DNA from: Candidatus Cloacimonadales bacterium
GTDB taxonomy: Bacteria > Cloacimonadota > Cloacimonadia > Cloacimonadales > JAIOQZ01
NCBI GenBank assembly: GCA_963665815.1
Contig: OY762463.1
Span: forward strand, 480,001 to 544,000
Direction: 5' to 3'
DNA length: 64,000 bases
The translations under genes and the position numbers were made by a program. Positions 1 through 64,000 of the stretch are shown one piece after another. The notes beneath the pieces were generated by a model. It was not told the origin of the DNA. It made no database searches and was given only the letters and a program-made list of their open reading frames with translations. Each line of letters starts with the position of its first letter. The stretch's first letter is position 1.

Positions 1-449
1 AAAAGGGAAAAATCAATAAATCCTGCAGCAATAAGAGAATCTGCTATATTATATTTCAAAGGCAATTTTTTTTCATTTAAACTTGTTTCTAAATCCGGAA
101 GCTTAAAGTTTTTGGGTAGATCAAGGTACCTGTATTCTCCATCTACAAAAACACTTCTCTTGTATTCAGTATCTCTTCCGCAAACCAGAATTCTATTCAT
201 TGTTGAACTATATGCTGAAACCGGATTTTCTGTCTCAAAGGCAATCTTTGCATACTGAGAACAGGTTGGATACATTCGGCAATTACCGCGGCCGTCAATA
301 GGGGAGATGTACTTCTGATAGAAGTTCAGGAATAGTCCTTTCCCCGAACCATAGTGGAGATCGAGCTTATCATCAGAACAATAGACAGTGCTGAAAATAA
401 AAAGAATAACAAATACAAAGAAATGGTTTTTGGAGTATCTTGTTCTCAT
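1..449 (-). CDS. Exported protein with YidD-like (membrane insertion efficiency factor / 'haemolytic') domain plus C-terminal extension; runs off the window edge
   Basis: Not in the ORF track. Manual translation from ATG at 449: MRTRYSKNHFFVFVILFIFSTVYCSDD...FYQKYISPIDGRGNCRMYPTCSQYAKIAF...NRILVCG..., open to position 1. YQ..ISP...CR.YPTCS.Y is the YidD signature. Confidence 0.75.
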   Translation of the reverse strand, partial: MRTRYSKNHFFVFVILFIFSTVYCSDDKLDLHYGSGKGLFLNFYQKYISPIDGRGNCRMYPTCSQYAKIAFETENPVSAYSSTMNRILVCGRDTEYKRSVFVDGEYRYLDLPKNFKLPDLETSLNEKKLPLKYNIADSLIAAGFIDFSL

Positions 450-451
450 GG

Positions 452-1249
452 TTACCTTATTGACAGGAAATCATCCAGAACTTTTATCACTTGCTTTGCA
501 TTCTTTTCGATAGTTAATTTATCACGTAAGATAAGAGTAGATATCTTAAAGAAGAAACTGTGATTATATGCCCCGGAATCGAAAACCAGCGTACCTTCGG
601 ATAAATCCCATATTTGAAATTCAATAGTAGAAGTGTATCCAAAATATTGTGAGACTGTTGGTACTGACTCATTCCTGAAATCTCTTTCAGTGAAATGCAG
701 ATATGGATTGATAAATATAATCGCATAGTCAGCATTGTATTCATTTAGATATGGTTGAAGTTTACACTTCATGTCATGATTTACTTTCTTCTGAAAATAT
801 TCTTTCTTTTTTTCATCACGATTGCGAGGATCAAAAATCCTGACATGACTGGATTCATATGCAATATGCTTCATAGTAAAAATTGAGGATTCTTCTTCAA
901 ATAGTAAGGAATCATTACTGGAAATGAATTTGAAATTTGTATCTGGCATTATTTCTCGTGCATTCTTCTGAATTTCAGAGTTCCATAATTGCTCAATTCT
1001 GATTTTGTCTTTAGCGGAATAAGTGTAGAATATTGAATTAGGTACGTTAAATGTAACATCATGTACAGGAAATACTATAAAGGTGCTACCTGAATCAATT
1101 TTACCCTTTTCCAGCTCCCTGTCAATATGTTGAGAATATCTTAGAGATGAGCAGCCTGATACAACAGTAGTAACGAGTATCATAAACACGGATAACATTA
1201 CATTCTTAATAATAAAATATATTCGGTTAATTCTTGATTGAGTCATCAA
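452..1249 (-). CDS. Putative lipoprotein, paralog 6 of tandem family
   Basis: Lipobox VVSGC; family motifs FIVFP, ADYAIIF, EFQIWD..G.LVFDSG. Confidence 0.7.
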   Translation of the reverse strand: MMTQSRINRIYFIIKNVMLSVFMILVTTVVSGCSSLRYSQHIDRELEKGKIDSGSTFIVFPVHDVTFNVPNSIFYTYSAKDKIRIEQLWNSEIQKNAREIMPDTNFKFISSNDSLLFEEESSIFTMKHIAYESSHVRIFDPRNRDEKKKEYFQKKVNHDMKCKLQPYLNEYNADYAIIFINPYLHFTERDFRNESVPTVSQYFGYTSTIEFQIWDLSEGTLVFDSGAYNHSFFFKISTLILRDKLTIEKNAKQVIKVLDDFLSIR

Positions 1250-1472
1250 TTAATTCCTTCCTGTCAGTCTGTCTGGCTCAGGGCGTTTTCTCTCAATTAC
1301 TTTTTTAAAACTGCGGATATTTCCAATGCACTTTCAAATTTTTAGCAATACTCTCTTTCTGTGATCCCGCATTTGAATTTCAACTTTAGATGTATTATAT
1401 ATTTAATCAATCCTTTTTTCTGATAACCATATTGCATATTCCGGGAAAAAATCAAAAAACTGTCCTTACATT

Positions 1473-2225
1473 TTATTTCTCTATTATACGTTTTAGTAAG
1501 TCAACAACACCCTTTGAATTTTCCTCAAAGAGTTTTTTGCTTTCAGAGAATCCAACAATAGAATCGTCAATACCGGAACTTAAGGAACCTGAACTATAAA
1601 GCATTGTTCCTTTATGGCAATCCCATATCTGCACCTCAGTTCTAATATAAACTTTTTTCTCATATAATCCTGAACCATAAGACATACCTCTGGAATCAGT
1701 ATATGTTTTTTCAACTTCATAAGCTTTAATAAATGGATCAACAAATATTACCGCATAGTCAGCAGAGAACTTCTTTGAATAATCGGATAAGAGATTTTTC
1801 ATTTTTTCATTTTCTTCGGAATCATAAAATTGAGTTGGAAGAGGAGGATCATCAAGCCCGATAATTCGAGCCATACTTGATTCGGATGTTTCAAATATGA
1901 TTGCTTGCAAAGATGAATTTTCCTGAATAAACAGTTCCTCATCGGAAGCAGGGAAACTAAAATTCTGAGATGGAAACCCATTTTTTATTTCTTCAACAAT
2001 ACTCTTATTCCATACATATTTGTATTGTTTTTTTAATTCTCCGAAAGTGGTTGTGACCATTACAGCTTTGTAATCTAACTCAAAATCATCAATCGGAAAA
2101 ACAATAAATTTCTTTCCTTTTACGATTTTATCTTTCTTCAATGAATTTTCAATGTTAATCGAATATTCTGTATATGTACATGCCATTAAGATAAAAACAA
2201 TAATCATCATTAAAAAGTTTTTCAT
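1473..2225 (-). CDS. Putative lipoprotein, paralog 5 of tandem family
   Basis: Lipobox LMAC; FIVFP, ADYAVIF, EVQIWDC..G.MLYSSG. Confidence 0.75.
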   Translation of the reverse strand: MKNFLMMIIVFILMACTYTEYSINIENSLKKDKIVKGKKFIVFPIDDFELDYKAVMVTTTFGELKKQYKYVWNKSIVEEIKNGFPSQNFSFPASDEELFIQENSSLQAIIFETSESSMARIIGLDDPPLPTQFYDSEENEKMKNLLSDYSKKFSADYAVIFVDPFIKAYEVEKTYTDSRGMSYGSGLYEKKVYIRTEVQIWDCHKGTMLYSSGSLSSGIDDSIVGFSESKKLFEENSKGVVDLLKRIIEK

Positions 2226-2241
2226 ACTTCATCCTATTTTG

Positions 2242-2271
2242 AAAAAAAAGTAAGCCGAACAAACGGCTTAC
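2242..2271 (-). terminator. Rho-independent terminator within the paralog array
   Basis: GTAAGCCG/CGGCTTAC stem followed by T8 on the minus strand. Confidence 0.7.
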
Positions 2272-2287
2272 TATTAATATTTATTTT

Positions 2288-3091
2288 TTAATAATTATTT
2301 ACATTGACTGCACCCGAAACAACTTCTGCAAGTCTTTCGGTCAGTTTTTTTGAATTATTTTTCATGGATACTTCTTCAGGGGTTACAAGCATGCAGCCTC
2401 CATCAGAATTTTTAACATAAGCTCCGGAATTGAATAATAATATTCCGCTATTGCAATCCCACACCTGAATTTCAACATTAGCAGTATATATTGTCTGGCT
2501 GGAAGAGCTTGTTGACATTCCACCTGATGAAACATTGTAACTTGTTGTTGTACTTGTGTGAATACTTCCGGAAAGAGAGGGTTCAACAAAGATTACCGCA
2601 TAATCTGCCGGATATTTAGTGAGATATGGTTTGAGCTTTTCTTTTATTACTTTGTTAGGTTCACTTTGAATGTACTCAATAGGATTTTCTTCACCATTAT
2701 ATAAGTTTATTATCTTTACGTAACTTGACTCAAAAGCTTCAGCTTTGAGTGCAAAGAAAGTTGATTTTTCTTCTCTGTATAACTGACTATCATCTTTCAT
2801 GAAATTGAATTGTTGATTTGGAAAATTCTCTTTAAGGAACATGGCAATTTTATCGTTCCAAAAATCTTCTACAGTATCTTTTGTATGCTTACTTGTAGGT
2901 GATCCACAACTTGTTGGTGGTTGAAAATTTGGGTTATCAAGAGGGAAGACAATAAATGTTTTGCTGTCCTCGATCTTTGTGCCTCTGAGTGAAACATCTG
3001 CGTGCTTTGTGTAGTCCATGACTGCACATGAAATTAAAAGTATTGGTAATACCAGCATTACTAATTTTTTAATCAATTTAAGTTCCTCCAT
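2288..3091 (-). CDS. Putative lipoprotein, paralog 4 of tandem family
   Basis: Lipobox LISC; FIVFP, ADYAVIF, EIQVWDC..G.LLFNSG. Confidence 0.75.
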   Translation of the reverse strand: MEELKLIKKLVMLVLPILLISCAVMDYTKHADVSLRGTKIEDSKTFIVFPLDNPNFQPPTSCGSPTSKHTKDTVEDFWNDKIAMFLKENFPNQQFNFMKDDSQLYREEKSTFFALKAEAFESSYVKIINLYNGEENPIEYIQSEPNKVIKEKLKPYLTKYPADYAVIFVEPSLSGSIHTSTTTSYNVSSGGMSTSSSSQTIYTANVEIQVWDCNSGILLFNSGAYVKNSDGGCMLVTPEEVSMKNNSKKLTERLAEVVSGAVNVNNY

Positions 3092-3138
3092 TTTATATTT
3101 AAGTGTCTTTATTTTTTTATTTCTGATTTCTCTTTTTT

Positions 3139-3909
3139 TTAATTACTGAAAAATCCACCGGAACTACTTTTGATCTGTGATCTGATTACATTCTTAAGGC
3201 TTTTTACTGCATTCTCAATAGTCTTCCCCTTTTTCTTGAACGCATCGTATTGGCTTGCAATCTTTGTATCTGTAATATGCTTTGCGTCAAAAAGCATTTT
3301 TCCGGTTTTACCATCGAATACGAATACTTCAATAACCGGATGTTGAATGTAAATTGTTTTAGTAGTAGTATAAGGAACAAAAGTGCCAAATACCTGTGTG
3401 CCAGTAACAAACGTTTTCTCGCAGGGAAATTCCACCGTGGAAGTCAGCCAGACAATTGCATAATCGAAGTCATATTTCTTCTTCAATTCATCAAATTGCT
3501 GTATTAATCTTTTATTCTCAGGAAAATCTCTGTACTTAAGGTTTCTTTTGAATTCTGTCTCAATGAGTTGTGATTCAGAACGACGTATTGCAGTTCTTCT
3601 GATTCTTCTGATTTCAGGTGAGTCATCGTAATCTGGTAAGAATTTCCAGTTTTCAGTGTTATATCTTTCTCTAAGCAAAGATATCAGGTCATCATTAAAA
3701 TCACATTTAGTTCCACCACTGAAAATACCATTTATGACAAAGCATCCGGTTTTTTTTATCTTAACAGGTTCTGCCGGTATTACGAGAATTTTCTGATCAT
3801 CTGTAATTCTTTTATACTCGACTGATTTGTCAGCCCAAATGGAGTATTTCTTTGCAATCAATGGTGTCAGCATAAAAAAAGCTATTAAGATAATTGAAAA
3901 TTTTTTCAC
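3139..3909 (-). CDS. Exported protein, paralog 3 of tandem family
   Basis: GTG start after AAGGAG; signal peptide; ILVIP, YNTENW, FDYAIV, EVFVFD..TGKMLF. Confidence 0.7.
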   Translation of the reverse strand: MKKFSIILIAFFMLTPLIAKKYSIWADKSVEYKRITDDQKILVIPAEPVKIKKTGCFVINGIFSGGTKCDFNDDLISLLRERYNTENWKFLPDYDDSPEIRRIRRTAIRRSESQLIETEFKRNLKYRDFPENKRLIQQFDELKKKYDFDYAIVWLTSTVEFPCEKTFVTGTQVFGTFVPYTTTKTIYIQHPVIEVFVFDGKTGKMLFDAKHITDTKIASQYDAFKKKGKTIENAVKSLKNVIRSQIKSSSGGFFSN

Positions 3910-3977
3910 AAAGTCTCCTTTAATTTTACATTTTGCTTCTAAATAATGCTTAGCACTGCATAAGTAATTAATTTTTT

Positions 3978-4802
3978 TTACTCTCCAAAAAATCCACCCT
4001 TCTGAGGTTCTATTTTCTTTTTAACAAGTTTTCTGATTTTTTTCACAGCATCTTCTGCAATTTCATTTCTGTGTTTATAAGTTTTTTTCTCTTTATTGCC
4101 ATCAATAAAATGCTTAGAGTTAAATATCAGTTTCCCCGTTGTGCATTCAAAAATGAATATCTGAACGACTGGAATCTCAATAGCTTTGTTGTAAGCTGTG
4201 TTGAAAGCCATTGCATTTGTATTGAAGAAAGCAATATTCTGATACTCAAAATTTCCTATTGATGTTTCAATATACATTGCATACTGGCAATTGTGTCTCT
4301 CATTTATTTTTTTAAAAATCGGTACAAGATCTTTTATAACGGGAAGGTTATCATATATTGGACTCTTAATATAGCTGTGCTTATCTGAAAGATGAGGAAT
4401 AGTAATTTCCTCAGACATTCTTTTCATTTTCTTTTTTGTGTTGAAATCAATGTCTTTATCGGAAATCCAGAACCAATTTTCAGTATTGTAAGTTTGTTTC
4501 AATTCTTCTTCAATCAGTTTGGGAAAATCAATTTCTGAGTACTTCAGTCCTACCAAACCAGCGAGGAAGCAAGTTGATTTAATTACACTTACGGATTCCG
4601 TCGGGATTATAAGTATCTTATCATTTTCATCAATGTACGAGTTTTCAAAAGATAAATCAATATGATAGCTGAAATCTCGCAGCTTTTCTGGATTCTCATT
4701 TCTGGGATAGTACTTGGAAACATAATTACTGTTGTCAATTGAAAAAGCATGTGATGAAATAATAAACATTAAAAAAAGAGCTTTTCTCAAAATCCCCTCC
4801 AT
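3978..4802 (-). CDS. Exported protein, paralog 2 of tandem family
   Basis: Signal peptide; ILIIP, YNTENW, QIFIFEC.TGKLIF, C-terminal GGFF shared with 3139..3909. Confidence 0.7.
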   Translation of the reverse strand: MEGILRKALFLMFIISSHAFSIDNSNYVSKYYPRNENPEKLRDFSYHIDLSFENSYIDENDKILIIPTESVSVIKSTCFLAGLVGLKYSEIDFPKLIEEELKQTYNTENWFWISDKDIDFNTKKKMKRMSEEITIPHLSDKHSYIKSPIYDNLPVIKDLVPIFKKINERHNCQYAMYIETSIGNFEYQNIAFFNTNAMAFNTAYNKAIEIPVVQIFIFECTTGKLIFNSKHFIDGNKEKKTYKHRNEIAEDAVKKIRKLVKKKIEPQKGGFFGE

Positions 4803-4810
4803 AACAATTT

Positions 4811-5593
4811 CTAATTGAACATCCCTGTAGCTTTTTTGGATTTACGTTTAATCTTCAGCATTTTCTGCATAAATTCAACCGATTCTTTTGAAAGCTGCCT
4901 CAGATAATCATCAATTGTATTAATATCTTTTCCCTGAGTCATGAATATTTTGCCACTGTATATCTGTTTTCCGTCAGTGCAATCCCATATTTGAGTCTCT
5001 ATTATTCCCGGACTGAAGAGAAATTCTTCTCCGCCAATTTTTCCTTTAATTCTTTCAACTGATGTAAGGTTAAGTACAACATAATCGCAATTAAAGAATT
5101 TTTTGAATTTCTTAATCTGCTTATACATTGCCTTATTGGGTTTCATGTTTCTATAGCTTAATCTTGGGGCCTTAATAAAAGCATCAATTTTCTTTGCATA
5201 AGAGTTTTCTTTAGCAATAGTTATTATCGTATTCATATTTGCGGCATCAGAAGTAAACAAGCTATGATTCTCATTGAAGGGTTGAAATTCAAAATCCGGG
5301 AAAATAAGCTGAAAATTACTATGCAAGTATTGATCGATTCTGTATTCTTCGGGTTGATTTCCACCTTTGAACATGCTCGCTAAATCTTCAAATAGATTGC
5401 CCTGAGTTTTTATATTAAAAGTTTCTGCAGGCAGAATTGCAAACTTAAGCCCTTTTTCAAATTTTTTGTACTCGAATTCCCTTGATCCGTAATTTCTGAA
5501 ATAGGAATATAGTGGATCAGGAGTTTGTGCGAATAATGGAATATATAGTAAAGATAACAACAATGTGGATACAATAATTTTAACTCTTCTCAT
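4811..5593 (-). CDS. Exported protein, paralog 1 of tandem family
   Basis: RBS GAGGAG; signal peptide; FAILP, CDYVVL, ETQIWDC.DGKQIYSG. Confidence 0.7.
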   Translation of the reverse strand: MRRVKIIVSTLLLSLLYIPLFAQTPDPLYSYFRNYGSREFEYKKFEKGLKFAILPAETFNIKTQGNLFEDLASMFKGGNQPEEYRIDQYLHSNFQLIFPDFEFQPFNENHSLFTSDAANMNTIITIAKENSYAKKIDAFIKAPRLSYRNMKPNKAMYKQIKKFKKFFNCDYVVLNLTSVERIKGKIGGEEFLFSPGIIETQIWDCTDGKQIYSGKIFMTQGKDINTIDDYLRQLSKESVEFMQKMLKIKRKSKKATGMFN

Positions 5594-5692
5594 AATCTCC
5601 TCAATAAGCTTTTTGATACATCGGGCAGGAAGTGAATTATAAAAAACTCCTTTTACTATTTGTAGAAATTATACGAGTGAAAACTTGTCAAT

Positions 5693-5723
5693 AAAAAAAA
5701 GACTGCCCTGAAAGGACAGTCTT
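5693..5723 (-). terminator. Terminator downstream of gdhA
   Basis: AAGACTG...CAGTCTT stem plus T-tract on the minus strand. Confidence 0.7.
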
Positions 5724-5758
5724 CGGATACTAAAACTATTTATTAAGGCGTTTAAATA

Positions 5759-7129
<1,371 letters not shown>

Positions 7130-7435
7130 CTAAAAAAAAATGTGTCAATAATAAAATATTTATTTCTTGTTTGATTACTATAAAGAAATACTTAAACTGT
7201 AACAATAGTTTTTACAGCAGGTTTACAATTGTAATGTGACTCATCTGACAAATAACCGAGCTAAGAAATTCTTATAATTGTTTATAACTGAAATATCATG
7301 TTATACTCTATGTTTTACAGGAAAAATTACAATTGATAGCAGAAGGCTTTTCCCTTTTCTAATGAGAAAAACTTATAACAATATTTATATGATTCTGAGT
7401 TGAATGTAAAAATTAAGAATCGGGGTCCGATTTCT

Positions 7436-8485
7436 CTATTCTCTATCCAGAATTTTCATGTACTGTTTGAAATGTTCCTTTGATACATACCTGATCGGGA
7501 AATAAAACGGAGTATAGCAAGTATTCCAGCAACCGGAGCATTTCTCGAATTTCTTTCGGAAGTTTTTCCATGTTTCTGAGGAAGTAAGTTCTGCCGGAGT
7601 TCTCTCCAGTATATTACCAATACTGTTACCAATGCACACAGAAACGTTTCCCTGAGGATGGATAAAAAATTTAGATCCGAACGTAGGAGACTCGATATAA
7701 GGGCAAAGCTTCGGTGCTTCATTACGGAAGTAGTTTTCGTAACCATTAAGAAGCCAGTCCGGAGTAAGTATGTTTTTCGATTTTTTAAGCTGCTCTATTA
7801 CCTTTGAGAACTTGTCATCCAGTTCGATCTTCATCTTTTCATTTTCGTTGTGGCTGTCGGAAGACCAGCGATAGATATCTGTATAGGCTTTCCAACCAAA
7901 TTCTTCCAGTTTTTCCAATATCTGCGGAACCTGATCAATATTCATTTTACTCACAACCAGACTGATCCTTGTTTGAATCTTATTTGCAGTCTCCGCATTC
8001 ATTCTGTTGATTTTGTGAATGTTGGCTGCTACGGTTTTCTCAACATTCTTTGCTCCGCGTATAATATCTGCAGTTTTACCAAGTCCGTCAAAAGAAGTTT
8101 GAATCGGAATTTGATGCTTGAAACATTTCTCCAGAAGTGGTTCAAGAATTTTGTCAGGAAGATAAAGATTTGTCAGAAGTTGTGTTCTCAGCAATTTCTT
8201 AGAGCTTATGTATTCTATCATCTCGTTAACATGAGGATTAAGTGCCGGTTCTCCACCGGAAAGCGTGATGCCCTGAGTCCCATGCTCAACAAGCTTGTCA
8301 ACAATCAGCTTAAAGTTCTCCAGATTCATGATTGTATTCTCATTTGCTTTTTCCGGAATACTGCATTGCAGACATCGTTGTGTACATTGATAGTTAAGCA
8401 GAAGGTTGACCAGAATAAATCCGGGTTTACGTTTTACAAAGTTCTTTATGTTTTTTCCAAGTCGGAAGATTACTTCTTTTTTCAT
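7436..8485 (-). CDS. Radical SAM protein with SPASM/twitch-like C-terminus
   Basis: CTQRCLQC (CxxxCxxC), SGGEP, SFDG, C-terminal CPY...VSVC...CSGCWNTC; start at 8485 after GGAG. Confidence 0.88.
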   Translation of the reverse strand: MKKEVIFRLGKNIKNFVKRKPGFILVNLLLNYQCTQRCLQCSIPEKANENTIMNLENFKLIVDKLVEHGTQGITLSGGEPALNPHVNEMIEYISSKKLLRTQLLTNLYLPDKILEPLLEKCFKHQIPIQTSFDGLGKTADIIRGAKNVEKTVAANIHKINRMNAETANKIQTRISLVVSKMNIDQVPQILEKLEEFGWKAYTDIYRWSSDSHNENEKMKIELDDKFSKVIEQLKKSKNILTPDWLLNGYENYFRNEAPKLCPYIESPTFGSKFFIHPQGNVSVCIGNSIGNILERTPAELTSSETWKNFRKKFEKCSGCWNTCYTPFYFPIRYVSKEHFKQYMKILDRE

Positions 8486-8562
8486 ATTGTCTCCATTGTA
8501 GATAGCATGATTTCTGTAAATCATTGCTTATGAAAACATTGTCAAGCAAACATTTTCACAGC

Positions 8563-9246
8563 TCAGCAAATCCCAAGGATTTTTGCTCCAACATAAAAGA
8601 TAGCAGCATCTGCAATAGCATGACTTATAAACCCCGGAATAACAGATTTGCTTATTCTGTAGTGGATAGCCCAGATTATCCCTGCAAAGAATATACAACC
8701 TGACCAGAAAAGGGATGAAGTAAGATCCAGATAGAACCGAAGCACAAAAAAATGGTGTAGAGTAAACATAAGGGCTGATGCAGGTATTGTTAAAAATGCA
8801 GGAAGCATCCTTCCAAGTGATCTGATAAGAAAGAATCTCCAGACAAATTCTTCCAATAGTGAATTCAGAAATACCCAGTAAATGAATCCCAGAACAAAGA
8901 TACCTGTGCTTTTCACACCAATATCAGACAGTTTCTCTGAGATTACAGCGTTATCTGCAAAAGTATGTCCTAACCACTTATAAGCTGCAATAATGAATAT
9001 CGATATTACGATTCCACTGCCGACTCCCGACAGAATATGCTTTAGTGATACAGGTTTCCTTTTGAACTTGTATTTCTCTGCGAATTTCAACCAGAGAAGC
9101 GGTACAGCCAGTATCGATAACCTGCAAAATCCGTAGATTGCATTACCGGGAACTGAATCTGGGAACCAATACATTGCCGATAGCGTGCCTATTGTGGGCA
9201 GAATCAGGATATTTAAAACAGGGAAAAGACTATTCGTGTTTCTCAT
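8563..9246 (-). CDS. CPBP (Abi/CAAX protease-like) intramembrane metalloprotease
   Basis: Multiple TM segments; EEFVWR, FTLHH and SHAIAD motifs. Confidence 0.88.
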   Translation of the reverse strand: MRNTNSLFPVLNILILPTIGTLSAMYWFPDSVPGNAIYGFCRLSILAVPLLWLKFAEKYKFKRKPVSLKHILSGVGSGIVISIFIIAAYKWLGHTFADNAVISEKLSDIGVKSTGIFVLGFIYWVFLNSLLEEFVWRFFLIRSLGRMLPAFLTIPASALMFTLHHFFVLRFYLDLTSSLFWSGCIFFAGIIWAIHYRISKSVIPGFISHAIADAAIFYVGAKILGIC

Positions 9247-9467
9247 AAATCTGATTTTTGATTGAGTAGGGTAGATGTCAATGAATTTGGGAATTTACTA
9301 TGCTTTTCGTTCTGATACAGCCAATGCTTGGATCGGTTAAGTAATTTCTGAATAATTCTTTGAGCTTTTCACTAAATCTATATTTTAGTAATCTGAATTA
9401 TCTGAGGATAATAAAAAGAGTTGATGATTGTGATTGATATGGAGTTTGAATTAGCAATATACAACAA

Positions 9468-9499
9468 ACAGGCTGTCGAATAATCAACAGCCTGCTTTT
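9468..9499. terminator. Terminator downstream of serpin gene
   Basis: CAGGCTGT...ACAGCCTG hairpin. Confidence 0.6.
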
Positions 9500-9520
9500 A
9501 ATATATGGTAAAGTAAAGTT

Positions 9521-10705
9521 TTATGGTTTGACGAATGTTCCTGCAAAAAGGATTGTATCAGTTTCATCATCTACGATAAGATATATGAAAGGTTTGTTTG
9601 CATTGAACTGTTTAGCCATACTGATTGTTCTGGCAACTGCAGCAGTTGCTCCAGCTGCTTCTGTTCCTTCTTCGTTTACTTCGATAAATGTTTTATGGAT
9701 AATATCATCAATTACAAGCTGTTCTCTTTTATTGATTTTAGTAAAATCAGCCTGAGATGAAAATATGTTTGAGTAGCCAAGATCAGTCAGTTTTTCTTTA
9801 AGTGAGTATCTGACTGTATTAGTAAATCTTGGAAGCATTACGTTGGTTTTTCTGCTTTTCATTTCACTTTTCTTAGTATAAAGCTGTTCAAGAGTGACAC
9901 TTTTGAGTAGCTCATTGAATGTTCTGAGAGAACCATCGCCTTTATCCTTTGGCAGGATAACAAGCATACTGGATTTTTCGTTGATGTAGGGAAGACTTAC
10001 CATCTGCACCAGTTTATCTTCGTAGTAGCTATATTTTGATTCATCAGACATCATATCTACCTGTTCGTTATTTTTCATAGGCATGTATGATCTGAAATCT
10101 CTTTTTCGAGTATTGGCAGGATCGAACTTGTTTTTCCACTGTCCCTTGAAGTATACGGCATTGGTGAGAACAAATCTGGTTGTAGGAGTTATGGAACTTG
10201 GCTTAAGCAGATCTTTAATCTTATCCATAGTCTTCTCTTCAACCCATTTGTTGATGTCAAGTCTTGCTGACTCATATCTCTTCTGGAAATCCACATGATG
10301 AATCTCTGATTTGTAGTATTTTTTCATTACTCTTCTGAATCCCCAGCGAGGTTTGATAGTGTTATCAAGCCAGATTGAGTTAGCTGTCATGATATTGAAT
10401 TTATCAGAGCTGTTTGCTTTGAGAGTTGCATCAAGTTTTCTCAGTGATTTGTATGGTTTTTTTGTTTTTAGATTCATGGCTTCTGACATTGCATTCTTTG
10501 TGGACTTACCTGCTCCGGAATGAAGCATGGATAACACAGATGTAATGCTGTAAGGTGCTATAAAACTGTTTTCATCCTCACTCATTACTTCTTTAAGAAG
10601 TTTGAAGGATAGCTCATTGTTAACCTTGGACATCTCATTTGCTTCGGCACTAATGAATGAGACAGCAAAGAGACAGATGATAGAGAAAATAAATAGTTTC
10701 TTCAT
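9521..10705 (-). CDS. Secreted serpin (serine protease inhibitor)
   Basis: Signal peptide; INKWVEEKT.DKIKDLL, NAVYFKGQW, hinge EEGTEAAGATA, FNANKPFIYLI. Confidence 0.95.
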   Translation of the reverse strand: MKKLFIFSIICLFAVSFISAEANEMSKVNNELSFKLLKEVMSEDENSFIAPYSITSVLSMLHSGAGKSTKNAMSEAMNLKTKKPYKSLRKLDATLKANSSDKFNIMTANSIWLDNTIKPRWGFRRVMKKYYKSEIHHVDFQKRYESARLDINKWVEEKTMDKIKDLLKPSSITPTTRFVLTNAVYFKGQWKNKFDPANTRKRDFRSYMPMKNNEQVDMMSDESKYSYYEDKLVQMVSLPYINEKSSMLVILPKDKGDGSLRTFNELLKSVTLEQLYTKKSEMKSRKTNVMLPRFTNTVRYSLKEKLTDLGYSNIFSSQADFTKINKREQLVIDDIIHKTFIEVNEEGTEAAGATAAVARTISMAKQFNANKPFIYLIVDDETDTILFAGTFVKP

Positions 10706-10784
10706 ATAATTTTCCTTTCGTAGATGAATTTATTCTTTTTAAATCATTAACATCAAAATTGAATATCTGCTTCAATATTGCTTA

Positions 10785-12212
10785 TTAAATGAATTTTCTT
10801 AACATTAAGTATATTCTGTTTTTCGTCAATAAATTTGCTGAAAAGAGATAAATAAAGGTTATGAGAATAGATAATCCCAGAGAATACAATATTGATAAAT
10901 TTCTGATAAAGTAAAAGCCGGTAATCAGTAACAGAATTGCAAATCCATTTATCAATAGTTTGTTTAGAAAAATCCTGAATTTCAGTTTCAGCATTCTGAA
11001 AATGATAAATCCATATGTCAGGTGTGATACAAAAGTTGCTGCTACATATCCGGCAAGTGATGCTTTGAATCCAAAATGACTGCCTGCAAAAACGGCAATA
11101 ATAATCGTTAGAAGAGTAAAAATTCTCCAGTAAAGTTCGTATTGTGCTTTTTCCATGATAACCGGAATCGAGCTGATTGGATTAACAAAAAGCAGAGTAG
11201 CAGAATTAAGTGAAAGCATAACCATGACAGGCAGTGCATCTGCCCATTTATCTCCAAGGATGACAGGGATAATTTTCACAAGAAAGAAAACAAACCAAGC
11301 GAGTAATGCCCAGAAAATTCCGGTTACTGCAAAGAGATAGTTATGGATCCCTCTGTTCCTTTCTTCATTTGTCATTTGACTGAATGATGGAAAAAATACA
11401 TTCTTGATTGCAGTTGTAATAAACGATACCGGTGTATTGATCATTTTTCCTGCCAGACCAAACACACCGATTTCTGCAACAGAGAATGCATGACCCAGAT
11501 AGATAATCATGAAATTATTGCATAGAAAGCCAATAACATGTGTGATTGTAGTTATCTTAAGGAACCTGATGTCTTTTGACTTATCTACTCCATCCGTAAC
11601 AGGTTCTTTTTTTAATGATCCTGCTATTCTATACAAAATCCCTGCTTTTCTGTTTGTAAGCAGTAATATAACTTCGAACAGATCACCTGCGAGAAAACAG
11701 AGAAATAAAATCCAATAATTCGCTTTGAAGTGGAAAGAAATAAGTATCAAGGCAGAATAAAGAATGACATTAAATGTTTCGAATAAAGAAAACTGCTTGA
11801 ACATGAGTTTTTTCTGCAGATATGTTTTGGCTATTTTCCTGATAGAATACAGGAATACGAATATTGCGAAATAGCGAAACAAATCAATAAGCCGTTCATC
11901 TTTCATGTATATTGAAACCGGGACGGCAGAAAAAAAGAATAGAACAGTAAAAACAGAGGCAACAGTCAGAGTGATTTTTGTCAGGAGCGAGAAATAGTAT
12001 TTTTCAGCCTTTTTACGTACAACATAGAGATATTCAGTACTCAATGTTGCCAGCATTACTGCAAATGTTATTGCCCTGACGAACACCTCAAACAAGCCAA
12101 TGTCTTCTTTATCAAGACAGCGAGCTATGTACAGTGATAGTATTGCAACACCGCTTCGTCTGATCACTGAGAGACTCAAATTCCATTTTATTGATGAGAT
12201 TACTTTCTTCAT
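10785..12212 (-). CDS. Oligosaccharide flippase (Wzx/PST family)
   Basis: About 12-14 TM segments; IARCL..EDIGLF, ILGDKWADA. Confidence 0.85.
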   Translation of the reverse strand: MKKVISSIKWNLSLSVIRRSGVAILSLYIARCLDKEDIGLFEVFVRAITFAVMLATLSTEYLYVVRKKAEKYYFSLLTKITLTVASVFTVLFFFSAVPVSIYMKDERLIDLFRYFAIFVFLYSIRKIAKTYLQKKLMFKQFSLFETFNVILYSALILISFHFKANYWILFLCFLAGDLFEVILLLTNRKAGILYRIAGSLKKEPVTDGVDKSKDIRFLKITTITHVIGFLCNNFMIIYLGHAFSVAEIGVFGLAGKMINTPVSFITTAIKNVFFPSFSQMTNEERNRGIHNYLFAVTGIFWALLAWFVFFLVKIIPVILGDKWADALPVMVMLSLNSATLLFVNPISSIPVIMEKAQYELYWRIFTLLTIIIAVFAGSHFGFKASLAGYVAATFVSHLTYGFIIFRMLKLKFRIFLNKLLINGFAILLLITGFYFIRNLSILYSLGLSILITFIYLFSANLLTKNRIYLMLRKFI

Positions 12213-12392
12213 ATTTATTCCGAAACACAGAATATAAACAGTATTTCGATAGTCTATACTTTTTTATCAATATTCTTTATTAATACATGTTTTTTTTTAT
12301 AAATCATTAACAATTATGTGCTATCATTAAGGAAAGATATTATATTTCCTGCAGGAAGAGATCTAAGTAATTGCGAATTTTATAAGGAGCCG

Positions 12393-14486
12393 ATGATGGA
12401 GAAGAGTATAGAGAAGTATGGAGAACTCACGTTTTCTCTCAAAGTAATGAAGAATAAACTCAGCAGGAATGTTTACAGGAGATTTATAGATTGTGTGGAA
12501 AACGGTCTTGAATTTGATTCCGAGCTTGCAGATGATGTTGCTCATGCGATGAAAGAATGGGCGTTGGAAAATGGAGCAACTCATTTCACGCATTGGTTTC
12601 AGCCTTATAGATCCGGTACTGCTGAGAAGCATGAAACGTTTCTGATGTATGAGGATAGTGATGTAATTCAACGATTTTCCGGTAAGTGCCTGATGAAATC
12701 CGAGCCTGATGCTTCATCTTTCCCGTCTGGTGGAATGCGTTCAACATTTGAAGCTCGTGGTTATGCAAGCTGGGATCCGTTATCTCAGGCATTTCTTCTC
12801 GAAGCAGAAAAAACAAAAACGCTTGTAATCCCTTCTGTGTTTTTCTCATACTCTGGTTTGGTATTAGACTTGAAAACTCCTATGCTTCGTTCTCAAAATG
12901 CTTTAAACAAGGAATGTATTAGACTACAGAAATTTCTGGGAAATCGGTTAGCAAAAAATCTGAAGGTCAATATCGGAATTGAACAGGAGTATTTTCTTGT
13001 TAGAAAAAGTCTGTTTGATAAACGGCCTGATCTTAAGATATGTAACAGAACACTCATGGGTTTACCACCTGTTAAAGGTCAGCTTATGGAAGATCATTAT
13101 TTCAGCTCCATCAAACCGGAAGTACTTGCTTTCATGGAGGAACTTGATCATCAGCTCTTCCGAAGGGGTATACCTGTAAAGACCAGGCATAACGAAGTTG
13201 CTCCAAATCAGTTCGAGCTGGCTCCTTTATACGAGGAATCTAATCCTGCAGTAGATCATAATCTTCAGATAATGGATTTGCTTCAAAGAGTAGCTGGAAA
13301 GCATGGATTTTCTGCGTTGCTGCATGAGAAACCTTTTGCCTCAGTAAACGGATCCGGTAAGCATGTGAACTGGTCTATCAGTGATAACACTGGAGCAAAT
13401 TATCTTGAACCATCTAAATCACCTCTTAAAAATATTATGTTTCTTCTGACAATTGCTGCAATATTGTATGGAATTAAAAAACATGGTAAACTGTTGAGAG
13501 CAGTAATTGCAGATGCAGGAAATGAGCATAGACTCGGTGGAAATGAAGCACCTCCTGAAATTATCTCTGTTTATCTTGGAGATTATCTGACTAACTTATT
13601 CACTAATCTTGAAAATTCTCATGATATTACAACAGAGAAAATGGATTTTATTAATTCAGGACTTCAAAATCTCCCTAAAATCAGCAAGGATTTCTCAGAC
13701 AGAAACAGGACGTCTCCATTTGCTTTTACCGGAAACAAGTTCGAGTTCAGAGCTGTAGGCTCAAATCAGAATCCATCTGAAGCTATAACAATTATCAATA
13801 CAATCACTGCATGTGGTTACAATAAAATATTCAGAATGCTGGAAGAAATGGAGGGAAATCCACGCGAAAATGCATTCAAAGTATTTTCACGAATATACAA
13901 TTATAGTTCTGAGGTCGTGTTTAATGGTAATTGCTATTGTGAAGAGTGGGAAGCAGAAGCCCAAAAGAGAAATCTGTCATGTATAAAGAGTACATCTGAT
14001 GCTATATTGGTGATGAATGACGAGTGTTCAGTAAAGCTATTCAGGAGCTACAAAGTTTTATCTCCGGAAGAACTTAATTCCAAGGTTCTTGCAAAACTTG
14101 ATAACTATATAAACATGAAAAAGATAGAGATTAAATGTGCCGTGAGAATGATTGAGCAGGGATATCTACCGGTATTGCTGAAAGTAATGGATGAAGCTTC
14201 AGGTTTATTGAACAGTCTGAATCAACTGAATATCAGTAATGAAGATATTATGAATAAACTCAGACATCTTTCCAGATTGTATTCATCTCTGAAAGGGAAA
14301 AGTAACAGGCTGATTGAATTACTATCGGAAATTGAGACAGTGGATAGCCAGAATTTTTCATCGGATGCAATTCATACAGCTGACGATTTACTTAAAAAAC
14401 TCAGTGAATTGATTTCTCAGTGTGAGATGCAGTTACCTGAAAGCATGTTACCTTTTCCATCTCATGAGGAACTGCTTTCAATATAA
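12393..14486 (+). CDS. glnA: Glutamine synthetase type III
   Basis: ATHFTHWFQP, EPDASSFPSGG.RSTFEARGY, HNEVAPNQFE, NGSGKHVNWS, DRNRTSPFAFTGNKFEFR; start after AAGGAG. Confidence 0.95.
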   Translation: MMEKSIEKYGELTFSLKVMKNKLSRNVYRRFIDCVENGLEFDSELADDVAHAMKEWALENGATHFTHWFQPYRSGTAEKHETFLMYEDSDVIQRFSGKCLMKSEPDASSFPSGGMRSTFEARGYASWDPLSQAFLLEAEKTKTLVIPSVFFSYSGLVLDLKTPMLRSQNALNKECIRLQKFLGNRLAKNLKVNIGIEQEYFLVRKSLFDKRPDLKICNRTLMGLPPVKGQLMEDHYFSSIKPEVLAFMEELDHQLFRRGIPVKTRHNEVAPNQFELAPLYEESNPAVDHNLQIMDLLQRVAGKHGFSALLHEKPFASVNGSGKHVNWSISDNTGANYLEPSKSPLKNIMFLLTIAAILYGIKKHGKLLRAVIADAGNEHRLGGNEAPPEIISVYLGDYLTNLFTNLENSHDITTEKMDFINSGLQNLPKISKDFSDRNRTSPFAFTGNKFEFRAVGSNQNPSEAITIINTITACGYNKIFRMLEEMEGNPRENAFKVFSRIYNYSSEVVFNGNCYCEEWEAEAQKRNLSCIKSTSDAILVMNDECSVKLFRSYKVLSPEELNSKVLAKLDNYINMKKIEIKCAVRMIEQGYLPVLLKVMDEASGLLNSLNQLNISNEDIMNKLRHLSRLYSSLKGKSNRLIELLSEIETVDSQNFSSDAIHTADDLLKKLSELISQCEMQLPESMLPFPSHEELLSI

Positions 14487-14546
14487 GTTTATAGATAAGA
14501 GACAACCTGTTAATGATTCAGCAGGCTGCTCATTAGGATGAGAAGA

Positions 14547-15311
14547 CTAATATCCTGTCCTGAAAAGGTTTCTTGCCCCTTTTATCCCGCATTTCTGGTA
14601 TTTATTATATACTTTTGCTGCTCTTTCGAGGATTTGCTCGTCAGTTTCTTCTATCAGCCAGCCATCTAAGGCCCACTTCAGAGTGTATGCTTCAGGAGCC
14701 ATAAGGTTTGTTGTCCATAGCAACGGGTTTACTCCGGTTTTCATAATATATTTTTTAAAATACCTTTTACTTGCACATGCAAGAATGATTGCCTCTTGTT
14801 TATCTTTTCTTCTTGAAAGTGAATCTTCGATTTCAAATTCCATCAGTCCATCATGTCCCACGTAAGAAATAAGATCGGATTTCCCACCAAATCTGAGTTT
14901 AAGAGAGTCTATCGCGATATCTACTGTAAAGTTATCACTTGCAGATAACAGAAAATCTGTGATTGTCTGTTTGATTTCTGCACCGTTATATGCATCTGCC
15001 AACAAATAAGCATTATGAACTTTATGTTTAAAAATAACTCTCTGGATAACAATGCTGTCAGGAGTATTTACCGTTTTAACAAGTTTCCACTCTTTACTGT
15101 TTTTGAAATATGTTTTTACTCCACCCGACAATCCCCAATATAGATTGTTATCAGCATCTTTACCGTTTCCCATAAATGCAGGAACTTTATGGATGCCCTG
15201 ATGAATATTATCACAAAGAGCCACAAATACATGAATAGTCTCAATTCCCTCATTTGAAAGTAATGGGATTCCAATAATTAATATGATGAAAACAATTATA
15301 TTTTTTTTCAT
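14547..15311 (-). CDS. Conserved-looking exported hypothetical protein
   Basis: Signal peptide; motifs HVFVALCDN..QG, NNLYWG, YVGHDGLM, ILACAS, LMAPEAY. Confidence 0.7.
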   Translation of the reverse strand: MKKNIIVFIILIIGIPLLSNEGIETIHVFVALCDNIHQGIHKVPAFMGNGKDADNNLYWGLSGGVKTYFKNSKEWKLVKTVNTPDSIVIQRVIFKHKVHNAYLLADAYNGAEIKQTITDFLLSASDNFTVDIAIDSLKLRFGGKSDLISYVGHDGLMEFEIEDSLSRRKDKQEAIILACASKRYFKKYIMKTGVNPLLWTTNLMAPEAYTLKWALDGWLIEETDEQILERAAKVYNKYQKCGIKGARNLFRTGY

Positions 15312-15879
15312 ACAAGCGACTCCTGAATATTTCAGTCAATTGATGAAAGTTTCTTGAATAAATGTCAATAAAAGAAAAGGCAAACATGCCCCCTTTTTTT
15401 AGAAATTTTGATACTGCATTAATGCTCAGTCACCATCAGTACTTATTTATGTTTTCATTTCTTTTCATCGGAAAAGAAACGAAACAAAGAAAACTCCCCA
15501 CGGTCGAAAGATTATTTAAGAAACTTGTTCATCATGGGCTTTGTTAGGCTCGCTGCAAAGCTCTTTTATTACGTAAAATAGTTCAATCATGAACTTTTCG
15601 TAATACAGTAAATCATATCATTAGCTCGAACAGGTAACAAAGCCTGTTCAAGATTCACTTTATTTCTTCGAGACAATAATCTTTCTCAAATGTGGGTCTT
15701 TGCTATAAGATTATCTGAGTTTCTTCAAGACCTGTAAATTGTTAAATTTTCATTAGATACAGGTATTATGTATCTATATTACAATCAGTTGCATTATATT
15801 GGAAATGTAATTTTGGGGATATGCCTCAAATCAAAAGGCAGTCAGTTAGACTGCCTTGAAAACATGTATAATCTTAAAG

Positions 15880-16491
15880 TTAAACTTCCTCTACAATCTC
15901 ATCATAGGTATATCTGAAACCTCTGGGATACAACTCTTTTGATTTATCATAATATCCCATGGTAATAACCATGACAACGTGTTCATCTTCTTTCAAGTTG
16001 AACTTACTTTTTATTCCATCAAAGTCAATACCGCTCATTGGGTGAGTGTCTACACCTTTTGATTTTGCGGTGTACATGATTGACATGGCAAGTAATCCTG
16101 CGTTACTCTCTGCAAACTTAATCTTCCTTTCTTCACTTGAACCATACAAATAGTTTGCAGCGTCTTTAGCTCCCTGTACTACCTGTTCATTTGTCAGCTT
16201 CAGCATTTCTGCCCAAGTTTTGCTCTCATCTCTGAAACCTTTTCTATCTCCTGCAATTATTAAACTTACCGGAGCATCCAGAACTTTTGGTTGCTTGTTG
16301 GAAAGCTCAAACAGGTCTTTCTTTGCCTGATCTGACTTTACTGCTATAACTTTCCATGGTTGCAGATTAAATGCAGATGGAGCAAGTACGGCAGTATCAA
16401 TTATTTCTCTTAAAACATTATCAGCTATAGGTTTTGATTTATCAAAGAAGTTTACGGATCTTCTTTCATTAATAACATCTATATATTTCAT
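15880..16491 (-). CDS. Nitroreductase family protein
   Basis: RRSVNFF, APSAFNLQPW, GVDTHPMSG. Confidence 0.93.
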   Translation of the reverse strand: MKYIDVINERRSVNFFDKSKPIADNVLREIIDTAVLAPSAFNLQPWKVIAVKSDQAKKDLFELSNKQPKVLDAPVSLIIAGDRKGFRDESKTWAEMLKLTNEQVVQGAKDAANYLYGSSEERKIKFAESNAGLLAMSIMYTAKSKGVDTHPMSGIDFDGIKSKFNLKEDEHVVMVITMGYYDKSKELYPRGFRYTYDEIVEEV

Positions 16492-16676
16492 TTTTTTTCT
16501 CCTGTTAGTTCATTCTATTAATTATTTCAATTAATACTTTTATTATAGTATAAGTAAACGGTATGAAATGCAATATCTTTTTTTTTCTATCAAAAGAGTT
16601 TTAAATAATTTGTCCATGCAGTGAATAGTATTACTTTTTTATTATAGCTCTTAAAAATATATATGATGGGGATTAC

Positions 16677-17657
16677 ATGAAAATTCTTATATTCTTTTTT
16701 ATTATGTTATTAGTCCTATTGGGGTGCAGTGATGATAATGGGGCTAATAAACTATCTTCTGTTCGTATCGGTGTGCAGAATAATACTGCTTCAGCCTTGA
16801 TTTTTATTGCTGCTCAAAGAGGTTTCTTTAAAAGCAATGGATTAAAAGCCGAAATTGTTCAATATCCTTCCGGAAAAATCGCACTTCAGAACATGTTAAA
16901 GGGAAATGTCGATATGGCTGTCTCAAGTGATATTCCTGTTACCGTGAACGCAATCAGAAATGAGAATTTCAGAATACTATCAACAATTTCCAAAACAACC
17001 CAGGGAGCCTGGATAATTGCAAGAGCTGATCGGGCCATTGATGAGCCTGCGGATTTATCAGGAAAGACAATTGGCACACAGTCAAATTCTGCAGTCCATT
17101 ACTTTCTATGGCTTTTCGCAGAGAAGTACGGTATTTTTGATGAAATCACTATTAAGTTTATACCTGCTGTTAATCTTGTAGATTCTCTTGAAACGGGTAC
17201 GATAGATGCTTTTTCTATGAGAAATCCCTTTATTAAAGATGCGGAGAATAGATTAAAGGGAAATACAATTGAATTCAAAGAGAGTGACTTATATATTCAA
17301 AATTTCCTTTTGTTAGTCAATAATGAGTTCATGTCAGACAATCAATATACATTGAATAAAGTATTGAAATCTTTGCAGGATGCCGAAAAATTGACCATTA
17401 TCAATCAGGATAATGCCTGTAAAGCTCTTTGCTCTTATTGGGAAGATAAAAGAAACGAAGAAGTTGAAGAAAGCTGGGATAAATATGATTTTGAAATTTC
17501 ATTAAGTCAGCAGCTGATAAATTTGATTGAGGATGAGTTTCAGTTTGCAGAGCATATTGGAGTACCAACCCAAATTGATAACGTGAATATATTTAATTAC
17601 ATTTATATCGAGCCTCTTCAGGATATTGCTCCGTCTAAAGTTTCAGTTTACAGGTAA
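16677..17657 (+). CDS. NMT1/SsuA-like substrate-binding lipoprotein
   Basis: Lipobox LLGC; IAAQRGFFKSNGL, ADLSGKTIG, GTIDAF. Confidence 0.85.
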   Translation: MKILIFFFIMLLVLLGCSDDNGANKLSSVRIGVQNNTASALIFIAAQRGFFKSNGLKAEIVQYPSGKIALQNMLKGNVDMAVSSDIPVTVNAIRNENFRILSTISKTTQGAWIIARADRAIDEPADLSGKTIGTQSNSAVHYFLWLFAEKYGIFDEITIKFIPAVNLVDSLETGTIDAFSMRNPFIKDAENRLKGNTIEFKESDLYIQNFLLLVNNEFMSDNQYTLNKVLKSLQDAEKLTIINQDNACKALCSYWEDKRNEEVEESWDKYDFEISLSQQLINLIEDEFQFAEHIGVPTQIDNVNIFNYIYIEPLQDIAPSKVSVYR

Positions 17658-17662
17658 AGATA

Positions 17663-19507
17663 ATGAGTATTAGAGCGAAGATATCGGTTTTTACGACAAT
17701 TTTTATAATTCTTTTTGTTTCAAGCGTCTTGCTGTTAGTGTCGCTCAACGCCAGAAACTCTGAAATATACAAACAAAGAATATATATTAATGATATTTTA
17801 TACAAAATTTTTGAGATTAATATTTTATCAAAGGATTTATTACTTAAAAATAATGAAAGGTCTATCAAACAATGGGAAGCAAGTTACAAAAATCTCCAGA
17901 AGGCAATTGAGTTAGCTCATTCAATAAGGCTGGATGACTTTTCTCATAATATATTGCATGAAAGAGTAATTGAAAAGAGTGTTGCACTTTATGAGTATTA
18001 CAGGTCATTCAGAAATAATGATTTGAGCAAAGAAATGAAGCTTAGAGTATTAAAAAATATGGATCTTACTTCCTTGGAAATGACAAGTGCCGTTCAGCAA
18101 TGCAAAGATTTGGTCATGAAGAAAGAGAAAAAGGAGCTTAAAGCTTATAATTATGGAATGCTGACCATATTTACATCTAATTTTGCCTTATTGCTCTGGT
18201 TGATAATTTTTTATCTTTTCAATATCGGTAGACCTTTAATCAGCTTGAATAAGGATATAAAAAAAATAAAAGATGGAGATCTGACTCACGTTGCTGAAGT
18301 TCATCACAAAGATGAGATAGGTGCAGTGGCTATGGCTTTCAATGAACTTAAGATACAGCTGGCTGAAGCTTATGCAGTGACTAAAAAACACAATCTTCTC
18401 TTAGAACATGAAATAGGTGACAGAATTGCAGAAATTCAAAAAGCAAGTGCTGATTTATCTACGCAGAAAGAGACATTTGAAATGCTTCTTAACGGTATAG
18501 ATGATGTAATATATGTAGCCGATCCCGAGACATATGAACTGATCTACTTTAATGAAACAGCTGAGAAAACATGGGGTGAAGGACAAATTGGGAAAAAATG
18601 TCACAAAGTTTTGCAAGACAGAGATGAACCATGTCCATTCTGTACTAACTACATTATTTTTGGAGAAAAACTTGGTACAACTCATTACTGGGAATTCAAA
18701 AATGAGGTTAATGAACACTGGTACCGCTGTGCAGATAAAGCAATAAAATGGCTTGATGGTCGCAAGGTAAGATTTGAACTGGCTTCAGATATTAATGAAT
18801 TGAAACAAGCCAGACTTGATTTGGAAGAATCTAATAAAGAGCTTGAACAGTTTGCTTATGTTGCTTCACATGATCTTCAGGAACCTTTAAGGAAGATTAA
18901 CAGTTTCTCAGAGCTTTTTGCAAGAAAATTTTCTGATTTAGTAGACGAGACAGGCGAAAGGTATCTGTTTTACATAACTGATGGTACAAAGCGAATGCAG
19001 AATCTTATTTCAGACTTACTGACTTTATCGCGGATAAATACTCAGGGGTGTGTGTTCAAGAAAGTGGATATATATAAAGTAATGACCCAAATCTCTGAAT
19101 TGTTTAGTGATAAGTTAGATAGGCTGGATGGAAGAATAATCTACAATGAACTTCCTGTGATTTTTGGAGATGAGGGACAGATAACTCAATTATTTCAAAA
19201 CCTCATTGGAAATGCAATAAAGTTCAGAAGGTCCGATGTTAAACCAAAAGTTGAAATTACATTTGAAGCCAATAATAAAGAGTGGATCTTTTATGTAAAA
19301 GATAATGGTATTGGAATTAACAGTGACTATTTTGAAAGAGTATTTGTTATTTTTCAGAGACTTCACAGTAAAGAAAAGTTTTCAGGAACCGGAATTGGTC
19401 TTGCAATTTGCAAGCAGATTGTTAACAGACATGGCGGTAAAATCAGTATTGAGTCTGAGGTAGGGAATGGCTCAACATTCAGATTCAGTATCGCAAAACC
19501 AAAATAA
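17663..19507 (+). CDS. Membrane sensor histidine kinase (TM-HAMP-PAS-HisKA-HATPase, Cph1-like kinase core)
   Basis: DEIGAVAMAFN (HAMP); LEQFAYVASHDLQEPLRKI; NLIGNAIKF, DNGIGI, GTGIGLA. Confidence 0.93.
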   Translation: MSIRAKISVFTTIFIILFVSSVLLLVSLNARNSEIYKQRIYINDILYKIFEINILSKDLLLKNNERSIKQWEASYKNLQKAIELAHSIRLDDFSHNILHERVIEKSVALYEYYRSFRNNDLSKEMKLRVLKNMDLTSLEMTSAVQQCKDLVMKKEKKELKAYNYGMLTIFTSNFALLLWLIIFYLFNIGRPLISLNKDIKKIKDGDLTHVAEVHHKDEIGAVAMAFNELKIQLAEAYAVTKKHNLLLEHEIGDRIAEIQKASADLSTQKETFEMLLNGIDDVIYVADPETYELIYFNETAEKTWGEGQIGKKCHKVLQDRDEPCPFCTNYIIFGEKLGTTHYWEFKNEVNEHWYRCADKAIKWLDGRKVRFELASDINELKQARLDLEESNKELEQFAYVASHDLQEPLRKINSFSELFARKFSDLVDETGERYLFYITDGTKRMQNLISDLLTLSRINTQGCVFKKVDIYKVMTQISELFSDKLDRLDGRIIYNELPVIFGDEGQITQLFQNLIGNAIKFRRSDVKPKVEITFEANNKEWIFYVKDNGIGINSDYFERVFVIFQRLHSKEKFSGTGIGLAICKQIVNRHGGKISIESEVGNGSTFRFSIAKPK

Positions 19508-19522
19508 AATGGAGGAAAAAAA

Positions 19523-19960
19523 ATGAGCAAACTTGAACTTGAAATTCTTCTGGTTGAAGATGATCCGGCAGATATTGAACTAACTAGAGAAATGCTGATT
19601 GAATCTAAGTTAAAGCTGAATCTCAATGAAGTCCATGATGGGGTTGAAGCCATGGAATATCTCAGAAAAGATGGCAAGTATGAAAATGCACCAACTCCTG
19701 ATTTGATTATGCTGGATTTGAACATGCCGAGAAAGGATGGAAGAGAGACTCTGGAAGAGATAAAATCTGATGAGGAATTCAAGAAAATACCAGTTGTGAT
19801 TCTTACAACATCAGATTCGAACAATGATATAATAAAAAGTTACACTTCTGGGGCAAATTGCTATATTACTAAACCTGTAGGACTGGATCAATTCAGAAAA
19901 GTTGTAGATGCTATTGAGTGTTTCTGGTTTACAATTGTCAAACTTCCTGGGAAATCATAA
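19523..19960 (+). CDS. Single-domain response regulator, Rcp1-like
   Basis: ILLVEDD, PDLIMLDLNMP, VILTTS, GANCYITKP, FWFTIVKLP. Confidence 0.93.
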   Translation: MSKLELEILLVEDDPADIELTREMLIESKLKLNLNEVHDGVEAMEYLRKDGKYENAPTPDLIMLDLNMPRKDGRETLEEIKSDEEFKKIPVVILTTSDSNNDIIKSYTSGANCYITKPVGLDQFRKVVDAIECFWFTIVKLPGKS

Positions 19961-19970
19961 TGGGGTAGTA

Positions 19971-21878
19971 ATGAAATACAGATGTATCAAGATTCTTTAT
20001 ATTGAGGATGATCCAACTGAAGTGTTTTTAGTTAAAGAATTGCTGAGGGAGATCGAACATCTTAATTTTGATTTGAAGACGGAGTGTGATTTAAAGAGTG
20101 GACTACAAAGTCTTAAGCATAACAGTTTTGATATAGTTCTTCTTGATATGGGATTACCGGACAGTTCAGGAGAAAACACTGTTCACACCATTGTAGATAA
20201 CTGCTCGGATACGGCAATTATCGTCTTAACAGGTCTTGATGATTTTAAAACTTCGTTGGATATTCTCGATTATGGTGTTCAGGATTATCTTGTCAAAGGG
20301 CAGTACAGTCCGGAACTTTTGTATAAATCAATTGTGTATGCTATTGAAAGAAAGAACTTTGAGAAAAAGCTTCTGGCCAGTAGTGAAAAGACTCTCAAAT
20401 ATCTGAATATCGTTGCTGAAATCGTAATGACAATTGATTTTGAAGGTCATATTATGCAGATTAATAATACCGGATGTAAACTTTTAGGTTATAGTGAAAA
20501 TGAAGTGATTGGTAAGAATTGGTTTAAGGAGTTTATGCGTGAGGAAGACAGATGTGAATTCGTTGACTACATAAAGGCGATATTAGAAACATCTGAGAAT
20601 CAGATTTTCTTTAACGAGAGTACAATAGTTACTGCAGATGGCAAAAACAGAATTATCTCCTGGAGAAACAAATTAATCGTTGATAAAGTAAAAGGGTTCA
20701 GGGGAGTTTTATGCTCAGGTCAGGATGTAACAGAAAAGAAGAGTGTTGAAGAACAATTATATCAGAGTCAAAGACTGGAAAGTATAGGTAGACTGGCTGG
20801 AGGAATTGCTCATGACTTTAATAATCTTTTATCCGTAATATTGGGGTACTCGGAGATCGCAATGCTTAGTCTATCAAAAGAAGACAGACTGTATGAAGAT
20901 ATACACGAAATCAGTGCAGCTGCTGAACGTTCAAAAAAGATTACCAGACAACTTCTAACATTTGCCAGAAAGGATATCAGCTCTCCACGTAAAATTAACG
21001 TGATCGAACATATAAATGGTATGTATAAAATGATAAAATGCCTTATTGGTGAAGATATTGACCTTAATATAAAAGATGATTGTAAGAAATGTAACATTTA
21101 TATTGATCCTTCTCATCTTGATCAAATCATAATGAATTTGAGCGTAAATGCCAGAGACGCAGTTGCTGGAGTGGGGGGAATAACAATTTCTGTACACAAT
21201 ATTGAAGAATGTCGAGGTGCAGAAGGAATTGTAGTACGTGAAAAATTTGTACAGATAAAATTCACAGATAGTGGTTGCGGAATGAGTGAAGATGTTGTTA
21301 ACAAGGTATTCGAGCCTTTCTTCACAACAAAAAAAGTTGGTCAGGGGACAGGATTGGGATTATCGACAGTTTATGGAATTGTGAAACAGAATAGAGGTTT
21401 CATAGAAATTGAGTCAAAAGAACATTATGGTACAACATTCTTGATCTGTTTTCCACAGACAGAAGATGCATCTGAAATAAATGGACATTATGACATAAAA
21501 CATGAATTTCATGTAGATAATGTTAATATTCTCCTCGTTGAGGATGATGAAAAAGTAATTAAAATGGTTCGTAGAATGCTTGAGCTTCTGGGATTCAATA
21601 TCCATGCATGTACATCGCCTAAACAGGCATTAAATGAGGTTTTATCTGGAACAATCAAAGTTGATCTGCTTATTACGGATGTGATTATGCCGGATATTAA
21701 CGGGCGAGATCTGGCATTGCAGATCAGCCAGAGATATCCCGATGTGAAAATTCTTTTCATGTCAGGCTACTCAAAAGATGTAATACTGGAGAGAACTCAC
21801 TTTGCAGAAAATTTGAACTACATACATAAACCATTTACTCAGATAGAACTTGTAGAAAAGCTGAAGTTATTGCTGTAG
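19971..21878 (+). CDS. Hybrid histidine kinase (REC-PAS-HisKA-HATPase-REC)
   Basis: N-terminal receiver, PAS, LAGGIAHDFNN, NARDA, GTGLGLS, C-terminal LLITDVIMP receiver. Confidence 0.93.
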   Translation: MKYRCIKILYIEDDPTEVFLVKELLREIEHLNFDLKTECDLKSGLQSLKHNSFDIVLLDMGLPDSSGENTVHTIVDNCSDTAIIVLTGLDDFKTSLDILDYGVQDYLVKGQYSPELLYKSIVYAIERKNFEKKLLASSEKTLKYLNIVAEIVMTIDFEGHIMQINNTGCKLLGYSENEVIGKNWFKEFMREEDRCEFVDYIKAILETSENQIFFNESTIVTADGKNRIISWRNKLIVDKVKGFRGVLCSGQDVTEKKSVEEQLYQSQRLESIGRLAGGIAHDFNNLLSVILGYSEIAMLSLSKEDRLYEDIHEISAAAERSKKITRQLLTFARKDISSPRKINVIEHINGMYKMIKCLIGEDIDLNIKDDCKKCNIYIDPSHLDQIIMNLSVNARDAVAGVGGITISVHNIEECRGAEGIVVREKFVQIKFTDSGCGMSEDVVNKVFEPFFTTKKVGQGTGLGLSTVYGIVKQNRGFIEIESKEHYGTTFLICFPQTEDASEINGHYDIKHEFHVDNVNILLVEDDEKVIKMVRRMLELLGFNIHACTSPKQALNEVLSGTIKVDLLITDVIMPDINGRDLALQISQRYPDVKILFMSGYSKDVILERTHFAENLNYIHKPFTQIELVEKLKLLL

Positions 21879-22133
21879 AACACAATAAATATTTAACTTA
21901 TAAAATTAGAAGTTCTAATGATAAAACTTAAATATGTATAAGATTTCAAATTATTTATGGATTTCATGTAACATCAATTGATGAACTGCAATCAGAAAAC
22001 ACTATCTGGGCTATTGAGAAGAAAAAGAAGATAATTCAGACGGTTTTTTAGATATTGTATCACTTTGTATCTTTAAGTTCATCAGATAATACTTGACCAT
22101 TATAAATGCGTTATCAGTCTCGCGAAATACAAA

Positions 22134-24098
22134 ATGAAAGGATTGTTGATGAGACTGAGAGATTATATATTTGATGTTATTCCCAAGGGAATTACTTATG
22201 AGAGAGCAAGAAGAGGAATAGGGAAACCTGCAAATCCACTTACAATAACACATTCTGTAACTGCTGCCTGCAGGAGCTTATGTAAAACATGTAACATAGG
22301 TAGAGTGTATCTTGAAAATCCCGATATTGCTAAGAACGATCTTTCTATAGAAGAAGTAGAGAAAGTATTCAAGTCTCTTGGACCGATATATTTCTTTAAT
22401 GTCTCCGGTGGTGAGCCTTTCATGAGAATGGATCTCGCTGAAATTCTCAAACTGGCTTTTATCTATCTAAAGCCTAAGCTGATAAGTATTCCAACTAATT
22501 CCCTTGCTCCTAAATCAATCGAAAAAACTACTCTTAAGATTCTGGAATATATGGATATTTATCTCCCAAAGCATGTACCACTAAGTATAAAACCTTCTAT
22601 TGATGGTGTGGGAGAAGTTCATGATTTTATCAGAGGTATAAAAGGGAATTTTGTTAAACTTGAGGAAACTATAGACAGACTGTTGGCTATCAGGAAAAAA
22701 AATCCAAGGTTACATGTTGATCTGGGTTCGGTACTGTCTAACTACAATATCAATCACATTGATGAACTTGAGGAATGGGTACATAAGCGCGGAATAGAGT
22801 CTTATCGACATGAAATAGCGGAACAGAGAGTGGAGTTTCATAATATTGGTGATCCGATAACTCCTTCAGCAAAAGTATATACTCAATTGACCAGGAAGTT
22901 CTCTGATGAGATAATTAAAAATATAAAAGATAAAGCATTCCATACAAAGATAACAGAGTCTATCAGACTGGCATATTATGATGTTGCCTGCAAGATCCTT
23001 GAATTCAAGAAACAGGTAACTCCCTGCTATGGCGGCACTGCAAATATTCATCTGAATTTCGATGGAGAGATGTGGCCATGTTGTATTCTGGGTGGAGACC
23101 AGTCCATGGGCAATGTAAGAGATTGGAATTATGATGTACAAGCCTTGCTGGGATCTCCTAAAGCTAAGGATGTTATCAAATATATAGCTGATGGTAATTG
23201 TGCCTGTCCGCTCGCCAGTCAATGGCTCAACAATGTTCTACTTACTCCGGAACACATGCTTAATGTCTTCAAATACCTTCTGATCAAGTTTCCCTTCTCA
23301 CAATTTCATAAAACATACTCAGACGGATCAAAAATAATTCCTGAAACTATTGTGCAGTCAAAAGCCGGTAAACTGAGCAAACCGAGAAAACTGACTGATG
23401 CAGACCTCAATACTGATGAAAAAGATTTCACTGAAGCTAAATCTGTTGAAGTAAGTAAACCTTTCAAAGTCTTGAGTGTAAAAGATATCTCAGAGAAGAG
23501 TTATGTTCTGCGTATCGAAAGACATGGTTTGGATTTTATTCCGGGGCAGTACTTCATCATTGGAAGAAAAGGAGCAGACACTGCTCGCGAATATACAGTG
23601 TATTCTTCTGTAAACGATGATTATCTGGAATTCATGATAACTAAGATTAAAGATGGTATTGTTTCCAATGATCTGGCAAACTGTGAAACGGGAGAAGAAT
23701 TGAATGTGGAAGGACCCTTGGGTTATTTCGAGCTGGATAATGATCCTGAATTCAATGGAAAGCATATATTTATTGCAACGGGTTCAGGTATTGCTCCTTT
23801 CAGATCGATAGTCCTGAGTAATCCTGATTTAGACTATGAGATAATCCACGGAGCAAGACATTTGCATGATTGCTATAACAGGGAAGACTACGATTCAAAC
23901 AAATACACTTCCTGTATTACGCGTGAGGATACCGGTGATTTTAAAGGGCGTGTAACAGATTATCTGAAACAGAATCCCGTTGATCCAGAAGATATGTTCT
24001 ATATATGCGGTAACACGGAAATGCTGTATGAAGTTTACGATATACTCATTTCTCAGGGAGTTGTCAGAGAATCAGTGAGAGTGGAAGTATTTTATTAA
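22134..24098 (+). CDS. Radical SAM/SPASM protein fused to a ferredoxin-NADP reductase-like FAD/NAD(P) module
   Basis: CRSLCKTC, SGGEP, SIDG, PCYGG...WPCC...CACP; C-terminal FIPGQY, REYTVYS, G.VS, GPLG, IATGSGIAPF, YICGN. Confidence 0.9.
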   Translation: MKGLLMRLRDYIFDVIPKGITYERARRGIGKPANPLTITHSVTAACRSLCKTCNIGRVYLENPDIAKNDLSIEEVEKVFKSLGPIYFFNVSGGEPFMRMDLAEILKLAFIYLKPKLISIPTNSLAPKSIEKTTLKILEYMDIYLPKHVPLSIKPSIDGVGEVHDFIRGIKGNFVKLEETIDRLLAIRKKNPRLHVDLGSVLSNYNINHIDELEEWVHKRGIESYRHEIAEQRVEFHNIGDPITPSAKVYTQLTRKFSDEIIKNIKDKAFHTKITESIRLAYYDVACKILEFKKQVTPCYGGTANIHLNFDGEMWPCCILGGDQSMGNVRDWNYDVQALLGSPKAKDVIKYIADGNCACPLASQWLNNVLLTPEHMLNVFKYLLIKFPFSQFHKTYSDGSKIIPETIVQSKAGKLSKPRKLTDADLNTDEKDFTEAKSVEVSKPFKVLSVKDISEKSYVLRIERHGLDFIPGQYFIIGRKGADTAREYTVYSSVNDDYLEFMITKIKDGIVSNDLANCETGEELNVEGPLGYFELDNDPEFNGKHIFIATGSGIAPFRSIVLSNPDLDYEIIHGARHLHDCYNREDYDSNKYTSCITREDTGDFKGRVTDYLKQNPVDPEDMFYICGNTEMLYEVYDILISQGVVRESVRVEVFY

Positions 24099-24102
24099 AT
24101 GT

Positions 24103-25167
24103 TCATAACTTCTCAATCTCAAACACATAGATTGATCCTGAAATTACCAGTAATCTGTTTGAAGTGCTGTCATAAATTATACTGCATGTTTCATCCGGTA
24201 TATAATCCTGAAATTCGTATTGAAGAATAACATTACCTGAATCATCATAACCTGTAAGAATATTAGTTAGTTCGGATTTTTCTGCCAGCTCTTCCCAGCC
24301 GGTGAGTGACATGGTTACCAGCATGTTCAATTCTTTGATATATTCAATATCCTTATATGCGAATAATCCCCATATTTTCCTGTCGTTTTGGAAGACCTTA
24401 AACTCCGGGACAGGAAGTTTCGTTTTTGCCAATGTTTTAGATACAAACGATTTTTCATAGGTTTTGCTTGAAAACTTGTGAATGGTAAAATCTGGATATT
24501 TTCGAACGAGATAGATGTTTCCTTTATCATCAAATTCTGTAATCAGATTCTTTGAAAGCATATCTGACAAATTGTTGCTATGAGTTTCTTTTATCACAAA
24601 AAGCGTTTCGAATGATTTATCAGTACAATTGTAAATATACCCCATTTGATTTCCAGTCATACCATCATAAGTATTGATCGCAATATCAGAACCGAAGAAA
24701 CTAAGCTTTGAGGGTCTGAATTCAGTTTTAATTGTCTCAATTGATTTAAATTCTTTATTGTAAAGATTGATCCTGTTGTTATTGCCGTCAGAAACATATA
24801 TTTTATTTTTCTGTAACTGCATGTCCATTATGAATGAGATTTCTCCAGGACCTTTTCCGGAAGTAAGGAAGTACTCATCAATTGGTGTCATATTCTTATC
24901 AAGTTTTGACAAATCGAAAGATAAAACAATCTTTTCATAAGCAGAGTAGAGGAAAAGTTTGTTGTTACAGATATAGCCATTTCTGAAGTAAGCATTTTCA
25001 GACTGTCCATCACTGTTATAGCAATCAATTTTTGCTTTTTGTTTCAAATTATAAAGAATATTTTCCCTTGAGACATCAATTTTGACTTTACTGAAGTCAA
25101 ATAAGTCTGTTTCAGCTTGAATAGCAAATACTGATACTATTATTAAGATTAAGATAACAGTTCTCAT
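24103..25167 (-). CDS. Exported 6-bladed beta-propeller (NHL-like) protein
   Basis: Signal peptide; GKGPGEI, IYVSD.NNNRI, DDKGNIYL. Confidence 0.7.
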   Translation of the reverse strand: MRTVILILIIVSVFAIQAETDLFDFSKVKIDVSRENILYNLKQKAKIDCYNSDGQSENAYFRNGYICNNKLFLYSAYEKIVLSFDLSKLDKNMTPIDEYFLTSGKGPGEISFIMDMQLQKNKIYVSDGNNNRINLYNKEFKSIETIKTEFRPSKLSFFGSDIAINTYDGMTGNQMGYIYNCTDKSFETLFVIKETHSNNLSDMLSKNLITEFDDKGNIYLVRKYPDFTIHKFSSKTYEKSFVSKTLAKTKLPVPEFKVFQNDRKIWGLFAYKDIEYIKELNMLVTMSLTGWEELAEKSELTNILTGYDDSGNVILQYEFQDYIPDETCSIIYDSTSNRLLVISGSIYVFEIEKL

Positions 25168-25637
25168 ATACTCCTCCTAAAGAAAAAAAAGCAAATCTTA
25201 TAGTTTAGTCAATTTATATTTTGCAGTGAAGATTGAGCAAGATGAAAGAAAACAAAGATAAGTCGATTAACATGAAATTGCAAATGCTGTCGTTAATGGC
25301 TGAACGGGAAAGAAATTAAGAGATTTCCACTTTAAAATTCAATATTTTTTGGTGGGGTATCCACTCTGTAAGGAATAGCTTTAACGCAGCCTTCTTTTTT
25401 AAAGATTAATCGGTGTATTCACACTTAATGAAAAATCTGTTTAAAACTGCTTTGGAGTTGTCTGGTCAGTACTATTGATTAGTTTTTCATTTTCAGTTTA
25501 CAGAAAATCCTTAAAACACATAATACACAAGCATTAATGATTATCTGCTGTTTAACTTATTTATGTACTTCATTTAATAATAACTCTTGACTATAAGAAG
25601 CCCTGAGAAACCTGTATCCTCAAAAGGAAGAAATACA

Positions 25638-27071
25638 ATGAATAAAGGTACAAAAGATTTAACAAAGGGAAACATTCTTAAGGCTCTGGTCAGTCTGTCT
25701 ATTCCTATTGTAGGAACATCTTTTGTACAGATGGCATATAATCTTATTGATTTGATATGGATTGGAAGACTCGGAAGCAATTCTGTTGCAGCTGTAGGAA
25801 CTGTTGGCTTTTACACCTGGCTCGGTTTTGGTATAATACTAGTTACCAAAGTTGGGGCAGAAGTAGGTGTTTCTCAATCAGCAGGAAGAAAAAATCTTGC
25901 TGAAGAAAAGGAGTTTGCCCGAAATTCTCTGCAGTTTAATATAACAACTTCGTTAATTTATGCAGCAATGATGCTCTTGTTCTCAGGATTACTTGTTTCT
26001 GTATTCAATATCAAAGACAAAACTGTTGTTTCAATGGCAATCAGATATATGAAGATTATTGCATTCGGAATTCCGTTTTTCTTTATAAATCCAATCTTTT
26101 CCGGTATCATGAACGGTAGGGGAGATAGTCGAACTCCATTTCTTATAAATGCCACCGGATTAGTTCTGAATATATTACTGGATCCTTTAATGATCTTCGG
26201 ATATGGAATCGTTCCTGCACTTGGTGTAAGAGGGGCTGCAATAGCAACAGTATTTTCTCAGTTCAGTGTAACAATGATTTTCGTTTATATCTTCTTTGTA
26301 AGAAATAGAGTATACAGAAAATTTACATTGCTCCGAAAACCTGATTTGGGATACTTCAAACGCATTGCTTCTGTTGGAAGTCCAATAGGCCTTCAATCTG
26401 CCATGTTTACTATATTTGCTATGATTATTGCAAGGTTGATTGCAAAATGGGGAGCAGTTCCGATTGCAGCTCAGAAGATCGGATCTCAGATTGAAGCTAT
26501 TTCATGGATGACAGCAAGCGGTTTCTCTTCGGCTATGTCAGCTTTTGTAGGTCAGAATTTCGGGGCAGACAAATGGGATAGAATAAAGCGTGGTTACTGG
26601 ACAGGAATGGGGGCGATTTCCGGATTAGGATTCATTGCAACGATTTTGTTTGTTGTTTTCCCTGAGCCAATTTTCCGCTTTTTTATTCAAGATCCGGAGA
26701 CAATAAAGTGTGGAGCTGTTTACTTGAGAATACTGGGATATTCTCAGATTTTCATGAGTCTTGAAATTGCTTCAACTGGTGCTTATAATGGACTTGGGAA
26801 AACTATTCCACCTTCTGTTATTACAATTGTCTTTACAGGTTTGAGAATTCCAGCTGCCTATATTTTATCGGCTGAAGATATTCTTGGATTGAATGGAATC
26901 TGGTGGTCTATAAGTATGACTACTGTGCTTAAAGGTACATTATTACTGCTATTCTTCAGCGTATATCTGAAACAGCATCCTGAAAAATGTCCAGACCATT
27001 GGATTAAACAGTTCATTTTCCGGCAGGAATGCAAAGCTTTACGAGACAAGAGATCAATCACAGGTAAATAA
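25638..27071 (+). CDS. MATE family efflux transporter
   Basis: DLTKGNI...YNLIDLIWIGRLG, LNILLDPLMIFG, GV.GAAIAT, VGQNFGA. Confidence 0.93.
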   Translation: MNKGTKDLTKGNILKALVSLSIPIVGTSFVQMAYNLIDLIWIGRLGSNSVAAVGTVGFYTWLGFGIILVTKVGAEVGVSQSAGRKNLAEEKEFARNSLQFNITTSLIYAAMMLLFSGLLVSVFNIKDKTVVSMAIRYMKIIAFGIPFFFINPIFSGIMNGRGDSRTPFLINATGLVLNILLDPLMIFGYGIVPALGVRGAAIATVFSQFSVTMIFVYIFFVRNRVYRKFTLLRKPDLGYFKRIASVGSPIGLQSAMFTIFAMIIARLIAKWGAVPIAAQKIGSQIEAISWMTASGFSSAMSAFVGQNFGADKWDRIKRGYWTGMGAISGLGFIATILFVVFPEPIFRFFIQDPETIKCGAVYLRILGYSQIFMSLEIASTGAYNGLGKTIPPSVITIVFTGLRIPAAYILSAEDILGLNGIWWSISMTTVLKGTLLLLFFSVYLKQHPEKCPDHWIKQFIFRQECKALRDKRSITGK

Positions 27072-27132
27072 AGAATAATGAAAAGAAAAAGCCCATAAGT
27101 CAGCACCTACAGGCTCTATACAACTCATTATT

Positions 27133-28497
27133 CTACATCTGCTTCAGTATTTCTTCCACAGCTTTCACAATCAGGTTATGGGCCGGATAGAATGATTGAT
27201 ACGGTTGAGAACTGTATGAAAAGTTAACAAGATCTTTCAGTTTTATTTTATATTGAACTGCCATGGTTATTTGATCAACTTTATCTGCAACGGGAACTCC
27301 ACTAACCACTTGGCCGCCAATAATGGTCTGAGTGTGTTTGTCAGCAATCAGTTTTACTTTTACTTTTTTGGCAAAAGGCATGATTGGGAATGCTGTAGTG
27401 AACTCAGCGTATCCTGTAACGATGTCAAAGTGCGACTCAGCCTTCTTAGCAGTAAATCCGGTACTGCCCACATAATAACCTTCAACTTTTGTCGCTGCTC
27501 CATTGTAGAAGCCCGGATAATCTTCGTTTCCTCCTAAAAGATTCTTTGCTAAAACTCTCCCCATTGGTACTGCATTAGTAGCAAGTTTTCCGGAAATTAT
27601 TCCACCTGTGATTCCGCTTGTAAACTGGCAGCAATCACCTACAGCATATATATCCGGTATATTAGTTTCCATTTTACTGTTAACTATTATTCCGTCTTTG
27701 CCTATATCAAGTTCTGTTTCCTCATACATGTCTATTGAGGGGCTCATGCCAACGGCAAAGACGACCAAACTAATCAGGGAAGGTTTATCTCCAATACTGC
27801 AATTATCAATATCATTCAAATGTATTGCCTGATTGTTATCGAGTAATACCTTCTCTGCATATTCTACACCTTCCAGTTTGATAACTCTGCTCTTGAGGTG
27901 AAGATTGATCCCTGATTTAACTAACTCTTCCTGTGCTTCTTCAATCATTTCATAATCAATCATATTAGGTAGGATATGATCTGCCATGTCAATCAAGTGT
28001 GTTTCAATATTTCTTGAATTCAGAGCTTGAGCTAATTCTATTCCAATAGCTCCTGCACCGACAACAACGGCTTTAGTTAATCCATTTTCTGCTAACTTCA
28101 TGATGTTGTTAAGATCGTTTTCGGTCTTGAAAGTCATTACATTTTTCAAATCGACTCCGGGAACAGGAGGAACTACAGGGGTTGCTCCTGTAGCAATTAC
28201 TAGTTTATTATAACTGAATTTGTTACCTGAAGCAGTCAAAACACTCTTTTCATTAAAATCAGTATTAACAACCGCATCTCTGATCAGCTCTGCACCGGTT
28301 TCAGTAACAATAACATCTTTTTTAAGTGTTTTATCGAAGGGAAGTAACCCTTCAATAGCATAAGGCATTGCACAATAGATCATAGAGTGATCTTCCGGGC
28401 GGATTATCCCAATCTTCATTTTACCTTTCAGATTCTTAGCTATTGTTATTGCAGCAGGTCCACCACCTATAATCAGTAATTCAAAATGCGTTTTCAT
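27133..28497 (-). CDS. NADH oxidase / CoA-disulfide reductase family flavoprotein
   Basis: GGGPAA, YCAMPY redox Cys, IATGA, VVGAGAIGIE, IYAVGDC. Confidence 0.9.
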   Translation of the reverse strand: MKTHFELLIIGGGPAAITIAKNLKGKMKIGIIRPEDHSMIYCAMPYAIEGLLPFDKTLKKDVIVTETGAELIRDAVVNTDFNEKSVLTASGNKFSYNKLVIATGATPVVPPVPGVDLKNVMTFKTENDLNNIMKLAENGLTKAVVVGAGAIGIELAQALNSRNIETHLIDMADHILPNMIDYEMIEEAQEELVKSGINLHLKSRVIKLEGVEYAEKVLLDNNQAIHLNDIDNCSIGDKPSLISLVVFAVGMSPSIDMYEETELDIGKDGIIVNSKMETNIPDIYAVGDCCQFTSGITGGIISGKLATNAVPMGRVLAKNLLGGNEDYPGFYNGAATKVEGYYVGSTGFTAKKAESHFDIVTGYAEFTTAFPIMPFAKKVKVKLIADKHTQTIIGGQVVSGVPVADKVDQITMAVQYKIKLKDLVNFSYSSQPYQSFYPAHNLIVKAVEEILKQM

Positions 28498-28898
28498 TTT
28501 ATCTCCTTCATTAATTAATATTAAATTATAAATTTAACGTTATAAAACATAAACCCTATTAAGAGTTTATGGGTGAAACAAAGTTCATTCAGAATTGACT
28601 TTCTGGCAAGCTTTAAATCATTTAAATATGAATAGTATGCTTAAAGAGTAAGAGTTTTGAGAAATTTATTATGAAAAAGCCTATCTGGGAATTCATTGGT
28701 AAGCCCGAATAACAGGTTATAATGATAATACATAAATGAAGATGTGAATTACTCAGATAATTCGATATTTTCTTGTTAAGCAATTATTAAACATATTTTA
28801 TAAAATATGTAAGAAAATTTTTCAATTAACTTTGTTTTTACAAAAAAAATGATATATTTTCTTCGCAAGAGATAAAATATTCTTACATTGGAGGATTT

Positions 28899-30443
28899 AT
28901 GACAAAGAAAAGTACGATTGTGCTGATAATCTTTTTTTTGTTTCTAATGTCGGCATGTAAAGATGATGATACTAACCCAACGGGTCTAAGTGATGAAGAA
29001 GAACTGTTTAAGGCAAACGAAATTGCAATGCAGGGAATTCAGCTTTTGAATGACGAACTGGTTAACATCGAAGAAATTAGTGATAATCCAACAGAAGGGA
29101 ATGACATATTTTCAGAGTCAACATACAACATAATTAAAGCTAAGTTTGAAGCAGCTTTGCAAATTGATGATGATAATCCGATGGCACATCTTGGAATGGC
29201 TGTTCTGGAAGTTGCCAGTGTAAATTATGATGCAGAATTCTGGGATTTCTATAATGATCTTAATGTAGAATTTGACCTTATGGCTGATGATACGAATAGT
29301 CTCATGCACAAAGGCTTTGGATTAATTGCTGATGCATCGGAAATAAATGTCAGTAATCTAATGAATGTAACTGAAAGAGAAGACTTGATCACCATGAGTA
29401 GGTTCCAGAATCTTATTGATTCTAATTTACAGCCAAAACTTGATAGTGCTGTTTCTCATCTTGTATATGCTGTGAGTTTAGCAGATTCAAACAATATAAG
29501 TTTGGATAATGGTGAAGAAATCGTAGAGATTGACTGTGGTGAAATATACATGTTAACTGCCTGCGTCAGAGCTTTTTCCACTGCATTTGAGATGATGGTG
29601 ATGTATGATAATGATGTGATTGACCAAGATGGTGGATATGACTGGATTCATGAAATGGAAGATATGGATGATGATCAGTATTGGCAGGATTACTCTGTGA
29701 GTAATGATACTCTTTACATGAACACATATAGAAAAATGGATGTATCTGATTCTTTGCTTTTCTCTGTCTTGAAGTACAATCTGAATCGAAATGCATTTAT
29801 GAAGATTCGTTCAGGTAAGGATCCTGCTGTTATCAGAACAAAGTTTCTCAGTATAATTTCAGATATGGAAGCTGCAAAGAACTATATTGAGGCTGAGACT
29901 GACAATCAGGATGATGATCTTATTAAACTGTCTGATATTATCAACATTAATGATGATATTAGCGACGTTGATCCTGAGGATCCTCAATTTATGCAGGACT
30001 GGCATGATTTGCAGGATGTTTTTGATTGGGTCAGAGATGTAATGGATAACTCTTTCTCAATTACTGAAAACGGTGAAACCTTTGAAATCAATATTTCTGC
30101 ATTTTATTCCGGAGCAATGAATGATATGAAATTGTTTTTGCCCCTGCATGAATGGAAAGCAGAGAATGAATGGCTGGAGCGTCATCTTGATTGGGATTGG
30201 GAATATTTAAATCCCAATGGAGATCAAACTTATGATTTTGAAATGAATGGAGAATCTGTACATTTAACAGGAATATTAATGATAGTCGAAAGAGAATTTG
30301 AAGATGAATTTGTACCTATGAACTTTGTTGATAATATTGGTAATAAGATATCAGATGATGTAATGCCTTATTTCCCGGATTATACTTTTGGAGGCCTATT
30401 TCCGGATATGACACGAAGTAAAATGGAAATGATAACCGAATAA
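28899..30443 (+). CDS. Acidic lipoprotein of unknown function
   Basis: Lipobox MSAC; very D/E-rich; RBS GGAGG. Confidence 0.7.
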   Translation: MTKKSTIVLIIFFLFLMSACKDDDTNPTGLSDEEELFKANEIAMQGIQLLNDELVNIEEISDNPTEGNDIFSESTYNIIKAKFEAALQIDDDNPMAHLGMAVLEVASVNYDAEFWDFYNDLNVEFDLMADDTNSLMHKGFGLIADASEINVSNLMNVTEREDLITMSRFQNLIDSNLQPKLDSAVSHLVYAVSLADSNNISLDNGEEIVEIDCGEIYMLTACVRAFSTAFEMMVMYDNDVIDQDGGYDWIHEMEDMDDDQYWQDYSVSNDTLYMNTYRKMDVSDSLLFSVLKYNLNRNAFMKIRSGKDPAVIRTKFLSIISDMEAAKNYIEAETDNQDDDLIKLSDIININDDISDVDPEDPQFMQDWHDLQDVFDWVRDVMDNSFSITENGETFEINISAFYSGAMNDMKLFLPLHEWKAENEWLERHLDWDWEYLNPNGDQTYDFEMNGESVHLTGILMIVEREFEDEFVPMNFVDNIGNKISDDVMPYFPDYTFGGLFPDMTRSKMEMITE

Positions 30444-30467
30444 TTTAATACAGTTAGAGACTGATTA

Positions 30468-31832
30468 ATGTCAGTCTCTTTTTTTATTACTATGAATAAA
30501 ACTATTTTTGCCTTTATGATCTTTCTAATACCATTAAATGCTTTTTCCTATGACTTTATTACTGATAACTTTTTCCCGAAATCATCATCTGAGAATAATT
30601 TTGGATTAGTAAACGATTACAGAAAGCTATATAACTATAAGCATGAAGATGGCAAAAAAAAGAAACTCTATATTCTGAGTAGTTCTTTTAAATATGCTGG
30701 TGAAGTAAAACACTTCAAATATGATATTGAGCTCAGAAACAGAAAAGAAGAATATTATTTCAACAATCTTTCAGAAATCAGAGATAATTTGTCATTCAAT
30801 GCTGATAACACACACATAGCGTGTGTTGTGAGGATGGAAAAGAATGATAAGAATTACAAACTGGGAGGACTATTTTCTGAAAAACCGGGAATTATTGCCG
30901 GATTCTCGAAAAACTGGAATAAGAATGCTCTAAATATTGATTACAAATTAATGTATTCAAAACATCAGTTTGAATATGGTATTCAGTCTGTTAATGACAG
31001 AATGCATTTCAACTGGTACAGATCAGAAGCAAATATAGATTTCAAACTTGAAAAGCATGTTTTTTTTACATCGCTCACAACCTACTTGCCAGATAATCAG
31101 AATGACAATTTCACTTACGAAATAAAAGGATACGAACTCAGATACGGATATCAATACAATACTGCGGAGTTGCTGAAAATATCATCATGTTTACTTCATA
31201 AAAGAATTTCTGTAGATTTATTCAGCTCAGGCAATAAATATGCACATCTCGACAATTTCAGACTATCTAAAATAAATATAGAAGTAGAATACTTCAAGCA
31301 TGATAACGTTGTCTATGCAATAGGAATGAATTATTACAAAACAAGAATAGGGGAGGAGTCTTTCTTTGATATCTGGCCATTTACTTTCTGGGATGTTTTC
31401 ATGTGCTCCAGAACAAGATTAAAAAAAATGGATGTTGATGTTTTTATACCGCACGCAGGTTTTAGCAGGGAGTTGACTCATGAAATATCAGGTTTTGTTT
31501 TTAATCATACTTTCAGCAGTTTTTACAATCATTTATTCGTCAATTATGATATTATCTACAAAGAACGATATTTTGTGCTGTACCCGATTATAACAGCATA
31601 TAGGACAAAGGAATTCAAGTTCAGTAAAATACCAGATGGTGTTGTGGATGTAAAGTATAAGCTGAGTGTAAATCATAAGAAACTTACTTTCAATATTTAT
31701 TTTGCACAACTTGTGCCTGTTGATTTCAGTTCCCTGAAAGATATAAAAGATGATTCAGATATTTCCAACTCAGGAAAATCGAAAACATGGGGAGGATTTA
31801 GTGCAGGGTTGATCATGAGTTATAATTTATAG
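30468..31832 (+). CDS. Putative outer-membrane beta-barrel protein
   Basis: Signal peptide; aromatic-rich alternating strands; C-terminal GLIMSYNL. Confidence 0.55.
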   Translation: MSVSFFITMNKTIFAFMIFLIPLNAFSYDFITDNFFPKSSSENNFGLVNDYRKLYNYKHEDGKKKKLYILSSSFKYAGEVKHFKYDIELRNRKEEYYFNNLSEIRDNLSFNADNTHIACVVRMEKNDKNYKLGGLFSEKPGIIAGFSKNWNKNALNIDYKLMYSKHQFEYGIQSVNDRMHFNWYRSEANIDFKLEKHVFFTSLTTYLPDNQNDNFTYEIKGYELRYGYQYNTAELLKISSCLLHKRISVDLFSSGNKYAHLDNFRLSKINIEVEYFKHDNVVYAIGMNYYKTRIGEESFFDIWPFTFWDVFMCSRTRLKKMDVDVFIPHAGFSRELTHEISGFVFNHTFSSFYNHLFVNYDIIYKERYFVLYPIITAYRTKEFKFSKIPDGVVDVKYKLSVNHKKLTFNIYFAQLVPVDFSSLKDIKDDSDISNSGKSKTWGGFSAGLIMSYNL

Positions 31833-31839
31833 ATAACTC

Positions 31840-33510
31840 TCATTGCTTTCTGTTTACTTTTAATCCCGGATACCATTTCCTAATACAGTCCGGACACATT
31901 GTATGCGAAAACTCAACATCATTGAATCTTTCTGATATGTATTCGGCAGGATTAATCCAGGGATTTCCTTCTTTATCGTCATCACGAATCATGTTGCAGC
32001 TTGCACAAATAGGTATATGACTAATCTGTTCATCATTATTTTTTTGATTATTCATAATGATTTCCATCATCGCTTTTTGCCTGGTTATGTCCCTTATTTC
32101 AAGAAATCCGGCATTTCTCTTATTGAATATTACAGATTGTGCGTATACCTCAACAACAAGTTCTTTACCATTCTTCAGGGTAACAGTAGATTCATATCTG
32201 GTTCCGTCGGATATAATCATATTACCATTAAGCAATTGAGAAACAAGTAACATTACTCTGCCAGGATTATTATCAAAATTTAATTCTTTTTCAGAATATC
32301 CAAGCAGATTTCTAAAAGCAGTATTCGTGAAAGTGAAAAAATTATCCTGAATAATTACAATTGATGAAGATGAGTTTTCTATAAGCATACGATATTTTGC
32401 TTCGCTTTCTTTAAGTATTGACTCTGCTATTTTCCTGTCAGTAATATCTTTTGCCGATGCCAGTAAATATCTTCTACCATTGAGATTAATGATTTCAGCG
32501 GAAATAAGCGCATAAACCTCTTTATCTGAATGTGTTTTGAGTTTGATTTCAAAGTCTTCAATATAGCCTTTTTCCTTTATCATCTTAGTGATAAGATTTC
32601 GATCAACCTCATTTTCAAAAATACCCAAACCAATGGATGTACGCCCAATCACATCTTCTCTCTCAAGATCAAGAAATTTGAGAAATTTCTTATTCACTTC
32701 AACAAACTGTCCTGATTCAATATCACTTATAGACATACCTGATGTATTAGAATGGAAAGCTTTATTGAATTTTTCCTCTGATGACTTTAAACTTGTTATA
32801 TCTGTATGGGTTCCAATCATCCTTAAAGGTTTATTCTTATCGGTAAAAGAAACTATTTTCCCTCGATCAAGAATCCACTTATATCGTCCGTCCTTGCATA
32901 AAACCCGGTGTTCATTTTCGTAAATTTTTGATTTCCCGTCAAAATGTTTGTTAATATCCTTGAACACATTATCAAGATCATCAGGATGTACGCGTTTCTC
33001 CCATTCTTCAAGGCTTCCTGATATTTCATGATCTTCAAATCCTAACATTCTCTTCCATTGTTTTGAAAAAAACACTTCGTTTGTAGAGATATTCCAATCC
33101 CATAAACCTAATTCACTTCCATCAACAGCAAACTGCCATCGTAACTCACTTTCTTTAAGACTTTTCTGAGTAGCTAATAGTTTTTTGCGTTCAGATTCCA
33201 ATTTTGTGACTTCATCAGCTTCATATAGGTATACTTCAGTGATCTCATCCCACATAAAAGGTGATATCTTAAATCTGAATATCCTTTTGTTTTTTTTGTC
33301 ATGAAAATCCCATGATCTAACAATAGGTAATTGCTCTTGAAGATTTTCTGAGATGAATTCAGGGCATATTTCGAGTACTTCTGAAGTTTTGCTGTTTTTG
33401 AAACAAACTATCCCTGTTACGGGATCTGCAATAAATGCACTGATACTTAGAGTATTCAGAATATTCTTGAATGTAGATATATTGATTGAACTCATTTTAC
33501 TGTGAATCAT
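31840..33510 (-). CDS. Multi-PAS protein with Cys-rich C-terminal domain and no catalytic output
   Basis: GLWDWN...VHPDD PAS and two further PAS domains; IPICASC...FSHTMCPDC tail. Confidence 0.85.
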   Translation of the reverse strand: MIHSKMSSINISTFKNILNTLSISAFIADPVTGIVCFKNSKTSEVLEICPEFISENLQEQLPIVRSWDFHDKKNKRIFRFKISPFMWDEITEVYLYEADEVTKLESERKKLLATQKSLKESELRWQFAVDGSELGLWDWNISTNEVFFSKQWKRMLGFEDHEISGSLEEWEKRVHPDDLDNVFKDINKHFDGKSKIYENEHRVLCKDGRYKWILDRGKIVSFTDKNKPLRMIGTHTDITSLKSSEEKFNKAFHSNTSGMSISDIESGQFVEVNKKFLKFLDLEREDVIGRTSIGLGIFENEVDRNLITKMIKEKGYIEDFEIKLKTHSDKEVYALISAEIINLNGRRYLLASAKDITDRKIAESILKESEAKYRMLIENSSSSIVIIQDNFFTFTNTAFRNLLGYSEKELNFDNNPGRVMLLVSQLLNGNMIISDGTRYESTVTLKNGKELVVEVYAQSVIFNKRNAGFLEIRDITRQKAMMEIIMNNQKNNDEQISHIPICASCNMIRDDDKEGNPWINPAEYISERFNDVEFSHTMCPDCIRKWYPGLKVNRKQ

Positions 33511-33788
33511 TTCATCTTCTTCCTGTCTTAGGTATTGGTGGTCATAAGAAAATATATGCTAGAATGTCTGGAATACAAAAAATAAAGTATCACTTTGTTT
33601 TGTTAAGTTAACTCCTTCTTGATAATAAATTTCATTTAAAGTAGAAACCTGATAAATTTGGATATCAATCACAAATAAGTTGCAAAACACTGAATCTAAT
33701 TTTTTGCAAATTGGCAGATTAAAGTAAAATTAGTAAAAATCCCGATTCGCTATGTAGAGAATCGGGATTAAACATTAAATAACTTTTT

Positions 33789-34043
33789 CTATTTGAGTAG
33801 CAGCATTTTACTTGTCTCAGAATGTTTCTCAGTCTTTAACTTATAGAAGTATACTCCACTGGAAACATCGTTGTTATTTGAGTCTTTACCATTCCAAACT
33901 ATTGAGTGTTCTCCTTGATTAATATAATCATTAACAAGTGTTCTCACTTTTTGTCCCTTCAAATTGTATATAGACAATTCTGCACGACCTTCTTCAGCGA
34001 TTGAGAATTTTATCTCAGTCTGAGGATTGAATGGATTAGGGTA
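33789..34043. repeat. CTD-encoding 255-bp repeat, copy 1
   Basis: About 8 mismatches to 35677..35931 by manual alignment. Confidence 0.9.
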
Positions 34044-35507
34044 ATTACTCAAAGATATGATGTCATAAGCATAGCTTTCATTATTACTTACATTTACCTG
34101 ATTTTCAATTGCTCCCATGTCGATTTCCGTTCCGAAAATTCTTGGATTACCAAGAAAGTCAAATTCAGTAAGAGTTACAATAGTTGTATCACTGATTCCT
34201 GTATCAATACAGGGTGAACTTGATTGAAGAGAGAAATCAAAGTTAGCTTCATCTGTGAACATAGGGTTTACTTCAATATTATTTTGTCCATAGTTGTAGG
34301 TTGGATCTCCCATACTTGATTCACTTATAGATGAAACACCGTATTCTACGTTACAGTAATCAATATCAACATTACCGTCAATCATGAAGAATTGGTTCTG
34401 TCTGTTTCCATAGAAAATACAGTTATAGAACTTGTCAGATCCACTGTAGCGCCCCAGCATAACTCTTCCATTTGTTGCAGAATTCTCATACATCACGCAG
34501 TTTATAAATGAACTATATGCATATCCTGATCCAAAATAAACTCCTCCGTAACGAGCTCCGTTGTTATAGAAGACGCAGTTGTTAAAACAAGGTGAAGAAC
34601 TGTATACTGTAACTGCTCCTCCCGAATCATTGCCTCTGTTTTGAGTGAACACGCAATTCTCAATCAGTCCATTAGAATTATACCATATTAATAATCCACC
34701 ACCATCATCACCAGCTTCATTATCATGAAATAAGACATTCTTAAGATGATATGTTATGTCTCTGGAAAATCCAAGTCCTCCACCTCTAACTTCCGCCTCA
34801 TTACCGCTGATTTCGCAATCATACATTTCAAGATGACAGTATCTTGCATGGATTCCACCAGAGAAACTGCTTCGATTGTTCTTTATCTCTGAGTTAGTTA
34901 TAGTGATTGAGGAAGAATGCATCAAGATTCCACCTCCGGTTCTTATTGTATGATTCGGAGTTCCATAAAGCCTGTTATGCTTTACAACACAATGATCCAG
35001 GTTACTTGTTGAGTTCTTAAAGAATATTCCTCCACCTTTACCAAATGATGTGTCTACACCAGCGTAGTTATACTCAATACTGCAGTATGAAATCGTTGGT
35101 GACGCATCAACGCAGAGAATTCCTCCTCCATAATTATACTCGAATCCAGGATTCTCAAAATCTCCCCAGGTTCCATTACCATTTGTTATTGTAAATCCAA
35201 TGATTTTTGTGCTGTCTGATTCCTGAGAATTGAAAGTAACAACAGATGTGCTGTCTCTACCATCAATAATTGTCTGACTAATGTATGAAGTATCACTTGC
35301 CGTAATAAACTCTGAGGTCAGAACAATATTTTTACCCATCAGGTTAATATTCTCATAATATGTACCCGGAGATACTATTATTGTGTCCGGCTCTACAGCC
35401 GCGTTAATTGCACTCTGAATAGACAGGAAATCTGCAGGAACATATATTACAGCTGAAGCCCCGCAAGCAATAATCAATATTAATAGAAAACTAATTTTTT
35501 TTAACAT
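33789..35507 (-). CDS. Secreted parallel beta-helix protein with FlgD-Ig/T9SS-like C-terminal domain
   Basis: IQSAINAA, PGTYYENI, repeated GGG/N motifs, SPCIDTG, DMGAIE, NYPNPFNP CTD. Confidence 0.85.
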   Translation of the reverse strand: MLKKISFLLILIIACGASAVIYVPADFLSIQSAINAAVEPDTIIVSPGTYYENINLMGKNIVLTSEFITASDTSYISQTIIDGRDSTSVVTFNSQESDSTKIIGFTITNGNGTWGDFENPGFEYNYGGGILCVDASPTISYCSIEYNYAGVDTSFGKGGGIFFKNSTSNLDHCVVKHNRLYGTPNHTIRTGGGILMHSSSITITNSEIKNNRSSFSGGIHARYCHLEMYDCEISGNEAEVRGGGLGFSRDITYHLKNVLFHDNEAGDDGGGLLIWYNSNGLIENCVFTQNRGNDSGGAVTVYSSSPCFNNCVFYNNGARYGGVYFGSGYAYSSFINCVMYENSATNGRVMLGRYSGSDKFYNCIFYGNRQNQFFMIDGNVDIDYCNVEYGVSSISESSMGDPTYNYGQNNIEVNPMFTDEANFDFSLQSSSPCIDTGISDTTIVTLTEFDFLGNPRIFGTEIDMGAIENQVNVSNNESYAYDIISLSNYPNPFNPQTEIKFSIAEEGRAELSIYNLKGQKVRTLVNDYINQGEHSIVWNGKDSNNNDVSSGVYFYKLKTEKHSETSKMLLLK

Positions 35508-35676
35508 ACTCTTTCTCCCTAATATACTAAATTGACCAGTACTCATTTAGTCAACTTTTTATTTTATTGTGATATAATTATCTATTTAAATGTTTTATTG
35601 TATGAATTAATTTTCATGTAAAACAAAACCCCGCTTTTTCGAAACGGGGTTAATGTATGATTGAGAGATGTGCTTT

Positions 35677-35931
35677 CTATTTAAGCAGCAGCATTTTACT
35701 TGTCTCAGAATGTTTATCAGTCTTTAGTTTATAGAAGTATACTCCACTGGAAACATCTTTGTTATTTAAGTCTTTACCATTCCAAACTATTGAGTGTTCT
35801 CCTTGATTAATATAATCATTAACAAGTGTTCTCACTTTTTGTCCCTTCAAATTGTATATCGACAATTCTGCACGACCTTCTTCAGCGATTGAGAATTTTA
35901 TCTCAGTCTGAGGATTGAATGGATTAGGGTA
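35677..35931. repeat. CTD-encoding 255-bp repeat, copy 2
   Basis: Near-identical to 33789..34043. Confidence 0.9.
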
Positions 35932-38130
35932 GTTTCCTATGATTTGAGTACAATAAGGTTCAATAAAGCCATCTGTGTTAGGAGTAATAATAGTATTGTT
36001 CAGTATTTCGAGGATTTCCCCGGATGAGGTTGCAAATACTATATCAATAGAATTATTGTTGTCAATATCACCTGCTGTTAATGCTGTTATTAAATTGTTT
36101 TGCGCAAGTACATTATTAGACCAGTTCGTCATTGAACCGTTATTCTCCAGAACTCCAATAACATTCATAGGTTGACTTGAGTTAAGATAAGCGAAATCAA
36201 GGTCTCCATCGTCATCAACATCAATTATTTCACCGTAATCATAGTAGTCAAGATATCCGATTACTTGTGGAGTAGATGAGAACTGTCCAAAATTTATCGT
36301 ACCTGTATATACTGAAATGGAATTATCCTGATAATGTGGAGGGACGATAATATCCAGGAAACCATCATTATTCATGTCGCAGCATTTGAAAATATTAACT
36401 CCATCTTCATTAAAAACCAGATCGGAAAGTCCAAAAGACATATTTCCGTTGTTATAACTAACTCTGATGTATCCATTGGGTACAGAATAAAGCATATCCG
36501 GTAGATTATCATTATTTACATCAACAAGCTCGAGATGATTGAAATCTTCCTGACTAACAATTATGCCGTTACTGAAAGTTCCCTGTGAGTTCTCGTATAT
36601 AGTTATGTGATCACCATCATTCCTGTTGCAAGCATATACAATGTCGAGATCTCCATCATTGTCCATATCTTTGAAACAGCAACTCGAGTTCCCATACAAA
36701 TAATCAGTTGAGTTTAACACAGTTTTCTGTCCATTCTGATAATAACATAACTGTTCTATTCGTGAATATCTTGAATAAAGGTCATCTATGACTACATAAT
36801 CTAAATCTCCGTTAAAATCGATATCTGCACAGTCATAGTTGTGAATATTATTCATGTCTGTTTCAGGAACTGTCGTTGGAAGAAATACATTGTTATCTAC
36901 TTCGATTTCACTGATAAAAGCCCAGCTAGAGTAAGTAATAAAGGGACTTCCTCCGGCTTCAGCAACTTTCATGTTTCTAATAGATTTATATGATTCCAGA
37001 CTTCTATTGTCAAGATTGAAAACACCTGCATTGTTCTGATAGACAAGATAGCAGCCTGCATCAAGTTCACAGTTGATTTCCGGATAGCCATCATAGTTAT
37101 AGTCAGCAATGAAAAAGTACATTCCGGATGTTTCAAGGGAATAAGCTTGAGAGTATCCACCAGTTCCTGCATAATAAACGTCAAGTTCATTGAAATCATG
37201 TTTTACACAGAAATCATCAATACTATCGTTGTTCAAATCTGCAACTGTAATGCATCTCGCATCAAGAACAGAGTCAGCAAGAACTACAGAATTGCTGAAG
37301 CTCTGGTTAACATCATTCTCGTAAATTACAAGCTGTTCCTGACTGGAATCATAATGAAGAATATCCTTCAAACCGTCATTGTTATTGTCTACTAATGCAT
37401 ACTGATCCTGATAATCAAACATGGCAATATCGTGATTAGTTATGAAAGTATTTGCCGAAGAATCAAACTCCAGCCATTTCAATGGTGAATTATATTGAGA
37501 AACACCAACAATATCCATATCACCATCGTTATCCATATCAGCAATAATATTATAATTATTATGCAATTGATCTTTACGTTGATTGTACACTGAATTGTTA
37601 AGATTTACTATAGCGAAAGTGTCTGTAAGTGTTGCTCTGGAAAGGTATTTTCCCATATTATAGTTACCCAGATAGATGTCTTTAAATCCGTCGTTGTTGA
37701 AATCATAGTAAAGAGTAGTTTCGCATTTATCAAAACCTATATACACCGGTGATTCCATTGTGAAGTTTCCTGCCCCGTCATTTGTGAATATGTATAGGTT
37801 TTCTTCTACAAGAACAGTTACAACGATGTCATTGTATCCATCATTATTCATATCGGTAAACTCAATTGATTCCAGCCAATATGAGAAACTTCCCAGATTG
37901 TGCATCTGATAGTAAGACCCATCTCCGTTTGTGTCCTCTTGCCACACAAGATCATTTTGATTATTCTCAATATAATCCATGTCTCCATCATAGTCAATGT
38001 CTGCAATAGTGCATTTTCCTATGTTCGTTAATCTGTTTTGTCTAAGCATTGATTGAGATGGTGAATAATCAACTGCCCCAACATGACTTGATAATAAAAA
38101 AAGAAATAGTGTAAAATGAAAATATCTCAT
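35677..38130 (-). CDS. Secreted FG-GAP/VCBS repeat protein with FlgD-Ig/T9SS-like C-terminal domain
   Basis: Many D(M/I/L)(D/N)xDGxxD repeats; NYPNPFNP CTD. Confidence 0.88.
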   Translation of the reverse strand: MRYFHFTLFLFLLSSHVGAVDYSPSQSMLRQNRLTNIGKCTIADIDYDGDMDYIENNQNDLVWQEDTNGDGSYYQMHNLGSFSYWLESIEFTDMNNDGYNDIVVTVLVEENLYIFTNDGAGNFTMESPVYIGFDKCETTLYYDFNNDGFKDIYLGNYNMGKYLSRATLTDTFAIVNLNNSVYNQRKDQLHNNYNIIADMDNDGDMDIVGVSQYNSPLKWLEFDSSANTFITNHDIAMFDYQDQYALVDNNNDGLKDILHYDSSQEQLVIYENDVNQSFSNSVVLADSVLDARCITVADLNNDSIDDFCVKHDFNELDVYYAGTGGYSQAYSLETSGMYFFIADYNYDGYPEINCELDAGCYLVYQNNAGVFNLDNRSLESYKSIRNMKVAEAGGSPFITYSSWAFISEIEVDNNVFLPTTVPETDMNNIHNYDCADIDFNGDLDYVVIDDLYSRYSRIEQLCYYQNGQKTVLNSTDYLYGNSSCCFKDMDNDGDLDIVYACNRNDGDHITIYENSQGTFSNGIIVSQEDFNHLELVDVNNDNLPDMLYSVPNGYIRVSYNNGNMSFGLSDLVFNEDGVNIFKCCDMNNDGFLDIIVPPHYQDNSISVYTGTINFGQFSSTPQVIGYLDYYDYGEIIDVDDDGDLDFAYLNSSQPMNVIGVLENNGSMTNWSNNVLAQNNLITALTAGDIDNNNSIDIVFATSSGEILEILNNTIITPNTDGFIEPYCTQIIGNYPNPFNPQTEIKFSIAEEGRAELSIYNLKGQKVRTLVNDYINQGEHSIVWNGKDLNNKDVSSGVYFYKLKTDKHSETSKMLLLK

Positions 38131-38553
38131 ATTTCCTCCTTAAATTAAAATAAATCCGTAAATAAAAAAAAAGTAAAGATAATTCTTCCGGAATTCAGTA
38201 AAAAAGTAGATACTGCAAAATGCATTTCTTGTAAAATCCCAAACTGCAAAATATCTTAATGTACACATTTGCTATCATAGCAAATTAAGTTCCAATGTGG
38301 AATATTATCCATATTACATTGAAGATTCAATATTGGAAATATTTGTAAAATCATAAAATCAATAAATTCAGGAGAATTAATATGGTAAAACTTTTTTCGA
38401 TGCAACATAAAACATCAGGAACATTTATAGTATTGATGATTACTATTGTATATGATATTGTCAATATACATAGACGTATGTGTTTGGTCAAGAAGATGAC
38501 TTATTAATTCAACAAAGAAACTATTTTGTTCTTCAAAAATTATTTTTTTGGGT

Positions 38554-39719
38554 GCGTTCAAATAACTGGGTCTGAAGGAGACCCTAATTAGTTTTGACAA
38601 AAAGAGTTACATTAGATTATTCGCATGTCATGCGGATAAAGAAAAAAAACGATGTCCTCTTTGTGAAAGTTTGAACACAAAAAAGAAAGGTTTTACAACT
38701 AGGATTATTAGTACAATGCGAGGTAAAACACATAGTAAACTGCAACGATACTATTGTAACGATTGTCAGCATAGTTTTACATCTCAAGGTTATAATAAAC
38801 GGAAATCATTTTCCAGCGATCTTAAAGAGAAAGTGATACTTGATTACGTATTAACAAAAAGTTCTCTTTCTGAGACAGGGCAAAGATACAACGTTAGTAA
38901 AAGTAGTATATGCAATTGGATCATAGAGAACAGTGCTAAATTTTCATCAATAAACAAGTTGCCTATGTATCAGAAAACAAGTGGATACATTCAGTTTGAC
39001 GGTAAATTTCCAACAATTGCGGGAACTGCCTATTGCTTGCTGCATGCATCTGATGCACACACAAATGAACCAATATGTTATGGACTCTATCGCCGGGAAG
39101 ATACTGAAGCAACTAATACTTTTCTCAAAATGTTAAAAAGAATCTATCCATCCGAAATTAAGGGAATTATCAGTGACTTTGGTAAAGGAAGGTGCTTCAT
39201 TAAGCCAATAGAACAGTTATTCCCTGAAGCCTTGCACCAGATATGCATTGTACACTATCTAAGGTATGTAAGTATGTTCTTACCCAGAACCAAACGCAGT
39301 CAATATTTCATAAGAAATCGATTTATGAAAGGACTTATACGCAATATGTTAAGAGCACCGGACAGAAGTGAATCGGAATTTTGGTATCTACTATTTAATC
39401 ACTTCATACCTTTCTTCAAAGCAGATTATCATAAGCGATTTATTCGTTCCATAACAAAACATTATAGTAAATTAACTGCATTCTATGAAGATGAAATGTT
39501 AATATCAAATACCAATATGATTGAAAATAGAAACAGACAACTTGAAAGAAAACTGAAAAACATAGATGGCTTTGGTGCAATTAACAATGCAAAAAAGTTC
39601 TTGCAAATATGGTTTCACTTTCAGAAAATGAAATACAAATAAAAATCAGAATAACTTCAACAATAATTTTGAAACTATTCTGATTTGAAAATAATTATTA
39701 GACCCAGTTATTTGGACGC
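38554..39719 (+). mobile_element. Insertion sequence, about 1.17 kb, with 20-bp terminal inverted repeats
   Basis: GCGTTCAAATAACTGGGTCT (38554-38573) vs reverse complement of 39700-39719, GCGTCCAAATAACTGGGTCT: 1 mismatch. Encloses a transposase; no target duplication seen; true ends may extend by a few bp. Confidence 0.88.
38630..39642 (+). CDS. DDE transposase (IS1-type zinc ribbon + HTH, IS256-like catalytic motifs); start out of frame by 1 nt at an A8 run
   Basis: CPLC...QRYYCNDC zinc ribbon (first CxxC lies upstream of the ORF-track TTG at 38671); QFDGK, ISDFG, HQICIVH, TNMIENRNRQL. Confidence 0.8.
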
Positions 39720-39978
39720 TGCTGATAAAACAGAAATTGATACGTTTGAATCATCTGCTACAGGTGTTCCAGATTTAGTCGTGGGTAGCTTAAGATATTC
39801 TACACATGAAAAATGGCACAGGGCTCAAAAATTGTTTGGAATTCCTGAAAGCTTTCAAAGTGAGTGGAGTTCACTTGAATTTAAGGAAAAATTAAGATAC
39901 AGTAATGATATCAATGAATATGATTGCATACAAAATATGAACAAATTCTTTGGTGGAACGGAAAGGGAATATCATTAA
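39720..39978 (+). pseudogene. C-terminal fragment of an HExxH protein truncated by the IS
   Basis: Open frame directly after the right IR with STHEKWH...NEYDCIQNMNKF..GTEREYH, parallel to the C-terminus of 41998..43011. Confidence 0.55.
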
Positions 39979-40024
39979 GATTTCCTCTTACCGACCAAGC
40001 ATTCTGAAGAACAGGAGTAACAAT

Positions 40025-41665
40025 ATGCATTTTAAAAAAATAGCGATACTGACATTAATTCTTTTTACTCAGTTTGTTATTATTAAAGCTGAAGTAATAG
40101 ACACAATTAATATACCTGAGAGAATAAAAAATCATTCAAACAATATTGGTAGGAATGATGACATCATAGCTTTATTTGTCGAAAAATCAAACTCAGATAT
40201 GGAACATTTCGATGAGTTCAATCTTCTACTTAAAAATACAGATAGTAGGGGCAATGTTGTATTAGAAAAACAATACTCCTATTATTGTACTAAAAGCAGG
40301 TATAGCAGCAATTACGGAATACATGAAGCAACTTGCGATATTCAAGGTAACATTTATGTTTTTGGATATTTCACTGGAATTATTGAAATTTTCGGAGACC
40401 TGCTAAAGTCCGAACCTTGCAGGGTATCTTTGCAGTTTGATATTTTTGAGCGTGATAAAGTTACCACAAATACATTGAAGATTTACAATGGTTTTGTTGC
40501 AAAACTTGATAGTCTGGGAAATCCCTTGTGGGTCGTAAAAACAACCGGTCCAAAGCGTGATTACTGCTGGGATGATGACGGTAATTTATGCCTCTTAAAT
40601 GGATATAGATCCAGATGGACATATATGTCTGGACAAAGAGATGATGAAAAATATATTTCATCTGCATTGAAAATTAATAGTGATGGGAAAATAATCAGTT
40701 CATATTTTCCTGGTGATGTATCTTTCTTCAAGGAGTACTTTTATACATGGAGTAAATCAGGTAAGCTCTATATTATTGGACTTCAGGGAGCACCATCGAA
40801 ATATAATGAATTACTTCTGGCAACAAGAGTAAACACGGAATTACACTTTCAGAAGCTCAATATCTCTGCGATCAGGGGAAGTAAAATAATCACCTGTGCG
40901 TTCCTGGATAGTTCTGAGAATCCGGTTTTTACTCTTTACAGTAGGGATTTTTTTAGGTTGGGAGAGTATAGCAAAAAAGACACACTTATAATAAATGGGG
41001 AGAAAATATTTCAGGATAGCCCAATAACGTTCAAGTACAATATAAGATCTGATAGCCTTGATTTTGATTTGAATAAGAGCAATGGACGTAGAACCAGTGT
41101 GATTGAGAGAACAGGTAACTTTGTAATCAAGGAATCTATCTCGGATACTGTTAGAATATCATATAAAAATTTATCCAGTCCAATGTTTAGAATTTTTCAT
41201 AACGACTTTTGGCGTAAGAGAGAAAAAGGAAATGAAAGAGAGTTTTTGATCGAGGATATAGATAATAACGAAGTTGCTCGATTTAGAACTAAAGGATATT
41301 TTGAGGTACAATTCGTAAGACCATTGGATGAAGGATACCTGATATTAGGCCAGATGGGGAACACTTTAAGGATAAACGGACATATGGTTATCAAGAATGA
41401 ACAACAAAAGTCAAACTGGATTGAAATACTGGTAGATCGGGATAATAATATTTATCATTTAGCATTTATGGATTTCCGTCCGTCAATATATCCGGGATAC
41501 TTTAACAAATATTTAGAAGATATTTTCTTAAACAACAGTGATCATATTATTTATTATATGATAGAAAATGATAAGTCAGATAATGAAACTGACTCTAAAA
41601 AGGAAGTTCTTAATATATATAAGTATGGAATTCCCTCAAATCCTGAAGGAAATTTTATCAAATAG
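40025..41665 (+). CDS. Secreted beta-propeller-like protein (cassette 1 partner)
   Basis: AGGAG RBS, signal peptide; blade motifs DSRGNVV, DIQGNIYVFG, KLDSLGNPLW, DDDGNL, KINSDGKI. Confidence 0.7.
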   Translation: MHFKKIAILTLILFTQFVIIKAEVIDTINIPERIKNHSNNIGRNDDIIALFVEKSNSDMEHFDEFNLLLKNTDSRGNVVLEKQYSYYCTKSRYSSNYGIHEATCDIQGNIYVFGYFTGIIEIFGDLLKSEPCRVSLQFDIFERDKVTTNTLKIYNGFVAKLDSLGNPLWVVKTTGPKRDYCWDDDGNLCLLNGYRSRWTYMSGQRDDEKYISSALKINSDGKIISSYFPGDVSFFKEYFYTWSKSGKLYIIGLQGAPSKYNELLLATRVNTELHFQKLNISAIRGSKIITCAFLDSSENPVFTLYSRDFFRLGEYSKKDTLIINGEKIFQDSPITFKYNIRSDSLDFDLNKSNGRRTSVIERTGNFVIKESISDTVRISYKNLSSPMFRIFHNDFWRKREKGNEREFLIEDIDNNEVARFRTKGYFEVQFVRPLDEGYLILGQMGNTLRINGHMVIKNEQQKSNWIEILVDRDNNIYHLAFMDFRPSIYPGYFNKYLEDIFLNNSDHIIYYMIENDKSDNETDSKKEVLNIYKYGIPSNPEGNFIK

Positions 41666-41669
41666 TTGA

Positions 41670-41697
41670 AAGCCTGCCTTGAGCAGGCTTTTCTTTT
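41670..41697 (+). terminator. Terminator at start of repeat copy 1
   Basis: AAGCCTGC-CTTGA-GCAGGCTT followed by TTCTTTT. Confidence 0.8.
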
Positions 41698-42025
41698 AAT
41701 CACATGTATTGCAAAGAAAGAATTGACTAAAAAAAGGCTATACTAAGGGTATTCATTGTAGTAGGTCATTGAAAAGAATAGGAAAGTTCGTTGTATAAGC
41801 AATATACAAAGTTCTTTAAATGTATCTCCTATGGTCTTCGAACTGACGTTCTACAAACCTGATGAAAGATTCTCGGGTATGCACCCTACGAACTTGTGGA
41901 GATGAGACTCTCGGACATATGTCCTACGAGCTCATAGCTTGACGGAGCTTTAGCAGCATCCGGATGGGATTTCGGGCAATTACTGAAGTATCACCAGATG
42001 AAAATTCAGGCAGAAGAAAGAATGA
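41670..42025 (+). repeat. 356-bp inter-cassette direct repeat, copy 1 (terminator + leader + start of coding frame)
   Basis: Ungapped match to 44413..44768 (offset 2743), about 22 mismatches by manual count. Confidence 0.92.
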
Positions 42026-43011
42026 GATATCTGAATTCTCTGGCAAAAGCAAAAGCAGAGTGTGAAGCAGCTAATAAATATTATTGGGATCGAGCTAAAG
42101 CTGAACATGATGCCTGGTCGGATGAAATTGCAGAACTGGGCTGGGAAATGATAGAGGAAGCACTTGCTATTAAGGAGTTGTTAGAGACACTTGATGCATT
42201 GAAGGTTATGGGATTTAATGATAAAGACAATATTCCTGAAAACTATCCTACAAATGAGCTTTCAAAAGATAAAGAAGAAAACAAAAATCCTTCTAGAGTG
42301 CTTCAGGAAAAACTTACAAAAGTTATCAATGATCATTTCAGCACAGATTTTGAAGCAAGTATTCTAAAAAATCTGACAATAGGATCATTAGTTGGCGAAG
42401 GTTTCATTGACAAATTTGTTCAAGGATTTAGTGATATGCTTGAGCATGGTGGAACTGAAGGTTATGATCTAGTCAACAGTTTACTTGATGGCTTTGAAAA
42501 TGGGAAAAAACTTACCTTATTTGATACTTCACTAATTCCAGATGATTCTTCAACTGGATTTAATGGTATTCTACCTTTTACTAATGAAAAGAAACTAACA
42601 AACAATGTTCATTTGTATCTTGACTTACATACTTCCGTTGATGATAAAATGACTTCAACATTGCATACACAGTATATTACTTTAACACCTTTAAGAAAAA
42701 TGGTTCATGAGTTAACTCATGTGGCAGATTATTTTGGGTTTGAAAATTATGAAGAGTATACTGAATATAGAAAAGATTACAAAAAGTTTGGTAAAACGAG
42801 CATTATGAATGTTGGAGGAAGGAACTATAAACTTGATGTTCCAAATCCTGGAGAACTGAGTGCTCTAATGACAACCAATATAATTTTGAATAATATTCAG
42901 AATTCAAAAGGTATTCGGGACCAAGATGTGAGAACAGTATATGGAAGATTTAAGAATGAAGACTATAGCCCCATTCATTTTGAAACAGATTTGTATGGAA
43001 ATAAACTTTAA
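41998..43011 (+). CDS. Helical N-terminus + HExxH zincin-like C-terminal domain (polymorphic toxin-like; true start uncertain)
   Basis: MVHELTHVAD...GELSALMTTN...RTVY; no signal peptide; frame open upstream to 41938. Confidence 0.65.
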   Translation: MKIQAEERMRYLNSLAKAKAECEAANKYYWDRAKAEHDAWSDEIAELGWEMIEEALAIKELLETLDALKVMGFNDKDNIPENYPTNELSKDKEENKNPSRVLQEKLTKVINDHFSTDFEASILKNLTIGSLVGEGFIDKFVQGFSDMLEHGGTEGYDLVNSLLDGFENGKKLTLFDTSLIPDDSSTGFNGILPFTNEKKLTNNVHLYLDLHTSVDDKMTSTLHTQYITLTPLRKMVHELTHVADYFGFENYEEYTEYRKDYKKFGKTSIMNVGGRNYKLDVPNPGELSALMTTNIILNNIQNSKGIRDQDVRTVYGRFKNEDYSPIHFETDLYGNKL

Positions 43012-43026
43012 CAAGGAGCAAATCAG

Positions 43027-44406
43027 ATGGTTAGATATATATACTTAGTAACATATTTTCTTTGTTTTACTTTCATCCTTAGCACAAATTGTTTTGCCAA
43101 GGATTTATGGGAATCTATTAAATTTGTTAAGCCTGAAAATGAAAATGAGGATTATTTTGTAGAGGATATTCAAAAGGACAAATTATTGATACAGAAGAGA
43201 ACTATATCATATCCTAATAAAGGAGTAAACCGACCATTTCAAGAGTCTTCTATTCTATTTGTTATGGATACATCAAATTCTCGAATTGATAGTATTATGT
43301 ATGCAGGATCAAATGATTTTTCTATAAGTAGTCCAAAGTTTAGTAAAGATGCTCAAGAATTATTTATGTATATATCATATAGAGATTCCTTATATGTTAA
43401 TGACTCACTCACTGCTGTTTATGATTATCCACAAAAAAATAACGGTCTTTTTGCAAAATTTAACAACAAGAAAGAGATTCAATGGATATTTTTTCCAGAA
43501 GTTAAATACTTACGATCAGCAAGATCTGGAAGAATAATTGGACAAAATAATAAATCTGATGTGTTTACTTCATTCAATTATCAAAGAATTGATAGCTTGA
43601 GTGAAAACTACGTTAAAAATGTAGTATACACAAAATTTTCTAGTTCTGGGCAGATACAATGGCAGCGAGAAATCGAGTACAATCTCGTTGAGATATCAAA
43701 CCCAATTACTTTTTTGTCAGATAATAATCTTTATTGTGCTACTGCTTTTAAAGATAGTATAAAACTTGAATCAAAGACAATCAAATCGAAATTCAATGAA
43801 TCGATAATAGTCTTAAAATTTGATACAGATGGTAACATCTTATGGCACAAACAAATTAATAAAGATTCGATAATTGAGGAAAAGAGAATCTGTAAAGGAG
43901 AAGATGGAAATTTATACTTAGCATTAATGTGTATAAATGATGTTGCTTTTGATGATAAAGTTATTAAATGTGCTCCCCTGAGTCTCGATGATGTTAATTC
44001 ATTAAGGAATTACGGTAGATGGTTAATTATTAAGTTTGATGATAATGGTGAAATTTTAAATGCAGGTTCAACAGGAATTTATGGATCAAATAGAGTAGAC
44101 TTCATGCGCATTGATAGTAATGGTAATGTTTTCTTTCAAGGAATCTTCTCGACATTATATAATGAAATGGCAAGTAAGAAACTTACTAATGACACCTATG
44201 ATCGATATTTCGAAGCGGTATTTGATTCTGACTTAAATCTAATCGAATACAAAATCTGTGAGGAAACATTTCCAGCAAGAATTCAATGGATGGACAATTT
44301 CATTATTAGAGAAGAGTTTGAGCAAAAAAAAGATTGTGACGATGTTAAATACAAAATACTGAAAGCAGATCTCCCTTTGCTGTTAAAAACAAAACCTGTG
44401 GAGTAA
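43027..44406 (+). CDS. Secreted beta-propeller-like protein (cassette 2 partner)
   Basis: AAGGAG RBS, signal peptide; KFSSSGQIQW, KFDTDGNILW, EDGNLYL, KFDDNGEI, IDSNGNVF. Confidence 0.72.
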   Translation: MVRYIYLVTYFLCFTFILSTNCFAKDLWESIKFVKPENENEDYFVEDIQKDKLLIQKRTISYPNKGVNRPFQESSILFVMDTSNSRIDSIMYAGSNDFSISSPKFSKDAQELFMYISYRDSLYVNDSLTAVYDYPQKNNGLFAKFNNKKEIQWIFFPEVKYLRSARSGRIIGQNNKSDVFTSFNYQRIDSLSENYVKNVVYTKFSSSGQIQWQREIEYNLVEISNPITFLSDNNLYCATAFKDSIKLESKTIKSKFNESIIVLKFDTDGNILWHKQINKDSIIEEKRICKGEDGNLYLALMCINDVAFDDKVIKCAPLSLDDVNSLRNYGRWLIIKFDDNGEILNAGSTGIYGSNRVDFMRIDSNGNVFFQGIFSTLYNEMASKKLTNDTYDRYFEAVFDSDLNLIEYKICEETFPARIQWMDNFIIREEFEQKKDCDDVKYKILKADLPLLLKTKPVE

Positions 44407-44412
44407 ATATAT

Positions 44413-44768
44413 AAGCCTGCCTCGAGCAGGCTTTTCTTTTAATCACATGTATTGCAAAGAAAGAATTGACTAAAAAAACGCTGTACTAAGAGTATTCATT
44501 TTAGTAGGTCATTGAAAAGGATAAGAAACTTCGCTGTATAAGCAATATACAAAGTTCTTTAAATGTATCTTCTATGGTCTTCGAACTGACGTTCTACAGA
44601 CCTGATGAAAGATTCTCGGGTATGCACCCTACGAACTTGTGGAGATGAGACTCTCGGACATATGTCCTACCAGCTCATAGCTTGACGGAGCTTTAGCAGC
44701 ATCCGGATGGGATTTCGGGCAACTTTTGAAGTACCACCAGACAAAAGTTCAGTATGAAGAAAGAATGA
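44413..44768 (+). repeat. 356-bp inter-cassette direct repeat, copy 2
   Basis: Matches 41670..42025; starts with the same terminator hairpin. Confidence 0.92.
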
Positions 44769-44863
44769 AGTTTCTGGAAGCTCTTGCTATTAAGGAGTTG
44801 CTATCTAAGCTTCATGAAATGCGGATTCCAAAATTTTTTGTTTATGGTAAGATTTGTTTCTGA
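44681..44863 (+). pseudogene. N-terminal stub of a third cassette ORF
   Basis: LDGALAASGWDFGQLLKYHQTKVQYEERMKFLEALAIKELLSKLHEM...* shares EERM and EALAIKELL with the 41998 ORF frame. Confidence 0.65.
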
Positions 44864-44999
44864 TACTCACAAATAAAAGGAACATGTAAGTTTGTAGATT
44901 TCCTGAACATTTTACACCTGATCAATGTTTTTAAGTATCAACAAAATAATGAATATACTTCATAACGGATTAAACACAAAATATTTACAGGCTTTAAAA

Positions 45000-45099
45000 T
45001 GGTCGGGATGACAGGATTTGAACCTGCGGCCTCGCGGTCCTGAACCGGAAAGCTGAGTTTACTCAGTCTTCGAACGCTACCGAACTGCGCTACATCCCG
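45000..45099 (-). tRNA. Non-canonical tRNA: Pro-type body, anticodon CAG, 23-nt insertion in anticodon stem, encoded CCA
   Basis: CGGGATG TA GCGC AGTTCGGTA GCGT T CG[AAGACTGAGTAAACTCAGCTTTC]CGG TTCAGGA CCGCG AGGCC GCAGG TTCAAAT CCTGT CATCCCG ACCA. Confidence 0.8.
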
Positions 45100-45202
45100 A
45101 CTATGAAGTATAAAAAAACATGCTGACATTTGCTGTAAAGTAATTTTTCAAGTTAATCTGTGATTTGTTGATTTATATCAGGAGCTAATGGCTATCAGGT
45201 TT

Positions 45203-45299
45203 CGGGATGATCCCGATTTATCGGGACGGCCTCACGGTCCTGAACCGGAAAGCTGAGTTTACTCAGTCTTCGAACGCTACCGAACTGAGCTACATCCCG
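45203..45299 (-). ncRNA. tRNA-like copy with T-arm replaced by TCCCGA-TAAA-TCGGGA hairpin, no CCA
   Basis: Acceptor stem CGGGATG/CATCCCG intact; D and anticodon arms each carry one substitution. Confidence 0.45.
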
Positions 45300-45403
45300 A
45301 CTATGAAGTATAAAAAAAACATGCTGACATTTGCTGTAAAGTAATTTTTCAAGTTAATCTGTGATTTGTTGATTTATATCAGGAACTAATGGCTATCAGG
45401 TTT

Positions 45404-45500
45404 CGGGATGATCCCGATTTATCGGGACGGCCTCGCGGTCCTGAACCGGAAAGCTGAGTTTACTCAGTCTTCGAACGCTACCGAACTGCGCTACATCCCG
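45404..45500 (-). ncRNA. tRNA-like copy with T-arm replaced by palindrome, no CCA
   Basis: Identical to the tRNA from acceptor 5' strand through variable loop; acceptor 3' strand retained. Confidence 0.45.
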
Positions 45501-45726
45501 ACTATGAAGTATAAAAAAACATGCTGACATTTGCTGTAAAGTAATTTTTCAAGTTAATCTGTGATTTGTTGATTTATATCAGGAGCTAATGGCTATCAGG
45601 TTTCGGGATGATCCCGATTTATCGGGACGGCCTCGCGGTCCTGAACCGGAAAGCTGAGTTTACTCAGTCTTCGATTTATTCTGAGAGAAGTAATTTTTTC
45701 ATTTCCAAATAATCTCAAATTTATAC

Positions 45727-45755
45727 TTGACTTACAAACTATATGTACTATAATT
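45727..45755 (+). promoter_or_regulatory. Sigma70-type promoter for the HD gene
   Basis: TTGACT-16 nt-TATAAT upstream of AAGGAGG RBS. Confidence 0.6.
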
Positions 45756-45786
45756 TCTTGTTAAACTAAAAAACAAGGAGGATAAT

Positions 45787-46593
45787 ATGGAACGATCACC
45801 CAAGCAACTTAGTATGGAACGAAAAATCCTCAGGATTGCCAGTGGTAAAGCTGTAACCCTACTGGAAAGAATATTTGCAGATGATGAACTGCAGGCCATG
45901 CAGGATTATGCAAATTATGTGTCAATTAAACGTCTTGGATTCAACGATCATGGTCCTGTCCACATGAGAACAGCGACATATAACGCTCTGAAGATGTTCA
46001 ACCTGCTTAGAGAAGCAAATGTGAAGTTCACTTTGGAAGAAGAAGGAATTGGTGCTTCTGACGACAGTTTATGTGCTGTTGTAATGGGATCACTTTTTCA
46101 CGATCTCGGTATGACAATCACTCGCAGTAATCATGAATTCTACAGTTTTCAACTGGCTTTACCGTATATCCAGAGATTTCTGGATGAGATATATTCACCA
46201 GACCAGTTACTATTAAAAAAAGCAGTGCAGTCTGTTACTCTGGAAAGTATTATAGGACATATGGCAACAACTAAAATAAACTCTCTTGAAGCCGGTTTGG
46301 TTTTGATTGCCGATGGTTCTGACATGGAAAAGGGGAGAGCGAGAATACCGACTTTATTGTCCGGGGACCCAAAGCCCGGAGATATTCACAGAACATCAGC
46401 AGGAGAAATTGAGAATGTGATAATCTGTAAGGGTGAAGAAAAACCTATTAAGATTATTGTTAAGATGAATGCTTCGGTTGGACTATTCCAGATTGAGGAA
46501 GTGTTCTATCCAAAAATCAATTTTTCCCCAGTTAAAAAGTATATAGAACTTTATGCCGGTGTGAAAGAAAGAGAGCTGCTGAAATATCTTTAG
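45787..46593 (+). CDS. HD-superfamily phosphohydrolase
   Basis: NDHGPVH, FHDLG, IIGH, ADGSDMEKGRARI. Confidence 0.88.
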   Translation: MERSPKQLSMERKILRIASGKAVTLLERIFADDELQAMQDYANYVSIKRLGFNDHGPVHMRTATYNALKMFNLLREANVKFTLEEEGIGASDDSLCAVVMGSLFHDLGMTITRSNHEFYSFQLALPYIQRFLDEIYSPDQLLLKKAVQSVTLESIIGHMATTKINSLEAGLVLIADGSDMEKGRARIPTLLSGDPKPGDIHRTSAGEIENVIICKGEEKPIKIIVKMNASVGLFQIEEVFYPKINFSPVKKYIELYAGVKERELLKYL

Positions 46594-47093
46594 CAATGAT
46601 TGTGTGGGGTGAATACGGAGGATAGTTGTATTGTCAAATTAAAGGAAATTATCGGGATACCCTCTGAATGCTGAATCAGTATTATACACCGTGTATCCTG
46701 ACTTCTTATGATATTTTCAGAAGTTAAATAGTAATCCTTTAAATAACCTCTTAATTTATACAACCAACAGGAAAGATTTTTCTGAAAACAGTTCTGATGA
46801 CAGGAACGGCAAAAAGTAACTGCAACAGAATAGCTGATGTAAATCTGTGGGGAATATTCATAATTCAGACCGGGATAGTACTTGCTGATAAACCAATATG
46901 ATGATTAGCACCAGAGAGTTACCTGTAAGTGAGTTAATTAGTTCATGATATTTAAATTATACGTTTTAAAAATGGGGCAATAAATAATATGGCGATTGCT
47001 GTAATTTTCAAAATGTAGGAATTTTGTGTAAAAAATATATTGACAAACAGAAAATATGCTCAATTAGTTTGACAGTAAACTAAGGAGGTGCTT

Positions 47094-48308
47094 ATGTATA
47101 GAACTCTTATGTTAGTTCTTATAGTAATATTATTCACTGGATGTTCAACATCTGTAAGAAGCGGCTTAGATGAAATCGATACTGCTCCTGCTGCATCCTC
47201 ACATATGGAAGGTTACGGGTATAGACCAGAGGATACAGATTATGATTCAATGACAATGTACGAGTTATTAGAGAAACACAAGTTTGAATTCATTATCAAA
47301 AAATATGCCGGATGTGATACTCTAAAACCACATGAAACATCAATAGTAGGTCAAGCATACTATTTTCTGGATGATGATTTAAAAGCCATCGAATTTTTTG
47401 ATAAAGCAATAGACTCCGGCATGGAGAAAGCTCCTACATACTATTATAGAGCAGGCGCATATGCTATGCTGGGAAAATATGAAGAGTCCCTGAAAGATTA
47501 CAGAAAAGTATTGGAGATAGATCCATATGATGCCATGGCTTTTAATAAAATGAGTGAAATGTTTCTTAAAATGAATTTACCGGATTCAGCAATTGCATTA
47601 GGAAACAAAATCATTGAATTGAAAAGCGAAGAAAGAACTCCTCCAGTTTTCCTATATACTATTATCCCTAAAGCGTATCTGCATAAGGGAGAGACAGAGA
47701 AGGCTCTGGCGAAAATCGATGAAATTGCTCCTATGATCCCGAATGATGAAAATGAAAGAGCTATGTTCCTTTATCTGAAATTTGATATCTGTGCATATGA
47801 ATTACAGGATACATTAAGGGCTGAAAAAGCCCTCTTGGATATTATAAATGATAACCGGAAAAGCTATTTAAGTTATTCGGTCGTTATGAGGGGACTGAAT
47901 GAAATAAAGAAATATGAAAAAGCTGATTCATTGTTCAGAGTATTGAAAGATTTTTATGATACTGGGGTTTTGGCTGAAGCAGTCGGATCTGATTATAACT
48001 CTGTTATTTATGAACAGATTTTCCTGAAGGATGGATACAGAATTTATGTTTGGAGAGAATTGAAGTATCCTGAAAAGTTTCCTGAATCAATTTATATTGC
48101 CGAATTATATGACCCTTATGATAAAATGATCAGGCGAATTCAGACTGAGCTGGGAAAATCAATATTTTCTGAAGAACCTTCCCATTTTCTCGGAGAATAC
48201 CTGGTTAATGGACACCAGACTTTTCAATATGGGTGGAATTCAAAAGATATACCTTATGAATCTTTCCGCAGAATAGCTGTGGAAATACTGAAGTCAGGGA
48301 TTGAATAA
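47094..48308 (+). CDS. TPR-repeat lipoprotein
   Basis: Lipobox FTGC; TPR pattern YYYRAGAYAMLGKYEESLKDYRKVLEIDP. Confidence 0.85.
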   Translation: MYRTLMLVLIVILFTGCSTSVRSGLDEIDTAPAASSHMEGYGYRPEDTDYDSMTMYELLEKHKFEFIIKKYAGCDTLKPHETSIVGQAYYFLDDDLKAIEFFDKAIDSGMEKAPTYYYRAGAYAMLGKYEESLKDYRKVLEIDPYDAMAFNKMSEMFLKMNLPDSAIALGNKIIELKSEERTPPVFLYTIIPKAYLHKGETEKALAKIDEIAPMIPNDENERAMFLYLKFDICAYELQDTLRAEKALLDIINDNRKSYLSYSVVMRGLNEIKKYEKADSLFRVLKDFYDTGVLAEAVGSDYNSVIYEQIFLKDGYRIYVWRELKYPEKFPESIYIAELYDPYDKMIRRIQTELGKSIFSEEPSHFLGEYLVNGHQTFQYGWNSKDIPYESFRRIAVEILKSGIE

Positions 48309-48366
48309 AGAGGTTTATAATGGAAAAACCTGCCGAGTAATCAGCAGGCTTTTGTTTATGTATAGT

Positions 48367-49227
48367 TTATACTTTTTCTGCCATTAATTCCTGATAAAAG
48401 TGATAAATTTCTTCATCATCATTATCGTTCGCATCCATATACTTTTTCAGGATAGATTTTGCATGGTTCTTCTTTCCGGTTGAAGCATACATCAGGGCAA
48501 GATTATAATACGCGTCAGGATTGTCCGGTTCAATTACAATTGCTTTTATGTAGTAACCTTCGGCGTCTTCTATTCTGTCCAGTTTCTCATAAAGAACAGC
48601 AAGATTAAGGGCAGCAGATGAATAGTCCTGAGAAAGTTTCAGGGCTTCATGATAATGGGTTTCAGCTTTTTCAAAGTCTTCTTTGTTTTCCTGCAGGATT
48701 GCATAATTATAGTGTGTTTCCGCGTTTTCAGGATCATTCTCCAGGCTTTTGATATAGAGCTCTTCAGCTTTGTCATTTTTACCTACATTATTAAAGAAAT
48801 CAGCAGCAACATTAATCAGGCTTGCATCATTCGGGTATTGTTCCAGAGCTTTGAGCAGAATGTCTTCAGCTTTTTCCAATTCATCAGAATCCAGATAAAA
48901 ATAAACTATGTTAAGAATATCGAATGTGTCAGAATTTGGAGATTCCATATTCATGATAAATTGCTTTTCTGCTTTTTCAGACATATCATTAATAAGGTAA
49001 AGCATTGCCAGATTCTCATAAGAATCTCTATACTCGGGATAACGTTCTATGGCGTTTTTATATGCCTGTTCTGCATTCTCGAATTCTTCAAGTTCATTGT
49101 AGAGAGCACCGAGATAATTGAACGCGTCTGCCTCTACTTTCATTGTTTTAATGTAGTGATTCACAACAGCAATCTCCTGCTTTATCTGCGATTCTTCAAG
49201 ATCATGTATATCTTTAAATTCTATCAT
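48367..49227 (-). CDS. TPR-repeat protein
   Basis: Multiple TPRs (AFNYLGALY, THYNYAIL, AYYNLALMY); start after GGAG. Confidence 0.88.
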   Translation of the reverse strand: MIEFKDIHDLEESQIKQEIAVVNHYIKTMKVEADAFNYLGALYNELEEFENAEQAYKNAIERYPEYRDSYENLAMLYLINDMSEKAEKQFIMNMESPNSDTFDILNIVYFYLDSDELEKAEDILLKALEQYPNDASLINVAADFFNNVGKNDKAEELYIKSLENDPENAETHYNYAILQENKEDFEKAETHYHEALKLSQDYSSAALNLAVLYEKLDRIEDAEGYYIKAIVIEPDNPDAYYNLALMYASTGKKNHAKSILKKYMDANDNDDEEIYHFYQELMAEKV

Positions 49228-49428
49228 TTTGACTCCATTTTTTATTAGTGGAGGAATCTTCAAATAAGGGGTATTCATGTCAAACAAATAGTAATGTTTA
49301 TTTTTACAAGATTCTTTTAATGATGTCAATTATTTTTGAGACACTTAGAATTCTTCTGATAAAGTTATTGACTTTTAAAAATATCAAGATATTCTTTACT
49401 ATAGAAAAAATTAGTTTAAGGAGAAATT

Positions 49429-49830
49429 ATGAAAGTTATTTCGGCAACCGATGTAAAACTTGAAGAAGTGAATATTGAAGGAGCTAAAAAGACGAAGATC
49501 AGATGGTTGATTTCTCAAAAAGATAAAGCTCCCAATTTTGCAATGCGCATGTTCGAAGTAGAACCGGGAGGATTCACACCATACCACTCTCATTCATGGG
49601 AACATGAAGTATTTGTCGTTGAGGGAAGCGGAACATTCGTTACTGAAGAAAAAGAATATCCATTCAAAGCCGGTGACGTCATTTTTGCGGATCCGGAAAT
49701 GAAGCACCAATTCAGAAATGCAGGAGAATCTGTAATGAAGTTTCTCTGCCTTATTCCTTTGAACGATAAGCCAGTGCAGAAGAAAAAAGCAGCAAATCCT
49801 TTTGCTGCCGGAACTGCAAATAACTGTTAA
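49429..49830 (+). CDS. Cupin domain protein
   Basis: PGGFTPYHSHSWEHE, G.VIF...HQF. Confidence 0.9.
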   Translation: MKVISATDVKLEEVNIEGAKKTKIRWLISQKDKAPNFAMRMFEVEPGGFTPYHSHSWEHEVFVVEGSGTFVTEEKEYPFKAGDVIFADPEMKHQFRNAGESVMKFLCLIPLNDKPVQKKKAANPFAAGTANNC

Positions 49831-49936
49831 CCAACAGAGAATGTTATATATTTAAAGCAGGATACATTGTGTATCCTGCTTTTTTAACAAAAACAGCCTC
49901 CAATATAGAGGCTGTAGAACAAAATATCAACTTTAT

Positions 49937-51967
49937 TTATTTCAGTAATACCATTTTTTTGATTAGTTGCTTACCTCTATTGGTTTCTGCCTTAATAAGA
50001 TAAATTCCATTGGAAACAGACTTATTATGTTCATCCTTACCATTCCATTGAACAGATTTCACAACTGAATTTTCTGAATGAGTAATAGTTTTAATAAGCT
50101 GGCCCTTAATATTATAAATTTTAATATCACCCCTGAGTGATTCGTTTCTACCCGTTGAAGAAAATGATATATTGAGTAGATTAGATTTTCCGGTACAGAA
50201 AGGATTAGGATAAAGACTAAGCTTGGATATTGAATTCTCAATGTCATTATTAACAGTACTTGTTCCGTTCACATATACTTTTTGAAAACCGTTTTCCGGG
50301 TATGAAGTGAAATTAGGTGGAGTACCGTTATCCGCAGTATGAATTCTATAGAAAAGGGAATCTGCTTCGTTCGGAGGGGAATCAAAAGTATATGTCCAGG
50401 TGTTTGCATCCTGTTGTATAAACTGTGCATATTGTGCAATACCGACTGTCTTGTATTCTATAAGCACGGTTGAAACAAATCCGTCATCTTTAACATCTGC
50501 AGTTAATGTATAGGGGAAATCTGTGGCGGAAATTACTGTATCCGGTGTATGGTTGATTACGGGTCGCATAATATCATTAGTAATTGTGAAAGCAAACGGA
50601 TCGATACTGCCCATAACAGGAAGATTTACACTTCGTCCGGACATATCTGCAGCATGAATATAGTAATATACAGTTGTTCCAAGAGGTTGAGCAGGGATTT
50701 GACCTCTATATGTATCTTCGTTATGATAACTCATTTGTACAGGCTGATAAGTATCATTATAAGCTGTCTTATAATATACAAGAAGAGAATCCGTATAAAG
50801 ACTATAACCACTGTAAGCAATAATCTCAGCATCAATAATTATGTCGGAACGTGTAACATCAACAGTTGTCTGAGGCATATGTCCAATATGAAGCATGTAT
50901 TTATCTGGAACTTCATGAGTTCTACAGTGAAGAGCATCAGTGCTTCTCCAGGCAATAGTTCCGCTGCTGTAGTATCCCCGCACGTGATAACCGGGCATTG
51001 CCATTCTGTAGACGTTAAGAGCAATTGAATCCTCAGCTGTATCTGTAAGAGGAACATAAACATTATTGTTAAGTATCAGCGAGTTTGTATATGGTTCATC
51101 ATTATTTGTATTTACACGAAATATCCTATAAGGTGTCCCATAACAGGAGAGAGTATTCAGGAAATAGTTATATGTGTTTTCAAGCTCTTGAAACTGGGAG
51201 TGTGTGGGACTGACTGACCTGAGTAGAATTTTATCAGGTGCCAGGAATTTTCCCCAGCAGTCGATGTGATCAATATATGTGTTATTCGGATCGCTTATAG
51301 TAAAATATCTTGTAGTACCAAGATATTGGGCAAGACGATTTTTAATCTCCAATTCATTCATATGAGGATTTTCATTAATTACCAGATCGGAAGATGCACC
51401 GGTTGATACACCATCATTCATATAGTTTCCACCTGTGTGAATGATATCCATTCCGTACATATCAAGTGTGTCCGCAGTGGCAAAAAAGGGAGGAAAATCA
51501 TTATCAAGTGGACGGTATGTTCTGTTATAGGGGAAATCCACAACAGCAACTTCATTGTTGCCGTCAACAACGAAGAAAGGACCGAAATCCCTTGTCCAGT
51601 ATGAATTAGTATTATAAATAAGGAATTCGCAATTACTCATATTGATTCCATTATCTGTTAATTGAGTATCTGCGATCTGCCTTGTACTCTCATCTTCAAC
51701 AGCAATAATCAGTTTTGTATCATTTGCCAGGTCGTTAATCAGCTCCATGGGTATTCCAAAGGGATATGCTATTATAACAGCTGACATCTGCTCGAACTCT
51801 GCAACAGGTCGTACAGGTGATGCTGGAGGTTGAGTTTCATTAAAATCTCTTCCTATAAGGTAACGGTCTCTTTCCTCAGCTTCTGTCATGCGATGAGGAA
51901 AAGCAAATTGAGCGAAAACTGTGCTGCAAAACACAAAAAACATAAATATAGATATAATTCTCTTCAT
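49937..51967 (-). CDS. Secreted agmatine/peptidyl-arginine deiminase family protein with FlgD-Ig/T9SS-like CTD
   Basis: AEFE, WTRDFGP, GGNYM.DG, HIDCW, YTNSL, DALHCRT; YPNPF...GIYLIK CTD. Confidence 0.9.
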   Translation of the reverse strand: MKRIISIFMFFVFCSTVFAQFAFPHRMTEAEERDRYLIGRDFNETQPPASPVRPVAEFEQMSAVIIAYPFGIPMELINDLANDTKLIIAVEDESTRQIADTQLTDNGINMSNCEFLIYNTNSYWTRDFGPFFVVDGNNEVAVVDFPYNRTYRPLDNDFPPFFATADTLDMYGMDIIHTGGNYMNDGVSTGASSDLVINENPHMNELEIKNRLAQYLGTTRYFTISDPNNTYIDHIDCWGKFLAPDKILLRSVSPTHSQFQELENTYNYFLNTLSCYGTPYRIFRVNTNNDEPYTNSLILNNNVYVPLTDTAEDSIALNVYRMAMPGYHVRGYYSSGTIAWRSTDALHCRTHEVPDKYMLHIGHMPQTTVDVTRSDIIIDAEIIAYSGYSLYTDSLLVYYKTAYNDTYQPVQMSYHNEDTYRGQIPAQPLGTTVYYYIHAADMSGRSVNLPVMGSIDPFAFTITNDIMRPVINHTPDTVISATDFPYTLTADVKDDGFVSTVLIEYKTVGIAQYAQFIQQDANTWTYTFDSPPNEADSLFYRIHTADNGTPPNFTSYPENGFQKVYVNGTSTVNNDIENSISKLSLYPNPFCTGKSNLLNISFSSTGRNESLRGDIKIYNIKGQLIKTITHSENSVVKSVQWNGKDEHNKSVSNGIYLIKAETNRGKQLIKKMVLLK

Positions 51968-52582
51968 AGTTTCTCCTATGTCAAACTTAGATATGATTAC
52001 ATAAATTGAAAAGAGTTTTTTTTAATTGATTGTTTTTTCTTTTTTTTTAAAAAAATATTTTTTTGGAATAACTATTGCATATTAGATTAGGCAGAAGGGT
52101 ACTGTAAACACGGGAGCAGAATCTACAAAAAGTTTGTTCTCGTTTTAAAAATGTGCTTTATTAGTCGGGTAAGAATAATGCACAGCATTCTGCCTCAGTT
52201 TCTGAAATTCATCCTTTGGATGTTTTTCAGAGGCTGACAATGTTACTACTTATAGATTAACTTCCACAAAATACAATAATAATATCGAGATCATTGTATA
52301 ATCAACTAAAAGCGAACACTTTTGCTATATTGGACATCTTGCAGGTACTGTATACTTTGTGTACAACTATTGACAATTAAATATTGAAAATCTTTGTGAG
52401 ATAAACCATATAATACAATACCAATGAATTAACATAAAAGAAATGTATATACTGCAGGTATATTAATAATTTTTTCAATTGATTTATCATGTATTTGACA
52501 TATTTGGATTTTCCCTCCTTGACATTACACCATGAATTATTATAAAAGAATTTCAAATTCTAACCACACTTAAGGATGTATA

Positions 52583-54625
52583 ATGAAAACACTGATTTTA
52601 GCAGAGAAGCCTAGCGTAGGTAAAGAGATTGGACGTGTTCTAAACTGCAGAAGCAGGGGGAAAGCCTTTATGGAAGGAAACACCCATATTGTAACCTGGG
52701 CAATGGGGCATCTTGTAGAACTTGTTGAACCGCACTATTATGATGCTAAATATAAAAATTGGAATCTTGATGACCTGCCAATAATTCCTGAAAAGATGAA
52801 ACTGCGAGTAATGAGGAAAACATCACATCAATATAAGTCTGTTTCTTCTCTTATCAAAAGAAAGGATGTAAATGAAATAATCATTGCGACTGATGCTGGT
52901 AGGGAAGGAGAGCTTGTTGCTCGCTGGATTCTTAAACTTTGCGGAAACAGAAAGCCAATTAAGAGACTCTGGATTTCTTCCCAGACAGATAAAGCAATTA
53001 AAGACGGGATGAACAACCTACAGCCAGGTGAAAATTATATGGGATTGTTCCGAGCAGCAGAATCTCGGGCTTATGCAGATTGGATTGTAGGTCTAAACAT
53101 TACCAGAGCATTAACATGCAAACATGATTCTCAGTTGAGTGCTGGCAGAGTACAGACTCCAACTCTGGCAATGATGGTTCAAAGAGAGGAAGAAAGAAAG
53201 AATTTTGTCAGTAAGAAATACTGGAAACTTTATGCCGATATAAACGGTTTAAGATTCCATAGAGTGAATAGTAAGAACTCAGCAACATCATTCGATTGTG
53301 ATAAGCTTCTTGCTGTTAAAAACAAGTGTAAAGATTCAGGAGAATTCAAGATAACTGAGTTTACCCAGAAAAAAGTCAGAAAACAACCGCCATTAGCTTA
53401 TGATCTTACGGAACTTCAGAGAGACGCAAACAAGCTGTTCGGATTTTCTGCAAAGAAAACACTTTCCTGTGCCCAGACTCTGTATGAAAGAATGAAGCTG
53501 ATTACATATCCCAGAACGGACTCGCGCTGTATAACTGATGATATGGTCGCAACCCTTAATGAAAAACTTACAGCCTTAACCGTGTATCCAGGAACCTCTA
53601 AAGCATCGAAAAAACTGTTAAGCGATGGCTATATTAAAAGAAAAAGTTTTATAAACAATGATAGAGTATCTGATCACCATGCACTTTTGCCAACTGAGAC
53701 AAAACCTCACTTTTCTTCAGGAGATAATGATGAGAGAAAAATCTATGAACTGATTGCATTCCGATTTCTGGCTGTATTGTCTGAAGATGCTGTTGTAAGT
53801 AAGATAAGTGCTTCTGCTGAATGCTGTGGTGAGAAATTTACATTTTCAGACCAGATTGTCATGGATAGAACCTGGATGGATCTTCCTCATCAGGATAATT
53901 CCTCGGTGTCTGTTAAAAGAGTCTCTCTTAAACCGGGACAGACAATAAAAGCATCCCGCATAGAGACGTCTGAGCATGAGACTGAACCTCCACCAAGATA
54001 TACTGAGGCAACACTGCTGACAGCTATGGAATTCTGTTCCAAGTTTGTAAAGAATCCGAAACTGAAAGAAAAGCTGAAGGGTACAGGACTGGGAACTCCG
54101 GCAACAAGAGCAGATATTATAGAAAAGCTCATAAGTAATCATTATGTAGAGCGTGATGGTAAGCAGCTTGTTCCTACAGGTAAAGCAAGTGAATTTATAA
54201 GGATTGCTCCTGAAGAACTTGTTTACCCGGATTTAACTGCTATATGGGAGAATCAGCTTGATTTGATTGCAAAGAGCAAAATGGATTCACGGAAGTTTCT
54301 TGATGAAATAAAGCAAAGAACTGTCGATATTCTTATCGGTGTTAAAAAGAATGATGTTAAGTTTGTACCGGATAATCTTTCAAAACAGAAATGTCCTGTA
54401 TGTGGTAAAAATTTGATGTTTGTACAGAAGCGAAACAAGAAAGTTCTGATTTGTCCTGATGGACGTTGTGACTATAATGGTGAAAAGCAACAGGAAGGTA
54501 TGAGATCCGGAAGAAAGTCAAAGAAACAGTTTAAACAGGATAAATATCTGGTTAGTAAATACGGAAAACAGAATCAGCAGACTGAAACTCTTGGCGATCT
54601 GTTCGGAGATCTGTTCGATGATTAG
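52583..54625 (+). CDS. topB: DNA topoisomerase III
   Basis: AEKPSV, ATDAGREGE, RLWISS, SAGRVQTPT, ITYPRTDS, DHHA, GLGTPATRA. Confidence 0.93.
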   Translation: MKTLILAEKPSVGKEIGRVLNCRSRGKAFMEGNTHIVTWAMGHLVELVEPHYYDAKYKNWNLDDLPIIPEKMKLRVMRKTSHQYKSVSSLIKRKDVNEIIIATDAGREGELVARWILKLCGNRKPIKRLWISSQTDKAIKDGMNNLQPGENYMGLFRAAESRAYADWIVGLNITRALTCKHDSQLSAGRVQTPTLAMMVQREEERKNFVSKKYWKLYADINGLRFHRVNSKNSATSFDCDKLLAVKNKCKDSGEFKITEFTQKKVRKQPPLAYDLTELQRDANKLFGFSAKKTLSCAQTLYERMKLITYPRTDSRCITDDMVATLNEKLTALTVYPGTSKASKKLLSDGYIKRKSFINNDRVSDHHALLPTETKPHFSSGDNDERKIYELIAFRFLAVLSEDAVVSKISASAECCGEKFTFSDQIVMDRTWMDLPHQDNSSVSVKRVSLKPGQTIKASRIETSEHETEPPPRYTEATLLTAMEFCSKFVKNPKLKEKLKGTGLGTPATRADIIEKLISNHYVERDGKQLVPTGKASEFIRIAPEELVYPDLTAIWENQLDLIAKSKMDSRKFLDEIKQRTVDILIGVKKNDVKFVPDNLSKQKCPVCGKNLMFVQKRNKKVLICPDGRCDYNGEKQQEGMRSGRKSKKQFKQDKYLVSKYGKQNQQTETLGDLFGDLFDD

Positions 54626-55787
54626 CTCTGTTACGGAGATTACTTCCGCTCAGGCTCGGAGTCTTGCTATCAATTCACAGAAGCTTTATGGAAACATCAA
54701 AGCAGATAAGATGAGTATTCTGGAGTTGATTAAGGCTCTTGGTTATGTTCAGATTGATACGATAAATATTATTAACAGGGCTCATCATCATACTTTGTTT
54801 ACAAGAACCAATGGATATTCACCAGCATATCTTGATGAGTTACTGAGCAGAGATAAATCTGTTTTCGAGTTCTTTGGACACGCTTTGTCTTATCTGCCAA
54901 TGGAAGATTACAGATTTTACAGTAGGAGAATCAGGGAGTTCCCCACTAAAGCATGGGAGAAGCAGTGGCTGAAAGAAGCTGAACCATATATTGATAAAGT
55001 GCTTCAAAGAATAAAGGATGATGGTCCACTTGGTATCAAAGACTTCAGCAAAGTAAGAGGAGATAAACAGACCATCTGGACATACAGTCCGATTAAAGTA
55101 GCCTTGGAGACACTCGTCTGGCGAGGTGATCTGATGATTGATCGACGTGATAATTTTCAGAGAATTTATAACTTAACTGAACGGATTATTCCTGAAGATA
55201 TTAATGCTTCTAATCCTGATGATTTGGAAATGGGGATTTTCTTTGTGCGAAAAACACTATCTGCTCATGGTATTCTTACTGCGAAGGAAATGGAAAAATT
55301 TGTAAATATTAATGCAAAGAAGATCATAAAAGCAGGTATTGCACATCTTATAAACAGTGGGGAAGTTATAAAGGTCAGGCTTGAAGGTGATACTACTGAA
55401 TATTTCATGCTTGAGTACAAAATGGAAAATATTGATAAACCGATTGAAAATGAAATAAGGATACTATCACCGTTTGATAATCTGATAATTATCAGAGAAC
55501 GGATTGAAAAATTGTTTAATTTCTCATACAGGTTAGAATGCTATGTACCTGAAAAGAAAAGGATTTTCGGTTACTTTGTTCTTCCTGTAATCTGGAGAGA
55601 TAAATTTGCCTTAAGAATTGATGTTAAAGCTGAACGCAAAAAGAAAGAACTTGTTATAAAAAGACTGCATAAAGAACTTCCTGAAGCTGACAGCAAGGAA
55701 TTTAAGAATATTTTTGAATATGAACTACAGAGATTCATGAAATTTCAGAATTGTGAGAAAATTGTCTGGGAGTGTGAAAATTTATAA
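54618..55787 (+). CDS. YcaQ/AlkZ-like winged-helix crosslink-repair DNA glycosylase
   Basis: VQIDTINII.RAHH, ILSPFDNL, YRLECYVP..KR.FGY.VLP; overlaps topB stop. Confidence 0.88.
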   Translation: MISSVTEITSAQARSLAINSQKLYGNIKADKMSILELIKALGYVQIDTINIINRAHHHTLFTRTNGYSPAYLDELLSRDKSVFEFFGHALSYLPMEDYRFYSRRIREFPTKAWEKQWLKEAEPYIDKVLQRIKDDGPLGIKDFSKVRGDKQTIWTYSPIKVALETLVWRGDLMIDRRDNFQRIYNLTERIIPEDINASNPDDLEMGIFFVRKTLSAHGILTAKEMEKFVNINAKKIIKAGIAHLINSGEVIKVRLEGDTTEYFMLEYKMENIDKPIENEIRILSPFDNLIIIRERIEKLFNFSYRLECYVPEKKRIFGYFVLPVIWRDKFALRIDVKAERKKKELVIKRLHKELPEADSKEFKNIFEYELQRFMKFQNCEKIVWECENL

Positions 55788-55844
55788 AAAAGACTGATGA
55801 AAAAATCACCAGTCTTAATATTTATATGATTTATTATATATGAT

Positions 55845-58292
55845 TTATCTTTTTCGTCGTTTATTACCGAAGCTTTTTCGACCTCTATCGCTGTCTTTGT
55901 CCCGATCTCGGTCTCTACCTTTGTAACCGCCACGGCTTTTGTTTTTATCTCTATCTTTGTCTCTATCTTTATAGCTGCCTCTGGATCTACTACTGTCTTT
56001 TCCTTTATAGTTCCCACGAGGTCTTCTGTTATCACCGGATCGTCCGCTATCCTGCTGAACATTATCCTGAACAAGTCCCAGATAAAGGTCATCATCTACA
56101 CGTTCAATTCTGACTGACAATCTGTCTGCAAGCCTGATCTTCTGATTTTTGCGTTTACCAATCATTGTAGCGGACTCTCTGTAGAACACATAGTAGTCGT
56201 CATTGAAATAGCTCATTGGCAGAACACCGCTTACAGGAATGTCATCCAGTTCTATAAAAAGGTTAGAGTTATTCATGCCAGTAACAAGCCCGGTAAACTC
56301 TTCTCCAACTTTGTCTTTCAGGAAGCTGAGTACATTAATTCTGTTTACGCTTCTTTCTGCTTCGTCAGCCAGTATCTCCTGTTTGGAAGCAACTTCAGCC
56401 AGATTTATCAACTCCTGCTGAGTGAACTTGGTTGTCTGAGAGTTCAACAGGAATGACTTGCATAACTGATGAATAACCAGGTCACACAAACGTCTGATAG
56501 GTGATGTAAAGTGAGTATAAGTCTCCATTGCCAGACCAAAATGTCGCTTATGCATAATGGAATACTTTGCTTTTTTCATGCTTCTGAGAATCTTTCTGTC
56601 AAATACTCTGTGGAAGTCCTGACTCGGTAATTCAGCAAGAACGTTTTGAACGGTTAAGTTCATGTTGCTGGAACGTTTAATAGGAATCTTATATGTTTTA
56701 AGCAGATTAAGGATTTCGGATACCTTTCTTTCTTCCGGATCTTCGTGAATTCTGAAGAGAGGGAAGAGAGGCTGCTTTCTTTTCAGTCTTTTTAATCGGC
56801 TCTCAAGACTCTGAGCTACAAACTCATTTGCAATAAGCATGAAGTTCTCAACCAATAGATGAGAGTCTGTTTCTTTTGATCTGGTAAGTTTACCAAGATA
56901 ACCCAGTTCGTCGAACTTGAATTCGACTTCAGGAAGATCAAAATACAGCGCGCCTTGTTTACGACGCTTCTCGGACAGTTTCTGTGAGAGCTTAAGCATC
57001 ATTTCCAGAGTCAGATAGAACTCATCCGGCACTGCTGTTTTATCTCCATCAAAGAACTTGTCTATATCCTCATATGCAAAACGATAATCCGATTTAATTA
57101 TAGATTCGTACAGCTTCTGAGCTTTTATATTGAAATCAAAGTCGAATGTTGTTTTCACGGTCATGGTCAGCTTTTCTTCATAAGGTCTCAAACTGCATAT
57201 ACCGTTGGATAACGCTTCTGGAAGCATAGGTATCACTTTACGAGGAAAATAAAAACTGTTTCCTCTGTTTACCGCTTCATGATATATAGGTGTTTCCTTT
57301 GTTATATAATGAGATACATCTGCGATGTGAACGTAAAGGTTGAAGTCATTCTCGTTAAGTTCAAGAGATATAGCATCATCATAATCCTTGGCAGAAACCG
57401 GGTCGATGGTGAATGTCTGTAAATCTCTGAAATCCTGACGCCTTTTATATTCTTCTTCAGGGATCTCAGGACTGATTTCCTGAGCGGCTTCAAGAACTTC
57501 TTCCGGGAAATCAAGAGGCAGATCATATTCTCTGATAACACTCATGAATTCAACATCTGGTTCTCCTGCCATACCGAGTATCTCTTTAACTCTGGCTCGG
57601 GGTGAAATGTTGAATTTGTGATCACCCCAGTCATAGACTTCAACGAAAGCTTTCTGGCCTGATTTTAATCCTGATTCGGGATCAAGCTGAAACGATCTAT
57701 GAACTTTTGGATTATCACAGATCAGCAGAAACTTGTTTTTATAACCTTCAATTCTGCCGGTAAAAGTGGTTTTGTGTCTCTCAAGAATATCTGTAACAAT
57801 ACCATAAGCACGTTTTTCTCCTCCACCTTTGCGGTAAAGAATTTCAACTTCAACCAGGTCGTTATGGTAAGCATTACCAACATCTTCACCTGAGATGAAA
57901 ATATCCTCGTTCTTAGTAATAACAAAGGCGAAAGAAGCATTCTTGGATAGCGGAGTAGCGTCAAATTTTCCTACTGCGATCCTGGTATCACCGGACTTGG
58001 TCATTCTTCTCTCTGTTCTGGTTAGTTTGCTTTTTTCAGCAGGTTTACTGCTTGTAAGAACTTTACTCTCTGATCTACGGTAACGTTGTTTTCCGTCTTC
58101 AGCACTGCTGAAGTATTTACGCTGCCTTTTGATTATTTTTTCCTTAACCATGCTGTTTAATGTGGTTTGAAGGTATCTGTAATCATGTTTACCAATATGC
58201 AGTATAGCAGCAAGGTCTTGCATATTGTATTTTCCAGCCGGGTTAGCATTTAGAAATCTAACTATTTTATCGGCAAATTTTTTATTATACAT
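55845..58292 (-). CDS. rnr: Ribonuclease R
   Basis: TIDP.SAKDYDDAIS, VHIADVS, HFGLA..YTHFTSPIRR, S1 domain, basic tail. Confidence 0.95.
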   Translation of the reverse strand: MYNKKFADKIVRFLNANPAGKYNMQDLAAILHIGKHDYRYLQTTLNSMVKEKIIKRQRKYFSSAEDGKQRYRRSESKVLTSSKPAEKSKLTRTERRMTKSGDTRIAVGKFDATPLSKNASFAFVITKNEDIFISGEDVGNAYHNDLVEVEILYRKGGGEKRAYGIVTDILERHKTTFTGRIEGYKNKFLLICDNPKVHRSFQLDPESGLKSGQKAFVEVYDWGDHKFNISPRARVKEILGMAGEPDVEFMSVIREYDLPLDFPEEVLEAAQEISPEIPEEEYKRRQDFRDLQTFTIDPVSAKDYDDAISLELNENDFNLYVHIADVSHYITKETPIYHEAVNRGNSFYFPRKVIPMLPEALSNGICSLRPYEEKLTMTVKTTFDFDFNIKAQKLYESIIKSDYRFAYEDIDKFFDGDKTAVPDEFYLTLEMMLKLSQKLSEKRRKQGALYFDLPEVEFKFDELGYLGKLTRSKETDSHLLVENFMLIANEFVAQSLESRLKRLKRKQPLFPLFRIHEDPEERKVSEILNLLKTYKIPIKRSSNMNLTVQNVLAELPSQDFHRVFDRKILRSMKKAKYSIMHKRHFGLAMETYTHFTSPIRRLCDLVIHQLCKSFLLNSQTTKFTQQELINLAEVASKQEILADEAERSVNRINVLSFLKDKVGEEFTGLVTGMNNSNLFIELDDIPVSGVLPMSYFNDDYYVFYRESATMIGKRKNQKIRLADRLSVRIERVDDDLYLGLVQDNVQQDSGRSGDNRRPRGNYKGKDSSRSRGSYKDRDKDRDKNKSRGGYKGRDRDRDKDSDRGRKSFGNKRRKR

Positions 58293-58301
58293 GGTTCTCC
58301 A

Positions 58302-58787
58302 TTAGTATTTTCGTAAGTTTTTAGATTCGAGCAGTTTCATTAAGGAATCTTTTTCAGCCTGATCCTTACTGAACCGTATTGATATTCCCCTGAATCTGTC
58401 AATTCGTCTTGGACGCATGAAAGTGCCCAGCATAACGCCTTTTTTATCAGCATAAAAACAGCGGAAATCAGTGAAATTTTTTTTAATTTTAGTGATTGTG
58501 TAATCAATCGTAACAGTATTATTATCTATAATATAATAAGTGGGGAAGAAGTAATTGCCAAGACTTAAAACAAAGATCAGCATTCCAAGAAGATAATAAT
58601 AAAACATGTGCCATTCAACAACTGCGATATCCCACAAAAGCCAGGCAAAGAATATAATGAAGGCTGAGAGAAAAATACTGCTCTTAGGGTAGTCAACTAA
58701 CGGGAAAGATCTCCATTCAAGAGGTTCTTCCAGTACGAATTTCTCTTTGTTATCTATTTGTTTCTTTTCTTCAGTCTTATTCGACAT
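58302..58787 (-). CDS. Small membrane protein, 2 TM + PH-like tail
   Basis: Two hydrophobic segments; operonic between yicC and rnr. Confidence 0.7.
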   Translation of the reverse strand: MSNKTEEKKQIDNKEKFVLEEPLEWRSFPLVDYPKSSIFLSAFIIFFAWLLWDIAVVEWHMFYYYLLGMLIFVLSLGNYFFPTYYIIDNNTVTIDYTITKIKKNFTDFRCFYADKKGVMLGTFMRPRRIDRFRGISIRFSKDQAEKDSLMKLLESKNLRKY

Positions 58788-59655
58788 TCTGTACAAGCTC
58801 CCTGCACTTCTCTATTTCTTCTTTGATTGTGAGAATTTGTGAAAATACTTTGCTTGAATTGAATTTTGCACTTATAGTATTGGCTTCTCTCTGCATCTCT
58901 AATAAGATGAAGTTCATCGATTTACCAATCTCAACATTTTCTACGTAAAGCTTTTCACGGAACTTCTCAATATGGTCCTTCAACCTGACAATTTCTTCGT
59001 TAATATCTGCCTTTTCAACAAATACTGCAGCTTCCAGCATGAGTCTTCTTTCTTCTTCTTCAGTAAGTGTTTTCTGTAATAATGAAGTGATCTGCGTATT
59101 ATATTTCAAGAAAATATCGTTCTTGTACTCAGGGAATTCTGATTCAATTGTATTGAGTGCACTTGTGATACGGGATAGGGAAGAGACGAAGAAATCCTGC
59201 ATTGATTCACCTTCTCTCAGTGCCATTTCCTCATGCTTCATCAAAGCAGATTCCAGATTAGTATCGATGATTCCGGTAAACTCATCGGTTTCACTATTCT
59301 GATTCCTTTCAATCAGTAAAGTCTTGTTTTCCAATATTTTCTCAATAGATATCTGCTGTGTTACATTAAGATGCTCAATAGCTGAATTGTAGAGATTCCA
59401 CAGCTTTTCGAGTTTATGCATATCTATTTCAAGGTCGGGGAGACGTTTGTCTCTGACAGTTATTCTTACTTCCAGCTTTCCCCTCTTTATATATCGGGAA
59501 ATCATTTCACGCATCTGGAACTCGTACCAGTTTAATTCTCTTGGTGTCATCAATTTCAGATCCAGGTATCTGTGATTCACAGATTTAACTTCAATATCAA
59601 GTTCATAGTTATCATCAATGTAGGAAGCTTTTCCATAGCCTGTCATACTCTTCAT
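58777..59655 (-). CDS. yicC: YicC/YloC family endoribonuclease
   Basis: MKSMTGYG, SVNHRYLD, DINEEIVRL.DH, EMQREANTI..K, REL.QNVE. Confidence 0.95.
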   Translation of the reverse strand: MKSMTGYGKASYIDDNYELDIEVKSVNHRYLDLKLMTPRELNWYEFQMREMISRYIKRGKLEVRITVRDKRLPDLEIDMHKLEKLWNLYNSAIEHLNVTQQISIEKILENKTLLIERNQNSETDEFTGIIDTNLESALMKHEEMALREGESMQDFFVSSLSRITSALNTIESEFPEYKNDIFLKYNTQITSLLQKTLTEEEERRLMLEAAVFVEKADINEEIVRLKDHIEKFREKLYVENVEIGKSMNFILLEMQREANTISAKFNSSKVFSQILTIKEEIEKCRELVQNVE

Positions 59656-59960
59656 AAGATCTCCTTAGGACATAATTCTTTTATATACAAAATAGTTACA
59701 GCCACTATTCTGTCAAAGTAAATTCGATTGATAGATTGTAATAATGATAAAATATCGGAATTCAGGTCAGTTTTGCATATATTATCCGGATATATCAGGA
59801 ACTCAGAGACTTGGTTAGTATCATCTATAAGCGAAGTTCATTGAAAGACTGTGTGGAGCCGACGTAAAATATAAAATTACAAATTATTTATGTCTCAGAT
59901 TTTCCAGATTCTTCGGAGCTCAATCTACTTATCTTACTGATAATGATAATGATGAAAGCT

Positions 59961-61005
59961 CCCTGAGTCCCGATTATGTCGGGAAAGGGAATTTGCCGTG
60001 AACAAAAGAAACGACCAAAATCACGTTTTACACACACTGTGAGCGGAGTCGAAGGGGAAAAGATACATAAAGAAAGAATAAAGTAATTAATCCGGGAAAT
60101 CAATTGTTTGCTCAATAGCAAAATTACCCGACCTCGAAAAATCGATTCTAAGCGACGATAATAATTTCCGAATGATATTAGACTCGGAATATTAAATTAA
60201 ATCCCAAAACAGCCTTAAAATCGATATTTACATTTTTACATAAAACTTGACAGCTTGCTGAGATTAACAAAACTTAATACATCTTAACCAAAAGAACCCC
60301 AAACAATTAAATAAACATATTAAAGTTTACATAATGTAGATTATAATACATTGTGACTGTTTTTAAGAAAAGGGTACCCTATTCACTTTTTTCAGTTATT
60401 TTTGCATCCATCAAAAACACGAAAGTATTGATTATCAAGTTCAATGATACATACCTTTGGAATGGTCGAAGATCTTTATCAATCATTCCCTTCTCAATGA
60501 TTCTCGAAGTGATCCTTGTGAATGGTGTAAATATGCAATGGTCGTATCGAAAACTTCTTTGAAATGTCTGAACCTTGATCTTCATGATTTTCTTGATATA
60601 ATGATTTATGATGCAAAGCATCGTTTGCAGGGAACAATAATCATTGCTCCGTCTTGTATGATTATTGATAGGAGAGATGCTGCAATGTATGAGCCTCAGT
60701 CTCAGAATTATATACCCAGCTCTACCCTATGATTCTTTTCAACAACGAAAAACATGAAAGGACACGAAAAAGAAATTGAATTATTGAAAATATGTAGCAG
60801 ATTTTCCCGATAACTCGGGACTCAAGCAGCTTAACTTACTGATAAATACCAGGATAGAAGATCCCTGAGCGGAGTCGAAGGGAAAAGACTGAGAGCAAAA
60901 GTACGATAAAATTTACTTTTTTACACAGTCTGTCAGGGAACTTTTTAACTATATCTTTATCTATAGGTTAAATCCCCGTAGTCTTGATTAAGTCGGGAAA
61001 GGGAA
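59961..61005. repeat. Cluster of short REP-like elements
   Basis: TGAGCGGAGTCGAAGGG at 60040 and CCCTGAGCGGAGTCGAAGGG at 60863; TCCCGA-N4/5-TCGGGA at 59968 and 60805; degenerate copy near 60981. Confidence 0.6.
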
Positions 61006-61128
61006 TTAATTTCAAATGAACAGAACAACATAAATGAGGTTTTACACATAGAATTAATGGGGACAACAATATCACACTATTATGGAATGTCTCTGACCAT
61101 TCCAAAGATGTTTATCCAGGTACAAAAA

Positions 61129-61203
61129 CCACCTCTTCCCTATTTTGTTTGACATTTTTATCAACTGATTGTTAATTTTGCCAAAAAGGATGTTACTATG
61201 GAT
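61129..61203 (+). repeat. 75-bp promoter/RBS/start-codon direct repeat, copy A
   Basis: 2 mismatches to 61784..61858; contains TTGACA...TGTTAATTT, AAGGA, ATGGAT. Confidence 0.88.
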
Positions 61204-61234
61204 TTGGCATACTTTATTTTTTAAGGAGTTTAAG

Positions 61235-61744
61235 ATGGAAATAAAAATTAACTACAATTATAAGGATTATGAAAAGGCAAACAATATTCATTATTCTTTA
61301 TTATTCATGAAACCAATATATTTACTATTTAAATTATTAATTATATACCTTGCTCTCGTGCAAGTTGGAACAATTTATACTAAAGGTTTTTCATTTTACT
61401 CAGCATTCTGGTTATTCTTCTCTCTAAACTATATTTTTCCTAATTTGATTATATTGAAGATAGCATATCGAATATCATTTAAAAAGCAAAAAATGCTGCA
61501 AAACGAAAATACAATTCAAATATTTGATGATTATATTATAGAAAATACCGGAATAAGTGAATCAAAGTTTACTGAATTTGAGAAAATTGTTATTACTAAT
61601 GAGACTATTCTTCTATATAATACAAGAGTTACTTTTATCATTATTCCCAGAAGAGCTTTGAATGAGATTGAGTTTGAGAGAGTAATTAGCATTGTTAAAG
61701 AATTTAAAACGAGTAAATTAGTTAATAAATTTCGTAAAAAATAA
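61235..61744 (+). CDS. YcxB-like membrane protein
   Basis: AAGGAG RBS; 2 TM segments; ILLY....FIIIPRRAL C-terminus. Confidence 0.72.
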   Translation: MEIKINYNYKDYEKANNIHYSLLFMKPIYLLFKLLIIYLALVQVGTIYTKGFSFYSAFWLFFSLNYIFPNLIILKIAYRISFKKQKMLQNENTIQIFDDYIIENTGISESKFTEFEKIVITNETILLYNTRVTFIIIPRRALNEIEFERVISIVKEFKTSKLVNKFRKK

Positions 61745-61783
61745 GTCCGTAATTTCGTTTTAAAATGATCTTGTACTTTATAT

Positions 61784-61858
61784 CCACCTCTTCCCTATTT
61801 TGTTTGACATTTTTATCAACTGATTGTTAATTTTGCAAAAAAGGATGTTAATATGGAT
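61784..61858 (+). repeat. 75-bp promoter/RBS/start-codon direct repeat, copy B
   Basis: See copy A. Confidence 0.88.
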
Positions 61859-62260
61859 ATTGATTACGCATTTACAGATAAAAAGACCGTACCTACAGCC
61901 GAGACCTTACAGGAAGCATTAAAAGAAGTACACAGCTTTTATCTCGATATGCTTGCTGTTACAAATGCATTTGATACTAAATGGACATTTTACAAAGGCT
62001 GGACCCTCAAGATATTCTCCAGGTAGAAAGCCCTCTGTTACATTATCCCCTGTAGTTCCCATTTCCACCTCAATATGGCAATCCGCCCCAAAGAAAGAGA
62101 CGCATTCCTCGCCGATCCTGAAATGCTGCCTTACCACCACGACCTTTCCAACTCCGAGAAGTTTATGGAAGGCTATGCAATGAGATTTAAGGTTATAGAC
62201 AAACCCAGCTATGACTATTGCAAGAGGTTTGTTGAGAGGTTAGTTGGGGTTAGGGGGTGA
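61853..62260 (+). pseudogene. DUF3788-like gene with in-frame TAG at 62024
   Basis: MDIDYAFTDKKTVPT...KWTFYKGWTLKIFSR*KALCYIIP...MAIRPKE...FMEGY; the ORF-track 62075 ORF is its second half. Confidence 0.65.
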
Positions 62261-62302
62261 CTATTTCAGGAGCTTAAGAAACTACAATTATTACTTCAAG
62301 GT

Positions 62303-63130
62303 TTACTCATTTTGCATCATCACTTCACTTATTTCAGCAATCTTTTGTCCAACACTTGTTAGATCAAATCTCCATAGATTACTTCTTGAGTATGTCCCAA
62401 AAATATTGTGAGATTCTTCTGATATATTTTGGATAGTTTCCTTAAAATAGGTAAAGTTTTGATTACCCAGTATACTGGAATAAAGTTTATAAAACTGAAA
62501 CAATGGTCTATCACTTTCAAGCGTATACAATGGTCTAAGTGTAATAGATTTACAATAGTCTAAATGTCGTATATCCAGGTCGGTGAATGCAAACTTTGTA
62601 TTCAAAGGTATTATTTTTTTTTCTACAAATTCTTGAAAATCACTAATGCTATTTACTGACTCATCCTTAAACGTGAGCAAGTATATTAGTCTCAATGTGA
62701 AAATTTGGTTTCTATTCATTAATGGGATAGTCTGAATACAAGCATCTAAAATAATTTTTAACAGATCATTGTTGCTATTCAATGCTCTCTCAATCAAAGT
62801 TTCCAACAACATTGTTTTGTGTTCTATCCTTCCAGATTTTGCGTATTCTATTTCAGCATTCATAAGAGATACTTGCATGCTGGGCTCCTTAAATACTTCC
62901 AAATTATCTGGGCATGTTTCAATAAATCTTCTCGCAAACTCAATATTGAAATCTTTAAATCGTCTATTTGCCGTTTTTCTGGATTCTTCAAAGTATGGAA
63001 ACATTTCTCTAATTTTTAACTCAACAATATTTTTTATTGCATCCTCATCAAGTGCAATATTGTTTATTATTAAATTTTCTGCTTGTATATTATTATTGCT
63101 ATTCTTACCTACTGTTTTCTTGATTGTCAT
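62303..63130 (-). CDS. LPO_1073/Vpar_1526-like protein
   Basis: Asn-rich N-terminus; FKEPSMQVSL..A...YAKSG...LLETLIER pattern. Confidence 0.6.
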   Translation of the reverse strand: MTIKKTVGKNSNNNIQAENLIINNIALDEDAIKNIVELKIREMFPYFEESRKTANRRFKDFNIEFARRFIETCPDNLEVFKEPSMQVSLMNAEIEYAKSGRIEHKTMLLETLIERALNSNNDLLKIILDACIQTIPLMNRNQIFTLRLIYLLTFKDESVNSISDFQEFVEKKIIPLNTKFAFTDLDIRHLDYCKSITLRPLYTLESDRPLFQFYKLYSSILGNQNFTYFKETIQNISEESHNIFGTYSRSNLWRFDLTSVGQKIAEISEVMMQNE

Positions 63131-63330
63131 TTGTTTTTGTCCTTACTATCTTCATTATTATTTATATTCACATTTCCATTAATCTGTATATTATTATTGG
63201 ACTTATTACCTATTTTTTGATTATTGCTATTACTTCTCCTAATCAGACTGAAAATAGTTGTTATAATTAATACGCCAATACCACTAAAAATCCATTTATA
63301 ATTAAATTTAATAATATCTATAATATCCAT
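63127..63330 (-). CDS. Small single-TM protein translationally coupled to downstream gene
   Basis: AGGAG RBS; KWIFSGIGVLII TM; Asn-rich tail; ATGA overlap. Confidence 0.7.
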   Translation of the reverse strand: MDIIDIIKFNYKWIFSGIGVLIITTIFSLIRRSNSNNQKIGNKSNNNIQINGNVNINNNEDSKDKNK

Positions 63331-63466
63331 ACATATCTCCTTTTACACAAACAATCACAGTTGCATTTCATATAAAATTATCATAACACCAATGGCTATA
63401 TATCATAGCTTCCCATAAACATAACAAGGAATGAGCATCATTTCATATTTTGTCAATTCAAAAATA

Positions 63467-63497
63467 AAAAGAGGGTGAACTAAATTCATTCACCCTC
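63467..63497 (-). terminator. Terminator downstream of TerS-like gene
   Basis: GAGGGTGAA/TTCACCCTC stem with T-tract on the minus strand. Confidence 0.7.
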
Positions 63498-63535
63498 AAC
63501 ACTTAATAATCAATAGAATAAATTTTGTTAATTGT

Positions 63536-64000
63536 CTATATCAATTCATATATTTTTGCAAGCAAACGAAATGCTTTCATCTTATCTTGCATTACTATAT
63601 GGAAATTGTTTCCTTCAGAGTTAGTTTTTAATTTCTTCACACCTGTAAAATCTATCTCTGAGATAGATTTGAGTTTCCATTTACAATTAGTTTGATCATT
63701 ACAAACTTCTCTTTCAAATAGATTTCCTATATCACTATTAATGATACAATAAAGTGAATATACAAACTCATCTTTAGAAGTCAGAAACTCTGTAATATAA
63801 CGTCTCCTTAGAATCTTTATCACTTCAGACATTTCAGTTTTCTTCAATAAACTTCTACCTTTATCTGATTTACATTTTACACTAAATCCAGCTGCTTCAA
63901 CTGATTTTGTATAAATGCCAGTTGCAGCATATTCTATGCAGAACCTTATTTCTCTTAAAGACAGTTTAGAAATGTATTCTTTTAGTTCAAGAATATATTT
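63536..64000 (-). CDS. Phage terminase small subunit-like protein, 5' end outside window
   Basis: Frame open to window end: LSLREIRFCIEY...SVEAAGFS.K....GRSLLKK.E (TerS HTH pattern), INSDIGNLF, LKSISEID, MQDKMKAFRLLAK. Confidence 0.68.
   Translation of the reverse strand, partial: KYILELKEYISKLSLREIRFCIEYAATGIYTKSVEAAGFSVKCKSDKGRSLLKKTEMSEVIKILRRRYITEFLTSKDEFVYSLYCIINSDIGNLFEREVCNDQTNCKWKLKSISEIDFTGVKKLKTNSEGNNFHIVMQDKMKAFRLLAKIYELI

Follow-up and report, generated by a model that had tools for sequence, protein, structure and literature searches.

The tRNA-like sequence at positions 45000-45099 of a 64,000-nucleotide stretch of a Candidatus Cloacimonadales genome (hereafter the window) is the last unit of a tandem array of tRNA-Pro-derived copies, a context that the initial annotation of this DNA had missed. 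We read this unit as a presumably functionless, non-decoding pseudo-tRNA. Our preferred account, which we consider probable, is that the ancestor of the genus could dispense with its tRNA-Pro(CGG) gene, which became disabled, and that the descendants of this gene were then duplicated, remodelled, eroded and, in the genome studied here, amplified.

Results

Anatomy of the terminal unit

The sequence under study, designated u3, has a body of the tRNA-Pro type, the anticodon CAG and a canonical T arm, and its CCA is encoded. Its position and parts are as follows.

45000..45099, minus strand: unit u3, the reported feature, recognized from its sequence, by the Rfam tRNA model (43.7 bits) and by ARAGORN after in silico removal of the insert
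45048..45070 (about), minus strand: 23-nt insert made up of short flanks and a hairpin of 5 bp with the loop UAAA, lying between pairs 2 and 3 of the anticodon stem (from sequence)
45040..45042, minus strand: anticodon CAG, which is CGG in related genera (from sequence, locus comparison and unitigs)

Read on the minus strand, the acceptor stem has 7 bp with C1-G72 and A73, the D arm carries G18G19, U8 and A14 are present, the variable loop is 5 nt long, and a T stem of 5 bp closes the T loop TTCAAAT. The anticodon stem likewise has 5 bp; its pairing is perfect only with the 23-nt insert, which follows the second pair, excluded as a loop. The anticodon loop reads TTCAGGA. All of the landmarks described in the initial annotation, from the cloverleaf, CCA, C1-G72/A73 and 5-nt variable loop to TTCAAAT, the 23-nt insert and CAG, are present exactly where it had placed them. 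In its acceptor stem, D arm, T stem and T loop u3 is thus like an elongator tRNA, and its anticodon stem is interrupted. As a tRNA-Pro it shows the expected homology, C1-G72 and A73, and lacks the G35+G36 pair: position 35 is A, G36 is kept, and the ProRS identity element G35 is absent.

With the Rfam tRNA model (RF00005), whose cut-off is 29, u3 scores 43.7 bits at an E value of 5.6e-06 for the window, and this is the window's only Rfam match; in the alignment, 38 nt of u3 stand against 15 in the model. The 3' 48 nt of u3 are 83-92% identical to the tRNA-Pro(CGG) of related genera, and from this identity together with the Rfam score it follows that the match is not due to chance. The T arm is identical to that of the genome's own tRNA-Pro(GGG). 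ARAGORN calls no tRNA in the native window and, once the 23 nt are removed by script, a 77-nt tRNA with anticodon cag.

Minimum free energy folding of u3 keeps the acceptor stem, the T arm and the insert hairpin and does not return the five-arm cloverleaf; its z-score is -2.0, with 8 of 200 shuffled sequences equally stable. The insert hairpin is present in every computed fold of the units. The 28-42 pair is G-C here and U-A in the ancestral tRNA, and this change makes the stem perfect across the insert. To judge from sequence, the G-C pair looks like an adaptation to the insert, and we count it against the units being relics.

Unitigs built from short reads (three runs of one sample, possibly the assembly's own source sample) cover 45002-45056 with 0 differences from the assembly. 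Neither A35 nor the junction with the canonical T arm is therefore an assembly slip, and the base at 45041, on which the anticodon assignment hangs, is confirmed as part of CAG.

The tandem array and its units

In what follows, G000 denotes the source genome (Candidatus Cloacimonadales bacterium) and G001 its one same-genus relative. The array and the other copy found at this locus in G000 are listed below.

45027..45674, minus strand: tandem array of 200-bp units in 3.2 copies (TRF: period 200, 98% matches, score 1266)
45202..45299, minus strand: unit u2, 5' end at 45299, with the T arm replaced and without CCA (sequence, alignment)
45403..45500, minus strand: unit u1, 5' end at 45500, with the alternative T arm and without CCA (sequence, alignment)
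45603..45674, minus strand: unit u0, partial, beginning at the 5' strand of the anticodon stem and lacking the acceptor 5' strand and the D arm (sequence, alignment)
46644..46712 (about), minus strand: eroded relic of copy A, which has a full-length counterpart in G001 (global alignment with the G001 copy A region)

Units u1 and u2 have the same 5' half, insert and CAG loop as u3. Their alternative T arm is an 18-nt hairpin of 7 pairs with a UAAA loop, composed of acceptor-strand sequence and its complement. Unit u2 carries two private substitutions, one of which breaks a D-stem pair while the other turns a pair into G-U. The Rfam tRNA model finds no match in u1 or u2 even at E values up to 10, and both of these alternative units fold better than shuffled sequences (z-scores of -3.5 and -4.4). 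In the unitigs, the common part of the array is 2.4-4.2 times as deep as the unique flank, and one of them forms a closed loop that runs through the alternative T arm; the two observations agree on about three array copies. That G000 has amplified intact units instead of losing them counts against a history of simple decay.

The insert occurs four times in the 3.96-Mb G000 genome. All four occurrences lie inside the array, so the insert is not a dispersed repeat. Of the proposal that a tRNA-Pro(CGG) had been inactivated by a REP-like insertion, the inactivated tRNA-Pro(CGG) survives and fits the data best, and the REP-like nature of the insertion does not.

Several further candidates were set aside. 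On the native array, the intron and low-threshold modes of ARAGORN return three implausible calls: Asp(gtc) containing an intron of 7 nt, Gly(tcc), and one whose 2-base anticodon is undetermined. On the alternative units stripped of the insert the program forces an 86-nt call with a weak acceptor stem. We give no weight to any of these calls. A consensus scan of the minus strand from 44300 to 46000 finds no sigma-70-type promoter. A separate promoter for each unit was dropped as a candidate; it consisted of two hexamers paired by eye across a 21-nt spacer. The cTTGACA box that lies about 45 nt upstream of many working G000 tRNA genes was not found at the units. A type III toxin-antitoxin repeat array is rejected, the period being 200 nt and no toxin gene lying downstream on the minus strand.

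An ordinary tRNA-Pro(CGG) gene in related genera

A 301-nt query from the locus has matches in 40 of 41 related genomes, and outside the genus it matches as two pieces from which the insert is omitted. At all eight loci fetched from other genera of the order the sequence is an ordinary tRNA-Pro(CGG) of 77-78 nt, and the same is true of the three loci from the same family (3/3). These ordinary genes share their acceptor and D arms with the array units, and their T arm is identical or nearly identical to the canonical one. In one such genome (G006) a cupin gene lies about 7 kb from tRNA-Pro(CGG), and its orthologue in G000 lies 4.4 kb from the array; the locus is therefore roughly ancestral. An ordinary gene in other genera, the insert form in a single genus and the true T arm in G000 only fit an inactivated tRNA-Pro(CGG) best among the options of the initial annotation.

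ARAGORN lists 41 tRNAs in G000, including tRNA-Pro(TGG), tRNA-Pro(GGG) and a normal tRNA-Leu(CAG) of 88 nt, and finds no ordinary tRNA-Pro(CGG) anywhere in the genome. Of the separate genes for tRNA-Leu(CAG) and tRNA-Pro(CGG) that the initial annotation had asked about, the first exists and the second does not. With tRNA-Pro(UGG) and tRNA-Pro(GGG) remaining, tRNA-Pro(CGG) is dispensable. In the syntenic 19 kb of G001 ARAGORN finds no tRNA.

A second unusual tRNA lies outside the window, at G000:C1:3767207-3767301 on the minus strand. It is 95 nt long, with anticodon GCA, discriminator G, a long acceptor stem and a long variable arm; ARAGORN types it as tRNA-Cys, and the Rfam tRNA-Sec model scores it at 52.8 bits (cut-off 47). 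The G000 tRNA listing holds no tRNA-Sec with a UCA anticodon. The sequence resembles the Sec-like tRNAs described in the part of PMC5389517 drawn on here, where the selC* tRNA-Cys has U73; here the base is G73.

Distribution of the insert form

The insert form is found in G000 (4 copies) and G001 (2 copies). Searching 203 genomes of the order with a 21-mer at up to 2 mismatches recovers the same two genomes, besides two 2-mismatch hits. The combination of insert and CAG, which the initial annotation had proposed to look for in related genomes, is present in copy B of G001 and was not seen in the other genera of the order. An exact 19-mer scan returns 5 loci in genome contigs, 11 in metagenomes and 0 in viral sequences, with one true homologue, a G001-like record. 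Among phage records, blastn retrieves only generic 3' halves of tRNA-Pro, in 10 records, and no insert form. Literature searches found nothing on tRNA-like elements in Cloacimonadota and, among the matches listed, nothing relevant on tRNA pseudogenes, tandem tRNA copies or anticodon-stem insertions.

In G001 two copies, A and B, stand on either side of a gene of 268 aa. Both end in CCA and have the insert as well as the alternative T arm; the version with the canonical T arm is seen in G000 only and is absent from G001. Copy B has the CAG loop, with a CAAA tetraloop. The loop of copy A is of the CUG type, and this copy is mismatched within the hairpin as well as at 28-42 and 1-72. A 1.1-kb segment of G001 is bracketed by direct repeats that consist of a full copy and u0.

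Conservation of the copies

Between G000 and G001 the units differ at 3 of 98 positions from copy B and at 5 of 98 from copy A. Eleven working tRNAs compared between the same genomes differ at 2 of 855 positions, and the copies hence evolve more than ten times faster than working tRNAs. We tallied the stem substitutions among the copies by hand from the alignment, with those private to u2 included: there are seven, of which five abolish pairing and two yield G-U, without a compensating change for any of them. At position 35 the outgroups have G; one lineage has A, and the other U, which is the base of G001 copy A.

Other features of the copies point the opposite way, and we count them against decay alone. 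The insert, a CAG-type loop and the alternative T arm are retained in both species. About 45 nt of upstream sequence are common to the units of G000 and to copy A of G001. The units are 95-97% identical between the two genomes, against 79.5-93.1% in local alignments of the surrounding DNA and 71.7% at the third codon positions of the neighbouring gene. On the side of decay stand the eroded copy A of G000, the mismatches in copy A of G001, and copy B of G001, from which 32 nt of an upstream block present in all other copies are missing. It is possible, on these comparisons, that the unit stretch is under some constraint or that the divergence time is short, which we also set against the units being relics. 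Conservation is below that of a working tRNA yet above the local background and is therefore intermediate: as far as sequence comparison goes, it is clearly unlike that of a working tRNA and not clearly neutral.

A rearrangement breakpoint in the T arm

The array abuts DNA that has no counterpart at the matching site in G001; the gene on the other side of the array is listed with it.

38500..44999, no strand assigned: DNA adjoining the 3' end of u3, absent at the matching site in G001 (Pfam, comparison with G001)
38550-39724, no strand assigned: insertion sequence with a Mutator-family transposase of 323 aa, PF00872 (Pfam)
45787..46593, plus strand: gene of 268 aa between the array and the copy A relic, with matches in 137 of 151 genomes of the order

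The 6.5-kb stretch is made up of the insertion sequence, a segment found elsewhere in G001 and about 3 kb seen in G000 only. In G001 the insertion sequence has copies of 97-99% identity at no fewer than four sites. Downstream of copy B lies, in G001, the orthologue of an 817-aa gene that G000 encodes at 35677-38130, and in G000 the 6.5-kb stretch separates that gene from the array. The breakpoint is the T arm of u3: the canonical T arm joins the 6.5-kb stretch directly, and is either ancestral or arrived with the adjoining DNA. No tRNA fragment was found at the far end of the 6.5-kb segment. No integrase was found among seven neighbouring proteins scanned with Pfam or, by eye, among the open reading frames of at least 120 aa between 36 and 54 kb; the Mutator-family transposase is the only recombinase seen among those neighbours.

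Across the order the 268-aa gene belongs to the single-copy core, and in genomes of other genera (G003, G006, G018 and G036) it is distant from tRNA-Pro(CGG). A functional link between it and the units is rejected on these grounds (matches in 137/151 genomes; far from tRNA-Pro elsewhere). Its product has no sequence match in Pfam, NCBIfam or PDB, and an H..HD-like motif is visible by eye.

Other observations concern the surrounding DNA. The roughly 3 kb absent from G001 and directly downstream of u3 (41855-45000) encode two proteins without a Pfam family, one of 337 aa with an HExxH-like motif (by eye) and one of 459 aa with an N-terminal hydrophobic segment. After the gene of the latter, at 44413-44433, lies a bidirectional terminator-like hairpin of 8-9 pairs with T runs on both sides, whose weak, sub-threshold Rfam matches (Trp leader, OrzO-P) look like chance. 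Further out, on the minus strand, 33789-38130 and 49937-51967 encode large secreted repeat proteins that have a conserved C-terminal segment of about 90 aa in common. This segment also occurs in related genomes; it resembles a type IX secretion sorting domain and may be one.

Decoding of CUG

The tRNA splicing endonuclease of the EndA family (PF01974) has 0 matches in G000, and archaeal controls do match. A group I intron measures a few hundred nucleotides, so the 23-nt insert is too short to be one, and no bacterial route is known for excising a 23-nt insert from a stem. Measured as an intron-containing tRNA, u3 thus has an insert of 23 nt, situated in a stem, and no endonuclease to go with it. 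Measured as a tRNA-Leu, it has a variable loop of 5 nt in place of the long variable arm of a type II body.

Codon usage was compared in 41 alignments of G000 open reading frames with loci of other genera, many of them the same genes, so that the counts that follow are not independent. Leu stands opposite CTG codons at 234 of 342 positions and Pro at about 1%, as is the case for the other Leu codons; opposite CCG codons, Pro is found at 95 of 103 positions. The alignments indicate that CUG is read as leucine in G000. About one in four of the aligned Leu codons is CTG, and a CUG reader that inserted proline would therefore be costly.

The initial annotation had asked about a second ProRS, and none was found. 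G000 encodes a single ProRS (TIGR00408, 520 bits), with nothing above the TIGR00409 cut-off, and consequently has no ProRSx partner for such a tRNA. The E. coli ProRS relies on G35, G36, A73 and G72, according to the part of PMC10404621 drawn on here.

Discussion

A probable disabled and amplified tRNA-Pro(CGG) gene

We infer both the order of events and the recombination mechanism at this locus. In the ancestor of the genus, the tRNA-Pro(CGG) gene would have gained the 23-nt hairpin in its anticodon stem and lost G35. The disabled gene would then have been duplicated, with the T arm of most copies converted into a palindrome of the acceptor stem, and copies would later have been lost or eroded. 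In G000, unequal recombination between a partial and a full copy may have produced the 200-bp tandem array. Unit u3 is the terminal copy of that array, situated at a rearrangement breakpoint, and the sole copy with a canonical T arm.

Alternative accounts

A tentative and somewhat unlikely alternative is that the units, as their sequence might suggest, encode a genus-specific, tRNA-derived non-coding RNA, the non-translational tRNA mimic that the initial annotation had listed among its options. Such an RNA would keep the acceptor stem and the D arm and offer two UAAA hairpins, one from the insert and one from the T-arm replacement, to a partner, with the array raising the dose. In its favour, both species keep the insert together with the alternative T arm, and their identity of 95-97% exceeds a local background of 79.5-93.1%; against it, five of the seven stem substitutions break pairs and none is compensated. 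The upstream block common to the G000 units and G001 copy A speaks for such an RNA. Against it, the block has been lost from G001 copy B, the consensus scan of the minus strand shows no sigma-70-type promoter, and the units are without the cTTGACA box of many working tRNA genes in G000. The folding scores of the alternative units (z of -3.5 and -4.4), the perfect anticodon stem across the insert and the 3.2 near-identical copies also favour such an RNA; against them stand the erosion of copy A in G000, the failure to find any relative of the RNA beyond one genus (in genome, metagenome and viral contigs, the 203 genomes and phages) and the want of an evident partner gene, the 268-aa gene being a core gene far from tRNA-Pro elsewhere. 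More specifically, the units could be a young, genus-specific family of expressed tRNA-derived RNAs with a fifth arm and a second UAAA hairpin that have left translation for a role as mimic or decoy. We consider this unlikely; were it so, u3, with its true T arm and CCA, might still be chargeable.

The copies could also be mainly att scars, left as elements that target the stretch from the anticodon arm to the 3' end of the tRNA-Pro gene came and went repeatedly. Each event would have left behind an incomplete or hybrid 3' portion, such as u0, the alternative T arm or, in u3, the true T arm beside foreign DNA. Repeats at tRNA att sites usually span the anticodon stem to the 3' end, and u0, a partial copy of the 3' side, has this extent. 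Also in favour are the direct repeats formed in G001 by a full copy and u0 and the DNA specific to G000 that begins directly after u3. Against it, the 1.1-kb segment between those repeats contains only a core gene, the far end of the 6.5-kb segment carries no tRNA 3' fragment, no integrase was seen in the seven Pfam-scanned neighbours or in the reading frames of at least 120 aa inspected by eye from 36 to 54 kb, and unequal crossing-over is a simpler account of the 200-bp periodicity. As the principal explanation we hold it quite unlikely. It concerns origin and not function, overlaps with a disabled and amplified tRNA-Pro(CGG) gene, and may explain part of how the copies arose.

It is highly improbable that u3 is a working tRNA, five-armed or processed, that decodes CUG and inserts either Leu or, by deliberate mistranslation as with tRNA-ProX, Pro. 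In favour of such a tRNA, u3 shows all the landmarks of a canonical tRNA, among them CCA and C1-G72/A73, its anticodon stem is perfect around the insert, it is called as a 77-nt tRNA(cag) without that insert, and it has a precedent in the Pro-type tRNAs with non-Pro anticodons of Streptomyces (PMC10404621, in the part drawn on here). Against it, there is a single ProRS, G35 is replaced by A, the long variable arm of the genome's own tRNA-Leu(CAG) is lacking, no member of the EndA family was found and 23 nt are too few for a group I intron, G001 does not have the version with the true T arm, CTG is common and aligned with Leu, and the copies evolve more than ten times faster than working tRNAs. 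The Pro-inserting version put forward in the initial annotation is not supported by these results.

Significance

If a disabled and amplified tRNA-Pro(CGG) gene is the right explanation, the locus is an example of how a dispensable C34 isoacceptor gene dies, here disabled by a stem insert and an anticodon change and then shuffled and amplified locally, which is useful and not surprising. It would also be a warning that a covariance-model hit can pass off a relic of this kind as a tRNA and assign it a misleading anticodon. Should the units prove to be expressed and stable, they would constitute a rare natural tRNA scaffold with an extra arm on the anticodon stem and a replaced T arm, of interest to tRNA biologists and tRNA engineers alike.

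Comparison with known systems

Like REP and MITE-like elements, the insert is a short perfect hairpin that interrupts a gene. Unlike them, it is not repeated elsewhere in G000, and across 203 genomes it occurs in G000 and G001 only, besides the two 2-mismatch hits.

Allo-tRNAs, selC*-type tRNA-Cys, tRNA-Pyl and the armless mitochondrial tRNAs resemble the units in departing from the 7/5 cloverleaf, and tRNAs without a T arm are functional in nematode mitochondria (PMC5389517, PMC7609411, both in the parts drawn on here). The departures described in those parts of the two papers are in stem lengths, a bulged base and missing arms, whereas a side hairpin on the anticodon stem, as in the units, is not among them.

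The tRNA-ProX of Streptomyces and Kitasatospora (tRNA-ProA, -ProT and -ProN) share with u3 a C1-G72/A73 Pro body and a non-Pro anticodon; in the portion of PMC10404621 used here, they are canonical cloverleaves that occur beside a dedicated ProRSx and have A33 and A34. In contrast, u3 has U33 and C34 and the 23-nt insert, stands in a genome with a single ProRS and lacks the conservation of a working tRNA.

There is also a likeness to tRNA pseudogenes and att-scar copies, with which the array shares tandem and partial copies, relaxed conservation, rearranged DNA at the 3' end and an insertion sequence nearby. It differs from them in having no intact isoacceptor copy beside the broken ones and no integrase in view, in the acceptor-stem palindrome that replaces the T arm in most of its copies, and in the unique 23-nt stem insert and changed anticodon that every copy carries.
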